A DNA stretch of 64,000 nt from Deltaproteobacteria bacterium (GTDB lineage: Bacteria > Myxococcota > Kuafuiibacteriia > Kuafuiibacteriales > Kuafuiibacteriaceae): assembly GCA_040218735.1 (NCBI GenBank), contig JAVJQW010000008.1:288001-352000 (forward strand). The letters are read 5' to 3'. The notes under the pieces are model-generated. The model had not been told where the DNA came from, searched no databases, and saw only the letters and a list, made by a program, of their open reading frames with translations. Position 1 is the stretch's first letter, and every line of letters begins with the position of its first letter. Below are positions 1-64,000 of the stretch, piece after piece. The translations under genes and the position numbers were made by a program.

Positions 1-1
1 G

Positions 2-2146
2 GACGAAGACCTCGAGGAGGACGTCACCGAAGACGACGACGACCTGAAGGGGGAGGACGATCCGCCGCCGCCCGTCGAGACGCCGCCGATCACCACGAAG
101 CCCGTCGCGCCTCCCCCGCCGCCCCCGGTGCCGATCGTCGACGACGACGACGACAACCCGCCGCTCACCGTCGACGAGATACCGCCTCCGCCGAAGACGA
201 TCGAGCCGTCGCCCGCCAGTGATCTGCGCTTCGAGGAGGAGGACGCCCCGCCGCCCCTTCCGCCCGCACCCAAGGATCCCGCTCCGGCGGATCCGACACC
301 GGCGGCGACGACCGCGCCCGCGCCCACGACGGCGCGCAGGACCGCGTTGCCGAGGCTCGACCTCCCCGAGGAGGAGGCCGAGTCCGTCATCACCGAGCAG
401 CGTCTGCTGGAGCACATCGAGGCGCGCGCGAACTACGTGCGACTGGAGGAGACGACGAGCGCCGACGTGGAGCTCGGGTACATCGAGGAGGCGCGTCGTG
501 CGCTCGGTGCGCGAAACGTCGTCGTGGCCTCCGCGGCGCTGCTACGCGAGTCCCACGGCGCGTTGGGAGCCGGCCTCGGCGATCGGGCGATCCAGCTCGC
601 GGAGGCTGCGGCGCGGCTGTCACCCGACCTCTCCGCGGCGCACTGGATGCGCGCGCGCGCCTACTGGGCGAAGGACCCCACGCAGGTGGCGCTCATCGGC
701 GGTGCGATGATCGATACGTTGCGGGCGAAGCTGCTCCGCTTCCGCAACGTGGTGTCGCTGCTGTCGAACATCGCGGTGCTCTTTGCGCTCGCGTTGCTCG
801 GGACGATCACGCTCTTCGCGTTCGTGCAGCTCGTGAAGTACGTGCGGTATCCGGCGCACGACTTCGCGTCGATCTGGCCCAACTTCGTCGGCACGGGCGA
901 GGCGGTGATGTTGTTCCTGATCCTGATCGCGGTCCCGCCGGCGTTGGGCTTCGGGTTCCTGCCGGCCGTTGCGCTCACGCTCGCGATCACCATGGCCTAC
1001 CAGTCGAGCCGCGAGCGTGCGGTCGCGCTGATCATGCTCGGGCTGTTGGCGTTGACGCCTGCGATCCTCTACGTCGCGGCGCCGCTCGTCACGTACCACG
1101 GGTCCGTGACCGACGCGATGGCCTCGGCGATGGACGAGGCGTTCACGGCAGACGAAGAGAAGCGCTTGGAGGCGCACCTCGCGAAGAACAAGAACGACTA
1201 CGCGACCTCCCTCATCCTCGCGCACCGACTTCGGCAGCGTGGTGAGTTCGCGCGGGCGGAGCTCGCCTACGAGAAGGCGATCCGCGCCGACGGCAGCAGC
1301 GCGCTCGCGCGCAACAACCTCGGCGTCGTGCAGGCGCTGCAGGGGCGGCTCGACCAGGCGCTGAACACCTTCCGTCGCGCGGCCTCGGCGAACGAGCTCG
1401 CGCAGCCGCACCTCAACATCGCGTCGATGGCTGCGGAGAACGCCAACTTCGAGGAGGCGAACCGGAGGCTCGAACAGGCGCGGACGATCGATCCGGATCT
1501 CACGCTCGCGTACACCCAGCTCGACGGTGGGTTGCCGTTGAACCAGAAGCTCCAGGAGGCGCGCATCGGGCAGGGGCTGCTGTGGAGTCGGCTCTTCGAG
1601 GCGGACTCGGAGGAGAGCCTCGCGATCAGCCGTGAGCTGTGGCGGCCGATCGGCGGGCGGTTGCCGCCGCTCGGGATGCCGATCGTCGCGATCATCGCGG
1701 CGCTGCTCGGCCTGGCGACGGTGCGGTTGTCGTCGCACTTGTCGACGCCGTGCCCTCGCTGCGGGATCCCGGCGGATCGCGGATCCCCCGCGCACTTCTG
1801 CGCGCAGTGTGTCTCGGTGTTCCTGACGGCCGTCGCGGTGGAGCCGCAGGTGCGCGCCGCCAAGGAGACGCAGGTGCGCCGGCACCAACGAAGCCGGCGC
1901 TACGTGGAGCGGGTGCTCTCGATCGCGGCCGGCGTCGGTCAGATGTACGGGAGCCGCCCGCTGATCGGTTCGTTCCTGACCTTCTTGTTCCTCTTCACGG
2001 TGGCTGCGGCGTTGTTCCCCGAAGGGTTCGTCGTCAGTCGCTGGGACATCTACATCGACGACGCGGGGCGCTCGCTCGCGGCCGGTCTCGCGCTGGGCTG
2101 CGCCGGCGTGCTCGCGCTGTTCTCGCTCAGGAAGTCGTTCAACTAG
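2..2146 (+). CDS. TPR-containing multi-pass membrane protein with acidic Pro-rich N-terminus and C-terminal CxxC-CxxC zinc ribbon (5' partial)
   Basis: Frame open from base 2; TPR-like helices (ALARNNLGVVQALQGRLDQA), several TM stretches, CPRC...CAQC. Confidence 0.75.
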   Translation, partial: DEDLEEDVTEDDDDLKGEDDPPPPVETPPITTKPVAPPPPPPVPIVDDDDDNPPLTVDEIPPPPKTIEPSPASDLRFEEEDAPPPLPPAPKDPAPADPTPAATTAPAPTTARRTALPRLDLPEEEAESVITEQRLLEHIEARANYVRLEETTSADVELGYIEEARRALGARNVVVASAALLRESHGALGAGLGDRAIQLAEAAARLSPDLSAAHWMRARAYWAKDPTQVALIGGAMIDTLRAKLLRFRNVVSLLSNIAVLFALALLGTITLFAFVQLVKYVRYPAHDFASIWPNFVGTGEAVMLFLILIAVPPALGFGFLPAVALTLAITMAYQSSRERAVALIMLGLLALTPAILYVAAPLVTYHGSVTDAMASAMDEAFTADEEKRLEAHLAKNKNDYATSLILAHRLRQRGEFARAELAYEKAIRADGSSALARNNLGVVQALQGRLDQALNTFRRAASANELAQPHLNIASMAAENANFEEANRRLEQARTIDPDLTLAYTQLDGGLPLNQKLQEARIGQGLLWSRLFEADSEESLAISRELWRPIGGRLPPLGMPIVAIIAALLGLATVRLSSHLSTPCPRCGIPADRGSPAHFCAQCVSVFLTAVAVEPQVRAAKETQVRRHQRSRRYVERVLSIAAGVGQMYGSRPLIGSFLTFLFLFTVAAALFPEGFVVSRWDIYIDDAGRSLAAGLALGCAGVLALFSLRKSFN

Positions 2147-2148
2147 TC

Positions 2149-3333
2149 ATGGCGCTGAAGGGCACGATCAAGGACTTCGGTGTTGCCGACATCTTCCAGC
2201 TGATCAGTCAGCAGGGGAAGACAGGCGTCCTCGTCTTCAGCAACGACGTCGACGAAGTGCGCGTGTACTTCAAGGACGGCTCGGTCGTTCGGGCGAGCAA
2301 CACGCTGCGCACTGCGCAGATGTTGTTGGGCAGCCTGATGGTACGCGCGGCCGTCGTCAGCGACGAGCAGCTGCAAGAAGCCTTGCGCGAGCAGCAGCGC
2401 ACGTTGAAGCGCCTCGGCGCGGTCATGGTGGAGCTGGGGTACGTCGACGTCGAGATGGTGAAGGACTTCGCCACGCTCCAGATGACGGAGACGATCTACG
2501 CCCTGTTCGAGTGGAAGTTCGGGACGTACGAGTTCGAGAGCGTCGACGTCGAGCCCTCCCCCGAGGGGGTCCTCCCGATTCGTGCCGAGACGATCGTCAT
2601 GAACGGGATCCGGATGACGGACGAGTGGCCGAGCATCCGCGAGAAGATCCCGTCGTACACCTGGCGCGTCGAAGCGGTCCGGCCCCTCCCCGAGGAAGAG
2701 GAGTCGTCCGCCTCCGACAGCGACGAGTTCGACTTCTCCGCGCTGGGCGAGGGGGGCGGCACGACGGCGTACAACTCGATCGGCGCGTTCGAGCGCAAGA
2801 TCTTCGGCCTCATCACCCCCGAGCGCACCGTCCAGGAGATCATCGACCGATCGCGGCTCGGTGAGTTCGAGGCGTGTCGTGCGCTGAGCACGTTGATGAC
2901 CGAGGGGTACATCCGGGTCATCAAACCCACGCCCATCGAGGACGAAGACGCCCCGAAGGTGCGCGTCGACCCCGCGATGCGGATGCGTCGCATCGGCGGG
3001 ATCTTGGGCCGCATCGTGGTGAGCGCGGGGCTCGTGGTGGTCGGCGCGATGCTCGCGGGGCGTGCGGCGGCGTTCGTCGGCGGCAAGAACAGCGTCAGCG
3101 ATCTGACCTACGCGCCGAGACCGGTCGAGCGTCGTCTCGCCGAGGCCCAGATGCACCGGCTCCGCCGCGCGATCGAGGTGTACCGCTACGAGCGCGGCGC
3201 GTACCCGACGAACCTCGCGCGCCTCGTCGAAGTCGGGCTCTTGCAGGACGACGACATCCGCTTTCCGTTCGAGGCCAACTACTTCTACCGCGTGGTCGGC
3301 GAGACCTACTCCTTGCTGCCGCCGGTCCACTGA
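2149..3333 (+). CDS. DUF4388 domain protein with MshEN-like helical motif, TM segment and GspG-like C-terminus
   Basis: Starts MALKGTIKDFGVADIFQLISQQGKTGVL (DUF4388-type); ATG 2 nt after upstream stop; C-terminal AIEVYRYERGAYPTNLARLV. Confidence 0.8.
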   Translation: MALKGTIKDFGVADIFQLISQQGKTGVLVFSNDVDEVRVYFKDGSVVRASNTLRTAQMLLGSLMVRAAVVSDEQLQEALREQQRTLKRLGAVMVELGYVDVEMVKDFATLQMTETIYALFEWKFGTYEFESVDVEPSPEGVLPIRAETIVMNGIRMTDEWPSIREKIPSYTWRVEAVRPLPEEEESSASDSDEFDFSALGEGGGTTAYNSIGAFERKIFGLITPERTVQEIIDRSRLGEFEACRALSTLMTEGYIRVIKPTPIEDEDAPKVRVDPAMRMRRIGGILGRIVVSAGLVVVGAMLAGRAAAFVGGKNSVSDLTYAPRPVERRLAEAQMHRLRRAIEVYRYERGAYPTNLARLVEVGLLQDDDIRFPFEANYFYRVVGETYSLLPPVH

Positions 3334-4304
3334 AGCGAAGCCGCTGCGTAGGCCGCCGTCACGTCGCCGACGACGCGAGCGCCGTGCTCACCCGGCACGG
3401 GGTTCGGGCCCTCGCCGCGGATCGCCGCCACGAAGCCGCGTGCGACCTTGGCGACCGTGTACTCCTCGGGGACGTCGACGCGCTCCTGCTCGCGGCCGCG
3501 TACGCACGTGAGGGTGCGACCGATGAAGTCCGCTTCGAGGCCCCCCGCCGGTCCGTAGAACGCGAAGCGCATGTGGCGCGAGCCGGACACCTTGCTTGAC
3601 GCGACGTGCCCCGGGACGCGCTCCTGGTGCGAAACCTCGGCGCCCTCCAGCTCGAGGAGGACGAGCGCCTGGTCTTCGACGCGTGTGAACACGGTCCGGG
3701 TCATCGAGGCCGCGCGGACGTGGACGGCGCGCGGGCGCGTCACGAAGCGGAGCGCGTCGAGTGTGTGGATTCCGGTCTGGATCAGGACGCCGCCGCCGGC
3801 GAGCTCGGGGTCGTCTTCCCAGCCGAGGCCGCGTGGCTCGATGCGTTGTTCCAGGCAGAAGCCGGTGAGCCCTCTCAGCTCGTCGATGCGTGCCGCGAGG
3901 GCGACCACGAGGGGATCGAAGCGGAGGGTTTGGGCGACGGTGAGGAGGGTCCCGGTGGCCTCGAAGTTGGCGACGATCGTCTGGGCCTCTTCGTAGGTCC
4001 GGCCGAGCGGCTTCTCGCAGAGCAGAGGCTTGTTCGCGGCGGCGGCGACGCGCGCGATGTGGGCGTGGTGACCGGCCGGGACGGCGGCGATGACGGCGTC
4101 GACGGCGTCGTCGCGGATCAGGGCTTCGAGGTCGTCGACGTACCGGGCGCCGAAGCGTTCCGCGGCGGCGGTGCCCTGGGTTCGGTCGCGGCGCCAGACG
4201 GCGACGAGGTGGGCGCCGGGCACGTCGCCGCGCACGATGTGCTGCGCGTACCGCGTTCCGTGGAGCCCCAGGCCGAGGAGGCCGATGCCGATCGACTTCG
4301 TCAC
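3306..4304 (-). CDS. Gfo/Idh/MocA family oxidoreductase
   Basis: GIGLLGLGLHG Rossmann motif, LLCEKP, GGVLIQTGIHTLD; GTG start inferred. Confidence 0.85.
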   Translation of the reverse strand: MTKSIGIGLLGLGLHGTRYAQHIVRGDVPGAHLVAVWRRDRTQGTAAAERFGARYVDDLEALIRDDAVDAVIAAVPAGHHAHIARVAAAANKPLLCEKPLGRTYEEAQTIVANFEATGTLLTVAQTLRFDPLVVALAARIDELRGLTGFCLEQRIEPRGLGWEDDPELAGGGVLIQTGIHTLDALRFVTRPRAVHVRAASMTRTVFTRVEDQALVLLELEGAEVSHQERVPGHVASSKVSGSRHMRFAFYGPAGGLEADFIGRTLTCVRGREQERVDVPEEYTVAKVARGFVAAIRGEGPNPVPGEHGARVVGDVTAAYAAASLQWTGGSKE

Positions 4305-4370
4305 GGACGGGAGCTTACCGGGGACGTCGGGTCGACGGTAAGGCGGGGCGTCGGTTAGCCTCGGTTCGGC

Positions 4371-5648
4371 ATGGGCAAGATGATCGGAGGTTTCGTCGTC
4401 GCGGTGATCGTCGGAGGCGGCGGTGCTGCGGCGCTCAACGTGTTCGCGCGCGACCTCGCGCCACCGCCGGTGATGCGTGCGCCGAGCAACCTCCCGGATC
4501 CGGACGACGTCGCGCTGGTCGAGGTGGTCGGCGAGGTGCGCGCGCTGATGCCGGACGGCCAGTGGCGGCACCTGCGGCAGGGCTTCTCACTCCAGCGGCC
4601 GACGGGGCTCGACGTCATCGGGCCCGAGGCCCGCGCAACGATTCGTTTCAGTGGAGTGACGCTGTCCGCGTCGCTCGGCGCGAAGGTGCTGATCGGCGCG
4701 CCCGGCGGGACACTCGGGTTGCAGGTCGAACGGGGCCGCGTCGTCGTCACGCGTACGGGCCGTGACATCTCCACGCACCTGCCGCGTCATGACACCGTGG
4801 TGCACGGGCCGTCCTACGGGATCTGGGCGCACGACGACTCCGTGGCGGTCGCGGTGCTCGGCGAGCGCGCCGAGATCGAACACCTCGGTGAGGAGCCGGT
4901 GCGTTACGGGCGTGCGCGAGAGATCGTGTTGAATCGGACGCGCGCCATCCCGACGGTGCTCGACGAGAAACTCGAGATCACCGTCTTGGACAAGAATCGT
5001 CGTGGGCGGCGTTATCGCTTCCGTGCGCGGGCGGCGCGCAACGCCATCATTCGGCACAAACGAAGCGATGACGCGTACGACACGATCGAGACGGACCTGT
5101 CCGGTTCGTTCAGCGTGGAGCTCGACAACGAGGAACCGGCCGACGGGGAGCTCGTCGCCTACGACGCCGCGGGGCGCAGCGCACAGATCGGGCGCCCGTC
5201 GCGCTCGCTCGCGAGTGTCCTGATGGCGTTGAGCGACGCCGAGAACCCGACGCCCGCCAACGCCACCCGGGAGGAGGCCGAGGCGCTGCGAGATCTGGGC
5301 GATCGGAAGGCGCCCCCGACGCGGGCCGCGCCTCCGCCTCCCGCGCGCGCCGCGCCCCCGCCGCCACGCGCCGCGCCGCCGCCTCCGCCGCCCGCTCGCG
5401 CGGCACCGCCGCCGCCCGTGCGCGAGGCGCCGAAGCCCACCCCCGCCGCGAAGCGCGTCGAGGCGAAAGCGACGCCGCCGCCGGTGAAGCTGACGCCGCC
5501 CCCTCCGCCGCCGAAGGTGCGTCCGAAGACGCCGACGATCGGTGAGAAGCCGGAGGCGCCGGCGCCGAAGGGGCCGCCGGTCGCGAAGGATGTCGACGTG
5601 GACTTGCTCGACGATCCCGACGACGAGATCGACGAAGACGATCTGTAG
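4371..5648 (+). CDS. FecR-like membrane-anchored protein with Pro-rich C-terminal tail
   Basis: N-terminal hydrophobic anchor, beta-rich FecR-like segment (LQVERGRVVV), RAAPPPP repeats, acidic end. Confidence 0.55.
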   Translation: MGKMIGGFVVAVIVGGGGAAALNVFARDLAPPPVMRAPSNLPDPDDVALVEVVGEVRALMPDGQWRHLRQGFSLQRPTGLDVIGPEARATIRFSGVTLSASLGAKVLIGAPGGTLGLQVERGRVVVTRTGRDISTHLPRHDTVVHGPSYGIWAHDDSVAVAVLGERAEIEHLGEEPVRYGRAREIVLNRTRAIPTVLDEKLEITVLDKNRRGRRYRFRARAARNAIIRHKRSDDAYDTIETDLSGSFSVELDNEEPADGELVAYDAAGRSAQIGRPSRSLASVLMALSDAENPTPANATREEAEALRDLGDRKAPPTRAAPPPPARAAPPPPRAAPPPPPPARAAPPPPVREAPKPTPAAKRVEAKATPPPVKLTPPPPPPKVRPKTPTIGEKPEAPAPKGPPVAKDVDVDLLDDPDDEIDEDDL

Positions 5649-5653
5649 CGCCC

Positions 5654-6649
5654 TTACGGGCCGACCAACCCCTGGAACCTGAACCGCGCCTGGGACAGCG
5701 CGTTGTCGAACGCGCTCTCCGTGCCGGCGGAGATCACTTCGCCGAGGCTGTTGTCGGTGATGAGGTCGTCGAGGTCCGTGCGGGCGTCCTGCGTCAGCGC
5801 GACGCCGAAGGTGTAGAGGTCATCGCGTGTGTCGCCGCGCGCGCCGGCGATGCCGATGATCGCGTTCTCGAAGCTGCCGAGCGCGCCACGGTCGGGGCCG
5901 GCGCTGATGACGAGCATCGCGGGCCGTCGGGCGCAGACCGCGCGTGTCCTCAGGCGCGAGCTCGCGAGGATCAGCGTCTCGAAGGTGCGCACCTCGCCGC
6001 GGTTGCCGGTGCGGAACTGATCGAGGCCTTGCTTGATGGCGTCGGTGTTCTCGGTGCCGGCGACGATCTCCGTCGGCTCCGTCGGTCCGTGGGCGAGGAG
6101 AGAGAACGAGGTGTTCGGCGGAAACGCGGGGAGGTCCAAGAAGCTCTGGAGCGAGTCGATCACGCGGTTGCCGAGCGCGGCGTTGGCGAGCTGCATGTGG
6201 CTCGACGCGTCGAGCACGATGCCGATCTCGATGAAGCGCGGATCGGAGTCACAGACCGGCAGGCCCATCATCTCGATTTCGACTGTCGCGGGGGAGCCGG
6301 CCGGCAGCGAAGTCTCGATACAGCCGCGGGAGACGACGTTGTCGTCGAGGTCGAGTACGGTCAGGTCGATCGCGATCGCCTGTCCGCGCGGGACTTCGTC
6401 GAGCACGCCGATGGCGGGGTCGATCGGGTAGGCGGTGCGGGCGCGGTGGATGACGGTCGCGACGTCGCTGACCGCCTCGTAGCGCACGGCCATGAGCGTT
6501 TCGCAGTCTTGGTCGGAGATGACGGAGATCTCCGCCGTGCGTCCGGCGGCTTCGACGAGCTCGTCGGAGAAGTCGGCGACGATGAGGTCGGGATCACCTC
6601 CGCAGGCGAACGTCGCGAGCGAGAGGACAAGTGCGGCGCGGACCCTCAA
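5654..6649 (-). CDS. Putative lipoprotein with vWA-like domain
   Basis: Lipobox LATFAC; IVLDASSHM resembles a vWA MIDAS DxSxS variant; TTG start inferred. Confidence 0.55.
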   Translation of the reverse strand: MRVRAALVLSLATFACGGDPDLIVADFSDELVEAAGRTAEISVISDQDCETLMAVRYEAVSDVATVIHRARTAYPIDPAIGVLDEVPRGQAIAIDLTVLDLDDNVVSRGCIETSLPAGSPATVEIEMMGLPVCDSDPRFIEIGIVLDASSHMQLANAALGNRVIDSLQSFLDLPAFPPNTSFSLLAHGPTEPTEIVAGTENTDAIKQGLDQFRTGNRGEVRTFETLILASSRLRTRAVCARRPAMLVISAGPDRGALGSFENAIIGIAGARGDTRDDLYTFGVALTQDARTDLDDLITDNSLGEVISAGTESAFDNALSQARFRFQGLVGP

Positions 6650-6698
6650 ATCGCTGATCAGGATCCCCCGCGCGGGCGCCGAACGCAATGTGGCCGTT

Positions 6699-9272
<2,574 letters not shown>

Positions 9273-9298
9273 CGCGGGCGTTTCGCCGCGCTTTTACC

Positions 9299-10453
9299 TC
9301 ACTGGTTTTTTCGAGACCAGGCTTCCTGGAACTGCGCCGCGACCTGCGCGTGCTTCTCAGGGTTTCGATCCAAAACGACCGCTCGATCGTTTTCGAAACC
9401 GATCCCCCACGGCTCCAGCACCCGCGTCCACGCCTTCGTCAGCTCCGCGGCCGGGCGATCGTGCAGCGCGACGTGCTCCGCGATGTACTGGTTCACGATG
9501 CGCGCGATGGCATCCGTGACGTCGTCGCTGCTGGTGACGCCGCCGAAGAAGACGGAGGCGTCGGTCCACTTGCCGGACTCGAGGGTGGCGTCGTGGAAGT
9601 TCGTGAGGGTGTCGCTGGAGAGCTGGTAGATCAGCTCCTCGGGGAGGTGCGCACGGGTGGCGAGGTACGCTTCGCGCCACGCATCCCAGTCGGGTCCGGA
9701 CGGTGCGCGGCCCTCGAGGAAGTGGGTCGCCCACGACGGCTCGAATGTGCCGCACACGTCGTAGAAGCGCTGCGCGTTCTCGGCGGCGACATCGTCGTAA
9801 CCGGCGCGCGCGTACAGCGGCGCGCAGTCGATCGTGAGCCCCGCGGTGCGCGCGAGGACGAACGTCGAGCTCGGGTGGTGCTGCGACTGAACGGCCATCT
9901 TCGCGACTTCGCGATCGACGCCGTCTTCGTCGAGGTGCGGGTGGGTGACGCGCACCAGCTCGACGGAGCTGCGCCACATCTCCGGATCGCCGTACGCGAC
10001 CATCGTGTGGCTGACGAGCATCTTGTCGCCCGCGCTGAGGTGATCGAAGTCGGCGACGCGCTCGTAGCGTTTCGATCCGTCGAGCCGCTTCATCGCGGGG
10101 AAGAGCGGTGCGGCCTCGTCCATCGGGACGACCTTGACCGAGTCCGCGAGCGCTTGCGCGAACGCGCGGATCGGATCGGCGGTGTCCGTGAGCGTGTGGC
10201 AGAAGAGGTCTTCGATGTTCCCGGTGTTGGCGGGGTTGCGGTTGCGCTCGCCGAGGCGGAGGAGGTGCTCCGCGACGATGCGTCGTTGGTCCGCAGACAG
10301 GAGGCCTTCGCGTTCGAACGCAGTGAGCCGTTCGTTGAACCGAGCGATGCTGCCTTGGTGCGCTTCGCTCAGGGCGCCGAGCCGCTCCCGGAAGCGGTCG
10401 GACGCAATGTGGTTACGGCCGTTCATCGAGTGATCGAAGGGAACGCTGACCAC
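9299..10453 (-). CDS. Hypothetical protein
   Basis: 384-aa ORF of natural composition filling the gap between clp and coaBC; no motif recognised; start uncertain. Confidence 0.6.
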   Translation of the reverse strand: MVSVPFDHSMNGRNHIASDRFRERLGALSEAHQGSIARFNERLTAFEREGLLSADQRRIVAEHLLRLGERNRNPANTGNIEDLFCHTLTDTADPIRAFAQALADSVKVVPMDEAAPLFPAMKRLDGSKRYERVADFDHLSAGDKMLVSHTMVAYGDPEMWRSSVELVRVTHPHLDEDGVDREVAKMAVQSQHHPSSTFVLARTAGLTIDCAPLYARAGYDDVAAENAQRFYDVCGTFEPSWATHFLEGRAPSGPDWDAWREAYLATRAHLPEELIYQLSSDTLTNFHDATLESGKWTDASVFFGGVTSSDDVTDAIARIVNQYIAEHVALHDRPAAELTKAWTRVLEPWGIGFENDRAVVLDRNPEKHAQVAAQFQEAWSRKNQ

Positions 10454-10599
10454 TACAACTAACTCCGATGCCTCATCGTGTCGATATTCGAGCCTGCCTC
10501 ATCCGGCACGCGTTGTGAGTGACCCGGGTCACGAGGGGGACGACTTCGCGGGACATTTGTTGGAACGCGCGGCGCCGGCCCTGCTAGCGTCTCCATTCG

Positions 10600-11811
10600 A
10601 TGCAGGGGCGAAGACCGCGTGTGCTGCTGGGCGTCAGCGGGAGCATCGCGGCGTACAAGGGTGTCGAGCTGCTCCGCGCGCTGTCGAAGGCCGGCGCGGA
10701 TGTGCAGGTCGCGTTGACACGTGGTGCACGGGCATTCGTGCAGCCCCTGACGTTCGAAGCCATCAGTGGCCGCCCCGTGTTGACGGATGTCCTCGCCGTG
10801 GACGGAGGCCAGATCGGGCACGTCGAGCGCGCGCACGAGGTGGATCTGCTGCTCGTGGCGCCGGCTTCGGCGAACCTCATCGCACGCCTTGCGCACGGGA
10901 TGGCCGACGATCCGGTCACGGCGATCGCGCTGTCGACCGAGGCCCGTCGCATGTTCGCACCTGCGATGGAGTCGGGCATGTGGCGTGACACTGCGACCAC
11001 CGACAACGTCGCGACGCTCGAGCGTCGCGGCTGGGTGCGGGTCGGTCCGGCGTCGGGGGCGCTCGCGTCGGGGCGCAGCGGTGTGGGGCGCATGGCGGAG
11101 CCGGAGGAGATCGCGGCGTGCGCGCTTGCGTTGCTCGGTCCGCAGAATCTCGCCGGCCGGCGCGTCGTGATCACCGCGGGGCCGACTTGGGAGCCGCTCG
11201 ATCCGGTGCGCTTGCTGACGAATCGGTCGACGGGATCGATGGGCATCGCGATCGCCAACGCGGCGGCGCGCCGTGGCGCGGACGTGCAGCTCGTGCTCGG
11301 ACCGACGCACCTGCGTCCGGCGGCGGGGGTCGTGGTGCACGCCGTCGAGACCGCGGAGCAGATGCTCGCGGCGGCGTCGGCGATCGACGACGTCGATGTG
11401 CTGATCGCAACCGCGGCCGTGAGTGATTTTCGTCCGCGCGCGGCGCAGGATCGAAAGCTCAAACGCGGGCACGCGGGGGCCGACGTGCTACAGCTCGACG
11501 AGAACCCGGACGTGCTCGCGACGTTGAGCGCGCGGTGGCGCGCGACGCGGCCCGAGCTGGTGGTCGTGGGGTTCGCGGCGGAGACCGAGGACCTCGTCGC
11601 GAACGCGCGCGACAAGTTGGCGCGGAAGGGCTGCGACCTGGTCATCGGCAACGTCGTGGGCGCCGCGCGCGGCTTCGGGGCCGGCGAGACGGAGGTCGTG
11701 GCGGTGCGCGCCGAAGGTGAGACCGCGTTCGGCCCGGCCACGAAGGACGCCGTCGCCGAGTTCGTCCTTGATCAGGTCGTGAGCGTTGAGGAACAACGTT
11801 CGCGCGCATGA
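10600..11811 (+). CDS. coaBC: Phosphopantothenoylcysteine decarboxylase/phosphopantothenate-cysteine ligase
   Basis: GVSGSIAAYK, APASAN, PAM, TAGPTWEPLDPVR, AAVSDF, VGFAAET motifs. Confidence 0.95.
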   Translation: MQGRRPRVLLGVSGSIAAYKGVELLRALSKAGADVQVALTRGARAFVQPLTFEAISGRPVLTDVLAVDGGQIGHVERAHEVDLLLVAPASANLIARLAHGMADDPVTAIALSTEARRMFAPAMESGMWRDTATTDNVATLERRGWVRVGPASGALASGRSGVGRMAEPEEIAACALALLGPQNLAGRRVVITAGPTWEPLDPVRLLTNRSTGSMGIAIANAAARRGADVQLVLGPTHLRPAAGVVVHAVETAEQMLAAASAIDDVDVLIATAAVSDFRPRAAQDRKLKRGHAGADVLQLDENPDVLATLSARWRATRPELVVVGFAAETEDLVANARDKLARKGCDLVIGNVVGAARGFGAGETEVVAVRAEGETAFGPATKDAVAEFVLDQVVSVEEQRSRA

Positions 11812-13208
11812 CTGATCCCTACGCCGCGCTCACCGACATCGTTCGCCAGCTCGAGACGGAGCTGGAGTGGGCCGCGCGCACGGGGATCGAGGTCGCCGAG
11901 ATGAAGGCGCCCGCGAAGCGCCCGGAGCCGGCGCCGGAGGCACGCGGGGATCGCGGGGATCGCGGGGATCGCGGAGATCCGCGAGACGCACGCCGCGATG
12001 ATCGCGCGCCACCGCGCGACGATCGCCCGCCCGCGCGCGACGACGACGGCCCCTCGCGTCACGGGCGTGACGACCGTGCGCCGACGCGCAACGATCGCCC
12101 GCCCGCGGATCGTGGGGAGGCCCGCGACGCGCGTTCGCAGGACCGCGGTGCGCCGCGCGACGACCGCGGGCCGCCGCGTGATGATCGCGGCGATGAACGC
12201 CGTGACGATCGCGGGCCCCCGCGCGATGACCGCGGCGACGACCGCCGTGACGACCGCGGGCCGCCGCGTGACGATCGCGGCTACGACCGCCGCGACGATC
12301 GCGGGCCGCCGCGTGACGATCGCGGCGATGACCGCCGCGACGATCGCGGGCCGCCGCGTGACGATCGCGGCTACGACCGCCGCGACGATCGCGGGCCGCC
12401 GCGTGACGATCGCGGCGCTCGGCGGGATGAACGCGGCTACGACCGCCGCGACGATCGCGGCCCCCCGCGCGACGACCGGCTTCCCCGGCGCGACGACCGC
12501 GGCTACGATCGCCGCGACGACCGCGGCCCCCCGCGCGACGACCGAGGCTACGATCGCCGCGACGACCGCGGTCCCCCGCGCGACGACCGCGCGCCTGCGC
12601 GCGAGCCCCTTCACGTGCTCCAGCAGCACCTCGACGCCGCGCCGGACCTCGACGCGATCCGGGCGGTGCTCGGCGACTGCACGCGCTGCAAGCTGCACGG
12701 GCAGGGGCGCCGGCAGATCGTGTTCGGCGTCGGCAACCCGCGCGCCGACATCATGTTCGTCGGCGAGGGGCCGGGCGCCGAGGAGGATCGGCGCGGCGAG
12801 CCGTTCGTCGGCAAGGCCGGGCAGCTCCTGACGCGCATCATCGAGGGCGGCATGGGCCTGCGCCGCGACGACGTCTACATCGCGAACATCGTGAAGTGCC
12901 GCCCGCCGAAGAACCGCGACCCGGAGCCGGACGAGGTCGAGGCGTGCGAGCCGTTCCTCAAGGCGCAGATCCGCGTCGTGCAGCCGAAGGTGATCATCGC
13001 GCTCGGCCGCTACGCCGCCCAGACCATCCTGCGCGAGCGCACCCCCATCACGCGCATGCGCGGTCAGTGGCGCGAGTACGAAGGCATCCCGCTCATGCCG
13101 ACGTACCACCCGGCCTACCTGCTCCGGAACCCGGCCGAGAAGCGCCCCGTCTGGCAGGACATCCAGGCCGTGCTGCAGCGACTCGGCCTCGAGATCCCGC
13201 AGCGGTGA
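11808..13208 (+). CDS. Family-4 uracil-DNA glycosylase with long N-terminal Arg/Asp repeat region
   Basis: [35 protein letters not shown]; ATGA overlap with coaBC. Confidence 0.92.
12159..12590 (+). repeat. Coding tandem repeat, ~45-bp unit encoding [11 protein letters not shown](Y/D)DRR; nine DDRGPPR copies
   Basis: Directly visible in DNA and translation; preceded by (GGGGATCGC)n encoding RGD repeats near 11944-11975. Confidence 0.95.
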
Positions 13209-13261
13209 GCGCGCCCACGCTTGCGTCGAGCGCGCTCCGTTCGCGATCATCCTCCGCGACG

Positions 13262-14347
13262 ATGCGGCGCCTCTCTGCCATCGCGTTCCTGACGCTCGCT
13301 GCGTGCTCCGGCGGCGACGACGGCGACGACGCCCCGCCGCAGACGAGCGGCATCGCCCTCGACGCGCTGTGCGCCGAGCTCGCCGAAGCCGACTGCGACC
13401 GCGCGCAGGCGTGTGACCTCCTCGCCGGCAACTTCGATCACGACGCGTGTGTCCGCCGCCAACAGGCCAACTGGTGCGCGCCCACGGTCGCGGCGATCGA
13501 CGCCGCGGTCGACGACGGCGTCGTCGCGTACTTCGAGCTCGCCGCGCGTGAATGCCGCGGGGCCATCACCTCCCGCTCCTGCGCATTCGGCTTCGACTAC
13601 GATCTGCTCGCGCTCCCCGAGTGCCGCGCGATGCTCGAAGCCGCCGGCACCGAGGGCGACGCATGCCCCTTCGACACCGCGTGCGCCGACGGCTTCTGGT
13701 GCGACGCGAGCGCCGCGTGCCCGGGCACCTGCCGACCGTTCCTCGCGAACAACGCCAACTGCACCTTCGGCGACCGCTGCGCCGACGGCCTCTTCTGCGG
13801 CGTCACGTCCCAGCGCTGCCTCGCGCAGGTCGCGCTCGACTCCGTCTGCGAGCTGTCGATCGCCGGCAACAGCTGCCGCCCCGGCGGCTTCTGCGACACG
13901 TCCTCTCCCGGCGAGCCCGTGTGCCGCCCGGTGCGTGGGCGCGGCGAGGGCTGCCAGTCCGACTTCGAGTGCCTGATCGGCGCCGCGTGTATCCGCAACC
14001 GGTGCTCGGCCGGCGAGGACGGCGACAACTGCCAGGACGGCGCCGACTGCGACTTCGGCCTGGTGTGCGGCGGCATGCAGTGCACCGCGCCCCGCGAGCC
14101 GGACGCCCCCTGCAGCGCCGCCGTCCCGTGCCGCGTCGGGTTCCGCTGCATCGAGGGCAGCTGCACGGCGGAGAAACTCGCGGGTGAAGCCTGCATCGGC
14201 GACGACGAGTGTCTCCTCGGCCGCTGCGAGGACGACCTCTGCGTCGAGGCCTTCGACGACGGCGTCACCTGCACGATGTCGCGCGAGTGCCTCCCCGATC
14301 GCACCTGCGACGACGTCTGCACCGCAATCCCGCTGGCGTGCGGCTAA
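13262..14347 (+). CDS. Cys-rich repeat lipoprotein (myxobacterial, Dickkopf-like repeats)
   Basis: MRRLSAIAFLTLAAC lipobox; repeated GxxCxxxxxCxxGLxC units. Confidence 0.8.
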   Translation: MRRLSAIAFLTLAACSGGDDGDDAPPQTSGIALDALCAELAEADCDRAQACDLLAGNFDHDACVRRQQANWCAPTVAAIDAAVDDGVVAYFELAARECRGAITSRSCAFGFDYDLLALPECRAMLEAAGTEGDACPFDTACADGFWCDASAACPGTCRPFLANNANCTFGDRCADGLFCGVTSQRCLAQVALDSVCELSIAGNSCRPGGFCDTSSPGEPVCRPVRGRGEGCQSDFECLIGAACIRNRCSAGEDGDNCQDGADCDFGLVCGGMQCTAPREPDAPCSAAVPCRVGFRCIEGSCTAEKLAGEACIGDDECLLGRCEDDLCVEAFDDGVTCTMSRECLPDRTCDDVCTAIPLACG

Positions 14348-14371
14348 GAGCGTCGCTACCCTCGCGCCCTC

Positions 14372-15172
14372 GTGAACGCGTGGCTGCAAGCGCTGGTGCT
14401 CGGCATCATTCAGGGGCTCACGGAGTTTCTGCCCGTCTCTTCGTCCGGGCACCTCGTCCTGTTCCAGCAGTGGCTCGGTGAGGCGTTCTCGTTCAAGAAC
14501 GAGGCGCTCGCGTTCGACCTCGCGCTGCACGTCGGCACGCTGATCCCCGTCATCTACTTCTACCGCGCCGACGTGAAGCGCATCGCGACGAGCGTCCTCA
14601 CGTTCAAACGCGACGACGACTTCAACATGGCCGTCTACGTCGTCCTCGCGACGATCCCCACCGGCCTGATGGGCGTGCTCCTGAAGGATCACTTCGAGCA
14701 GATCTTCCACTCGGTGCGCGCCGTATGCATCGCGCTGCTCTTCACCGGCGCGCTCCTGATGGCGACGAAGTTCCTCGAGAAGGATCAGAACGCCGCGCGC
14801 CCGCTCACCGCGTGGATGGCGCTCGCGATCGGTGTCGCCCAAGGCTTCGCGATCACCCCCGGCATCAGCCGCTCCGGCACGACGATCGCCGTCGCGCTGA
14901 TGCTCGGACTCGCGCGCGAACGCGCCGCGACGTTCTCCTTCCTCCTGTCGATCCCCGCGATCCTCGGCGCCGTCGTCCTCACCGCGAAGGACGGCGTGAC
15001 GTTCGACACCGCGTCGCTCGGGCCCCTCGCGGTCGGCTTCTTCGCGGCGATGATCGTCGGCTACCTCGCGCTCGCGATGCTCGTGGCGCTGGTCAAGAAG
15101 GGCGGCCTGTACCGCTTCGCGTTCTACGTTTGGCCCGTGGCCATCATCGGCCTCATACTCGACGTGCTCTGA
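14372..15172 (+). CDS. uppP: Undecaprenyl-diphosphate phosphatase (BacA)
   Basis: GIIQGLTEFLPVSSSGHL and PGISRSGTTI motifs. Confidence 0.95.
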   Translation: MNAWLQALVLGIIQGLTEFLPVSSSGHLVLFQQWLGEAFSFKNEALAFDLALHVGTLIPVIYFYRADVKRIATSVLTFKRDDDFNMAVYVVLATIPTGLMGVLLKDHFEQIFHSVRAVCIALLFTGALLMATKFLEKDQNAARPLTAWMALAIGVAQGFAITPGISRSGTTIAVALMLGLARERAATFSFLLSIPAILGAVVLTAKDGVTFDTASLGPLAVGFFAAMIVGYLALAMLVALVKKGGLYRFAFYVWPVAIIGLILDVL

Positions 15173-16518
15173 AGATCCGTTGCCATGCGTGCGGGCACGC
15201 GTTCGACGCGCCCGCCGGAAGCGTCGAGGTGAAGTGCTCCGAGTGCGGCACACGCATCACGCTCACCGCGATGGAGACCCGCGCCAAACCCGGCGCGTCG
15301 GACGCCGTCGACGGCCACGCGCTCCTCGGCCGCGTCCTCGGCGGGTACCGACTCGACGCCGTCATCGGCGGCGGCGGCATGGGCATCGTCTTCGAAGCGC
15401 GCCGCACCGCGAAAGCCGAAATCGACGGCCCCGAAGTCGCCGCCGTGAAGGTGCTCTCGTCCGCGTTTGCGCGCGACCCCGACTTCGTGCGCCGCTTCGA
15501 ACGCGAAGCCGACGCCCTCCTCGCGCTCCGCCACGACAACCTGATCCACGTCTTCGGCAAGGGCGAGGACGAAGGCCTGTACTACTTCATCATGGAGCGG
15601 TTCGATGGCGAGGATCTCCGCAGCCTCATCCGCCGCGGTCCGATCGATCGCGACACCGCCGCGAAGATCGTCGCCGCCGCCGCCGCCGGGCTCGCGCACG
15701 CGCACGACCAGGGCGTCGTCCACCGCGACGTGAAGCCCGCCAACATCCTCGTGCGTTGCGACGACGAACGGTGCGTCGTGAAGGTCGTCGACTTCGGCGT
15801 CGCGCAGCTCGCCGCGCCCGACTACACACTCACCGCCCTCACGCACTCGAACCTGATCCTCGGGACAGTGAATTACATGTCGCCCGAGCAGCGCACCGAC
15901 GCCGCGAACATCGATCGCCGCGCCGACATCTACGCGCTCGGCGTCGTCGCCTACGAGCTGCTCACCGGGCGCCTCCCCATCGGCGCCTTCGAGCCGCCGA
16001 GTGGCCTGACGCGCTCGCTCCCCGGCGCGGTCGACAAGGCCGTGCTCTCGGCGCTCCGCCGCGACCCGGCGAAGCGCCCCGCGTCGGTCCTCGCGTTCGC
16101 CGCCGCGCTCGAGAAGGCGCTGCGTCCGTCGCGCACGTGGGCGGTCGTGAGCGCGGGCCTCGCCGCCGCGGCGATCGCGGGGGTCGTCGTCGTCGCGGAC
16201 CCGTTCGCGCCGAAGCCCGTCGAGAAGATCACCGCGGCCGAGCAGGTCGCGAAGGCGCCGGAGCCGGCGAACACCGCGCAGGTCACGGAGGCGCCCGAAG
16301 TAGCGGAAGAGGCGTGGTCACCGCCGCCGCAGTTGGAGCAGGTCGCCGCGCGCATCCGCGAGGACGTCGCGTTCATCGAGAAGCAGTCGGATCCGCCCGC
16401 GCTGACGACGAAGAAGCCGAAGGCGAGGAAACGTCGTGCGAAGGTGCCGCAGAAGATCACTTCGAAGAAGAACGCCTCGAAGAAGGCGCCCTCGAAGAAG
16501 GCCCTCGACGGGCGCTAG
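15169..16518 (+). CDS. Ser/Thr protein kinase with N-terminal zinc ribbon, TM helix and Lys-rich tail
   Basis: GGGGMG, AAVKVL, HRDVKPAN, DFG, YMSPEQ; CHAC...CSEC before kinase domain; start inferred (CTG overlapping uppP stop). Confidence 0.85.
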   Translation: MKIRCHACGHAFDAPAGSVEVKCSECGTRITLTAMETRAKPGASDAVDGHALLGRVLGGYRLDAVIGGGGMGIVFEARRTAKAEIDGPEVAAVKVLSSAFARDPDFVRRFEREADALLALRHDNLIHVFGKGEDEGLYYFIMERFDGEDLRSLIRRGPIDRDTAAKIVAAAAAGLAHAHDQGVVHRDVKPANILVRCDDERCVVKVVDFGVAQLAAPDYTLTALTHSNLILGTVNYMSPEQRTDAANIDRRADIYALGVVAYELLTGRLPIGAFEPPSGLTRSLPGAVDKAVLSALRRDPAKRPASVLAFAAALEKALRPSRTWAVVSAGLAAAAIAGVVVVADPFAPKPVEKITAAEQVAKAPEPANTAQVTEAPEVAEEAWSPPPQLEQVAARIREDVAFIEKQSDPPALTTKKPKARKRRAKVPQKITSKKNASKKAPSKKALDGR

Positions 16519-16790
16519 AGCGAGCTCTTCAGGTTCGGCGCGGGTTTGAAGGCCACGGTCTTCGACGCACCGATCTTGATCTCGACGCCAGTGCGCGGGT
16601 TGCGACCGACGCGCGCGGCGCGTTTGCGAAGCGTGAACGTCCCGAAGCCCGGATAAGCGAACCGCTTCTCCTTCTTCACCGACTTCGCGATGTGGTCGAA
16701 GACTTCATCGACGAGCTGCCCGAGGGCCCGCTTGGAGAGGTCCTTCCCGGCCCCTTTTTGCAGCTTTTCGATGAGTTCCGCTTTGGTCAT
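16515..16790 (-). CDS. hup: HU family DNA-binding protein
   Basis: MTKAELIE, GFGTF, RVGRNPRTG, FKPAPNLK. Confidence 0.92.
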   Translation of the reverse strand: MTKAELIEKLQKGAGKDLSKRALGQLVDEVFDHIAKSVKKEKRFAYPGFGTFTLRKRAARVGRNPRTGVEIKIGASKTVAFKPAPNLKSSL

Positions 16791-16850
16791 ACGCGCGACT
16801 TCTCCGCCTCTTCAATGTCTCGAGAGTTGCTCGAACGAGCGTCGGCGAAC

Positions 16851-17999
16851 CTAGGTGCCGGGTTTCGAAGTGTCAACGTGAAGATCGGCGCGCAACACGT
16901 CGTCCGCCGGATCCAAGTATCGCGCCGACGCCCCCGTGTACGTGCGAAACGTCGTCGCGCGTCCGTCGCGATCGACGACCCACTCCGGCAACATCGTCAC
17001 CTTCCCCAGACCGCCCGGCACGTCGACGCAGAACTGCGGGACCGCGAGCCCGCTCATGTGTCCGCGCAGTCCGTCGACGATCGAGAGGCCGACCTCCAGC
17101 GGAGTTCGGAAATGTTCGATGCCCTCCGCCATGTCGCACTGGTGCAAGTAATACGGCGTGACCCGCATCCTCACGAGCCGACGGTTGAGCGCCGCGATCG
17201 ACTCGACGTCGTCGTTGATGCCACGCAACAACACCGTCTGGTTGTAGACGACGAGCCCCGCGTCGACGAGCTTCGCGCACGCCGCTTCGGCTTCGTCGGT
17301 GCACTCCTTCACATGGTTGAAGTGCGTCATCACGTAGACCGGTTTGTACTTCGACAGCACCGACACGAGTCGGTCCGTCACGCGCATCGGGCACGTCACC
17401 GGCATTCGCGTCCCCACGCGAACGATGTCGACGTGCGGCGCCTCGCGAATCCGCGCGAACATGTGGTCGAGCTGGTTGTCGCCGAGCATCAACGCGTCGC
17501 CGCCGGACACGATGACCTCGCGGATCTCCTCGTGCGCCGCGATGTACTCGAACGCCTCGTCGAGTAACGCACGCGTAGACTGCCGCTCGGTGCGTCCGAC
17601 GATCCGACGCCGCGTGCAGAACCGGCAGTACACCGGACACCGATCCGTCGACAGCAACAGCACGCGATCCGGGTAGCGGTGCACGAGGTTCGGCACGACC
17701 TCACGCGGCACCTCGCCGAGCGGGTCGGCGAGCTCGCCGATGCGCACCGTCGCCTCCTCGCGACGCGGCACGATCTGGCGTCGAATCGGACACGTCGGGT
17801 CCGAGGCGTCCGCGAGCAGCGCGTAGTAGGGCGTCACGCCGAACCGGAACAACGCCTTCGTCTCGTCGAACCCGGCGCGCTCCGCGTCGGTGAGGTCCAG
17901 GACGCGCTCCAGCGAAGCGACGTCATCGATGCGGTTCTTGACCTGCCATCCCCACGCGCCGAACTCCTCGTCGGACACGCCTTCGAAACCGCGTCGCAT
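16851..17999 (-). CDS. KamA/EpmB family radical SAM enzyme (lysine 2,3-aminomutase-like)
   Basis: HRYPDRVL, CPVYCRFC, SGGDAL, THFNH, GGLGK. Confidence 0.9.
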   Translation of the reverse strand: MRRGFEGVSDEEFGAWGWQVKNRIDDVASLERVLDLTDAERAGFDETKALFRFGVTPYYALLADASDPTCPIRRQIVPRREEATVRIGELADPLGEVPREVVPNLVHRYPDRVLLLSTDRCPVYCRFCTRRRIVGRTERQSTRALLDEAFEYIAAHEEIREVIVSGGDALMLGDNQLDHMFARIREAPHVDIVRVGTRMPVTCPMRVTDRLVSVLSKYKPVYVMTHFNHVKECTDEAEAACAKLVDAGLVVYNQTVLLRGINDDVESIAALNRRLVRMRVTPYYLHQCDMAEGIEHFRTPLEVGLSIVDGLRGHMSGLAVPQFCVDVPGGLGKVTMLPEWVVDRDGRATTFRTYTGASARYLDPADDVLRADLHVDTSKPGT

Positions 18000-18036
18000 C
18001 TCGACCGATCAAGGACGCCGCGCGGTGCGAGTCAAG

Positions 18037-18738
18037 TCACCGGTCCGCGATGAAGGTGGTGCCCTCTTGCGCGTAGGTCAGCTGCGCCTCGTCGACGCAG
18101 TACGGAAACACCAGCTCGTCGGCCGTGTCCGGGTCGAGCGTGAACCGACTGCCCGCGGCTTCGTACTCGCCGTCCCGGGTGAACGACTGCGTGCCCTGGT
18201 AGTTGCAGTCGCAGCCGCCGTCGGTCTTCGTGCAGGTGGTCCTGCCGCCGAGCAGCGTGACCGTCACGTACGCCTCGGTCTCGGAGCAGTCCTCTCGGCT
18301 GCAGTAGGCCGCGTCGAAGTCGGCGTCGACCGACCAGGTCTGGGCCGCCGTGTAGGTCCCGGCGTCGGCGTTGAAGCTGAGGCGGCCCGAGCCCGCGAAG
18401 GTCGCGTGGCTCACGGTTGCGCCCGGGCAGATGAACTTCAGCTCCATCTCGAACCAGCCGGCCCCGCAGATCTCGTTCAGGTTCCACGCCCCGTCCAGGT
18501 CGCCGCCGCAGGCGTCGGCGAGGCCCCACCCGGGGAGACACGTGGGCGGGCCGCCGTCTCGTGTCGGGCCGCCGTCCCGGGTCGGGCCGCCGTCGGGGGA
18601 GACATTGCCGTCCGGCACGCCGCCGTCGGGGGCGTCGACACACAGGCCGCCCTGGGCGCAGTCGAACCGGTCCGCGTCGAGGTCGCGCTCGACCGAGCAC
18701 CCCGCCAGACCCAGCACGACGAACACCGCCCAACGCAC
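18037..18738 (-). CDS. Cys-containing lipoprotein with DGG linker repeats
   Basis: Lipobox LAGC; PDGG/RDGG repeats; TTG start. Confidence 0.65.
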   Translation of the reverse strand: MRWAVFVVLGLAGCSVERDLDADRFDCAQGGLCVDAPDGGVPDGNVSPDGGPTRDGGPTRDGGPPTCLPGWGLADACGGDLDGAWNLNEICGAGWFEMELKFICPGATVSHATFAGSGRLSFNADAGTYTAAQTWSVDADFDAAYCSREDCSETEAYVTVTLLGGRTTCTKTDGGCDCNYQGTQSFTRDGEYEAAGSRFTLDPDTADELVFPYCVDEAQLTYAQEGTTFIADR

Positions 18739-18792
18739 GCTTCTACCTACCTCGAACCGCGCCTCGGCGGCGCGCTGTGACGGCCGTACGTG

Positions 18793-19011
18793 TCACTTCG
18801 ACTTGTCACTCTCGATCGCGGCCTCGATCTCCTGGAGCTTCGCCTCGAAGTTCTCGGGGGTGATCTCCGCCTCGACCTCCTCCGCGAAGTCGGCCTCCGT
18901 CGGGATCGCGCTGGGCGCCACCACCACCGGCGCGGCCTTCGCGGGCGGCTGCTCCTCGGGGCACGCGGTCAGCGCTCCGAGCACGAACACACCCCCCACG
19001 ATCCGACGCAT
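18793..19011 (-). CDS. Small lipoprotein
   Basis: MRRIVGGVFVLGALTAC lipobox; acidic helical C-terminus; overlaps upstream stop. Confidence 0.65.
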   Translation of the reverse strand: MRRIVGGVFVLGALTACPEEQPPAKAAPVVVAPSAIPTEADFAEEVEAEITPENFEAKLQEIEAAIESDKSK

Positions 19012-19577
19012 CACTTCGCCGCCTCCCGCTTCTCGGCGAGCTTCATGAGCCACATCGAGTGACGCACGCGCTCCTTGTCACGCACCGCTTCGATGCGTCC
19101 GAGCAGGGCGACGTTCCCCTGGTCGGCGGCGAGTGATTCGATGCGATCCAGCTTCGCCATCCGCTTCACGTGAAGCTCCAGCGCCTGCTGGACCGCGGGC
19201 GGGATCTTGCTGGAGGGGAGCACCTTCGCGACCCGCTGCGCCCGCATCGCGCGCGTGCGCTCCGCCTCGCGTTTGTCGGCGCGCCGCGCGGCGATGCGCG
19301 CCTGCACCGCGTCGATCTTCGCCTGGTCCGCGGCCGAGCGCTCGGGCGGCGCATCCTTCGGCGCTTCGGTTTCCTTGGGCACCGGCTTCTTGTTCTTCTT
19401 CGAGGCGCCGACCGCCCGATCCCCGCGCTTCGCGTTGTCGGCGTCGAGCATCGGCCCCGGCGAGCGCTTCGCCGCGGGCCCGCGCACGTTGGGGCGAACC
19501 TGCGACGGCTTCAAGGGTTGCTGCGCGAGCGCAGCGCTCGACACGAACAGGCTCGCCGCGACGACGAGCGCCCTCAC
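19011..19577 (-). CDS. Secreted basic coiled-coil protein
   Basis: Signal peptide VRALVVAASLFVSSAALA; GTGA overlap with helicase stop. Confidence 0.6.
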   Translation of the reverse strand: MRALVVAASLFVSSAALAQQPLKPSQVRPNVRGPAAKRSPGPMLDADNAKRGDRAVGASKKNKKPVPKETEAPKDAPPERSAADQAKIDAVQARIAARRADKREAERTRAMRAQRVAKVLPSSKIPPAVQQALELHVKRMAKLDRIESLAADQGNVALLGRIEAVRDKERVRHSMWLMKLAEKREAAK

Positions 19578-22042
19578 AGCGCCTCCGGCAGCAGCGGCGA
19601 CGGATCGGAGACACTCGTCACCCACAGCTGGTGCACGGCGCGCGTCGCCGCGATGTGCAGCAGGTGCCGCGCCTCGCGCATCGCGGGGTAGGTGTTGTTG
19701 TTCACCTCCGCGAGCACCACGTAGTCGTACTCGAGGCCCTTGATCTGCGTGACGTCCACGACGTCGATGCCCGGCGCAAACGTGAAGTCCTTGCCGTAGA
19801 CCCGACGCAGCGACGGCACCTCCGACTTCTTCAGGCCGCCGTAGTAGATGTCCGCCTGCGCCGCGTAGCGCGCGACCACCGCGATGTTCGCCTTGCGCTC
19901 GCGCAGCACCAACGAACGGAGCGACTCCCCGAGGAACGCGATCGCCTCCCCCGTGGACCCGAAAGTGAACTGCTCCACCGGCGCCCCGCTCCGCGGAACG
20001 ATCGGCGCTTCGGGATCCGCGAGCGGCCCGAGCACGTGCCGAGCGAAGTCGACGATCTGCTGCGTCGAACGGTAGCTGATGCGCAGCTGGTCGATCGTCA
20101 CGCCGGAGATCCCGACGTCCTCCAGCATCGACTCCCAGGTGTCGAACCCGTTGTCGAAGATCAGCTTCTGCGCGGTGTCACCCGCGAGCGTCATGCTCTC
20201 GCGCTTCGTCAACGCACCCCGCAGCACGCCGATGTCCGTCGGCGACAGGTCCTGCGCCTCGTCGACGATCACGTGCTCGTAGCTCACCGTCCGGTTGCTC
20301 CCCGCGATCGGCAGGCCGCCGTACTTGAGCTGCGTGAGCTTCAGGAGCAGGGCGTCGTCGTGTTCGTCGAGCCGGCCGTACGGGAGGTCTTCGTCGAGCT
20401 GACGCCCGTCGATCCCCACGCCGTAGTCCTCTTCGTTCGACGGCTTCTTCTCGCGCGGCGCCGAGAACCCGAGCTGACGCTCCGCCTCCGCGCGCGCCTG
20501 TTTGTCGGCGCCGCGTCCGCCGTCGTCGTCGTCCTTCTTCGACGGCTCGTCCTCGCACTGCATCCCGACCCACTTCACGAGCTCGTCGATGTCCTCGCGG
20601 CTGATCGCGCCGCGACGCTTCAACACCGCCTCGGCGATCAGCTTGCGGTCGGTGAGGAGGTCGGCCCAAGCGGCGTGCACGTCCGACGCCGCGGAGCGCG
20701 CGCGGCGCAGCGCACCGAGCATCGCGTTCTTGCTCTTGCTGGTGACGCCGGCCCGCGACGCGGCGGCCCCCTCCAGCCACTTCGACATCTCGCGGATGCG
20801 CGGCAGCAGCGCGAGCTTCGCGATGCCGTCCCACTTGTCGACGACCGCGTTCTTCGCGGGCGCGTCGGCGCGCTTCGCGAGCTGCTCGCGCACACCGTCG
20901 GCCTCGCGGTCCACACCGAGCTCCAGCACGTTCAACACGCCGGGGTGTTTCTTCAGCTTCGACACCGCCGCGGGGACGTCGCGCACGTACTTCTGCTTCA
21001 GCTCCGGCAGGACCTTCTTGCGCGTGCGCTTCATCCAGTCCTCGAGCGTCACGACCTGCGTACCGCCCACGTCGAGCGACGGGAGGACGCGCGAGATGTA
21101 CTCGGTGAGCGGGGCGCTCTTCACGACCACCGCCATCTTCTTCGCCGAGAACGTCGCCGGATCCGCGAAGTGCAGGTACGCAGCGCGGTGCAGCGCGACC
21201 GTCGTCTTACCGGAGCCGGCGCCGCCCTGAAGGATCACGATCCCGCTCTCGGGCTGCGTGATGAGCTCGAACTGCTTCGGATCGATCAGCGCGGTGATCT
21301 CGCGGAGGTGTTTGTCCTCGCGCAGCGATTCGTCGCCGACCACACCGAGCTGGCCCGGCTCGAACTTCGCCGGCGGCTCGTTGAGGGAAGGCGGCCGCGA
21401 CGCGACCCCCGCGCCCCCCGCCAGCGTCGGCCGACGGTCGATCGGGATCGACACCCACGTGCCATCCCCCCGCCGCGCGACGGAGCCGGTCGCCCACGTC
21501 ACGCGCCGCAACTCACCTTGCACGATGGAGACGGTGCGCCGCGCCTCGACGATCCCCGACACCGGGCGGTTGCCGAACTGCTCGTCGTAGTCGTCGCCCT
21601 CTTCGTAGCAGTAGTAGATCCGGGACACCGGCGCGTTGCGCCAGTCGACGATCGCGACCTCGCTCCCCGGCTTCACGAACGCGCGGCTCCCGATCAGGAC
21701 GTCGCGCACCTTCTTGCCATCGTTGAGCTTGAGGTGTCCGAAGTAGGGGCACTTCGCGTCGACCGGGAGGCTCCGCCCCTTGCCGTTCGCCGCACCGAGC
21801 GCCTGCATTCGGTACATCTCGGCGATCAGCGGCGCGAGGTCCTCGACCCGCGCCTCCGCGATCTGGTCACGCAGCGCGATGAGCTCGGTGTCGTAACCCG
21901 CGGCGCCGGCGCGATCGAGCTCGTCCTGCGCGAGCTGCTTCTGCACCTTCGTCAGGAGGGTGAGCTCCTCGTCGATGACCGCGGCCTCGAGTGTGCCGGG
22001 CTGGACGACATCCAGATCCGTTTTGGGGTTCGGTTTCGTCAC
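19574..22042 (-). CDS. HelD-like superfamily I helicase / RNA polymerase recycling ATPase
   Basis: PYFGHL, DWRNAPVSRIYY, QGGAGSGKTTVALHRAAYL, IVDEAQD, KGLEYD, ATRA; GTG start overlapping M23 stop. Confidence 0.85.
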   Translation of the reverse strand: MTKPNPKTDLDVVQPGTLEAAVIDEELTLLTKVQKQLAQDELDRAGAAGYDTELIALRDQIAEARVEDLAPLIAEMYRMQALGAANGKGRSLPVDAKCPYFGHLKLNDGKKVRDVLIGSRAFVKPGSEVAIVDWRNAPVSRIYYCYEEGDDYDEQFGNRPVSGIVEARRTVSIVQGELRRVTWATGSVARRGDGTWVSIPIDRRPTLAGGAGVASRPPSLNEPPAKFEPGQLGVVGDESLREDKHLREITALIDPKQFELITQPESGIVILQGGAGSGKTTVALHRAAYLHFADPATFSAKKMAVVVKSAPLTEYISRVLPSLDVGGTQVVTLEDWMKRTRKKVLPELKQKYVRDVPAAVSKLKKHPGVLNVLELGVDREADGVREQLAKRADAPAKNAVVDKWDGIAKLALLPRIREMSKWLEGAAASRAGVTSKSKNAMLGALRRARSAASDVHAAWADLLTDRKLIAEAVLKRRGAISREDIDELVKWVGMQCEDEPSKKDDDDGGRGADKQARAEAERQLGFSAPREKKPSNEEDYGVGIDGRQLDEDLPYGRLDEHDDALLLKLTQLKYGGLPIAGSNRTVSYEHVIVDEAQDLSPTDIGVLRGALTKRESMTLAGDTAQKLIFDNGFDTWESMLEDVGISGVTIDQLRISYRSTQQIVDFARHVLGPLADPEAPIVPRSGAPVEQFTFGSTGEAIAFLGESLRSLVLRERKANIAVVARYAAQADIYYGGLKKSEVPSLRRVYGKDFTFAPGIDVVDVTQIKGLEYDYVVLAEVNNNTYPAMREARHLLHIAATRAVHQLWVTSVSDPSPLLPEAL

Positions 22043-23094
22043 GAGGACCTCGTTCTCAGCTCGCCCCAGCGCGCCAGCTCGTGGCGAGCCTTCACGCGCT
22101 CGGACTCGGGGAGACGTCGGCGGAACGTCTTGTGGAAGCGGAACGGATCGATCACACGACCGTTCCGCTCGAGCTGGTAGTGCAGGTGCGGCGCGGAGCT
22201 GCGTCCCGTATTTCCGGAGCGGGCGAGGACCTGACCGCGTTTGATGCGCACGCCCGGGCGAATCTTCTGACCGATGCCGTCGAGGTGGAGGAAGTAGGCC
22301 GTGACGCCCTTGCCCTCGATGTGCAGGCAGTTGCCGTTCCGGCGGCGCGACCAGTTCCGGCGCACGACGCGCCCGTCGAAGGGCGCGACGATCGGCTCCC
22401 CGATCGGCGCCTTGAAGTCGACGCCGCGGTGTCCGCGCCCGTCGCGCAGCAGCGAAGTGATCTGCTCGTACTTCTGTATGGGCGAGTGCTCGAGGCGCTT
22501 CTCGATCTCGTATCCCTCGGCGTCGTACCAGCGCGCGAAGGCGTCGCCGTCCGCCTGGTAGTGCACCGCGGCGAGGGTGCGCCCGAGCTTCTCGCTCCGC
22601 AGCCACAGCGCGTGGATGAGGGGCTCCTCGTCGTCGCGCATCTCGTACACGACTTCGATGACGTCGCCGCGCCGGAGGTCGCGACGGACGTCGAGCCACC
22701 ACACCAACACACGCTTCGCGACCTGGGTGAGCTGCGCGCCCGCGAACTGGTCGCCGACGACCTTCACGATCGACGCCTCCAGGGATCCCTCGATCACCGC
22801 GGTGAGGTACTCGGGCCCGGTCACCTCGGCGGCGGGCGCCTCGGGCGCTTCGGGCGCCGGGCCGATCGTCGGTTGGGGTTCACGCGGGAGGTCGGCCGTC
22901 GCGGCTTCGAGCTCGGCCGGCTCCATCTTCGGCGGCGCGACGAGCGGGACCTCGGCCTCGATCGCGGGCGGCTCCGCCTTCGCCTCGTCGCGGCACCCGG
23001 CGGTCGCGAGCAGCGACAGCGCCGACAACACACCGAAAGCCCCTGCGCGCGCCCGCGAGGACGCGATTTTCCGCCGCACCGTCACCCGCGCCAT
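22039..23094 (-). CDS. M23 family metallopeptidase (lipoprotein)
   Basis: HRGVDF (HxxxD), GNTGRSSAPHLHY; lipobox-like ATAGC. Confidence 0.88.
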   Translation of the reverse strand: MARVTVRRKIASSRARAGAFGVLSALSLLATAGCRDEAKAEPPAIEAEVPLVAPPKMEPAELEAATADLPREPQPTIGPAPEAPEAPAAEVTGPEYLTAVIEGSLEASIVKVVGDQFAGAQLTQVAKRVLVWWLDVRRDLRRGDVIEVVYEMRDDEEPLIHALWLRSEKLGRTLAAVHYQADGDAFARWYDAEGYEIEKRLEHSPIQKYEQITSLLRDGRGHRGVDFKAPIGEPIVAPFDGRVVRRNWSRRRNGNCLHIEGKGVTAYFLHLDGIGQKIRPGVRIKRGQVLARSGNTGRSSAPHLHYQLERNGRVIDPFRFHKTFRRRLPESERVKARHELARWGELRTRSS

Positions 23095-23166
23095 CGAAGC
23101 AATTGAGCACCCTGCCTCGCCCGATCTCCCTGCACAACCCCTATTTGGGGTAGCGTGCGGCGAAAC

Positions 23167-25107
23167 ATGGCCGACGAGACCACGCAGTTCCTCCAGCAAG
23201 TCAGCCTCTTCGAACACGTCAAAGCGGAATTCCTGCCCTCCATCGCGCAACGCCTTGAGGAGCGCGTGTTCTCCCGGGACGAGGTGATCTTCTCCGAGGG
23301 GGACTCCGGTGACACGCTGTACATCATCAAGGCGGGCTCCGTCGGCGTCCTCCTGATCGACCCGGCGGTCGGCTTGCGGTTCGAGCTCGCCCGGCTCCGC
23401 ACCGGCCAGGTCTTCGGCGAGATGGCGCTCCTCACCCGCCACCGCCGCTCCGCAACTTGCATTGCGATGGAGCCGACCTCCTGCCTCGTATTGGACAGCA
23501 AGACCTTCCACGCGATCGTCGAGCGCATCCCCCAGGTCGCGCTGGCGGTCGCGGAGGTCCTCGCCGAGCGCGTCGAGCAGCTCAACCGCGAGCGCGGACA
23601 AAAGCAGGTCTCGCTGTCGGACCTCGAGTTCGACCCCGACGTCTACCGCCTCGTCCCGTCGCGCATCCTCGAACGCCACCGCATGATCCCGGTGCACATC
23701 AAGGACGGCGTCCTCACGCTGGCCTGCACCGACGTCGAGGACCTCACCGGCATCGACGAGGTCCGACGCATCGTCCGCGGCGTCGAAGTCCACGAGATCG
23801 GGATCAGCGAGAACGACTACCGCGGCTTCCTCCGCGCGCACGCCGCTCAACTCCCGAAGGAGACCAAGGGCCAGCAGAAGGCGCGCCTGGAGGCGGTGCA
23901 CTGGGTCGACGTCGACGAGGGCGTCCTCGCCGACGCACGCGGCGACGAGATCAAACTGCTCGTCGACATGATCGTCTCGCAGGCGGTCGACCTCGAGGCG
24001 TCCGACATCCACATCGAGCCGGAGCTCGACGCCGTGAACGTTCGCTACCGTGTCTCAGGCGCGCTTGTGCGCCGCCCCGGCAAGGCGATTCCGCGCTCGT
24101 ACCACCGCGCGGTCGCGTCGCGCATCAAGGTGCTCGCGGACCTCGACATCAGCGAACGTCGCCGCCCGCAGGACGGCCGCATCTCGTGCCGCGTCGGTCC
24201 GCGCGCGTACGACCTGCGTGTCTCCACGATGCCCACCCACGAAGGCGAGAAGGTGGTGATGCGACTGCTCGACACCTCCGCCGCAGTGCAGCCGCTGTCG
24301 CAGCTCGTGCTCGCGGAGAAGGTGTGCCGCGTCGTGAACCAGATGGCGCAGCGCCCGCACGGCGTGGTGTTCGTCGTGGGGCCGACCGGCAGCGGCAAGA
24401 CGACGACGCTCTACTCCGCGGTCGGCATCCGACGGCGCGAGGACACGAACATCGTCACCGTCGAGGACCCGGTCGAGTACAACATCCCGGGCATCACGCA
24501 GGTGAGCGTGAACTCCGACATCGGCCTCACGTTCGCCTCGGTGCTGCGCGCGATCCTACGCCAGGATCCGAACGTCATCCTTGTCGGCGAGACCCGCGAC
24601 GCCGAGACCGGGAAGATCGCGCTGGAGGCGGGCCTGACCGGGCACCTCGTGCTCACTTCGCTCCACACCAACGACGCGATCGGCACGATCCAGCGCCTCC
24701 GCGAGATGGGCCTCGAGAACTACGCGATCGCCGCGGCGCTCGTCGGCGTGATCTCGCAGCGGCTCGTGCGTCGGCTCTGTCCGGTCTGCGCGCAGGACGC
24801 GTCGCCGTCCAAACATGTCCTCGAACAGCTCGCGCTCGTCGACATCCTCTCCCGCGACTACGACGGCACCCTCAAACGCGCGCGCGGCTGCGAGACCTGC
24901 GCCGGCACGGGTTACCGCGGGCGCGTCGGCGTCTACGAGATCCTCGTCGCCGACGACGGGCTGCGGCAGGAGATCATCAACGACGGTAGCCAGTTCTCCC
25001 TCCGCGAAGCCGCCCGCAAGGGCGCGTTCGTCCCGATGGCCCGGTACTCGAGTTACCTGCTCACCTCCGGCATCACGACGCCCGAGCAGGTTCTCGCGAT
25101 CCACTGA
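23167..25107 (+). CDS. GspE/PilB family ATPase with N-terminal cyclic-nucleotide-binding domain
   Basis: cNMP motifs EGDSGDTLYII and FGEMALL..RSAT; ASDIHIEP, PQDGR, GPTGSGKTTT, TVEDPVE, LRQDPN, tetra-Cys. Confidence 0.9.
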   Translation: MADETTQFLQQVSLFEHVKAEFLPSIAQRLEERVFSRDEVIFSEGDSGDTLYIIKAGSVGVLLIDPAVGLRFELARLRTGQVFGEMALLTRHRRSATCIAMEPTSCLVLDSKTFHAIVERIPQVALAVAEVLAERVEQLNRERGQKQVSLSDLEFDPDVYRLVPSRILERHRMIPVHIKDGVLTLACTDVEDLTGIDEVRRIVRGVEVHEIGISENDYRGFLRAHAAQLPKETKGQQKARLEAVHWVDVDEGVLADARGDEIKLLVDMIVSQAVDLEASDIHIEPELDAVNVRYRVSGALVRRPGKAIPRSYHRAVASRIKVLADLDISERRRPQDGRISCRVGPRAYDLRVSTMPTHEGEKVVMRLLDTSAAVQPLSQLVLAEKVCRVVNQMAQRPHGVVFVVGPTGSGKTTTLYSAVGIRRREDTNIVTVEDPVEYNIPGITQVSVNSDIGLTFASVLRAILRQDPNVILVGETRDAETGKIALEAGLTGHLVLTSLHTNDAIGTIQRLREMGLENYAIAAALVGVISQRLVRRLCPVCAQDASPSKHVLEQLALVDILSRDYDGTLKRARGCETCAGTGYRGRVGVYEILVADDGLRQEIINDGSQFSLREAARKGAFVPMARYSSYLLTSGITTPEQVLAIH

Positions 25108-25112
25108 AGCGA

Positions 25113-25688
25113 ATGACCGAGCTCGAATCACTCCCCCGGCTCGACACCGAGCGTCTCGTGCTGCGGAGGCCGCGCGACGAGGACACCGTCGGCCTCTTCG
25201 CGATCTACGGCGATCCGGAGGTGATGCGTTACTGGAGCCGCGGGCCGATGACCGACGAGGACGAGGCCCAGCAGCTCATCGACGACATCCACGACTACTT
25301 CGCCGCGCGTCCGCAAGAGCTGGTGGAGTGGGTCGTCGCGCGACGCGAGGACGACTTCGTGATCGGCACGGTCACGCTCGCTTCGATCTCACACGCGCAC
25401 CAGCGCGCGGAGATCGGGTTTGCGTTCGCGCGCTCCGAGTGGGGCAAGGGCGTCGCCTCCGAGGCCGTGACCGCGGTGTTCGACTTCGCGTTCGAGCGCT
25501 TCGGGATGCTGCGCATCGAAGCCGACGTCGACCCGGAGAACACACGGTCGCTCGCGATGCTCGAGCGCTTCGGCTTCCAGCGCGAGGGGTACCTACGCGA
25601 ACGCTATCGCGTCGGCGGCGGGGTGCAGGACACGGTGATGCTCGGATTGCTGGCCCGCGAGTGGGCGGCCCATCAGTCGCCGCCGTAG
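25113..25688 (+). CDS. GNAT N-acetyltransferase, RimJ/RimL family
   Basis: LDTERLVLR, AEIGF, WGKGVASEA, NTRSLAMLERFGF.REG. Confidence 0.9.
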   Translation: MTELESLPRLDTERLVLRRPRDEDTVGLFAIYGDPEVMRYWSRGPMTDEDEAQQLIDDIHDYFAARPQELVEWVVARREDDFVIGTVTLASISHAHQRAEIGFAFARSEWGKGVASEAVTAVFDFAFERFGMLRIEADVDPENTRSLAMLERFGFQREGYLRERYRVGGGVQDTVMLGLLAREWAAHQSPP

Positions 25689-26716
25689 ACCAGCGCCAGG
25701 TACGTGTTCATCAACGCTTCGCCTTGGTCCATGCGCGCGACCGCCCAGAGGTTGCGGTCGTAGCTGTACTCCGGACCGAGCGTGTAGCTCGACTCGCCGA
25801 GCGCGTACGCTGCGATCGCGTCGGCCTCGAGCTCCCAGTCGAACCCGTAGTCGCCTTCCTTTAGGCTGGCCGCCCGCCACGCGTATCCGTGTCGGTAGTT
25901 CATCGAGATCGGCGTCCCCGCCTCGATGAACTCCTCGGCTGGTTCACCGTTGGCGTCGCGATACACAATCGTGTGCTCCCGCGTCGTCGTGAACGAGTAC
26001 CTCGAGTAGTCGACCTCGAACTGATGCGTGAGCTGATGTCCGATCTCGTGGGCGATGAGCTCCGTCGGGGTGAAGTCTTCGGTGTGATAGAACGTCGCGT
26101 GGTAGAGCTGGATCGAGTCGTTGCTGTTGACGGCGTACTTCTCCCCGAGCATGGGCTGGTTGATCCGCTGGAAGGCGAGTGTGTCTCCCTCGCCGACGTA
26201 CACGTCGCGGAACGCTTGCTGCGGTGACTCCACGTCGTAGCCCTCGGCCACCGCCCGGTCGTACGCGGCGGCGGCGCTCGACGTGACCGCCACGTACACC
26301 GCTTCGATCTCCTCGGGCGTCCACGTCCCGGGGCCCTGCAGGTCGACGCCGTACTCTCCTTCGAGCGCCTCGACCATCGCGAGCGCCTCGGCCATCGGCA
26401 CGGCGTCCGCCGCCGTCACCTCAGCGAAGTGAGGCGATCGGTAGGTGTACGTCGCGGTCGGGATCCGCACTTCGATCCCGAAGTCCTCGAGGAGCGCGGT
26501 CTGGTCCGCGACGGCGGAGACGAGGAGCGCCTCGACGTCCGCGTCGTCGCAGAGCCCGCTCGGCTCGACGCACGGCGCCGTCGGTTCGAGGACGTCCGGG
26601 CAGCTCACGATCTCGATCGTCGTCGAGGGTTCGCCGGTTTCGTCGACGGAGGTGATCGTCTCCTCGACGAAGTCGGGGGTGTAGACGGCGTGGTCGCCGT
26701 GAATCGTGCAAGTCAT
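25673..26716 (-). CDS. Acidic HExxH putative zinc metalloprotease (paralog 2)
   Basis: LIAHEIGH plus downstream ELEAD; start MTCT with GGAG upstream. Confidence 0.7.
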   Translation of the reverse strand: MTCTIHGDHAVYTPDFVEETITSVDETGEPSTTIEIVSCPDVLEPTAPCVEPSGLCDDADVEALLVSAVADQTALLEDFGIEVRIPTATYTYRSPHFAEVTAADAVPMAEALAMVEALEGEYGVDLQGPGTWTPEEIEAVYVAVTSSAAAAYDRAVAEGYDVESPQQAFRDVYVGEGDTLAFQRINQPMLGEKYAVNSNDSIQLYHATFYHTEDFTPTELIAHEIGHQLTHQFEVDYSRYSFTTTREHTIVYRDANGEPAEEFIEAGTPISMNYRHGYAWRAASLKEGDYGFDWELEADAIAAYALGESSYTLGPEYSYDRNLWAVARMDQGEALMNTYLALVYGGD

Positions 26717-26735
26717 GGGTCGTCTCCGTCTTCCG

Positions 26736-28256
26736 TCAGTCCTGCATGTCGCCGGGGGCTTCGCCGTAGACCGTGAGCAGCACGGCATCGAACGCCGCCT
26801 CGCCTTGCTCCTGTCGCGCGACGGCGTAGGTGTTCGTCTGGAGGTCGTACTCGCCACCGAGCGCGTACGTGTCGGGATCCAGGATGTAGCCGGTCACCGC
26901 GTCGGTCTCGATCTCTTCCACGTCGTCGCTGCTCCGCACCGCGAACGTGTAGCCATCGACCACGTTCTCGAACGTCACGACCGTCCCCGCGTCGAGGGTG
27001 TCGGTGACGACGCCGTCGTCGGTCAGGTACGTGATCGGTTGGTCTTCCTGGAGCGTGTACTCACCCGTCGCGACATAGTCGGGGTTCGTGAAGAAGATCA
27101 GCCGGTGCGACAGCTCGTGTGTCGCGAGCTGAAGGGGCGTGAAGGCCGGGTCGAGACCGGGCTCGAGATCCAAGCGCCCCGAGCTGTAGAACGCCGAGTT
27201 CGACATCGTGATGGTGGAGCCGCTGATGTACGCGAAGGCCCCCTCGTAGGTGGGGCCGTTGTAGCGGTTGAACGTGAGCGTGCCCGTCGTGTCCCCGGTG
27301 TTGTTCGGGTTGTTGACCCACAGGTCCCGGAAGACCTGATCGGGGCTGTCCACGTCGTAGCCGAGCTCCAGCGCGCGGTCGTACGCCTCCGCCGCGGACG
27401 CCATGACCGCGCCGTAGACGACCTCGATCTCGTCGGGCGTCCACGGAATCGTCGACCCGACTACCTGTCCGAACTCGTTTTCGATCGCGGTCGTGTTCGG
27501 GTTCGAGTCGACGTAGTTGCCGGCGTCGTCGAGCACCGGTTCACCTTTGTCGTTGAGTGTCGGCAGCGCGCCCGTCGTGCCCAGCTCGACGCCGTACGCG
27601 TCCAGCGTCTCGACCATGGCCAGCGTCTCGGTCAGCTCGTCGACGTCGCTCGGCAGGATCGGTCGATACCTCGGCCTCCCACCGCTGCGGACCTCCCCGT
27701 CGACGGGCATCTGCACGTCGATGCCGTACTCCTCGAGGAGCGTCTGCTGCGCTTGGGCGGCGACGATCATGTCGGCCGCGATCGCTTCGTCCTCGAGCGG
27801 CGTGCCGTCGGCGTTGAAGAACGCGATGTGGTTGTTGTCGATCCAGTCGATGTCGACGTTGTCGATGACGTCGCTGCGCACCCAACCGTCGACCGTCTCC
27901 CCGCCGCTCTCGTACTGCACGGCGTACCAGAGGTGACCGTCTTCGTCGGGGACCACGGTCTGTCCGGTGACGGTGACGTCACCGGCGAACGGCGTGGCGT
28001 CGCCCGAGAGGCTCGGGTCGGAGCGGATGTTGGCGTTCACCGTGGCCGTGCCGGTTCCGTACTCCGGCTCTTCGACGTCGTCCTCGTCCGAACACTGGTC
28101 GGCCGGCACGGTCTCGATGACCAGCACCTGAACCGTCTCGACGTCGGGGACGAGGGTGATCGTCGTCGTGACGTCGCCGGTGGTTTCGTCGATGGAGGTG
28201 TTGATCTCCGGTCGGAGGGTCGGCCGGTCGACGAACGTCGTCGTGGTGCAAGTCAT
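26736..28256 (-). CDS. Acidic HExxH putative zinc metalloprotease with SH3b-like domain (paralog 1)
   Basis: ANIRSDPS...WYAVQY...DGWVRSD (SH3b-like); LATHELSH plus EIETD. Confidence 0.7.
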   Translation of the reverse strand: MTCTTTTFVDRPTLRPEINTSIDETTGDVTTTITLVPDVETVQVLVIETVPADQCSDEDDVEEPEYGTGTATVNANIRSDPSLSGDATPFAGDVTVTGQTVVPDEDGHLWYAVQYESGGETVDGWVRSDVIDNVDIDWIDNNHIAFFNADGTPLEDEAIAADMIVAAQAQQTLLEEYGIDVQMPVDGEVRSGGRPRYRPILPSDVDELTETLAMVETLDAYGVELGTTGALPTLNDKGEPVLDDAGNYVDSNPNTTAIENEFGQVVGSTIPWTPDEIEVVYGAVMASAAEAYDRALELGYDVDSPDQVFRDLWVNNPNNTGDTTGTLTFNRYNGPTYEGAFAYISGSTITMSNSAFYSSGRLDLEPGLDPAFTPLQLATHELSHRLIFFTNPDYVATGEYTLQEDQPITYLTDDGVVTDTLDAGTVVTFENVVDGYTFAVRSSDDVEEIETDAVTGYILDPDTYALGGEYDLQTNTYAVARQEQGEAAFDAVLLTVYGEAPGDMQD

Positions 28257-28268
28257 GCCCCGAACAAC

Positions 28269-28284
28269 AGCAAGGCGAGTGCCA
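28269..28284 (-). promoter_or_regulatory. sigma54 -24/-12 promoter TGGCACTCGCCTTGCT
   Basis: Matches TGGCAC-N5-TTGCW; 12 nt upstream of ATG at 28256. Confidence 0.75.
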
Positions 28285-28374
28285 GCGTTCAGGGGTCTTC
28301 AGGTGGGTCGAGTCGTGGGCACTCGGCGTCCGCTTGCACTCGAACGGGTGCGGGCGATCGGCCGAGTGACCACG

Positions 28375-28926
28375 CTACATCTTGCGGAGCTCGAGGCCGG
28401 TCGCCGACAGGCTGACCGTGCGCTCGGTCTTGCCGTCCTTCTCGGTCTCCTTCACGGAGACCTTGCCTTCGACCGTCGCCCACATGCCTTCGGAGAAGTC
28501 CGGCACGAGGATCTTGCAGCTCGGCGCCGCGACCTTGATGGCCTGCGAGCCCTCCGCGATCTTGAACGAGCAGCCGTTCGACGACGCCTCGGTGACCTTG
28601 CCGGTGATCTTCATCGGCTGGCCGTCGATCTCCGACGCCTTCGAGAACGCGATCGCAACGGAGACTTGCTCCTTCGCGGACAGTTTGTCGCCGCGGCGGA
28701 CGATGCCGTCCTCATCGACCTTGTTGCGGATCGCCTTGATCTCCTCCGGCGACTTCTTCGGAGGGGCCTTCTTCTCGGGCGCCTCCTTCTTGGGCTCCGG
28801 CGCCTTCATCGCCGCCTCTTTCTTGGCGGGCGCGGGCTCGGTCTTCTTTTCGGCGCAGCCGCCGCAGCCCGCGAGGAAGGCGAGCAAGAGCGACGAAGCG
28901 ACGGTACGGGCAGAGTGCTTGTTCAT
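28375..28926 (-). CDS. Lipoprotein, DUF4920-like OB-fold
   Basis: Lipobox LAGC, Lys/Pro linker, ITGKVTE..GC and ATVEGKV. Confidence 0.6.
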   Translation of the reverse strand: MNKHSARTVASSLLLAFLAGCGGCAEKKTEPAPAKKEAAMKAPEPKKEAPEKKAPPKKSPEEIKAIRNKVDEDGIVRRGDKLSAKEQVSVAIAFSKASEIDGQPMKITGKVTEASSNGCSFKIAEGSQAIKVAAPSCKILVPDFSEGMWATVEGKVSVKETEKDGKTERTVSLSATGLELRKM

Positions 28927-29025
28927 GGGCGCCGGCCATAGCCCGAGAGCCCCCGCCAGACCACTACGTTTCGTGCTTTCGTCGTTGCGGTGGACGCGCC
29001 GCCGCCCTAACGTCTGCGGCTCCAA

Positions 29026-30234
29026 ATGGGACAGATCGAAGCGAAGAAGATCATCGTTGCGTACTCCGGCGGTCTCGACACGTCGGTGATCATCACGTGG
29101 CTGAAAGAAGAGACGGGTGCGGACGTCGTCGCGTTCACGGCGGACGTCGGTCAGGGCGAGGAGCTCGCGCCTCTGGATGAGAAAGCGAAGAAGACGGGCG
29201 CGTCGAAGCTGATCGTCGAAGATCTTCGCGAAGAGTTCGTGCGCGATTTCGTGTTCCCCGCGCTGCGCGCCAACGCCGTATACGAGGGGACGTATCTGCT
29301 CGGGACGTCGCTCGCGCGCCCGCTGATCGGCAAGTACCTCGTCCACCACGCCAAGGCGGAGGGCGCCGACGCCATCTGTCACGGCGCGACCGGCAAGGGG
29401 AACGATCAGGTGCGCTTCGAGCTGACGGCGTACGCGCTGCACCCGGAGATCAAGGTCATCGCGCCGTGGCGCACGTGGGCGATGAAGGGCCGCTCGGATC
29501 TGATCGAGTACTGCGAGAAGCGTGGCATCGAGATCACGGCGACGAAGGAGAAGCCGTACTCGATGGACCGCAACCTGTTCCACATCTCGTTCGAGGGCGG
29601 AATCCTCGAGGACCCGTGGATGGAGCCGAACGACGACATGTTCGTGTTGTCGGTGTCGCCGGAGAAGGCGCCGGACGAGCCGGAGTACGTGGAGATCGAC
29701 TTCGAGCGCGGCAACCCGGTCGCGGTGAACGGCGATCGGCTCGGCCCGGTGGACCTGCTTACGAAGCTCAACACGCTCGGCGGCAAACACGGCGTCGGTC
29801 GCGTCGACATCGTCGAGAACCGCTACGTCGGGATGAAGTCGCGCGGCGTCTACGAGACGCCCGGCGGGACGATCCTTCACGTCGCGCACCGCGGCGTCGA
29901 GCAACTCACGATGGACCGCGAGGTGATGAACCTGCGCGACTCGCTCATCCCGCGCTACGCGCAGCTCGTCTACAACGGCTACTGGTACGCGCCGGAGCGC
30001 GAGGCGCTGCAGGGCATGATCGACCAGTCGCAGGAGAAGGTCACCGGCACCGCGCGCATCAAGCTGTACAAGGGCAACGCGACGCTCGTCGGTCGCAAGG
30101 CTTCGGTGTCGCTCTACTCGACGGCGCACGCGTCGTTCGAGGCGGAGGACGTCTACAACCAGGCGGACGCCGACGGCTTCATCAAGCTCAACGCGCTTCG
30201 CCTCCGCCTCCGCGCGCAGCAGCTCGTCGATTGA
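29026..30234 (+). CDS. argG: Argininosuccinate synthase
   Basis: [40 protein letters not shown]. Confidence 0.97.
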
Positions 30235-30238
30235 ATCG

Positions 30239-31021
30239 ATGTCCGAGCGGGACCACTACGGTGACGGCGTTTGGTACGACGCCGAGTACGTCCACATCCG
30301 CTCGGACATCCCGTACTACGAACAAGTCGCGCGCGAGACCGACGGCTCGATCCTCGAGCTCGCGTGCGGCACAGGTCGGCTGACCTTCCCGATGGTCGGC
30401 GCGGGCGCGAAGGCGCTCGGCGTCGATCTCGCGCCCTCGATGATCCAGCGCGCGCTCGAAAAACGCGCGGCGCTCCCGCCGGAGGGGCAGTCACGGATCG
30501 CTTTCCGCGTCGGTGACATGCGGACGATTCGGCTCAACAAGAAGTTCGACGCGGTGGTGCTCGGCTTCAACACCCTCATGCACATGACGGAGGACGACCA
30601 CCTCCTCGCCGCGTTGAACACCGCCCACGCGCACCTCGAGGACGACGGTCGGTTCCACTTCGATCTGCACACGCCGTTTCCGTCGCTCCCGGACCGCGAC
30701 CCGAACGGGCGCTACGACCCGCAGCAGATGATCGATCCGCGCACCGGCGACCGGTACATCGTGAGCGAGAACCACGCGTACGACGCGCGCCGGCAGATCA
30801 ACGTGATGTCGTTCTACTACCGGCGCGCCAACGAGCAGGGGGAGCCGGTCGGCCCCGAGACCCGCGCCGAGCTCGCGCTGCGCGTGCTCTTCCCGCGCGA
30901 GCTCGACTACTTCCTGCGCGTGGCCGGGTTCGAGGTGGTGGGGGACTACGACGACTTCGAGCGCACCGCGCCCTTCTCGGGGCGCGGTGGTCGCCGCGTC
31001 GTCATCGCCAAGAAGGCCTAA
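30239..31021 (+). CDS. Class I SAM-dependent methyltransferase
   Basis: ILELACGTGR, GVDLAPSM, GDMR. Confidence 0.88.
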   Translation: MSERDHYGDGVWYDAEYVHIRSDIPYYEQVARETDGSILELACGTGRLTFPMVGAGAKALGVDLAPSMIQRALEKRAALPPEGQSRIAFRVGDMRTIRLNKKFDAVVLGFNTLMHMTEDDHLLAALNTAHAHLEDDGRFHFDLHTPFPSLPDRDPNGRYDPQQMIDPRTGDRYIVSENHAYDARRQINVMSFYYRRANEQGEPVGPETRAELALRVLFPRELDYFLRVAGFEVVGDYDDFERTAPFSGRGGRRVVIAKKA

Positions 31022-32307
31022 CGCCGCTTCGCGGAGCGGCCGCGGGAGACGCTCTTGCTCGAGCGCGAGGACGACTTGGACGTCCGGCTCGAAGACTTCG
31101 AGCTGCTCTTGCTCGCCGGTCGCGAGTACGACTTCGACGACGACTTGAAGCTCGGGGTCGAGGCGCGCCGGGGCGCCGATACGGACCGCTTCGGAGACGA
31201 ACGTCGCACCGAGGGCGTCGTGCGCGCGCGCGACGGGACGAGCTTGCGCGAGCGGGTCTTCGGCGCGCTCACCGGTCGTGACGACGAACGCGAAGGCGTG
31301 AACGAAGAGCGCGACGGGGCGCTGCGCTTACGCGACGGCGCGAACGAAGAACGCGACGGCGCGCTGCTCGCACGCGACGGCGTGAACGACGAGCGCGGGG
31401 TCTTCCGAGCGGGCGCGTTCGATCGGGTCGAAGCGCCGACGTCGGGCCTCGTCTTCGGCGCGACGCGGCCGAGGCGCTCGTTCCGCTCCTTCACGATCGG
31501 CGCGCGCGGCGCCGGTCGTCGGATCGTGCCGAGGTCCACCGAGCGTGAGCGACCGTTGTGCGCGGGGCGCTTCACGGCGGGTGACCTCGAGCGCGACTTC
31601 ACGACGGGCGTGTGGGCCTTCGTCGCGGAGCGCGCGCGACCGTCGCCGGCGGGCCGTGCGCGAGCGCCATTGCCGTCGGCGGGGCGAGCGCGCGTCGCGT
31701 TCGCGGGCGCCGGATAGTGTCGGCGCGCCACGTGGCCTCGGCGCCGCGGGCCGGCGACGTAACGTCGGAACGCGCGCCGTCCGGCGAACGCGTTGCGGCG
31801 GGCGTAACACCACGAGCTCGGGTAGAAGCCGAGGGACCAGCCGCCGCCGACCCAGATCGAGCTGGGCGGGAGCGGAGCCCACCCGACGTAGCCGGCGTCG
31901 TAGCTCCACGCGACCCACGCGGGGCCCCACTCGGAGCCCGGCACCCAGACCCAGCCGTACACCGGGTCGTACGCCCAGCGCCCGTAGTGGAACGCGGCCC
32001 AGCCCCAGGTGAACTCGGAGTTCCAGACCCACGCGTCGGCTTCGTACTCCCAGAAGCCGCGCGTGTAGGGCGACCAGTCGGGGTCCATGCCGTACGGACG
32101 CCACACCCGACCGAAGTCCGACAGGACGATGAACTGCCCGTGTGAGGACAGCTCCGCTTCGATCTGTGCGGAGGACGCGTTGCGGTAGTCGACGCTCGGC
32201 GTGTGCGCGTGCGCGGAGTGCACCGTCATGCACGCGGTGGCGCCGAGCGCAGCGGCGGCGCAGGTCATCAGCTTGGTGGCGTTCATCATCTTCTCCTCGT
32301 TCGACAT
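31018..32307 (-). CDS. DUF6600-like Trp-rich lipoprotein with long Ser/Arg/Lys-rich tail
   Basis: WSPYTRGFW, WGWAAFHYGRW, GWVWVPG.EWGPAWV; lipobox ATAC; start may be 32289. Confidence 0.75.
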   Translation of the reverse strand: MSNEEKMMNATKLMTCAAAALGATACMTVHSAHAHTPSVDYRNASSAQIEAELSSHGQFIVLSDFGRVWRPYGMDPDWSPYTRGFWEYEADAWVWNSEFTWGWAAFHYGRWAYDPVYGWVWVPGSEWGPAWVAWSYDAGYVGWAPLPPSSIWVGGGWSLGFYPSSWCYARRNAFAGRRAFRRYVAGPRRRGHVARRHYPAPANATRARPADGNGARARPAGDGRARSATKAHTPVVKSRSRSPAVKRPAHNGRSRSVDLGTIRRPAPRAPIVKERNERLGRVAPKTRPDVGASTRSNAPARKTPRSSFTPSRASSAPSRSSFAPSRKRSAPSRSSFTPSRSSSRPVSAPKTRSRKLVPSRARTTPSVRRSSPKRSVSAPRRASTPSFKSSSKSYSRPASKSSSKSSSRTSKSSSRSSKSVSRGRSAKRR

Positions 32308-32311
32308 CGCT

Positions 32312-32980
32312 TCAGCGGCTCCCCGACAGGTCGACCGTGTACGCGTTGCTCGCGTCCGCCTCGACGAACACCGCGATGTCCGTCGCGCGATCGACGAGGC
32401 GCCCACTGTAGTCGACCGAGTCGATGTCGAGGAACCACGTGCCCTTCGGCATCGCGTCGTACACGATGCCTTCGTAGACACAGTCGTAGGACGCGTCGTC
32501 GTAGACGTAGCCGCGCCCGTCGTGCAGACGGACCCGCAGGCGCTCGATGTCACCGCAGCGCCCGCTGCCGTCGAAGGTCCAGTAGATCGTGAGTGAGCCG
32601 GTCTCGTTGTCGACGTCGATCAGGTACGTCTGGTGCGCGTACGCGACGACCGAGACGCGGTCGCGGGATTCGAACAGGACGTTGCCGTCGACGTCCTTGC
32701 CTTCGATGAAGACGTCGTAGGAGCCCTCGCGGAGGCGATCGATCGTGACGCCGTAGTCGTACTCCGCGCAGGTCAGCGAGAACGAGTCGCCGTCGCGCGT
32801 GCCGCTGACGTCGACGAAGATGCGGTCGACGCCCGCGTCGAAGCAGCTCCGCCCGCCGAACGTGTACTCGATCGTGAGCGAACCGCGGGCGTCGTCGTAG
32901 TAGGGATCCTCGACACCGACGACGCAGGCCGAGCCGAGGAGGGGGAGGGCGAGAGAAGCGAGAAGAAGTGATGAACGCAT
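32312..32980 (-). CDS. Lipoprotein with two internal beta-sandwich repeats
   Basis: Lipobox LGSAC; duplicated GSLTIxxTF..C units. Confidence 0.7.
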   Translation of the reverse strand: MRSSLLLASLALPLLGSACVVGVEDPYYDDARGSLTIEYTFGGRSCFDAGVDRIFVDVSGTRDGDSFSLTCAEYDYGVTIDRLREGSYDVFIEGKDVDGNVLFESRDRVSVVAYAHQTYLIDVDNETGSLTIYWTFDGSGRCGDIERLRVRLHDGRGYVYDDASYDCVYEGIVYDAMPKGTWFLDIDSVDYSGRLVDRATDIAVFVEADASNAYTVDLSGSR

Positions 32981-32993
32981 GCCGAATCCTCTC

Positions 32994-33009
32994 CGCAATC
33001 GACGTGCCA
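32994..33009 (-). promoter_or_regulatory. sigma54 -24/-12 promoter TGGCACGTCGATTGCG
   Basis: GG-N10-GC consensus, 13 nt upstream of ATG at 32980. Confidence 0.7.
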
Positions 33010-33139
33010 TCGAGCGCGCCGTGCTGTTGGGGGCAGCGTGTCTTTTGTCTGCGACAGTACCGATGCACTGCGTCGACACGGTGTGCGCGCGCTCGCCTCG
33101 GTTCCGATCGCCCATGACTCCACCTTGCCCGGAACAGGT

Positions 33140-33203
33140 CCAGCGCGCGGCGAAAGTCGGGGGACGCGCGGCGAAAGATCGGGCCGCGGAGCGGAAAACC
33201 GCG
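33140..33203 (+). repeat. Intergenic element with three GGCGAAA-like units at 21-bp period; second copy at 39859-39919 (-)
   Basis: 19-nt identity GGACGCGCGGCGAAAGATC (33162-33180 vs complement of 39882-39900). Confidence 0.65.
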
Positions 33204-33249
33204 TGATCGGTGGCGACGTCCGCGCGGTCCGACCGGACACGCCCGAGTC

Positions 33250-33279
33250 CGGACGAACGCCGGACGAAGCTCGGACGAA
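33250..33279 (+). repeat. Three CGGACGAA direct repeats at 11-bp period
   Basis: Copies begin at 33250, 33261, 33272. Confidence 0.7.
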
Positions 33280-33305
33280 GGGGTGGTTCCTGCGTCTTCG
33301 CGCGC

Positions 33306-33321
33306 TGGCACGAACGTTGTT
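33306..33321 (+). promoter_or_regulatory. Possible sigma54 promoter TGGCACGAACGTTGTT (non-consensus -12)
   Basis: Perfect -24 box, -12 is GT rather than GC; 12 nt upstream of ATG at 33334. Confidence 0.4.
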
Positions 33322-33333
33322 CATGCGCGTCGT

Positions 33334-34740
33334 ATGCGTAGAACGATCCTTCTGACCACCGCCCTTTGCTTCGCCTGTGCACCCGACGATGAACCGATCG
33401 CGCACAAGTCACCCGCAGCGCTCACCGTCTGCAACGCGACCGACCGCGCGGCGCTCCAGCAGCTCGCCGCGTCCATCGACATCTACGACGCCTGGGGCAG
33501 TCCAGGCTTCGACAAGGGCGAGGTCATCACGATCCGCGGGACCGGCTTCACGAGCCTCCCGGCGGGGACCGAGGTGCGGTGGCTGAGCGCCGTTCCGAAC
33601 GGTAGGGGCACGGTCGACACGTTCACCTCCTACGCTCCGGCGTCGTTGAATCCACACTTCCCGGACATCGAGATCTCTGCGGTCGTTCCGGATCATGCGG
33701 ACGGACGCGGCTCGCTCGCGTTGATCAAACGCGACACGTGCAAGTGGTTCAGCGGTGGGCAGCTCGTCGAAGGGGAGCGGCACATCGCGCTCGCGAGCTT
33801 CGGGTGGTTCGACTACGTCACCGAGCGGCCGGCCCCCTCGGCTCCGCCGCCCCGCGTCGACCCGGTTCGGGTGCTCACGGTGGGGCCGCACTTCGTGATC
33901 ATCGTGATGCCTCGGATGGAGGAGACGCACGCCTATCGGATCGAGTACCGCCGCGCGGGCGCTGGTGCGTTCCAGCCCTACGCGATCATCGGCGCCGGCG
34001 AGCCCACCTATACCGTCGCCGGCCTGCAGCCGCAGACGACCTACGAGATCCGCGTCGTCGCTTTCAACTCCGCCGGTGAAGCACCGCCGAGCGACGTTCT
34101 CGTCGCGACCACGACCAACATCAACGTGGAGGAAGAGTTCGTCTCGCTGACGGTGCTCGACACCTCCGAAACGGAGGGCCCCATCGATGGAATCGGCAGC
34201 ACGTTCGCGGCCCGGTCGGCGGTGGTCTACTGGGACGACGAGGCCGACGGCTGCGTCAACGCGCAGTCCGAAGTGGTCGAAGAGCCCGGTGGCTTCCTCT
34301 ATCACCTGCGGCCGGCGCCGCAGAACGTGGTGCCATGGATCCTGCTCAACGGCTGCGACTACGATCGCAACAACAACGGCGCGGCGAACCTGATCGTCTA
34401 CGCGTTGATCGACGCAACGCCCTTCGCCCGGACGGGCCAGCAGTTCGTCGCCCTCCACCTCCGCGTCGACACCTCGAAGAACCTCGTCGAGTCCGTCTCC
34501 ATGCAGGCGGGCGACTACGCGCTCGAGACCGGGCGTGTGATGTGGTCCGCCGCGATCGATCCGATCCAGAACGTCCAGCTTACGCTCCCGGGCGGGGGCG
34601 TGAACGGTCGGCTGTCCGGTTCGGTGACGGCGGCGCTGCTGTTCTCGGAGCCGATGCGGAGCGGCGGTCCGGCCGGATCGGTGGTCGACCACGTGGCCCT
34701 CGTGCGGCTCGACTTCGATCGCGTGGTCATCGAGGATTGA
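33334..34740 (+). CDS. Fibronectin type III / IPT-like domain lipoprotein
   Basis: Lipobox LCFAC; ITIRGTGF; YTVAGLQPQTTYEIRVVAFNSAGE. Confidence 0.75.
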   Translation: MRRTILLTTALCFACAPDDEPIAHKSPAALTVCNATDRAALQQLAASIDIYDAWGSPGFDKGEVITIRGTGFTSLPAGTEVRWLSAVPNGRGTVDTFTSYAPASLNPHFPDIEISAVVPDHADGRGSLALIKRDTCKWFSGGQLVEGERHIALASFGWFDYVTERPAPSAPPPRVDPVRVLTVGPHFVIIVMPRMEETHAYRIEYRRAGAGAFQPYAIIGAGEPTYTVAGLQPQTTYEIRVVAFNSAGEAPPSDVLVATTTNINVEEEFVSLTVLDTSETEGPIDGIGSTFAARSAVVYWDDEADGCVNAQSEVVEEPGGFLYHLRPAPQNVVPWILLNGCDYDRNNNGAANLIVYALIDATPFARTGQQFVALHLRVDTSKNLVESVSMQAGDYALETGRVMWSAAIDPIQNVQLTLPGGGVNGRLSGSVTAALLFSEPMRSGGPAGSVVDHVALVRLDFDRVVIED

Positions 34741-34745
34741 TCGAG

Positions 34746-35834
34746 ATGCGTCGCGTCGCGCTGTTGTTGTTCCTCGCCGGCTGTGGTCGCAGCGAGCTCG
34801 TCGACCTCGACGTCGTCTCCGAGGCGCCGACCGAGCTCGAAGTGGTCCTGGAGGGGGGCGTAAACGAGCTTGGGGTCGGCGGCGCCTTCGACGTCGGCCC
34901 CCGAGGGCTCGTCGCTCGCTACATCGCGGCCGAGGGCGTTCGATTCGTGCAGCTCGGGCGGTCCGAGATCGGGTGGGCAGTCGAACGCGAGCACTTCGCG
35001 GATACCGGCAACGGAGGGCCGCTCGCCTGGGGCGGCCGCACCGTCGCGTCCGGCGCGCCCGGCGGCGCGAGCTCTCCGGAGGTCCTGACCTTCGATGACT
35101 TCTCGGCGCCCGACGTCATTCTGACGGCTGCGCCCGCGTCGCCGCAGTTCGGTCGAGCGCTCGCGTTCTCGGGCGACCGCCTCGCGGTCGGCGACCCGGG
35201 GCTCGACGTCGGACGCGTGCACATCTACGCGCGGTCGTCCGCCGGGTGGAATCGACTCCACACGATCGAGGACGAGGCGCAGTCGTTCGGGAGCGCGCTC
35301 GACTGGTCGTCCACGACGCTCGTCGTCGGCGCGCCGTCCGAGCGAACCGTCGTGTTGTTCGACGAAGGCTTCGAAACGATCGCGCGGGTGGAAGGCCCGT
35401 CGACGGCGGGCGGCTTCGGGACGTCGGTGGCCTTCGACGGTAGGACGCTCGTCGTCGGCGCGCCGTCGGACGGCGGACTGTCGGGCGAGGGCGCCGTCTA
35501 CACGTACGCGGTCGGCGCGGACGTGCGCGCGGAGCAGGTGCTCCGGCGCGAGGGTGGACAGATGTTCGCCGCGTTCGGCTACCGCGTGTCGCTCCTCGAC
35601 GGTCGCCTCGTCGCGAGCGCACCCGGCGCGGCGAACGACGCGGGGGAGGTGCTCGTGTTCGAACATGCCGAATCGTGGCGCGTGACCCACTCGCTCGCAT
35701 CGCCGCACACCGGCGCTCGGCTCGGCGCGCAGATCGATCAGGACGCCGACGGGATCTACGTCGGTGCCCCACGCGTCAGCGACGCGGCGACATTGGCCGG
35801 GGTGCTCTACTTCGTCCGAATGTCCCCACTTTGA
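34746..35834 (+). CDS. FG-GAP repeat (integrin-like beta-propeller) lipoprotein
   Basis: Lipobox LAGC; repeated FG.....G..LVVGAP. Confidence 0.8.
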   Translation: MRRVALLLFLAGCGRSELVDLDVVSEAPTELEVVLEGGVNELGVGGAFDVGPRGLVARYIAAEGVRFVQLGRSEIGWAVEREHFADTGNGGPLAWGGRTVASGAPGGASSPEVLTFDDFSAPDVILTAAPASPQFGRALAFSGDRLAVGDPGLDVGRVHIYARSSAGWNRLHTIEDEAQSFGSALDWSSTTLVVGAPSERTVVLFDEGFETIARVEGPSTAGGFGTSVAFDGRTLVVGAPSDGGLSGEGAVYTYAVGADVRAEQVLRREGGQMFAAFGYRVSLLDGRLVASAPGAANDAGEVLVFEHAESWRVTHSLASPHTGARLGAQIDQDADGIYVGAPRVSDAATLAGVLYFVRMSPL

Positions 35835-35967
35835 CCCGGGCAACGCCCGTGCCGAACGTGTCGATGGGCGCGAACCGGTCCGAGCCCAAAGCCTTTGACA
35901 CAACCGTCGCGCCTCACTAGGTTCCGCGAGTGCACCCCTGGGGGACCAAGCGAGGGCGTCGGTAGCC

Positions 35968-39126
<3,159 letters not shown>

Positions 39127-39129
39127 GCC

Positions 39130-39801
39130 TCACGGGCAGGCCGGTTCGTCCGGGACGGCCTCCACGATCTCGCAGAACTCGGCCTCGAAGACACCTTCGA
39201 TCCGGTCGCCGCCCTTCGTCGCGACGAACGACCCGGTCGCGACCCCGCCGGGCGTGGCGTCGAAGGCATCGAGCGTCAGCATCGCCGCGCTCGTCTCGAA
39301 CGCGGGCGCGACGGTGGTCTTCTCACAAGCGGTGTCGGTCCGAACCATCATCGGGAAGCCGTACTGCGGACCGGCCGGCGGCGGGACGGGGCTCGGCCCC
39401 TCGAACGCGGGGACGCCGTACGGAATCTCTCCCGGCACGACGGGCGACCACTCGCCGTCGTCGTCGAGGCCGAGCATCCACCACACGAGCAGGCGGCCGT
39501 CCGTGACGTTCAGGTCGGGCTCGAAGATCTGCGCGCTCACCTCGCGCCGTTGGAGCTGCCCGCACACGTCGGCCTCGCTCGACATCAACAGCACGAGCAG
39601 GTCGCCGGGGACCTGAGCCTCCGCGGCGACGAACGCCGCGCTCTTCACGTCGATCGCGAAGCCGTCGAGCGAGCCGGTGACCGCGTTCGGCGCGGGCGCC
39701 TCGACGGGCGGAGTGAGCGTGGTGCCATCGTCCGCGGGCCCTCCACAGGCGGTGGCAAGGACGCAGAGCAGGGTGAAACAAGGGACTCGGTGTTCGTTCA
39801 T
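39130..39801 (-). CDS. Putative lipoprotein
   Basis: Lipobox LATAC; C-terminal ATGSFVAT...IEGVFEAEFC. Confidence 0.65.
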   Translation of the reverse strand: MNEHRVPCFTLLCVLATACGGPADDGTTLTPPVEAPAPNAVTGSLDGFAIDVKSAAFVAAEAQVPGDLLVLLMSSEADVCGQLQRREVSAQIFEPDLNVTDGRLLVWWMLGLDDDGEWSPVVPGEIPYGVPAFEGPSPVPPPAGPQYGFPMMVRTDTACEKTTVAPAFETSAAMLTLDAFDATPGGVATGSFVATKGGDRIEGVFEAEFCEIVEAVPDEPACP

Positions 39802-39858
39802 GTCTTCGAGGCTACGCCTAAACCGCCCCGTCAGTCGTTTTGTGATCGCGCCGACGTC

Positions 39859-39919
39859 CGCGTTTCCGTTCGCGCGCGAGGGATCTTTCGCCGCGCGTCC
39901 ACCGTGTTTCGCCCGCTGG
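39859..39919 (-). repeat. Second copy of the phased GGCGAAA intergenic element
   Basis: TTTCGCC at 39907 and 39886, TTTCCGT at 39863 on + strand. Confidence 0.6.
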
Positions 39920-39947
39920 CGATTCACCGCCCGGGCAACCTGGTCTC

Positions 39948-40898
39948 ATGGCACGGGTGTACCTCTTCGCGATCCTCTCCCTCGGCGTCGCCGCCCCCGC
40001 GTGGGCCGGCTCCGACCTCGACCGCGACACCCGCTCGCGCCACGACCGCGCGTCCTCGTCGTCCTCCTCGAGCAGCAGCTCGTCCTCGTCCGACGACGAC
40101 GACGACGACGATCTCGATGACGACGTTTGGACCTCCGACGGCAGCGGCGGCTACTACTACAGCGACACGCCGCCGCAGCCGAAGCTCGTCGGCCAGGCGC
40201 ACGTCATCGCCGGCTTGCACTTCGACCGCCTCTCCGGGACGACCGGCGGGACGGTCGTTCACCAGGACGGGCTCGGCTTCGGCCTCGCGCTCGACCTCGC
40301 CGTGTTCGGCGCAGGCGCGCCGCGTTTCGATCGCACGGGGCTCGCGCTCAACGTGACCTTCGGACGCGCGAACCTGCTCGAGGGGTACCGACCGACCGGC
40401 GCCGACTACACGAGCGACCTCGCGCTGAGCACGCTCGAGATCGACTTCGGACCGCGCTGGGTCCAGCAGATGTTCGGTTTCGAGATCGGCTACGGGATCG
40501 GGTTCGGCGTGACGTGGATGCGCGCGAACGAGGAGTTCTCCGACGGCCTCGAGCTCAACGAGACGCTCGCGTTCGGCGCCCGCATGCGGCCCTACGTCTC
40601 GCTGTCACCGGTCGTCGAGCCGAACGCGAGCCGGCCGTTCTTCGACGTCGGCGTCGCCTTCTTCGCGGGGTCGATCACGGAGTACGAGGAGGACTACGAC
40701 AGCCTCGTCGCGGGGCTGGATCCGGTCATGGTGACCCCGTACGCCCGGCTCGGTTATCTGCTCGCCCTCGGGCACGGGGTATCACTGGGGACGAACTACG
40801 AAGTCGAAGTGATCGGGGATCGCTTCATCAGCGGCTCGCTCTCGCACCGCGTGCAGTTCCTGGTGCGGCTCTTGGACGAGAACCACTTCACGCCCTGA
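39948..40898 (+). CDS. Secreted protein, probable outer-membrane beta-barrel, with poly-Ser/poly-Asp N-terminal tract
   Basis: Signal peptide ending AWA; alternating beta-strand pattern. Confidence 0.6.
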   Translation: MARVYLFAILSLGVAAPAWAGSDLDRDTRSRHDRASSSSSSSSSSSSSDDDDDDDLDDDVWTSDGSGGYYYSDTPPQPKLVGQAHVIAGLHFDRLSGTTGGTVVHQDGLGFGLALDLAVFGAGAPRFDRTGLALNVTFGRANLLEGYRPTGADYTSDLALSTLEIDFGPRWVQQMFGFEIGYGIGFGVTWMRANEEFSDGLELNETLAFGARMRPYVSLSPVVEPNASRPFFDVGVAFFAGSITEYEEDYDSLVAGLDPVMVTPYARLGYLLALGHGVSLGTNYEVEVIGDRFISGSLSHRVQFLVRLLDENHFTP

Positions 40899-40987
40899 CC
40901 GCCGGCTTTGTTGCCCTCGCCCATCAGGTGTTGGGTGCACCCGTCACTCGGGACATTCGGATCACCCGTGGCCCTCGATTCACTTCT

Positions 40988-41003
40988 CGGCACACATCGT
41001 GCT
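40988..41003 (+). promoter_or_regulatory. Probable sigma54 promoter CGGCACACATCGTGCT
   Basis: GG-N10-GC; GGAGG RBS and ATG follow. Confidence 0.55.
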
Positions 41004-41050
41004 GAAATCAGCGGGCAGGCCAGGAAGGCCACTACGGAGGACGGAGCAGC

Positions 41051-41971
41051 ATGGCACTTTCACCCCTCAACGGCGACAACGCATTCCTCGCGCAGGCGCT
41101 CGCGATTCGCGACCTGCCCCCGGAGGTCCAGGAGCAGATCCGCGCGCAGGCGGAGCAGTTCTCGGAGGGCGATCGCGACACGATCGACACCCCGAACGAG
41201 ATGCGCGCCCTGCAGCAGCTCCTGCTCGGGCTCGATCCCAACGTCGTCGCCCAGAACCCGCAGCTTCAGCAGATGCAGCAGTTCGCGCAGCAGGTCACCG
41301 ACCCGATGCTCCTGGTCGAGATGATCAAGAACCGCATGGGCGAGAACCAAAACGGCGGCGGCGGCGGCGGCGGTGGCGGAGGTGGCCTCGGCAACATGCT
41401 CGGCAACCTCGGCGGCAACATGTTCAACAACCCGATGACCAGCCTCGGCTCGAACTTCACCGGCGGCGGTGGTGGTGGCGGCGGCGGCGGCGGTGTCGGA
41501 ACGACGCCCGTCTCCGGTCCGGCGCAGGCTTCGTACCCGGCCGGGGAGATCAACGGCGACCGCTCGCAGTTCGCCATGGACTACCTGCAGCAGGAGCTCG
41601 GCATCACGCGCGAGCAGGCGGCGGGCATCGTCGGCAACCTCGCCGTCGAGTCGGGCGCGAGCCTCGACCCGACCGCCATCGGCGACAACGGCAACGCCCG
41701 CGGCGTCGCGCAGTGGAACGGCCCGCGCAAGCGCGCGCTCGAGGCGTTCGCCGCGCAGCAGGGCCGGTCGCCGGACGACTTCCGGCTCCAGCTCCAGTTC
41801 ATGGTGCACGAGCTGAAGACCTCCGAGAGCGGTGCGCTTGCCGCGCTGCGCGGGACGAACACCGCCGCGGACGCCGCGCTGGTGTTCTCGCAGCGCTACG
41901 AGCGCCCCGGCATCCCGCACAACGATCGCCGGATGGCCTACGCCAACCAGGCGCTCGCGCAGTACGCCTGA
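41051..41971 (+). CDS. Phage-tail-lysozyme-type (Phage_lysozyme2-like) domain protein with Gln/Gly-rich N-terminus
   Basis: AAGIVGNLAVESG, GVAQWNGPR, QLQFMVHEL, YERPG; no signal peptide. Confidence 0.8.
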   Translation: MALSPLNGDNAFLAQALAIRDLPPEVQEQIRAQAEQFSEGDRDTIDTPNEMRALQQLLLGLDPNVVAQNPQLQQMQQFAQQVTDPMLLVEMIKNRMGENQNGGGGGGGGGGGLGNMLGNLGGNMFNNPMTSLGSNFTGGGGGGGGGGGVGTTPVSGPAQASYPAGEINGDRSQFAMDYLQQELGITREQAAGIVGNLAVESGASLDPTAIGDNGNARGVAQWNGPRKRALEAFAAQQGRSPDDFRLQLQFMVHELKTSESGALAALRGTNTAADAALVFSQRYERPGIPHNDRRMAYANQALAQYA

Positions 41972-41979
41972 TTCGACGG

Positions 41980-42648
41980 CTAAGCGTTGGGGTCGAGCCC
42001 GTAGAACTTGTACAGGCGTAGCGAGTTCAGGGCCGCCACCAACACGAAGAACACGACGATCAGAATCCACCACGGCGTGCCGTGGGCGTAGACGCCGTAC
42101 CCGAAGTACGCACACAGCCCGAGCGAGAACAGCCCCTGCGCGAGGAGCAGGAGCCGGTGCGGCTTCACGAACGACGCACCGAACATCAGCCCGTTCCACG
42201 CCGCGAACACCAACCAGAACGTCGTCGGGTCGAGCAGATAGAACACGACGCTGATGACTCCGAAGATCCCCCGCGACGCGCGGCTCTTGGCGAACGGGGC
42301 GCGCATCATCGCGTCGGCGATCGGATCGATCCACTTGCGCAACTCGACTTGCTGGCTCGCGGGGACGGTGACGACGATGCGCTCGTCGCTTCGCAGCGTC
42401 ACACCCACCGCGCCGCCGGGCATGAACACCAGCGACCCGAGCGTCGCGAGCTCGTCGCGCCGGTAGGTCAGCTCGCGGTCACCCGCAAGGTTACGCACGT
42501 AGAGGTGCTCCGGGTGAAACGAGGCCACCCACTTGCCGCCCTTCGGCGGGTCGACCGCGAAGAGCGTCGGACCCAGCTCCTCGGACGAACGCGACGAAGA
42601 GCCGCCCGCGAGGTCAGCGTCCGGAGTGGCGAACGGATCCGCGCCCAT
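41980..42648 (-). CDS. Hypothetical membrane protein
   Basis: About four C-terminal TM helices. Confidence 0.65.
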   Translation of the reverse strand: MGADPFATPDADLAGGSSSRSSEELGPTLFAVDPPKGGKWVASFHPEHLYVRNLAGDRELTYRRDELATLGSLVFMPGGAVGVTLRSDERIVVTVPASQQVELRKWIDPIADAMMRAPFAKSRASRGIFGVISVVFYLLDPTTFWLVFAAWNGLMFGASFVKPHRLLLLAQGLFSLGLCAYFGYGVYAHGTPWWILIVVFFVLVAALNSLRLYKFYGLDPNA

Positions 42649-42670
42649 GGCTGCGGTCGTAGCGCTTTTT

Positions 42671-45160
42671 TCAGCGGGCGGCGATCGTTTCCGAGGCCCA
42701 CGCGAGGGCCGCCTCCAGCGAGGGCGCCGCGTCGAGGCGCACGCGCTGCTCGAGCGGCTCGACCCACGTGGGGTGCAGGCTCCGCCAGCCGGTCGAGTCC
42801 AGGCCGATCCACAGCGGCCGTTCGGCGGCGAGGTCGACGAGCTGCGGGACGTCGGCGACGCCGAGGATGTCGAACACGTACGCGCTGGAGGGCGGCGTGC
42901 GCGCGAGGATGTCGCGCCAGGAGCCGAACGTCGGGCCGATGACCGCGGCGTCGAACGCGTCGTAGAGCACCTGCGCGAAGAGGCCTTCGACCGACGCCTC
43001 GGGGCCGCGTGCGATCAGCGCGACCGGCCGGTTGCCGACGCTCGGTAGCGAACGCATGGCGTCGCGGATCTGCGCGAGGTCGAACGCGCGATGGACGGCG
43101 AGGGTGTCGCCGTGGAGCGCGTTCGACGCCATCAGCCACGTCTCGGGTGCGGCGATCTCTCCGCGCCCTCGTGTCTGCAGGTACAGCGCGGAGACGCCGG
43201 CGCGTCGCGCGGCGTCGAGCACGCCGCTCAGCGCGGTGCCGCTCGCGTCGGTGACGAGGACGACGGGGCCGTCGCCGTCGTGGACGTAGAGTGCGGCGGG
43301 GATGCGCACCCCGGGGGTGGTCTCGAAGACGTACCGTTCGACGTCGAAGCCGAAGACCGTGGTGTACGCGTCGACGAGCTCGGGGTCGGGGGTCGCGTCG
43401 CGTGGTGCGTTCAGGTGCTCGAAGATCAGCTCGCGGTAGCGCTCGCGATCCAGGTCCTCGAAGGCGGGCAGTCGATCGATGTGGTCTTCGGCGCGTTCGC
43501 GCGCGAGTCGTGTCAGCGGCCTCGGCGTCGCGACGCGACCGCTCGGCGAGACCCAGAGGCGTTCGTCATCTTCGTCGAGGAGGTCGAGCGTGCCTTCGTC
43601 GATCGGATCACCCGGGCCGCCGCGCAGCGCGGCGTCGACGAAGCCGTACATGCGTTCGCGCATCGGACGGTCGTAGGTGTGGCCGACGTCGAACGGCGCG
43701 TGCTCCAAGGTCCCGTCTTCGAGGCCGTAGCGGATGTCGGCGAGCGCGACGGAATCGAGCGCGCCGCGGATCGGGAAGCCGCGATCGCGTTCGCCCGAGA
43801 GCACCAGGTACGGGCGCGGCGCGGCGAGCGCGACGAGCTCGCCCATGTCGGTGAAGCCGGCGACGCCCGGCGCGTAGGAGCACGGGTCGTGGTACTCGCC
43901 GGTGCTCAGGAACGCTTCGTAGGTCGTAACGTACGAGGCCGGGGCGGCGACCGCGACGCGTTCGTCGTAGGCCGCGAGGAAGAGTGTGTTGAGGCCGCCC
44001 CCGGAGTAGCCGCTCACCGCGAGGCGCGTGGTGTCGATCTCGCTGCGGGTCTCGAGATAGTCGATCGCACGCACGGAATCCCAGACGGTGATCGCGAGGT
44101 TCGACAGGCCCGTGATCGTGAGGCCCCAGTGCCGGTGGTGTTCGTTGCCGGACACCTTGCGCTCGCCCTGCCCGAATGGGTCGTAGACGAGCGAAGCAAA
44201 GCCGAGCTCGGCGAGCCGCGCCGCGCGACTCGTGGCGAAGTGCGAGCGCTTCGAGAGTCCGTGTCCGAGCGGGGAGAGGACGACGGGGAAGGGCGGTTGG
44301 CCGATCGTCGGGATGTAGAGGTTCGCGGTGACGACGACGCCCGGGCGCGACTCGAAGCGGACGACGTCGATGTCGTATTCGTCGCGTTCGATCGTGCGGA
44401 CGACCTCGGCGTCGAGCGGCGTGCGCTCCGGTTCGGGGAACAGCCCGAGGGCCGCGGCGAGGCGGGGTTCGACGAACGCTCGACGGTTGTCCCACTGCTC
44501 GATCTCGAGCGGCACGGGGATGTGCGTGCGGCGCGCCTCGGTGCGCGCGATGAGCTCGTCGTGCATCATCGAATCGGCGACATCGGGATCGAAGAGCCGC
44601 GCGCGCGCTTCTTCGAGCGTGAGATCGGCGCCGAGGCCATTCGTCACGAACAGCGCGTCGACCACTTCGATACCGTCACCGCCGTCCCGCACGACGAGGC
44701 GCGTGGGACCGTCGAGCTCCACCGCCCCGGCCCGCACCCAGGTGAACCCGCGCGACGACGAGGGTCCGTGCGTCGGCGCGAAGGCGACGCCGCCCAGCTC
44801 GATGACGAACGCACGATCCTTGTCGTCCGCGAATGCGCGCACCCAGACGGCGTAGGTGCCGGGCTCGAGGTCGACGGCGACGGAGGCGGTGCCCGTCGCC
44901 GGGCGCATGGAGAGGCCGGACGTCAGGAACCCTGTCCCCGAGTACGGGACGAGGTTCGTCTGCCGGCGCCAGTCCGACTCCAGATCCTCGGCTTCGATCC
45001 ACCGATGGCAGCACGCGGTCGCGGTGTACGTCGGCTCGACGACCCACCACGACTCGTCGAACGCGGGTGTCCCCGTCGGCCCCGGGGCGCCGCCGCCGCC
45101 CGGCGCCGGCGGTGCACCGCAAGCCGCGGCGAGCATGAAGATGGCGACCGCGCGTCGCAC
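42671..45160 (-). CDS. Alpha/beta-hydrolase lipoprotein (acetylxylan esterase-like) with N-terminal carbohydrate-binding-like module
   Basis: Lipobox AAAC; IEAED beta-sandwich; GYSGGG nucleophile elbow; second degenerate hydrolase half. Confidence 0.75.
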   Translation of the reverse strand: MRRAVAIFMLAAACGAPPAPGGGGAPGPTGTPAFDESWWVVEPTYTATACCHRWIEAEDLESDWRRQTNLVPYSGTGFLTSGLSMRPATGTASVAVDLEPGTYAVWVRAFADDKDRAFVIELGGVAFAPTHGPSSSRGFTWVRAGAVELDGPTRLVVRDGGDGIEVVDALFVTNGLGADLTLEEARARLFDPDVADSMMHDELIARTEARRTHIPVPLEIEQWDNRRAFVEPRLAAALGLFPEPERTPLDAEVVRTIERDEYDIDVVRFESRPGVVVTANLYIPTIGQPPFPVVLSPLGHGLSKRSHFATSRAARLAELGFASLVYDPFGQGERKVSGNEHHRHWGLTITGLSNLAITVWDSVRAIDYLETRSEIDTTRLAVSGYSGGGLNTLFLAAYDERVAVAAPASYVTTYEAFLSTGEYHDPCSYAPGVAGFTDMGELVALAAPRPYLVLSGERDRGFPIRGALDSVALADIRYGLEDGTLEHAPFDVGHTYDRPMRERMYGFVDAALRGGPGDPIDEGTLDLLDEDDERLWVSPSGRVATPRPLTRLARERAEDHIDRLPAFEDLDRERYRELIFEHLNAPRDATPDPELVDAYTTVFGFDVERYVFETTPGVRIPAALYVHDGDGPVVLVTDASGTALSGVLDAARRAGVSALYLQTRGRGEIAAPETWLMASNALHGDTLAVHRAFDLAQIRDAMRSLPSVGNRPVALIARGPEASVEGLFAQVLYDAFDAAVIGPTFGSWRDILARTPPSSAYVFDILGVADVPQLVDLAAERPLWIGLDSTGWRSLHPTWVEPLEQRVRLDAAPSLEAALAWASETIAAR

Positions 45161-45230
45161 GACGCTGCCTATACTACCGTGTAGATCCTACAGGCGCGTC
45201 CCGAGAACGCTGCGCTAAGATCCCGGCGCC

Positions 45231-46586
45231 TTGGCTCGAAATCTCGCCGGGCGCCCCCTGCTTCGATGGGTCGCGCTCCTCTTCCTCCTCAGCCCTGCGT
45301 CTCGCGCGTACTCCGCGGCGCCCGCCGAGAGCGTCGCGATGCCCGACTTCTCGATATCGGGTGTCGACGAAACCGAAGCGGAGTCGCTCAACAGCGCGTT
45401 GCTCGGCGTCGCGGCGACCGCGGTCTCGGCGACGAAACGTACGCTCATCACCGCCGCGGATCTTCGGTCGCTGATCGACCACGAGTACAAGAAGTCGGTC
45501 CTGAAGTGTGAGTCGGACGAAGCGTGTCTGTCCGAGATCGCAGGTGCGCTCGGTGCGGACCTCCTCCTTCAGGGGAGCGTCGGCAAGGTCGAGAGCACCT
45601 ACAGCCTGTCGCTGGTCCTGCTCGACACACGAAGCGCGAGTGTCGTCCGCCGATTCCAAGGGACGGCGGGATCGAGCCGCGCCTTGTTCCTCACCGTCGA
45701 GCGGGGCGTGCAGGAGCTCTTCGACGAACACGCCCGGACCGCGCGCTCGGGGCTGGTGCTGGTGAAGACCACCCCCCCGGGCGCGTCGATCTTCATCGAC
45801 GGCGAGCGCGTGGGCGTATCGCCCTTCAACGCGGAGATCGATCTCGGTGAGCACGAAGTTCGCGCGGAGCTCGGCGAGCTCGCGGGCTCGGAGATCGTGT
45901 TCGTGGAACCGCAGGGCGTCACGCGCGTGCAGCTCGACTTGAAACAACCGCTGGTCGAGGCGCTCTTCCTCTCGGACCCGCCCGAGGCGCGCGTGTACAT
46001 CGATGGCGCCTACGCGGGGGAGACGCCGCTGCGCGTTCGTGAGCTGCGGTCGGGCGAACGCGAGGTCGTCGTCGAGCTCGACGGGTACCTCACGGACCGA
46101 CGCCAGATGGCGGTCTCGCGTGCGGAGTACGAGCTGCGCGGTCGCGAGCCGTTCCGGCACGAGGTCGAGCTGAAGCGTCGGTGGCCGGTCGAGCCCGGGA
46201 TCGGGATCGGCATGATCGGCACCGCCTCCAAACCGAGCGACGGGCTCGGGTTGTACGTCGACCTCACCGCGGATATCTGGGACTGGCTCCAGCTCGCCGT
46301 CGGCTACGTCAACCCGACCGCGTGGACCGCGGGGGCGCGGGTGTTCGTCCTGCGCGAGTCGTTCGAGTTGGGTGTCGTCGCGCGGGGCATCGCCTTTCGA
46401 CGTCGCGCCGTCGAAGACGACGGTCCATTCCAGCCGGCCGTCGAGGGTGGGCTTTCCGCCGGCTACGTGTTGCGCACCCCCGCGGGTCGAGTCGGCGTGC
46501 GCATCGAGCCGACGGTCTCTTTGGACATCGAGCGGCGGCGAGTCGCGTTCCCCGTGATCGCCGCGATGACTTGGGCGTTGCGATGA
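45231..46586 (+). CDS. PEGA domain protein
   Basis: Two PPGA/PPEA.VxIDG...GxxP repeats; signal peptide; C-terminal beta strands. Confidence 0.8.
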   Translation: MARNLAGRPLLRWVALLFLLSPASRAYSAAPAESVAMPDFSISGVDETEAESLNSALLGVAATAVSATKRTLITAADLRSLIDHEYKKSVLKCESDEACLSEIAGALGADLLLQGSVGKVESTYSLSLVLLDTRSASVVRRFQGTAGSSRALFLTVERGVQELFDEHARTARSGLVLVKTTPPGASIFIDGERVGVSPFNAEIDLGEHEVRAELGELAGSEIVFVEPQGVTRVQLDLKQPLVEALFLSDPPEARVYIDGAYAGETPLRVRELRSGEREVVVELDGYLTDRRQMAVSRAEYELRGREPFRHEVELKRRWPVEPGIGIGMIGTASKPSDGLGLYVDLTADIWDWLQLAVGYVNPTAWTAGARVFVLRESFELGVVARGIAFRRRAVEDDGPFQPAVEGGLSAGYVLRTPAGRVGVRIEPTVSLDIERRRVAFPVIAAMTWALR

Positions 46587-46613
46587 ACGTGCGAATGAAC
46601 CTGGCGCTGTGCC

Positions 46614-48908
46614 GTGATGTCGATGACCGCGGCGTGCCTCGAGTACGCCCCGTACGATCGATCCGTGTGTGCGGACGACGGGATCTACGACGTGGGAGGC
46701 GGTCAGCTCGCGCCGAACCGCTTCGACGAGCTCCTCGACGGGTGTCGCATCATCGAAGGGTCCGTGACGATCGACGCGACCGTCGAATCCACGGCGCCGT
46801 TCGTGAACATCGAAGAGATCCGCGGGAACCTGCGCGTGAGTGGTGCGGCGCTGGAGCGCCTGGACGACTTCGCCAAGCTCGTCCGGGTGACGGGGGCGCT
46901 CCAGATCCGTTCGAACGACGACCTCGTCACGTTGTCGCTCCCGAACCTCGTCGAGGTGGGGTCGATGGTCATCGCGACGAATCGGCGACTGGTCGAGGTC
47001 GATTTCCCACGTCTCGAACAGGTGGTGGCGGAAGGCGTGCCTGCGATCGCGTTCGATGAAAATGCGATGCTGGAGACGATCGGCGGGTTCGAAGCGCTCG
47101 AACGCGTGGTGGCGACGGACACGATCTTCGTCGAGAACCACGCTCGACTCCGTCGTATCGAGGGCTTCGCAGCGCTGACCGCGCTGGAGGGGAGGCTCGA
47201 GCTCAAGCAGCTCCCGTTGCTCACCGAGATCACGGCGTTCACCGCGCGTCCGTCGGGCGTGGTGTCGCTGACGTTCGTGGACACCGGCTTCCCCGGCTGT
47301 GAGCTCGACGGGCTCCTCGACGTCCTCTCGCTGTCGCCCTCCCAGGTGTTCACGGATCTCGATTGTCGCCTCGCGTTCTCGGAGACGCTCCCCGCGACGG
47401 TGCAGGCGAACGATGACCTCGACCTCGAGTGGGTGGTGGATGGGTTGCCGTCGTCGTCGACGCTCACGCTCACGATCGAATCGATCGATGGCGTCGACGT
47501 CGTGCCGCTCGCGCTGAGCTCGACCGGTCTCACGTTCCGGACGCCGAATCGCTCCGAGACGCTCCGGTTCGAGCTCATGGGCACGTGGGACGACCGGACG
47601 CTGAGCGACGTCTACGAGGCGTTCGTGGATCCGAACTTCGTCGATCTGCCGCCCCACATCGTCGCGGTCGACACGGCGACCGTCGTCGCGGGGTTCGAGC
47701 TCCCGCTGAACATCACCGTCACGGATCCCAACGAGGAGGACGTCGTCACGTTGACCGCGTCCTCCGAGAACGGCGGAACCGTCACGAAGGTCTCCGAGAC
47801 GTCGTGGGTGTATCAGGCGCCGGATGCGTTCCGCGGCGTCGACAACGTGACCTTCGTGGCGCAGTCCAACGCGTTGATGGACACCCACCGGATCGCGGTG
47901 ACCAATCTGCACGCCGAAGTCGTACCAACCGCCTCCACGCCGGGACGCGGCCTCGCCCTGGACCAGGCCGCGCGGCGCCTGGTCTACGTCACGGATCGCG
48001 CAGTCGTACGGCGCGAGGTCGCCGACGGGCTGACGCGGAGCTACGAGCACTTCTCCTTCGTCGCTCCTCGAATTCCGTCGGCCTCCGCGGACGCGAACAA
48101 GGTCGTGTTCGTCGCCGACCGCAACGGAGAGGCGGAGGTGTTCATCGTCGACTTCGAGGCGGTCTCCCACGAGGTCATCAGCGTGGGGCCCTTCGAGACG
48201 TATGACTTCGGCCACGAAATCCGGCCGAACGGAAACAGCGCCGTGCTCTCGCTCAGCGCGAAGGGCGGGCCGATGGGTGTCTACACCTGGCTGCCCACGC
48301 TGGCCGAACGCTCGATGGGCGGCGATTGCCGTGGGGGAGTCTCGACCAATGACCTCGGTCGCATCGTCTACGCCACAGACGCCGCGGAGCTCGATGACGG
48401 CGTAGGGGGCATCGTTCTCCTCGGGGCCCGCATCGACAGGCCCGTTGGGTTCACGGGACCGCCCACCTCCGGGGGCTTCTTCCCGTCGATGTCCAGCGAC
48501 GGGATGGCCATCGCCTTTGCCTCGCGCGCGCGCCTCGTCGGCAATCTCCCCGAAGACGGGGCCACTCGCGTCTACTTCTGGCTGCGCAGGATGGGGCGAC
48601 CGGACCTGCTGACGCGTGTCACCATCGCCGAGGTCGACACGCCTCGCGACCTCGAGCTCACGTCGGATGGCTCGACCATCATCGTGCGCACCACGACGCG
48701 CATCGACGACACCGTCGACACGGACGACGCGCCCGATCTCTACCGCTTCGTCATCCCCGAGGACCCGCTCGCGGGGTCCTGGACCCCGGAGCTCCTCACG
48801 CACGCGCAGACGGGCATCGACCGCATCGACGACTTCGCGGTCGACGCGACGGGGCGGCGGTTCGTGGTGCGGGACGGCGAAGACCTTTGGCTGGTCTCCG
48901 CCTGGTGA
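46614..48908 (+). CDS. Receptor-L-domain / Ig-like / TolB-like propeller surface lipoprotein (5' end probably frameshifted; true start 46583)
   Basis: GCRIIEGSVTI, L..VTGALQI..N..L repeats; PSMSSDG.AIAFAS; lipobox TAAC. Confidence 0.7.
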   Translation: MMSMTAACLEYAPYDRSVCADDGIYDVGGGQLAPNRFDELLDGCRIIEGSVTIDATVESTAPFVNIEEIRGNLRVSGAALERLDDFAKLVRVTGALQIRSNDDLVTLSLPNLVEVGSMVIATNRRLVEVDFPRLEQVVAEGVPAIAFDENAMLETIGGFEALERVVATDTIFVENHARLRRIEGFAALTALEGRLELKQLPLLTEITAFTARPSGVVSLTFVDTGFPGCELDGLLDVLSLSPSQVFTDLDCRLAFSETLPATVQANDDLDLEWVVDGLPSSSTLTLTIESIDGVDVVPLALSSTGLTFRTPNRSETLRFELMGTWDDRTLSDVYEAFVDPNFVDLPPHIVAVDTATVVAGFELPLNITVTDPNEEDVVTLTASSENGGTVTKVSETSWVYQAPDAFRGVDNVTFVAQSNALMDTHRIAVTNLHAEVVPTASTPGRGLALDQAARRLVYVTDRAVVRREVADGLTRSYEHFSFVAPRIPSASADANKVVFVADRNGEAEVFIVDFEAVSHEVISVGPFETYDFGHEIRPNGNSAVLSLSAKGGPMGVYTWLPTLAERSMGGDCRGGVSTNDLGRIVYATDAAELDDGVGGIVLLGARIDRPVGFTGPPTSGGFFPSMSSDGMAIAFASRARLVGNLPEDGATRVYFWLRRMGRPDLLTRVTIAEVDTPRDLELTSDGSTIIVRTTTRIDDTVDTDDAPDLYRFVIPEDPLAGSWTPELLTHAQTGIDRIDDFAVDATGRRFVVRDGEDLWLVSAW

Positions 48909-48914
48909 CGCGGG

Positions 48915-51098
48915 TCAGTAGCAGAAGCTGATGATCGCGCTCGTGGGCGAAGCGGTGCTCGGCTGCCACGTGCCCATCTGCGAGACGCTGTTCCAGTTGA
49001 TGTAACCTGCCGTCCAGTACTGGTTGTTCGTCAGCGGCTGGCTGACGGTCGCGACGACCATGCCGCGGATGGCGATCTGCACGGTGGGCGTAACGGCGCC
49101 GTTGCCGCGGTCGTTGAAGAGGTGGACGACGACTCGATACTGGCCGTCCTCCGCGACGCTCAGGTTGATGTTCTCGGGGCCGGGGCCGAACAGGTCGTCG
49201 CGGTCCAGGAACGGGTTGTCCTGCGGCACGCCGGCGACACCCCAGTCGGGGTTCGTGTTGCAGAAGCAGTTGTCGCCGGGGGCGTCGAAGAGCAGGCCGC
49301 CGCCGGGGCGGATCAGGTGCAGGTCGACGTCGTGGTTCATGCCCGGCCACGTCAGCGTGATCGAGATGTCCGTGAGCGACGGCGGCGGCGGGTCGGTCGT
49401 CGCGCTGATCGGGACGTTCACGTTGCCGCCCGGATCGTTCGACTGGATCTCCAGCGTCCCGGTGTACGAGGCGACCACGCCGTTGTCGAAGTAGTCGACG
49501 TTGAACATCGTCGACGCGCCGGGGTTGAGCGACGTCATCGCGGCCGGCGGGGAAGGCAACGTGAAGCGGCCGCCCGCGTTGTTCGTGAGGCGCACCAGGT
49601 TGAGCACGAGCGGCGCGGTGCCGTCGTTGCGGACCAGCACCGAGCGCGACGCCTGCGTCCCGCGCGGCACGCCGCCGAACGCGATCGGGTTCGGGCTCAC
49701 GAAGATCGCGGGGAGCGCCTGCATCGTACCTTCGCCGGTGATCGGGACGCGCACGGTGGGCGTCGTCGGGTCGTTGCTCCGCACCACGACCTCCGCGGCC
49801 GGCGCGATGCCGACCTGCGTCGGCGCGAACTCGACCTGGAACGTCGACAGGTCCATCGGCCGCAGCGCCGTGCCGGAGGTCGGCGCGTTCACGAGCGTGT
49901 ACGGCGTGCCCATCGGCTCGATCGTCACGTCCTGCGAGAGCATCAGATCCGCGGTGCCGAGGTTCGACACCGTGAGGTTGAGTTGGCGCGTCTGCGCGAC
50001 TTCGACCGCGCCGAACGCGAGTGACGTCGGCGAGACGTCCACGCGCGGCGTCGGCGCGATGTCCGCGGTGCCGTTGATCGCGACCTGAACAGGCTGCGGC
50101 GCGCCCGTCGACTGCACCCGCACCTGATCCATGTGCGGCGTGTCGTTCTGCGGCGCGTACGTGACGTCGACCTGCATCGAAGCACCCGCGAGGATCGTGT
50201 ACGGCGCGGTCGCGGTCGTCGTGAGCGAGAACTGCGGCGTCATCGTCGTGTTGCTGGAGACGAAGACGAGCTCGGTGATGTCGTGGTCGACGTCGCCGAT
50301 GTTGCGGATGAAGAACGGCTGCGTGCGCGTCTCGCCGACGTAGAGGCTCGAGAACGAGAGCGTCAGCGGCTCGACGACGATGTCCGTGTCGACGCCTTCG
50401 CCGCGCACGTTCACCGCGAGCGCTTCGGCGCGCGGTGAGTTGTCGAGGATGGTGATCGTCGCCATGTCCGGCCCGACGTCGGTCGGCGCGTAGGAGACCG
50501 GCAGATCGACCGACGCACCCGGCGCGAGCTCCACGCGTCCGAGCGTCGAGCTCACCTCCATCGTCCCCGCCGTCATCGCGCGCAGGAGCGTGACCGGGCG
50601 ATCGGAGCGGTTCGTCAGCGCGACGGTCGCGCTCACGGTGCGGCCGACGAGCACACGACCGAAGTCGACCGTCGCCGGCGACGCGACGATCGCGGGCTCG
50701 ACGCCGCGCCCCTTCACCGGGACGACGACCGTCTTCTCCTGGGGCGAGTCGGTCTCGAACGTGATCGTGCCTTCGCGAAGGCCGGGGCTCGTCGGCACGA
50801 ACGTGAGCGTCGCGCCGTGTTTGGCGCCGGCGCCCAACGCAGGCGGGATCTCGGAGAGCGTGAACTCACCGGCGAGTGAGTCCGACAGCGTCACCGACAT
50901 GATGTCGAGCGGGACGGAGCCGGGGTTCGTGAGCTCGAGGTCGGCGGTGTACGAGACGCCGACGGCGGCGTCGCCGAAGTCGACGGCTTCGGGATCGACG
51001 ATGAGGACCGCGTCACCACGGGCGACGACGAATTCCTCCTCACAGGCGAGGGCGCTCGCGGCGAGGAGGAGCGCCACGGTCACGAGAGTGCGGTTCAT
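48915..51098 (-). CDS. Choice-of-anchor D (ASH/Ig-like) repeat lipoprotein with C-terminal YfaP-like domain
   Basis: About five P..(V/L/I)xF...V...N.G repeats; LTW....DVDLHL and GPGPENI; lipobox ALAC. Confidence 0.75.
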   Translation of the reverse strand: MNRTLVTVALLLAASALACEEEFVVARGDAVLIVDPEAVDFGDAAVGVSYTADLELTNPGSVPLDIMSVTLSDSLAGEFTLSEIPPALGAGAKHGATLTFVPTSPGLREGTITFETDSPQEKTVVVPVKGRGVEPAIVASPATVDFGRVLVGRTVSATVALTNRSDRPVTLLRAMTAGTMEVSSTLGRVELAPGASVDLPVSYAPTDVGPDMATITILDNSPRAEALAVNVRGEGVDTDIVVEPLTLSFSSLYVGETRTQPFFIRNIGDVDHDITELVFVSSNTTMTPQFSLTTTATAPYTILAGASMQVDVTYAPQNDTPHMDQVRVQSTGAPQPVQVAINGTADIAPTPRVDVSPTSLAFGAVEVAQTRQLNLTVSNLGTADLMLSQDVTIEPMGTPYTLVNAPTSGTALRPMDLSTFQVEFAPTQVGIAPAAEVVVRSNDPTTPTVRVPITGEGTMQALPAIFVSPNPIAFGGVPRGTQASRSVLVRNDGTAPLVLNLVRLTNNAGGRFTLPSPPAAMTSLNPGASTMFNVDYFDNGVVASYTGTLEIQSNDPGGNVNVPISATTDPPPPSLTDISITLTWPGMNHDVDLHLIRPGGGLLFDAPGDNCFCNTNPDWGVAGVPQDNPFLDRDDLFGPGPENINLSVAEDGQYRVVVHLFNDRGNGAVTPTVQIAIRGMVVATVSQPLTNNQYWTAGYINWNSVSQMGTWQPSTASPTSAIISFCY

Positions 51099-51238
51099 CC
51101 GACGCAAACTAGAAAACTCACCGAATTGCGGCATCGGACCTCTGTCGGGGGTCTGGGGTAGGACCCTATAACCGCGGGGAGGTGTGGACAGGTGCGCACG
51201 GCTTGACGGCGAGGGCATCCGTTTGGAAAGTGCGCGCC

Positions 51239-51910
51239 ATGATAACGGTTCGGACCTCGATCCTCGCATTCGCCGCCGTGGCGCTGTTTGCCTGTAAGGA
51301 CGGCGCGGCGGGCGAAGGTGACCCGAAGACCGCGAGCAAGGCGATGGATCTGAAGGATCCTTCGACGCTCACCGCGAAAGCCCCCGACACGTACACGGTG
51401 AAGCTGAAGACCACCAAGGGCGACGTCCTGATCGACGTGACGCGCGCCTGGGCGCCGCTCGGCGCTGACCGCTTCTACAACCTCGTGAAGGCCGGGTTCT
51501 ACGATGACACCGCGTTCTTCCGCGTGATCCCCGGGTTCATGGCGCAGATCGGCATCCACGGTGACCCCGCCATCGCCGAGGCCTGGCGCGCCGCGCGCAT
51601 CCAGGACGACCCGGTGAAGGAGTCGAACACCCGCGGCATGGTGTCGTTCGCCACCGCCGGCCCGAACACCCGCACGACGCAGTTCTTCATCAACTTCGGG
51701 AACAACGCGCGCCTCGACGGGATGGGCTTCGCCCCGATCGGGAAGGTCCGCAACATGGAGATCGTCGACAAGCTCCACGGCGGCTACGGCGAAGGCGCGC
51801 CGCGCGGGAAGGGCCCGAACCAGGGCCGACTCAACCGCGAGGGCAACACGTACCTGAAGGCGGACTTCCCGGAGCTCGACTACATCGAGAAGGCGACGAT
51901 CGAAGGCTGA
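51239..51910 (+). CDS. Cyclophilin-type peptidyl-prolyl isomerase (lipoprotein)
   Basis: FFRVIPGFMAQIG, SFATAGPNTRTTQFFIN; lipobox LFAC. Confidence 0.92.
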   Translation: MITVRTSILAFAAVALFACKDGAAGEGDPKTASKAMDLKDPSTLTAKAPDTYTVKLKTTKGDVLIDVTRAWAPLGADRFYNLVKAGFYDDTAFFRVIPGFMAQIGIHGDPAIAEAWRAARIQDDPVKESNTRGMVSFATAGPNTRTTQFFINFGNNARLDGMGFAPIGKVRNMEIVDKLHGGYGEGAPRGKGPNQGRLNREGNTYLKADFPELDYIEKATIEG

Positions 51911-51911
51911 C

Positions 51912-52436
51912 ATGAGCAGCCCCCCGCGGTCGGCCGAAGTCGAAGAACGCGCCCGGCGCGTCAAAGCGCTGTTCATGGACGTCGATGGCGTCCTGACGGA
52001 CGGGCGCGTCCAGTACCTCGCCGACGGCAGCGAGCTGAAGTCGTTCCACGTGCGCGACGGGCTCGGCATCAAGCTGATGCGCGTGGCGGACTGCCGCGTC
52101 GCGTTCATCTCGGGGCGCACCAGCCCCGCCGTGCAGCGCCGCGGCGAAGAGCTCGGCGTGGACGCGATGTTCCTCGGCATCGAGGACAAGAACGGCGCGT
52201 ATGACGCACTCCTCGAACAGTTCGGCATCACCGAGGACGAGGTCGCTTATGTAGGAGACGACCTCCCCGATCTCGACGTCCTCCGACGTTCAGGGTTGTC
52301 GTTCGCGGTCGCGGACGCCGCGCCGGAGGTCAGGAGCGCCGCGCACGTCGTGTTGCGAACCAGCGGCGGGCAGGGTGCCGTTCGGGAGGCGTGTGAGCGT
52401 ATCCTCAAGGCGAAGGGAGCCTGGCGCATCGATTGA
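51912..52436 (+). CDS. kdsC: KDO8P phosphatase (HAD)
   Basis: MDVDGVLTDG, FHVRDGLGI, YVGDDLPD, GGQGAVRE. Confidence 0.92.
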   Translation: MSSPPRSAEVEERARRVKALFMDVDGVLTDGRVQYLADGSELKSFHVRDGLGIKLMRVADCRVAFISGRTSPAVQRRGEELGVDAMFLGIEDKNGAYDALLEQFGITEDEVAYVGDDLPDLDVLRRSGLSFAVADAAPEVRSAAHVVLRTSGGQGAVREACERILKAKGAWRID

Positions 52437-52460
52437 TGCGACACTAGGCCGCGCCGACGC

Positions 52461-53165
52461 ATGTCGTGGTGGCGAGACATCCTGCGCGTGTTGGGTCTGA
52501 CGACCGACGCACGCGTGCACATCAGCGCGCCGGACATCGAGGTCGTGCTGACCGGAGATCCCGAGCTCGTCCGGACGCTGCTGCCCGTCGTCAAACACGA
52601 GCTGGAGCAGCTGCACGCGCCGGGGCGGAGACGTCGCCGCCGGCTCCCTTCGAACGAAGAGGAGATCGTGCGCCCCTCCGAGCTCGACGAGATGGACTCG
52701 CCGTACGCGCTGCCCGAGGCGCGCGTGCTCCCGGTCGGTGACAGTCAGATCACCGACGACGCGATCGTTCGCAGCGACACCCTCGACGAGCCCGCGACGC
52801 TGCGTCCGCCGACGGACGCCGAAGCCAACCTGCAGCAGCGACCGGCCGTCGGCCCCGCGGACTCGGACGACCGCCCCAAGCCGGAGGTCGTCGGGACGAA
52901 GCTCGAGTCGGATCCGCCCGACGAGGACGAGCCGGAACCCGAGGTCACGGCGGTCGCGCCGAACCCGAGCGGTCCGCAGGCGCTGCCGGCGAAAGAGAAG
53001 CCCATCCCCGAGCAAGCGACGGTCGAGGTGCACAGCCCGCCGCGCGGCACGCGGGCACCGAGCTTGAAGCGCAAAGGCTTCGTCAGCGACAGCGGCCCGA
53101 CGCTGATGCCCTCCGAGAGCGCGAGTGATCTGATCACCGACGAACGCCCCGACAGCGATCTCTGA
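52461..53165 (+). CDS. Hypothetical protein, largely disordered
   Basis: Natural-looking ORF with acidic Pro-rich C-terminus. Confidence 0.55.
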   Translation: MSWWRDILRVLGLTTDARVHISAPDIEVVLTGDPELVRTLLPVVKHELEQLHAPGRRRRRRLPSNEEEIVRPSELDEMDSPYALPEARVLPVGDSQITDDAIVRSDTLDEPATLRPPTDAEANLQQRPAVGPADSDDRPKPEVVGTKLESDPPDEDEPEPEVTAVAPNPSGPQALPAKEKPIPEQATVEVHSPPRGTRAPSLKRKGFVSDSGPTLMPSESASDLITDERPDSDL

Positions 53166-53238
53166 CGCCTCGTCACTCGCTTTGACAGGATGTCACGCGG
53201 ACCCGCGGCGCACGGGTTCGATGCGACGTCGCGCGGCC

Positions 53239-53254
53239 TGGCACACCTGTTGCG
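53239..53254 (+). promoter_or_regulatory. sigma54 promoter TGGCACACCTGTTGCG
   Basis: Consensus -24/-12; 13 nt upstream of GTG at 53268. Confidence 0.7.
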
Positions 53255-53267
53255 AATCGCCACGCTC

Positions 53268-54377
53268 GTGCGTGTGCTGTGGTGCCTCCCGATTCTGTTG
53301 CTCACTTCCAACGCGTGGGCGCTGACGGTCACGGGTGTCGAGCTCTCACTCGACGGTGCGCTCCTGACGTCCGAAGACCTCGACGGCCTCGTCAACGCCG
53401 CGCGCTGCACGTGTGAGGAGAAGGTCGACGCGACCTACACGTTCTCCGGGCTCGGGTCGGGCGGGGCGGTCGTGATCATGGCCGGCACGCGGTGCATCGA
53501 CAGCGACGAGCGGCTCGACGACTCCTGCACCGAGCTGTGGAGCGATCGCGTGCAGAACGTCAGCTCGTTCGAGTCGTTGACGTTTTCGATGAAGGAGCTC
53601 GCAGGGGGCTCCTGCTCCGGGACGGAGGCGACGCGAAGCCTGTTCGTGCTCGTCGACACCAACGACGAAGATCGATGGCAGGTGCTGCACGAGACCGCGT
53701 TCAGCATCGACACCGAGGCACCCGAGGCGCCGACGGGGACGGAGGTCGTCGCGGGGGAGGGGCTCGCGGAGGTCGTCTTCGAGGCGCCGGACGACGCGCC
53801 GACGACGACGCAGTACCAGGTGCTCTGCGACGCGAGCGGCGAGGCGGTGTTCACTTCCCCCGAGGACGCCGTGTTCGACTCGGCTGCGGATCGTTGTGAG
53901 GAGTCGGGGCCGCGCGAGGCGTTCGTCTGCGCGGAGTCGCAGCAGGGCTCGGCGAGTGTCACGGTGCTCGGGCTCGAGAACGGGACGGAGTACACGTTCT
54001 ACGTGGTGTCGGTCGACGACGCCGGCAACCCGAGCGCGATCGAGACGGTGGGGAAGGCGACGCCGTCGCCCGAAGAAGATCTGTGGGAGCGCTACAAACG
54101 GTCGGGCGGCATCGCGGACCCGGGACACTGCTTCGTCGCGACCGCGGCCTACGGTGACTACGACGATCCCACGGTGCGTTGGTTCCGTGTCTTTCGCGAC
54201 ACCCGCCTCGCCAAGTCGTCGTTCGGTCGCGACGTGATCGACACGTACTACGCGACGAGCCCACCCGCCGCGCGTCGGATCGCCGACGATCCGCTGTTTC
54301 GCGCGGCGGCGCGCGAGGTGTTGGCGCGGGTGCGCGACTTCGCGGTGGCGACGATGTTCGCCGGGGGTGCGCGATGA
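53268..54377 (+). CDS. Secreted FN3-containing protein with CFI-box-CTERM-like tail (MXAN_2561-like)
   Basis: Signal peptide ending AWA; GLENGTEYTFYVVSVDDAGN; CFVATAAYG...FRD...YYATSPP. Confidence 0.75.
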   Translation: MRVLWCLPILLLTSNAWALTVTGVELSLDGALLTSEDLDGLVNAARCTCEEKVDATYTFSGLGSGGAVVIMAGTRCIDSDERLDDSCTELWSDRVQNVSSFESLTFSMKELAGGSCSGTEATRSLFVLVDTNDEDRWQVLHETAFSIDTEAPEAPTGTEVVAGEGLAEVVFEAPDDAPTTTQYQVLCDASGEAVFTSPEDAVFDSAADRCEESGPREAFVCAESQQGSASVTVLGLENGTEYTFYVVSVDDAGNPSAIETVGKATPSPEEDLWERYKRSGGIADPGHCFVATAAYGDYDDPTVRWFRVFRDTRLAKSSFGRDVIDTYYATSPPAARRIADDPLFRAAAREVLARVRDFAVATMFAGGAR

Positions 54378-55090
54378 ACGCGTGGGTGTTGGTGTTGCTC
54401 GTCGCGCAGACTCCGAAGGCGGAGGCCGAGCGACCGTTCGTCCCTCCGACGCTGGTGTCGACGACCGTCGGCGTGAAGCTCGGCCCGTACCAGGCCGACA
54501 TCGACAGTGAGTTCGGGAGCGCGACGCCGCTCGGCGATCTCTTCAAGGACGACACGGGCATCTACGTGGTCCCGCAAGTTCGCTTGCTCCGCGACTTCGG
54601 CTTCTTCGGGCTCGGGGTGTCGGTGTCGGTCGGCTACACCCAACAATCGACCAAGGCCTTCGTGGACGACGGTGACGAGACTACACCGTCGTCGGGGACC
54701 GAGCTCAGCGGCGGGGAGACGAGCGTGCGTGTCATCCCCGTCGCTGCGCTGGGGGTCGTTCGGTTCCGCGGCGTGATGGAGTGGATCGGCCTACCGCTCA
54801 TCCCGTACGTGGAGGCGGGCCCGGCGTACGCGTTCTGGCGTATCGGAAAGGGCGACGGCAGCGCCGCGGCGAGCGGTGGGTCGCTGGGGTGGACGGTCAA
54901 CGCCGGCGTCGCGCTGCGGATCGACAGCTTCGAGCCGTTTGCCTCGAAGGCGCTCCGCGATCAGTTCGGCGTGCAGGGCACGGAGCTCACGTTCGAGTGG
55001 TCGCACTTGTCGGCGGATGGGTTCGGCTTGCAGGATGTCTTGCGCGTGGGTGACTCGACCTGGACGGCTGGTCTCGCGATCGGTTTTTGA
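54374..55090 (+). CDS. MXAN_2562-like outer-membrane beta-barrel protein
   Basis: LGPYQADIDSE, PLIPYVEAG, terminal GLAIGF; ATGA overlap with upstream gene. Confidence 0.7.
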   Translation: MNAWVLVLLVAQTPKAEAERPFVPPTLVSTTVGVKLGPYQADIDSEFGSATPLGDLFKDDTGIYVVPQVRLLRDFGFFGLGVSVSVGYTQQSTKAFVDDGDETTPSSGTELSGGETSVRVIPVAALGVVRFRGVMEWIGLPLIPYVEAGPAYAFWRIGKGDGSAAASGGSLGWTVNAGVALRIDSFEPFASKALRDQFGVQGTELTFEWSHLSADGFGLQDVLRVGDSTWTAGLAIGF

Positions 55091-55125
55091 GCACGCCCGA
55101 ATCGCGGTAGGGTCCCGCGCTGAAG

Positions 55126-55902
55126 ATGCGCCGGCACCTGTTCCTTCTGTCGAGCCTCCTCCTCGCGGGGTGTTTCTCGAAGCAGTACTTCCCGTACGTC
55201 TACGCGCCGAGCGCCGTCCCCGCGACGGAGCGGCCCAAGGTGCTCGTCAACGCGCCGGTCGTGCGCGAGATCCTCGCCGCCCCGACCGCGGCGAGCCTCC
55301 AGGCCTTGGACGCGGAGCTCGCCGCGAGGCTGGAGGCGAACGGGTACCGCGTCGACACCAGCTCGGCGTCGCGGTCTCGCCTCACGGGGATCTCGGCCGT
55401 GCTCCCACGGCTCGGCGCTCGACCGGTGCCGGAGAGTCTGAAGGACCTCGGGGCCACCACCGGGTGTGACCTCGTCATCGTCCCGGTCGTCGAGTTTCGG
55501 TTCTGCGAGGCGCAGAACCAGGACTGCCGCTGGGATGGCGTCGTCCGCGAGATTCCACACTCCGACGATACGCAGCTCGTGATGTCCGGTGGCTTCCCCG
55601 CGGTGTCGTTGCTCGTCAACGCGTACTCGTGCGACGGCGAGTCCGTCCTGACGAGCATGGGCGGCATCGACGTCGCGCGGTACGCGAGGACGAAGCTGTT
55701 CACGGGTAACGACTCCGCGAGCCCGGTCGCGGGCGCGGGCTTCTCGCGGCTCTACATGGACGACCGGACCGACTACCTCGACGATCCGGCGATGCGCGCG
55801 GAGGCCATCGCGCTCGCGTTGCATCCGCTCGTCGCCATGGCCGAGTACCCCGACGATCCCACGCCCTACGATCCGTCGCGACTCCCGACGAGGGCACAGT
55901 GA
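55126..55902 (+). CDS. Putative lipoprotein
   Basis: [16 protein letters not shown] lipobox. Confidence 0.7.
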
Positions 55903-55904
55903 CC

Positions 55905-56090
55905 ATGCGAGGGACTTGGGTCGTCGTCGTTGCGTTGGCGAGTGGCTGCGCGTCGAAGCAGTACTACCGGTACCAATACGAATCGGCGTCGGTGCCGAAG
56001 CCGACTCGGGTCGTGTTGCTGCACCCGACGATGTTGCGCAACAACGTCTCCAGCAGAACCGGCGCTACCTCGACCGCCCCGAGGTCGTGA
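55905..56090 (+). pseudogene. Truncated paralog of the upstream lipoprotein
   Basis: [18 protein letters not shown] vs [18 protein letters not shown]; stops after ~61 aa. Confidence 0.5.
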
Positions 56091-56184
56091 GGCCGCCGCG
56101 CGCCGAAGCGCAAGGCGGACCGCGACATCTTCAGGAGCCGTTCGACGCGTTGAGTGGGAGCACCGCGCTCGCGGTGCGGAAGAA

Positions 56185-57462
<1,278 letters not shown>

Positions 57463-57484
57463 CGATACGTTGCTTCAATGAGGC

Positions 57485-57519
57485 CCGAATTGGTCCCGGG
57501 TTTCAATGCCCCAATTCGG
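57485..57519. other. Inverted repeat between clpP and clpX (CCGAATTGG/CCAATTCGG)
   Basis: 9-bp perfect stem with 17-nt loop; possible mRNA stability/processing hairpin. Confidence 0.4.
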
Positions 57520-57540
57520 CCCACCGACGAATGCCGTCGT

Positions 57541-58152
57541 TCAGCTCTCCTTGTCCGACACGTCTCGGGGTTTGTTCACCAGGACGTCGTCCAAGATTCC
57601 GTAGGCCTTCGCCTCGTCCGCAGACATGAAGAATTCTCGGTCGGTGTCGATGGCGACGCGGTCCCGGTCCTGGGTCGTGTGCTCGACCAGGATATCGGTC
57701 AACATATCCTTACGCTTGAGGATTTCCTTCGCCTGGATCTCGATGTCCGAGGCCTGGCCACCCGCCCCACCGAGCGGTTGGTGCAACATGATCCGGGCGT
57801 GCGGCAGCGCCTTGCGCTTGCCCTTCGTCCCCGCCGCGAGGATGACGGCGGCCATCTGGGACGCCTGTCCGATGCAGATCGTCGTGATCGGGCAGCGGAC
57901 ATACTGCATCGTGTCATAAATCGCCAAACCGGCGCTGACCGAGCCCCCCCGGCTGTTGATGTACAGGTTGACGTCCTTCTCCGGGTCCTCGGACTCCAGG
58001 AACAGGAGCTGGGCCACGATGACGTTGGCGAGGTCGTCGCCGATGTCCGAGCCCATGAAGACGATGCGGTCCTTCATCAGGCGCGACCAGATGTCGTACT
58101 GGCGCTCGCCGCGGTGCGTCTGCTCGAGGACGTAGGGGACGAAGTAGCTCAC
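57541..58152 (-). CDS. clpP: ClpP-family subunit with substituted catalytic residues (probable non-catalytic)
   Basis: Full-length colinear with ClpP; GQASQMAA and DTDREFF instead of GQAASMG and DTERD. Confidence 0.92.
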
Positions 58153-58294
58153 TTTTCGGTTCTCCTCAGGACGCCGCCCGACGGCGGCGAAAAGGGATCG
58201 TGGACGCCTTTGGCGCCGACGTCAAACAGGTGGGGACGAAACGGGGAACGCGCGGCGCGCATTCCCCGGGGCAGGCTACGCGAACGGGCTCGGC

Positions 58295-59683
58295 CTAGTG
58301 CTCGTGGTCGTGATCATGATCGTGGTCGTGGTCATGATCGTGGTCGTGATCATGGCCCGCGTGCGCCTCGGCCTCGAGCTCCTCGGCCGTGACCTCACGC
58401 TCCGTGACCGTCGCGTTGTCCATCACGAAGTCCAGCGCCTTGTCCTGGCGCATGTTGTACTTCAGCGCGTCGATCTGATCGTTGTCGCGCAGCTGCTGCT
58501 TGAGCTGCTTGAGCGGCATCCGGTGTTCGCGCGCGAGGTCCGCGATGCGGCCGTCGATCTCGCTGTCCTCCACCTCGATCGACTCCTGCCGCGCGACGGC
58601 CTCCAGGATCAACATCCCGGCGACCTGCTTCTCGGCGCGCGGGCGCGCCTCGTCGCGGAGCTTCAGGACGGCCTCCATGACCTCCTGGCTCTTCGACTGC
58701 TCGGCCGCGCGGTTCGCGTCCTGGAGCAGGAAGTCGAGCTGCCGATCCGTCATCAGCGGCGGCACCTCGACGGGGTTCATCTCGACGAGCTTCTCCATCG
58801 CGGCGTCGCGCAGCATGCGGCGTGACTTCGCGTCCTCGCGCGTCGCGAGGTTCTCGCGGAGGTTGTCCTTGAGCTCCGCCAGGGTGTCGAACTCGCCGAG
58901 GTCCTGCGCGAAGTCGTCGTCGAGCTCGGGGAGGATCTTCTTCTTGAGCTCCTTGAGGTCGACCTTCCACTCGACGTCCTTGCCGCGCGCCTCCTCCGGA
59001 CCTTCGTCCTTCGGGAAGTTCAGGTCGAAGCGCTTCTCCTCGCCGATCGTCATGCCGACCAGCGCGTCCTCGAAGCCCGGGATCATCTGTCCACCGCCGA
59101 CCTCGACCGTGTAGTTGATGCCCTTGCCGCCCTTGAACGTCTCGCCGTCGACGTAGCCGAAGAAGTCGATCACCGCGAGGTCGCCGTTCTCCAGCGTCTT
59201 GCGGTCGGTGACCGGCTCGATGACCATCGCCTTCTCGCGGAGCATCTCGAGCTCGCGTTCGACCTCGGCGTCCGACACCGCGCGCACCTTCTTCTCGACC
59301 TCGAGCCCCTTGTAGTGCTCGACGTTGATCTCCGGCTTGACCTCGACCATCGCGACGAACGCGAGCGGCGTGTCCTTCTCGAGCTTCGGCATCTCGTCGA
59401 GGCGCGGGTTGTTGATCGGCACGAGCGCGTTGTCGGCGATCGCACGCTTGAAGCTGTCGTCGACGAGGCGGTTCACGACCTCACCCTCGACGGCGCTCTT
59501 GTAGTACTGCTCGAGCACCTTGCGCGGCACCTTGCCGGCGCGGAAGCCTTTCACGCGCGCGCGCTTTTGGAGGCCTCGGTAGGCGAGGTCCAGCTCTTCC
59601 TTCACCTGGTTCCAGGGGACCTCGATCGAGACCTTGCGCTCGACTTCGGAAACTCGCTCTACGTCTACTTTAACTTCGGTCAT
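58295..59683 (-). CDS. tig: Trigger factor with C-terminal (HD)n tail
   Basis: GFRAGKVP ribosome-binding motif, FKBP domain MIPGFED; synteny with clpPX. Confidence 0.95.
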   Translation of the reverse strand: MTEVKVDVERVSEVERKVSIEVPWNQVKEELDLAYRGLQKRARVKGFRAGKVPRKVLEQYYKSAVEGEVVNRLVDDSFKRAIADNALVPINNPRLDEMPKLEKDTPLAFVAMVEVKPEINVEHYKGLEVEKKVRAVSDAEVERELEMLREKAMVIEPVTDRKTLENGDLAVIDFFGYVDGETFKGGKGINYTVEVGGGQMIPGFEDALVGMTIGEEKRFDLNFPKDEGPEEARGKDVEWKVDLKELKKKILPELDDDFAQDLGEFDTLAELKDNLRENLATREDAKSRRMLRDAAMEKLVEMNPVEVPPLMTDRQLDFLLQDANRAAEQSKSQEVMEAVLKLRDEARPRAEKQVAGMLILEAVARQESIEVEDSEIDGRIADLAREHRMPLKQLKQQLRDNDQIDALKYNMRQDKALDFVMDNATVTEREVTAEELEAEAHAGHDHDHDHDHDHDHDHDHEH

Positions 59684-59697
59684 GCTTCGCCTTCGTA

Positions 59698-59779
59698 TGC
59701 GGGAGGCGGGACTCGAACCCGCACGGGGTTACCCGCTGGAACCTAAATCCAGTGCGTCTGCCAATTCCGCCACCCCCGC
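59698..59779 (-). tRNA. tRNA-Leu (anticodon TAG), no encoded CCA
   Basis: GCGGGGG acceptor stem, GGAATTGGCAGAC D-arm, CTGGA-TTTAGGT-TCCAG anticodon arm, long variable arm, GGTTCGAGTCC T-arm. Confidence 0.95.
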
Positions 59780-59833
59780 GGTGGAGCGCACGTAGCTACA
59801 CCGCGCGACCCAGGCTGTAAAGCGTGCTTAAGT

Positions 59834-60523
59834 ATGGCGCGCCGCATGCCGAAACGCGCCGTCGTCCTGCTCTCCGGAGGCCTCGACTCCGCCACCTGCG
59901 CCGCGGTCGCCCGGGACGAGGGCTACACCGTCCACGCCCTGTCGATCCGCTACGGCCAGCGCCACTCGGCCGAGCTGGACGCCGCGGCCGCCGTCGCGAG
60001 CCACCTGGGCATCGAGGACCACCGGATCGTCGACATCGGGCTCGGCTCGCTGGGCGGCTCGGCGCTGACGGATTCGGCCCTGGAGGTCCCGAAGAACGCC
60101 GTGGGGGCCGCGGGCATCCCGATCACCTACGTGCCGGCGCGGAACACCGTGTTCTTGGCGTTGGCGCTGGGCCACGCGGAGGTGGTGGGGGCGCAGGACA
60201 TCTTCTTCGGGGCGAATGCGCTGGACTACAGCGGCTATCCGGACTGCCGGCCGGCGTTTCGTGAGGCGTTCGAGGCGTTGGCGAACGTGGCGACGAAGGC
60301 GGTCGACGATCCGTCGCTGCGCTACCGGATCTTGGCGCCGCTGATGGACCTGACGAAGGCCGAGATCATCCGCCTGGGGACGCGGTTGGGGGTCGACTAC
60401 GGGCTGACCCACTCCTGTTACGACCCGTCGGGGGCGGCGGCGTGCGGGGCGTGTGACTCCTGTCTGCTCCGGAAGAAGGGCTTCGAAGAGGCCGGCGTCC
60501 CGGATCCGACCCGGTACGTCTGA
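59834..60523 (+). CDS. queC: 7-cyano-7-deazaguanine synthase
   Basis: [22 protein letters not shown]...CGACDSC. Confidence 0.95.
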
Positions 60524-60573
60524 CGGAAGAATTGCCAGCGGGCTGGATCCCTCGTAAGCGTATCGGTGCGCCC

Positions 60574-61164
60574 ATGCGAGAGTGTCTCGGCTGGATCACG
60601 ACGTGTCCGAACGACCAGAGCTGCCCCATGAACTGGCTGGAGCTCGCGGTGTCGGAGATCCCCATCAAGATCAACTGCCACGTCTGTGAGCGAAAGGTGT
60701 CGCTCGTCGCGACGCAGGCCGAGCTCGACTCGGCCGGTTCCTCGAACGCGCTCGCCGCGTTCCCGGTGGTGCCCTGCGCCGGCCCGACCGACGCCCCGAT
60801 GGCCCCCGCCACCGGCAACGGCGCCGCGGGCCACGCCGAGCCGGTCCGCGCGCGTCCGCCGACTCCGGCCCCCGCGCCCGTCGCGCGCGCCTGGACGGTG
60901 ACGCTCCAGAACGGCGAGATGATCAAGATCGACAAGGACACGATGATCATCGGCCGCAGCCGAACCTGCGACGTCGTCATCCCCTCCGCGAAGGTCTCGC
61001 GCCAGCACGCGTCGCTCTCCCGCATGGAAGGTGAGCTGTACATCGAGGACCTCGGCTCCGCGAACGGCGTGTGGCTCAACGGCGAGAAGGTCACGCGCGC
61101 GAAGATCAAGGCTGGGGACAGCTTCACGATCTCGGACGAGACGCTGCTCTTCGAGGAGCGATGA
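60574..61164 (+). CDS. FHA domain protein with N-terminal Cys-rich module
   Basis: IGRS..CD...VSRQHA...DLGSANG; N-terminal CPMNW...CHVC. Confidence 0.85.
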   Translation: MRECLGWITTCPNDQSCPMNWLELAVSEIPIKINCHVCERKVSLVATQAELDSAGSSNALAAFPVVPCAGPTDAPMAPATGNGAAGHAEPVRARPPTPAPAPVARAWTVTLQNGEMIKIDKDTMIIGRSRTCDVVIPSAKVSRQHASLSRMEGELYIEDLGSANGVWLNGEKVTRAKIKAGDSFTISDETLLFEER

Positions 61165-61673
61165 ACCTCTACCAGCCGTTCTTCTGCGAAGAGAACGTCT
61201 GGCACCTCGCGCAATCCGCTACGTTCGCTTCAAAAGAACGGCGCGTCGTCTTCGTCTCCAACGCGCGGCGGCAGGTGCCGCTGTGGTGTCAAAAGGCCGG
61301 GGCGCCGGACGGGCCGGTGGTCTGGGACTACCACGTGCTGCTGTTCGTTCGGGATCCGTACTGGCGGGTCTTCGACCTCGACACCACGATGCCGTGGGGG
61401 TCGCGGTTCTCGGAGTACTTCGCGGCGACGTTTCGGATCGTCACGGGCGAGTTTGCGCCGCGGTTTCGGGTGATGGACGCGGACGACTTCGTCGTGACGC
61501 TCGCGACGGACCGGTCGCACATGCTCGACGACGAGGGTGCGTATCGTGCGCCGCCGCCCGAGTGGCCGGCGATCGGCGAAGGCACGAACCTGATGCGGTT
61601 CGTGGATCTCGACGACGACATCGCCGGTGAGGTCGTCGATGCCAAGCCGCTGGTCCAGCGGTTCTCGGTGTAG
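61161..61673 (+). CDS. Protein N-terminal glutamine amidohydrolase (NTAQ1/WDYHV family) homolog
   Basis: FCEENVW, VFVSN, VVWDYHV, FDLDT, DRSHM, PPP.WPAI. Confidence 0.88.
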   Translation: MNLYQPFFCEENVWHLAQSATFASKERRVVFVSNARRQVPLWCQKAGAPDGPVVWDYHVLLFVRDPYWRVFDLDTTMPWGSRFSEYFAATFRIVTGEFAPRFRVMDADDFVVTLATDRSHMLDDEGAYRAPPPEWPAIGEGTNLMRFVDLDDDIAGEVVDAKPLVQRFSV

Positions 61674-61744
61674 CTCGGGATTTTTCTCCGCGGACCGTCG
61701 AATCTTCAGATCGCACCCTCGCTTCGCCCGTTAGCCTTGTTTCC

Positions 61745-62509
61745 GTGCAAGCTGCGCCGAGCCTCCGCCGTCCTCTCCTGCGCCGGGCCGCCATCGTGGC
61801 GGGCACCCTGGTCGGCGCGACCCTCCTCGGCGCCGCTTTTGTGCCGGGCGACCTCACGCCGCGGACGAAGCCTCACGTTTCGCTGGAGCGCCAGGACGGA
61901 CCGTTCGGCTTGCAGATGCGGGGACGCATCGAGGCGACCGAGGACGGGTTCCGGATGGTCGACGAGCCGAGCATGGACCTGACGATGAACACCCTCCCTG
62001 TTCACGACCTCGAGCCGACGGCGCACCCCGTTCGCGTCCGTCTCCTCTACGCAGACAAGACGGTCGATCTGCAGACCGCGCTCGAAGCGTGTCCGACGTC
62101 GGGTCGGTGCGGGACGTGTTTCCCGGCCGTGGACCTCGACGAAGGCCAGATCGGTAAGTGGCGCCTCGGTGTCAATGTGGAGCCGGGGTTGCTGCAGATC
62201 CAACTCTTCCTGCACGACCACCTCGTGAACACGTGGGAGCGTCCCGCGACGCCGGTCGGAGTCGATGCGGTGACGCTCGATGGCTCGGCGCTGACGTGGA
62301 AAGTCTCCGGTCAGGGCCGAGTGTCCCGCGTGGAGTACACGCAGGTCGCGGATGCGTGGACGACGGTCCCGACGCTCGCCGACCTCGACCGCGTCGCGAA
62401 CCTTCCGCCCGTGAAGTCCGAGCTCGACCTCATCCGCTACCGAGTCCACGTCACGGACGGCTTTACTCTGGCTACGGCGGTCTCCGAGCTCGTCGACCCA
62501 CCCCGGTGA
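61745..62509 (+). CDS. Hypothetical exported protein
   Basis: N-terminal hydrophobic segment; CPTSGRCGTC. Confidence 0.55.
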   Translation: MQAAPSLRRPLLRRAAIVAGTLVGATLLGAAFVPGDLTPRTKPHVSLERQDGPFGLQMRGRIEATEDGFRMVDEPSMDLTMNTLPVHDLEPTAHPVRVRLLYADKTVDLQTALEACPTSGRCGTCFPAVDLDEGQIGKWRLGVNVEPGLLQIQLFLHDHLVNTWERPATPVGVDAVTLDGSALTWKVSGQGRVSRVEYTQVADAWTTVPTLADLDRVANLPPVKSELDLIRYRVHVTDGFTLATAVSELVDPPR

Positions 62510-62516
62510 ACCGCGG

Positions 62517-63335
62517 TCAGATCAGTACGGGCGGATCTTCGTCACCACGAAGCCAGCTGCGGACGCGCTCCACGATCCAACCCGGGTCGTCGCGCGGGAG
62601 GTCGTGACCGGAGATCGGGTTCACGTACACCGGCGCTCCGGTGCGCGACGCGAGGCGGTGGCTGCAAACCGCGTTGGCGAGGGCGTCGGCCTTCGCCGCG
62701 AGGAGGAGGGTGGGCGTGTGCATCGCGTCCGGCGCGTCGAAGCGTGTCGCGGCGGCGAGCTGACGGAGCGCGTGCCGGACGGACATCGGCGCAAACGCGT
62801 CGAGCGCGGCGGAGGCCTCGGCCATCGCGGCGTGCTCCGCGGTGCGGGTGGACGTCGCCGCGAGGATCAGCGCTTCTCGTCGCACCGGATCGCGGACGAG
62901 CATCGCCTTCACCACGTTGCCGAAGGCGCCGATGCCCATCCGCTCGAACGGCGTCCCGAGGTTCTTCGCGGACGAGTTGATGATCACCTGGCCCGCGAAG
63001 TCGTCGGGGTGGCTCGCGGACCACGCCATCGCGACCATGCCCCCCAGCGAGATCGACATGAGGCCCCACGCGCCTTCGTGTTCGCGTTTCAGGTCGAGCC
63101 AGCGCGTGCGCACGTCTTCCATCGTGTCGACGACGGAGAGCGGCGGCGCCCGACGGTGCTCCGTCCCGAAGCCCGGCAGGTCGAGGTGGTGGACCTCGAC
63201 GCCGAGCGCTTCGGCGAAGGTCGCGTCGAAGCCGGCCCAGTGTTTCTGGTGGCGCGCGAGGCCGCGTAGGAGCAGCCAATGGTCCGGGGGATCGATGCGG
63301 TCGTCGGCGCGGCGCACGCGTACGGCCGTTATCAA
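62517..63335 (-). CDS. Alpha/beta fold hydrolase
   Basis: WLLLRGLAR, LDLPGFG, SISLGGM, GHDLP; start uncertain (63335 or 63317). Confidence 0.85.
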   Translation of the reverse strand: MITAVRVRRADDRIDPPDHWLLLRGLARHQKHWAGFDATFAEALGVEVHHLDLPGFGTEHRRAPPLSVVDTMEDVRTRWLDLKREHEGAWGLMSISLGGMVAMAWSASHPDDFAGQVIINSSAKNLGTPFERMGIGAFGNVVKAMLVRDPVRREALILAATSTRTAEHAAMAEASAALDAFAPMSVRHALRQLAAATRFDAPDAMHTPTLLLAAKADALANAVCSHRLASRTGAPVYVNPISGHDLPRDDPGWIVERVRSWLRGDEDPPVLI

Positions 63336-63595
63336 CTCGCCGACGAAGTGTCGATCGGCGCGCAGCCGTTGGGCTTCGTGACGCGTTGGCTCGAAGGCGG
63401 GTACTTCTCGAGCAACCGCGCCGGCCGAACGGGTCGCGGTACGAACCCGCCGCCGCAGTTCGGGCACACGCCGCGCAGCACGTCGTCGACGCACGCGCGG
63501 CAGAACGTACACTCGAAGGAGCAGATCATCGCCGCCTCCGAGTCGGGCGCGAGGTCCTTGTCGCAGCATTCACAGTTGGGTCGCAGCTCGAGCAC
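63332..63595 (-). CDS. DUF1272 family Cys-rich protein
   Basis: LELRPNCECC, ICSFECTFC, CPNCGG. Confidence 0.85.
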   Translation of the reverse strand: MLELRPNCECCDKDLAPDSEAAMICSFECTFCRACVDDVLRGVCPNCGGGFVPRPVRPARLLEKYPPSSQRVTKPNGCAPIDTSSAS

Positions 63596-63691
63596 TTCGT
63601 CGCATTGTAGACGCTGAATGGTCCTGAGGTGAGCATCGAACTGTGCGCCTCCGCACCGGCGCTCCGCGCGGCTTCGGTATAACCTCGGGCG

Positions 63692-64000
63692 GTGCACCGC
63701 TTCGGCGAGTACGACGTCCTTGCGAAGCTCAGCGCATCGGGGCCGTCCGCCGTCTACCTCGTCCGCAAGCGCGGCGCTGGGCGGTTCGCCCACGTCGCTT
63801 GCCTCGAGACGTTCCGGCTCCCCACCACCGACGGGCTGGAAGCGCTGGAGGCGTTCGTCGAGGAGGCGACGTTTGCGACGCAGCTTCGCCACGAAGGCTG
63901 CATCCGCGTGCACGACGTCGGCACGAACGACGGGATCTCGTACATCGCGATGGAGCTCGTGGTCGGCGAGACGCTCGACGACCTCCTGCGGCGCGCACGC
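63692..64000 (+). CDS. Ser/Thr kinase-like protein, probable pseudokinase (3' partial)
   Basis: Manual translation: MHRFGEYDVLAKLSASGPSAVYL...VACLETF...FVEEA...LRHEGCIRVHDVG...YIAMELVVGETL. Confidence 0.75.
   Translation, partial: MHRFGEYDVLAKLSASGPSAVYLVRKRGAGRFAHVACLETFRLPTTDGLEALEAFVEEATFATQLRHEGCIRVHDVGTNDGISYIAMELVVGETLDDLLRRAR

Follow-up and report, generated by a model that had tools for sequence, protein, structure and literature searches.

The window analyzed here is a 64,000-nucleotide stretch of contig JAVJQW010000008.1 from a Deltaproteobacteria bacterium of the phylum Myxococcota, and all positions are counted from its first letter. Its + strand carries a same-strand run of three genes: queC, for 7-cyano-7-deazaguanine synthase (59834..60523; Pfam QueC, E 5.2e-74), a gene for a zinc-ribbon/FHA protein (60574..61164), and a gene for an NTAQ1-family protein N-terminal glutamine amidohydrolase (61161..61673), assigned by Pfam, phmmer, and an AF2 model searched with Foldseek. 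The NTAQ1 frame is intact and runs from an ATG at 61161 to a TAG at 61671-61673, giving a product of 170 amino acids (P0001). The stop codon of the FHA gene overlaps this start by 4 nt, in the ATGA at 61161-61164. A terminator-like hairpin with a T-run (61663..61680, + strand) spans the NTAQ1 stop and may mark the end of the transcription unit; because the search for such sites found one against a shuffle mean of 1.6, no more than in shuffled sequence, the hairpin is suggestive by its position alone.

The longest open reading frame of the FHA gene begins at a TTG at 60532, and a conserved ATG gives a protein of 196 amino acids. From N to C terminus it carries a four-cysteine zinc-ribbon-like motif, a linker rich in Ala and Pro, and an FHA domain (Pfam PF00498, E 3.2e-20). 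Across nine orthologues (alignment A2), Cys11, Cys17, Cys35, and Cys38 are invariant, as are G127-R128, S142-R143-x-H145, and N164-G165, which we take to be the phosphothreonine-binding positions.

An FHA gene lies immediately upstream of NTAQ1 in nine of the ten same-family genomes whose loci were inspected, seven of these nine pairs have a 4-nt NTGA overlap, and both the synteny and the start/stop overlap are kept across genera. queC lies upstream of the pair in seven relatives' genomes; the three genes are probably co-transcribed, and we propose no functional tie to queC. In four other relatives the gene 3' of NTAQ1 encodes a TetR regulator, with YceI present in three of the four; in a further relative, it is a radical-SAM gene. 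A Ser/Thr kinase gene was considered as a conserved part of the unit and rejected: it lies directly 3' of NTAQ1 in the same-genus genome, and 2 kb downstream here.

A bacterial member of the NTAQ1 family

The initial annotation had described a compact 170-residue bacterial homolog of NTAQ1 at 61161..61673 whose CEEN, WDYHV, and DLD motifs supply a Cys-His-Asp triad, and this description was borne out at every level we examined. The Pfam family Nt_Gln_amidase (PF09764), the profile that the annotation had named for a search, matches P0001 far above chance level (E 2e-47; 161.6 bits against a curated cut-off of 27) and does so end to end: residues 4-168 cover the whole profile (positions 1-184 of 184). 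A phmmer search matched human NTAQ1 (chain 4w79_A) with E 5e-31, NCBIfam contained no model matching P0001, and a whole-genome search found this to be the only Nt_Gln_amidase gene in the genome.

The three motifs lie at residues 9-12 (CEEN, 61185-61196), 55-59 (WDYHV, 61323-61337), and 72-74 (DLD, 61374-61382). The catalytic triad of human NTAQ1 is given as Cys28, His81, and Asp97 (PMC4214742), and in the phmmer alignment these residues pair with Cys9, His58, and Asp72 of P0001. The residues described as binding the substrate's alpha-amino group in the human enzyme, E29, D79, and H148, and those described as binding its backbone, Y80 and M149 (PMC11168063), align with Glu10, Asp56, His120, Tyr57, and Met121. 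In an alignment of 69 bacterial sequences (A1), C9, E10, E11, D56, Y57, H58, D72, R118, H120, and M121 are invariant. The position of human Glu158 is occupied by Ala130.

An AF2 model of P0001 (pLDDT 97, pTM 0.91) has the three-layer alpha-beta-alpha fold of human NTAQ1, onto which it superposes at best with TM 0.93 and an rmsd of 1.7 A. All of the top 15 Foldseek matches are human NTAQ1 chains (TM 0.90-0.93, rmsd 1.6-2.2 A), and an Atlas model likewise gave TM 0.93 to a chordate NTAQ1 cluster. Relative to the human and mouse enzymes (WDYHV1, C8orf32; PDB 4W79, 3C9Q, 6KGJ, 8JJF-8JK2), P0001 thus belongs to the same Pfam family and shares the fold; in the structural alignment it is 34-36% identical to the human enzyme, with the triad and the alpha-amino-binding residues the same. 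It lacks the human enzyme's N-terminal extension of about 20 residues, the match beginning at human residue 22, and its coupling to a zinc-ribbon/FHA gene is a feature of the bacterial gene that sets it apart from human and mouse NTAQ1. The profile, the triad, the alpha-amino-binding residues, and the fold together confirm that 61161-61673 encodes a member of the NTAQ1 family. P0001 has no signal peptide, because the catalytic cysteine already stands at residue 9, and is predicted to be a cytoplasmic papain-like cysteine amidohydrolase.

The next structural neighbours after NTAQ1 are protein-glutaminases, at TM of about 0.4, so the best match is not to an unrelated papain-like family. Protein-glutaminase (Chryseobacterium/Flavobacterium) and other transglutaminase-like cysteine enzymes (SseI, LapG) share the papain-like Cys-His-Asp core and the chemistry of Gln side-chain deamidation, but match only remotely (TM 0.35-0.42, E 0.009 or worse); in contrast to what is predicted for P0001, they are secreted and act on internal Gln or other substrates. 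We rejected a secreted effector or toxin deamidase at this locus in view of the missing signal peptide, the housekeeping context, and the merely remote match to SseI-like folds.

Database entries describe NTAQ1 as specific for N-terminal Gln, with no action on Asn, internal Gln, or acetylated Gln. A family member could have kept the fold and triad while serving as a glutaminase or deamidase for another substrate: free Gln, some small metabolite, or the internal Gln of a single target protein, possibly the ligand of the FHA partner. We consider such a change of substrate improbable: the five residues with which human NTAQ1 positions the free alpha-amino group and the first peptide bond are invariant in the 69 bacterial sequences, and the match to protein-glutaminases is weak (TM about 0.4) against 0.93 to NTAQ1.

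Distribution and selection

NTAQ1 is patchily distributed across bacteria, with 433 matching stretches in the 185,579 species genomes scanned, and it was found in 15 of the 19 other genomes of the source organism's family. Cultivable carriers recognizable from record titles include Polyangium fumosum DSM 14668, Psychromonas ossibalaenae ATCC BAA-1528, and Persicimonas caeni. In a tree of the NTAQ1 family, 12 of the 14 eukaryotic domains form a clade of their own with the bacteria outside it, and we rejected a recent transfer from animals or fungi on this ground. Ten representative proteins had a length and an N-terminal extension that suggested a eukaryotic origin; each was either bacterial or unnamed.

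Within the genus, the NTAQ1 gene has evolved faster than its neighbours (71% identity vs 89-95%), and its dN/dS against the same-genus orthologue is 0.38, compared with 0.17-0.18 for neighbouring genes. In one relative (G004), the match is split into two pieces. Faster divergence, a split match, and patchy spread are what a decaying or functionless acquired gene might produce. We give this explanation hardly any credence, however, since the frame here is intact, the catalytic residues are invariant, dN/dS is well under 1, and the synteny, like the start/stop overlap with the FHA gene, is retained across genera.

Association with the N-degron machinery

The bpt, aat, and clpS genes, which the initial annotation had proposed to look for, were all found in the same genome, along with clpA and clpP. 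Bpt is represented by ATE_N and ATE_C domains and scores 267.3 bits with NF002344 (cut-off 252), Aat scores 198 bits with TIGR00667 (cut-off 143.55), and ClpS scores 112 bits, with a ClpA-type gene beginning at the clpS stop codon. About 3 kb separate the NTAQ1 gene from clpP (57541-58152) and clpX. All parts of the bacterial Leu/N-degron pathway known from Vibrio vulnificus (Bpt) and E. coli (Aat/LFTR), with ClpS and ClpAP, are thus present. From the characterized orthologues, we assume that Bpt acts on Asp and Glu in this organism and Aat on Arg and Lys. PF14736 (NTAN1) had no match in the genome, a weakly informative result since the same search gave no match in any control genome either.

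According to bioRxiv 10.1101/2021.07.26.453911, Bpt adds Leu to N-terminal Asp and Glu, and Glu in this position is the product that NTAQ1 would make. Among 301 genomes of the phylum, Bpt (ATE_C) occurs in 32 of 39 NTAQ1 carriers compared with 114 of 262 non-carriers, and in 7 of 9 families with NTAQ1 compared with 8 of the 27 families that lack it (one-sided Fisher p 0.016), although these co-occurrence statistics overstate independence because the genomes share ancestry. ATE_C was also found in 38 of 50 NTAQ1-bearing genomes of other lineages, the remaining 12 having no match above the cut-off. A sample of 121 genomes from the class of a Melainabacteria carrier offered no contrast for co-occurrence, with NTAQ1 above the cut-off in that carrier alone. 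The seven carriers in the phylum with no ATE_C match comprise all six genomes of one family, f24 (completeness 74-98%), and one further genome; of the carriers without Bpt, five were tested for other components, with ClpS found in all five and Aat in three. Bpt is therefore not an obligate partner of NTAQ1.

Gene neighbourhoods rarely link NTAQ1 to this machinery. In 91 genome loci, tblastn queries with the Bpt, Aat, ClpS, and ClpA proteins of the source genome gave no hit closer to NTAQ1 than about 4 kb, and Pfam searches of 133 flanking ORFs returned mainly unrelated genes. The sole N-degron gene adjoining NTAQ1 in the 147 loci screened is a paralogue of the L/F-transferase, at one metagenome locus (L097), where NTAQ1 (1791-2330) is followed after 18 nt by the paralogue (2349-3200). 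This paralogue also occurs in a single-chain fusion in Achromatium sp. WMS3 (P0358), to which it is 42% identical and which joins Nt_Gln_amidase (residues 8-169) to Leu_Phe_trans (249-419). At another locus (L098), clpA is followed by a canonical aat whose end overlaps the same divergent paralogue (1941-2789). A previously unnoticed L/F-transferase paralogue is thus tied both to NTAQ1 and to clpA-aat; the linkage to NTAQ1 amounts to two instances, both in other lineages, and the paralogue is absent from the genome studied here.

The carriers that lack Bpt (six of six in f24, and the one other) would fit a true N-terminal Gln amidase with a job outside protein degradation, such as preventing pyroglutamate cyclization or, as one among several N-terminal modifications, maturing particular N-termini, with its association with Bpt a loose one. 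The N-terminal Gln so protected may belong to cleaved proteins or to imported peptides. Neighbours of NTAQ1 in other lineages are in keeping with this, including gamma-glutamyltranspeptidase (three loci), an amino-acid permease, MFS transporters (in Melainabacteria), and DPP-IV, as are fusions to other protein-modifying domains, namely a GNAT acetyltransferase in three clusters (P0226, P0382, P0383) and a PrmA-like methyltransferase (P0165). The neighbour evidence is mixed, however, and fusions confined to a single cluster could be gene-calling artefacts. Such a job also leaves unexplained both the enrichment of NTAQ1 among Bpt-bearing genomes and its fusion or adjacency to a transferase paralogue that is seen in a clpA-aat operon. 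We regard it as a possible, if on the whole unlikely, explanation.

A candidate Gln-to-Glu tier in bacteria

An apparently intact NTAQ1 copy beside a gene for a phosphothreonine reader suggests that bacteria may have a further, unstudied tier of N-terminal protein degradation. We favour, at a probability of roughly 55%, a model in which P0001 is an N-terminal Gln amidase that makes Glu for Bpt, ClpS, and ClpAP, and in which the coupled FHA partner may direct or gate the enzyme; we infer the enzyme activity, the coupling to Bpt and ClpS, and any role of the partner from the comparisons above. N-terminal Gln would arise through endoproteolytic cuts, and the enzyme would bind the free N-terminus of a protein or peptide bearing it, with the alpha-amino group held through waters by Glu10, Asp56, and His120 and the backbone by Tyr57 and Met121. 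Cys9, activated by His58 and Asp72, would attack the side-chain amide, releasing ammonia, and hydrolysis of the thioester would leave N-terminal Glu. This is the type of substrate to which Bpt would add Leu, which in turn would be read by ClpS and the protein passed to ClpAP. On this proposal, Gln would thus be a tertiary destabilizing residue of the bacterial Leu/N-degron pathway. The zinc-ribbon/FHA protein would be made together with the enzyme by translational coupling in this Myxococcota family and may steer or gate it upon Ser/Thr phosphorylation.

A more elaborate version of the favoured model, which we hold to be doubtful, would have entry into the pathway gated by Ser/Thr phosphorylation within a three-tier bacterial hierarchy, of a kind so far described for eukaryotes alone, served by at least two downstream transferases, Bpt or the new Aat paralogue. 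The FHA protein, present in a fixed ratio to NTAQ1, would dock on phosphothreonine-marked proteins or cleavage fragments and bring the amidase to their N-terminal Gln, so that a kinase signal would lead to destruction dependent on Bpt, ClpS, and ClpAP.

In eukaryotes, NTAQ1 feeds ATE1, which adds Arg, and then UBR ligases and the proteasome, whereas here the downstream components would be Bpt, which adds Leu, and ClpS-ClpAP. Saccharomyces cerevisiae Nta1 and mammalian NTAN1 are placed at the same position in the pathway, converting a tertiary to a secondary residue (PMC11441550), and they belong to families unrelated to NTAQ1; an identity of 13.1% is quoted for human Ntaq and Ntan (PMC4214742). 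Passages on N-degrons in PMC11441550 and bioRxiv 10.1101/2021.07.26.453911 treat deamidation of N-terminal Gln as a step of the eukaryotic Arg/N-degron pathway and present the bacterial pathway with primary and secondary residues and no deamidation tier, the bacterial secondary residues listed in the latter being Arg, Lys, Met, Asp, and Glu only.

The initial annotation had suggested a Gln-to-Glu tier in this organism, one it did not know to be characterized in bacteria. On the second point our literature searches agree, having found no paper on bacterial NTAQ1 homologues, although such homologues already carry an NTAQ1-type name in databases, assigned by homology. The tier itself gains comparative support from the pathway genes in the genome, the enrichment of Bpt, and the transferase fusion and adjacency; set against it are the 7 of 39 carriers without Bpt and the single linked locus in 147. 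The finding would matter less if the enzyme merely shields N-termini from pyroglutamate formation. It offers testable objects in a small soluble enzyme, cultivable carriers, a conserved FHA partner, and the L/F-transferase paralogue. If bacterial NTAQ1 is active upstream of Bpt, it would add a third tier to the N-degron pathway and make more protease-generated fragments degradable, and the logic of amidase, transferase, and recognin would be common to bacteria and eukaryotes rather than exclusive to eukaryotes.

A genuine NTAQ1-family gene

The open reading frame at 61161-61673 (+) of the window runs for 170 codons from ATG to TAG. Its product, P0001, carries CEEN at residues 9-12, WDYHV at 55-59 and DLD at 72-74, the motifs from which the initial annotation had recognized a compact homolog of the eukaryotic N-terminal glutamine amidase NTAQ1. 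Profile search bears out that homology: P0001 matches Pfam PF09764 (Nt_Gln_amidase) end to end, far beyond chance (E 2e-47, 161.6 bits, cut-off 27), and human NTAQ1 chains at E 5e-31 (HMMER); no NCBIfam model matched it. A search of the PDB (Foldseek) with an AlphaFold2 model of P0001 (mean pLDDT 97), built from an alignment of 69 bacterial homologs, found human NTAQ1 chains, rather than an unrelated papain-like family, as all of its 15 best matches (TM 0.90-0.93, rmsd 1.6-2.2 Å, 34-36% identity); protein-glutaminases came next at TM of about 0.4. An ESM Atlas comparison agrees with this result.

Cys9, His58 and Asp72 of P0001 align (HMMER, to 4w79) with Cys28, His81 and Asp97, described by Park et al. 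(PMC4214742) as the catalytic triad of human NTAQ1. In the human enzyme, the substrate alpha-amino group is described as held via waters on Glu29, His148 and Asp79, and the next backbone atoms by Tyr80 and Met149 (PMC11168063); the aligned residues in P0001 are Glu10, His120, Asp56, Tyr57 and Met121. The triad and all five substrate-holding residues are invariant in the 69 bacterial homologs. P0001 differs from the human protein in having Ala130 in place of Glu158, proposed to favor a basic second residue, and in lacking an N-terminal extension of roughly 20 residues. With the catalytic cysteine already at residue 9, a signal peptide would not fit, and P0001 is predicted to be cytoplasmic.

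The gene has a dN/dS of 0.38 against its same-genus ortholog, compared with 0.17 and 0.18 for the two upstream genes, and is thus under purifying selection, looser than that on its neighbors. We have little doubt that this is a true bacterial NTAQ1-family gene, apparently functional, and P0001 very likely deamidates N-terminal glutamine. The NTAQ1 match of one same-family relative (G004:C99:291380-291885) is broken, one part covering profile positions 1-102 and the other 106-180, suggestive of a frameshift or pseudogene.

Gene neighborhood in the host family

A run of queC (59834-60523, +), a zinc-ribbon/FHA gene (60574-61164, +) and NTAQ1 is conserved in the host family. We compared ten genomes (the window and G001, G003, G006-G011 and G015), counting once each the loci that share a contig (L016 with L013, L032 with L014). 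In nine of them NTAQ1 is immediately preceded by the FHA gene, which is absent from the locus in G009; in seven of the nine loci that have it, its stop codon overlaps the NTAQ1 start by 4 bases (ATGA, GTGA or TTGA). In the partner protein, four invariant N-terminal cysteines are joined through a variable Ala/Pro-rich linker to an FHA domain, in which GR, SRxH and NG motifs are invariant. Searching the other 137 NTAQ1 loci with a partner HMM returned one further FHA gene, on a metagenome contig of 51.5% G+C (L138, 1925-2985), where a small FHA ORF follows NTAQ1 by 24 nt on the same strand. This is a second, independent adjacency with the gene order reversed. As a feature of genome organization, the FHA-NTAQ1 coupling is genuine.

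A Ser/Thr kinase gene lies directly after NTAQ1 in a same-genus genome and 2 kb downstream in the window, and was not seen there in other genera. Relative to the same-genus genome, about 2 kb is inserted in the window (61745-63913), containing a 254-aa ORF that had neither a family match nor a relative among the fetched loci, an alpha/beta hydrolase gene (-) and a Cys-rich ORF of the DUF1272 type. At the NTAQ1 stop codon there is a hairpin with a T-run, a single site being no more than shuffled sequence yields. On the upstream side, tig (58295-59683, -) heads a tig-clpP-clpX run (clpP 57541-58152, -; clpX 56185-57462, -) that is divergent from queC-FHA-NTAQ1 and separated from it by a tRNA-Leu gene (59698-59779). 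The trigger factor encoded by tig has a C-terminal His/Asp repeat tail (HAGHDHDHDHDHDHDHDHDHEH). Farther upstream, 48915-51269 (-) encodes a 784-aa protein in which Ig-like (PapD-like) domains of the HYDIN/ASH/Cep192 type are repeated; these families are most familiar from ciliary and centrosomal proteins of eukaryotes.

Distribution and relation to eukaryotic NTAQ1

A HMMER search of 1.84 billion representatives gave 1,951 clusters at E <= 0.001 (1,214 at E <= 1e-10), a profile search of 90% clusters gave 3,465 proteins at E <= 1e-10 among 5,748 candidates, and a pattern scan of 185,579 species genomes gave 503 stretches, 433 of them encoding a relative. Close homologs bearing names belong to Myxococcota; the 80 of these 433 loci that were kept carry the record labels Myxococcota, Melainabacteria/Obscuribacterales, Gammaproteobacteria (including Psychromonas ossibalaenae), Planctomycetota, Lentisphaeria, Spirochaetales, Acidobacteriota, Hydrogenedentota and others. 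Two records are probably binning errors or contaminants: "Bathyarchaeota" L087 is almost identical to gammaproteobacterial L085, and "Oligoflexales" L017 to Melainabacteria L019 and L020. Of the 301 genomes sampled in the phylum, 39 carry NTAQ1 above cut-off; the gene is frequent in four families (15/19, 8/11, 6/6 and 2/2) and rare in the largest (2/115).

As proposed in the initial annotation, the bacterial proteins were compared with eukaryotic NTAQ1 in a tree, which combined 88 bacterial rows with 14 NTAQ1 domains from named eukaryotic proteins (of animals and fungi, plus one EukProt model, no plants, all chance returns of a search for longer homologs). A single clade (SH-aLRT 97) takes in 12 of these 14 and leaves every bacterial row outside; the backbone is unresolved. 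The EukProt gene model, P0368, pairs with a Myxococcota sequence (support 95) and is probably a mis-binned or contaminant record, and one ascomycete domain groups weakly (83) with Gammaproteobacteria. The tree argues against a recent animal or fungal transfer to bacteria and does not give the direction of transfer.

Possible links to the N-degron pathway

The host assembly (11.6 Mb, 96.5% complete, 4.65% contamination, with the window on a 511-kb contig) has a single NTAQ1 gene. The initial annotation had pointed to bpt/ate, aat and clpS as the genes to look for, and all are present: bpt has ATE_N and ATE_C domains and scores 267 bits on NCBIfam NF002344 (cut-off 252), aat scores 198 bits on TIGR00667 (cut-off 143.55), and a ClpA-type gene begins at the clpS stop codon. 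With these and clpP in the genome, all steps past Gln-to-Glu conversion are encoded. An NTAN1-type gene was not found by a search that was also blank in every control genome.

NTAQ1 co-occurs with Bpt. In the 301-genome sample, ATE_C, our Bpt marker, was found in 32 of 39 carriers versus 114 of 262 non-carriers, or 16/23 versus 110/258 without the host family; by family, Bpt occurs in 7/9 with NTAQ1 versus 8/27 without (one-sided Fisher p 0.016). Outside this sample, 50 of the 80 loci were used (the own-genus locus was left out, and otherwise mostly extra members of lineages already represented), and 38 of their genomes have ATE_C above cut-off, with one more below. Counting against the link are the 12 carriers without Bpt above cut-off in this set and seven in the phylum sample, namely G177 and all six genomes of one family, f24 (74-98% complete); among five of these seven examined further, ClpS is present in all and Aat in three.

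Physical linkage is the strongest evidence for an N-degron tie. P0358, a 460-aa protein of Achromatium sp. WMS3, is a single chain carrying both Nt_Gln_amidase (8-169) and Leu_Phe_trans (249-419, 82.6 bits). Scanning metagenomes with P0358 turned up L097, which shares only 42% identity with it; here an HD-domain gene (HD_3, 1183-1767), NTAQ1 (1791-2330) and the same L/F-transferase paralog (2349-3200; Pfam 89.6 bits, TIGR00667 55 bits, below the 143.55 cut-off) lie in tandem on the same strand, spaced 23 and 18 nt apart, the latter two separated by stop codons. A paralog 57% identical to this one (L098, 1941-2789) begins 8 nt before the end of a canonical aat (244 bits), to which it is translationally coupled and which itself follows a ClpA-type AAA+ gene. 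So, in parallel with the eukaryotic NTAQ1-ATE1 order of steps, an amidase lies beside an aminoacyl-transferase, and that transferase in turn lies in an N-degron operon. These divergent paralogs, which also include L101 508-1821, score 57-96 bits on Pfam Leu_Phe_trans, under the NCBIfam aat cut-off, are fused to or adjoin NTAQ1 in two lineages, and may represent an undescribed N-degron transferase. Against the tie, the host genome lacks this paralog, and in none of 91 genome loci searched by tblastn did a match to the host Bpt, Aat, ClpS or ClpA lie within about 4 kb of NTAQ1.

Other neighbors, likewise counting against the tie, are mostly unrelated genes, according to Pfam searches of 133 flanking ORFs from 71 of the 80 loci; ORF picking was crude, with no NTAQ1 ORF in eight loci, L021 dropped for size and shadow ORFs chosen in several high-G+C loci. 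In Lentisphaeria (L081 3318-6298, L091 2711-5697), a stand-alone gene for the Lon N-terminal domain, which is substrate-binding, overlaps the NTAQ1 start, and close downstream the other strand encodes a gamma-glutamyltranspeptidase (also present at L090 762-2507). Scattered proteolysis-related neighbors include a Clp_N protein (L083), DnaK (L038) and DPP-IV (L052). An HD_4 phosphohydrolase gene lies directly upstream in L037, L039 and L058, gammaproteobacterial-type loci like L097 with its HD_3 gene.

The same deamidation chemistry might serve N-terminal maturation or protection. Fusions of NTAQ1 to GNAT (three clusters) and to a PrmA-like methyltransferase point this way, toward modification of N-termini or of proteins in general and away from degradation; fusions to NUDIX, UDPGP, LMW phosphatase and DUF309 give no clear indication, and any single one of these fusions may be a gene-calling artefact. 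Set beside the transferase linkage and Bpt co-occurrence, we consider this main rival rather unlikely.

As the initial annotation supposed, a bacterial Gln-to-Glu tier appears uncharacterized: judged by titles and abstract starts, with most subscription journals outside coverage, we found no paper on a bacterial homolog, and "N-terminal glutamine amidase" together with "Bpt" gave no match in the same literature. A papain-like classification paper lists Nt_Gln_amidase merely as a family; in the parts seen, a 2024 Varshavsky perspective (PMC11441550) places NTAQ1 in the mammalian pathway only, and a 2021 LFTR preprint (bioRxiv 10.1101/2021.07.26.453911) gives secondary residues alone for bacteria. 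NCBI, UniRef and JGI already apply the name "protein N-terminal glutamine amidohydrolase" to some of the bacterial proteins. Relative to the literature, this is a variant of a known system and not a new kind of system. The best-supported role, to which we give a probability of roughly 0.55, is that the NTAQ1 product would feed Bpt, ClpS and ClpAP in the host.
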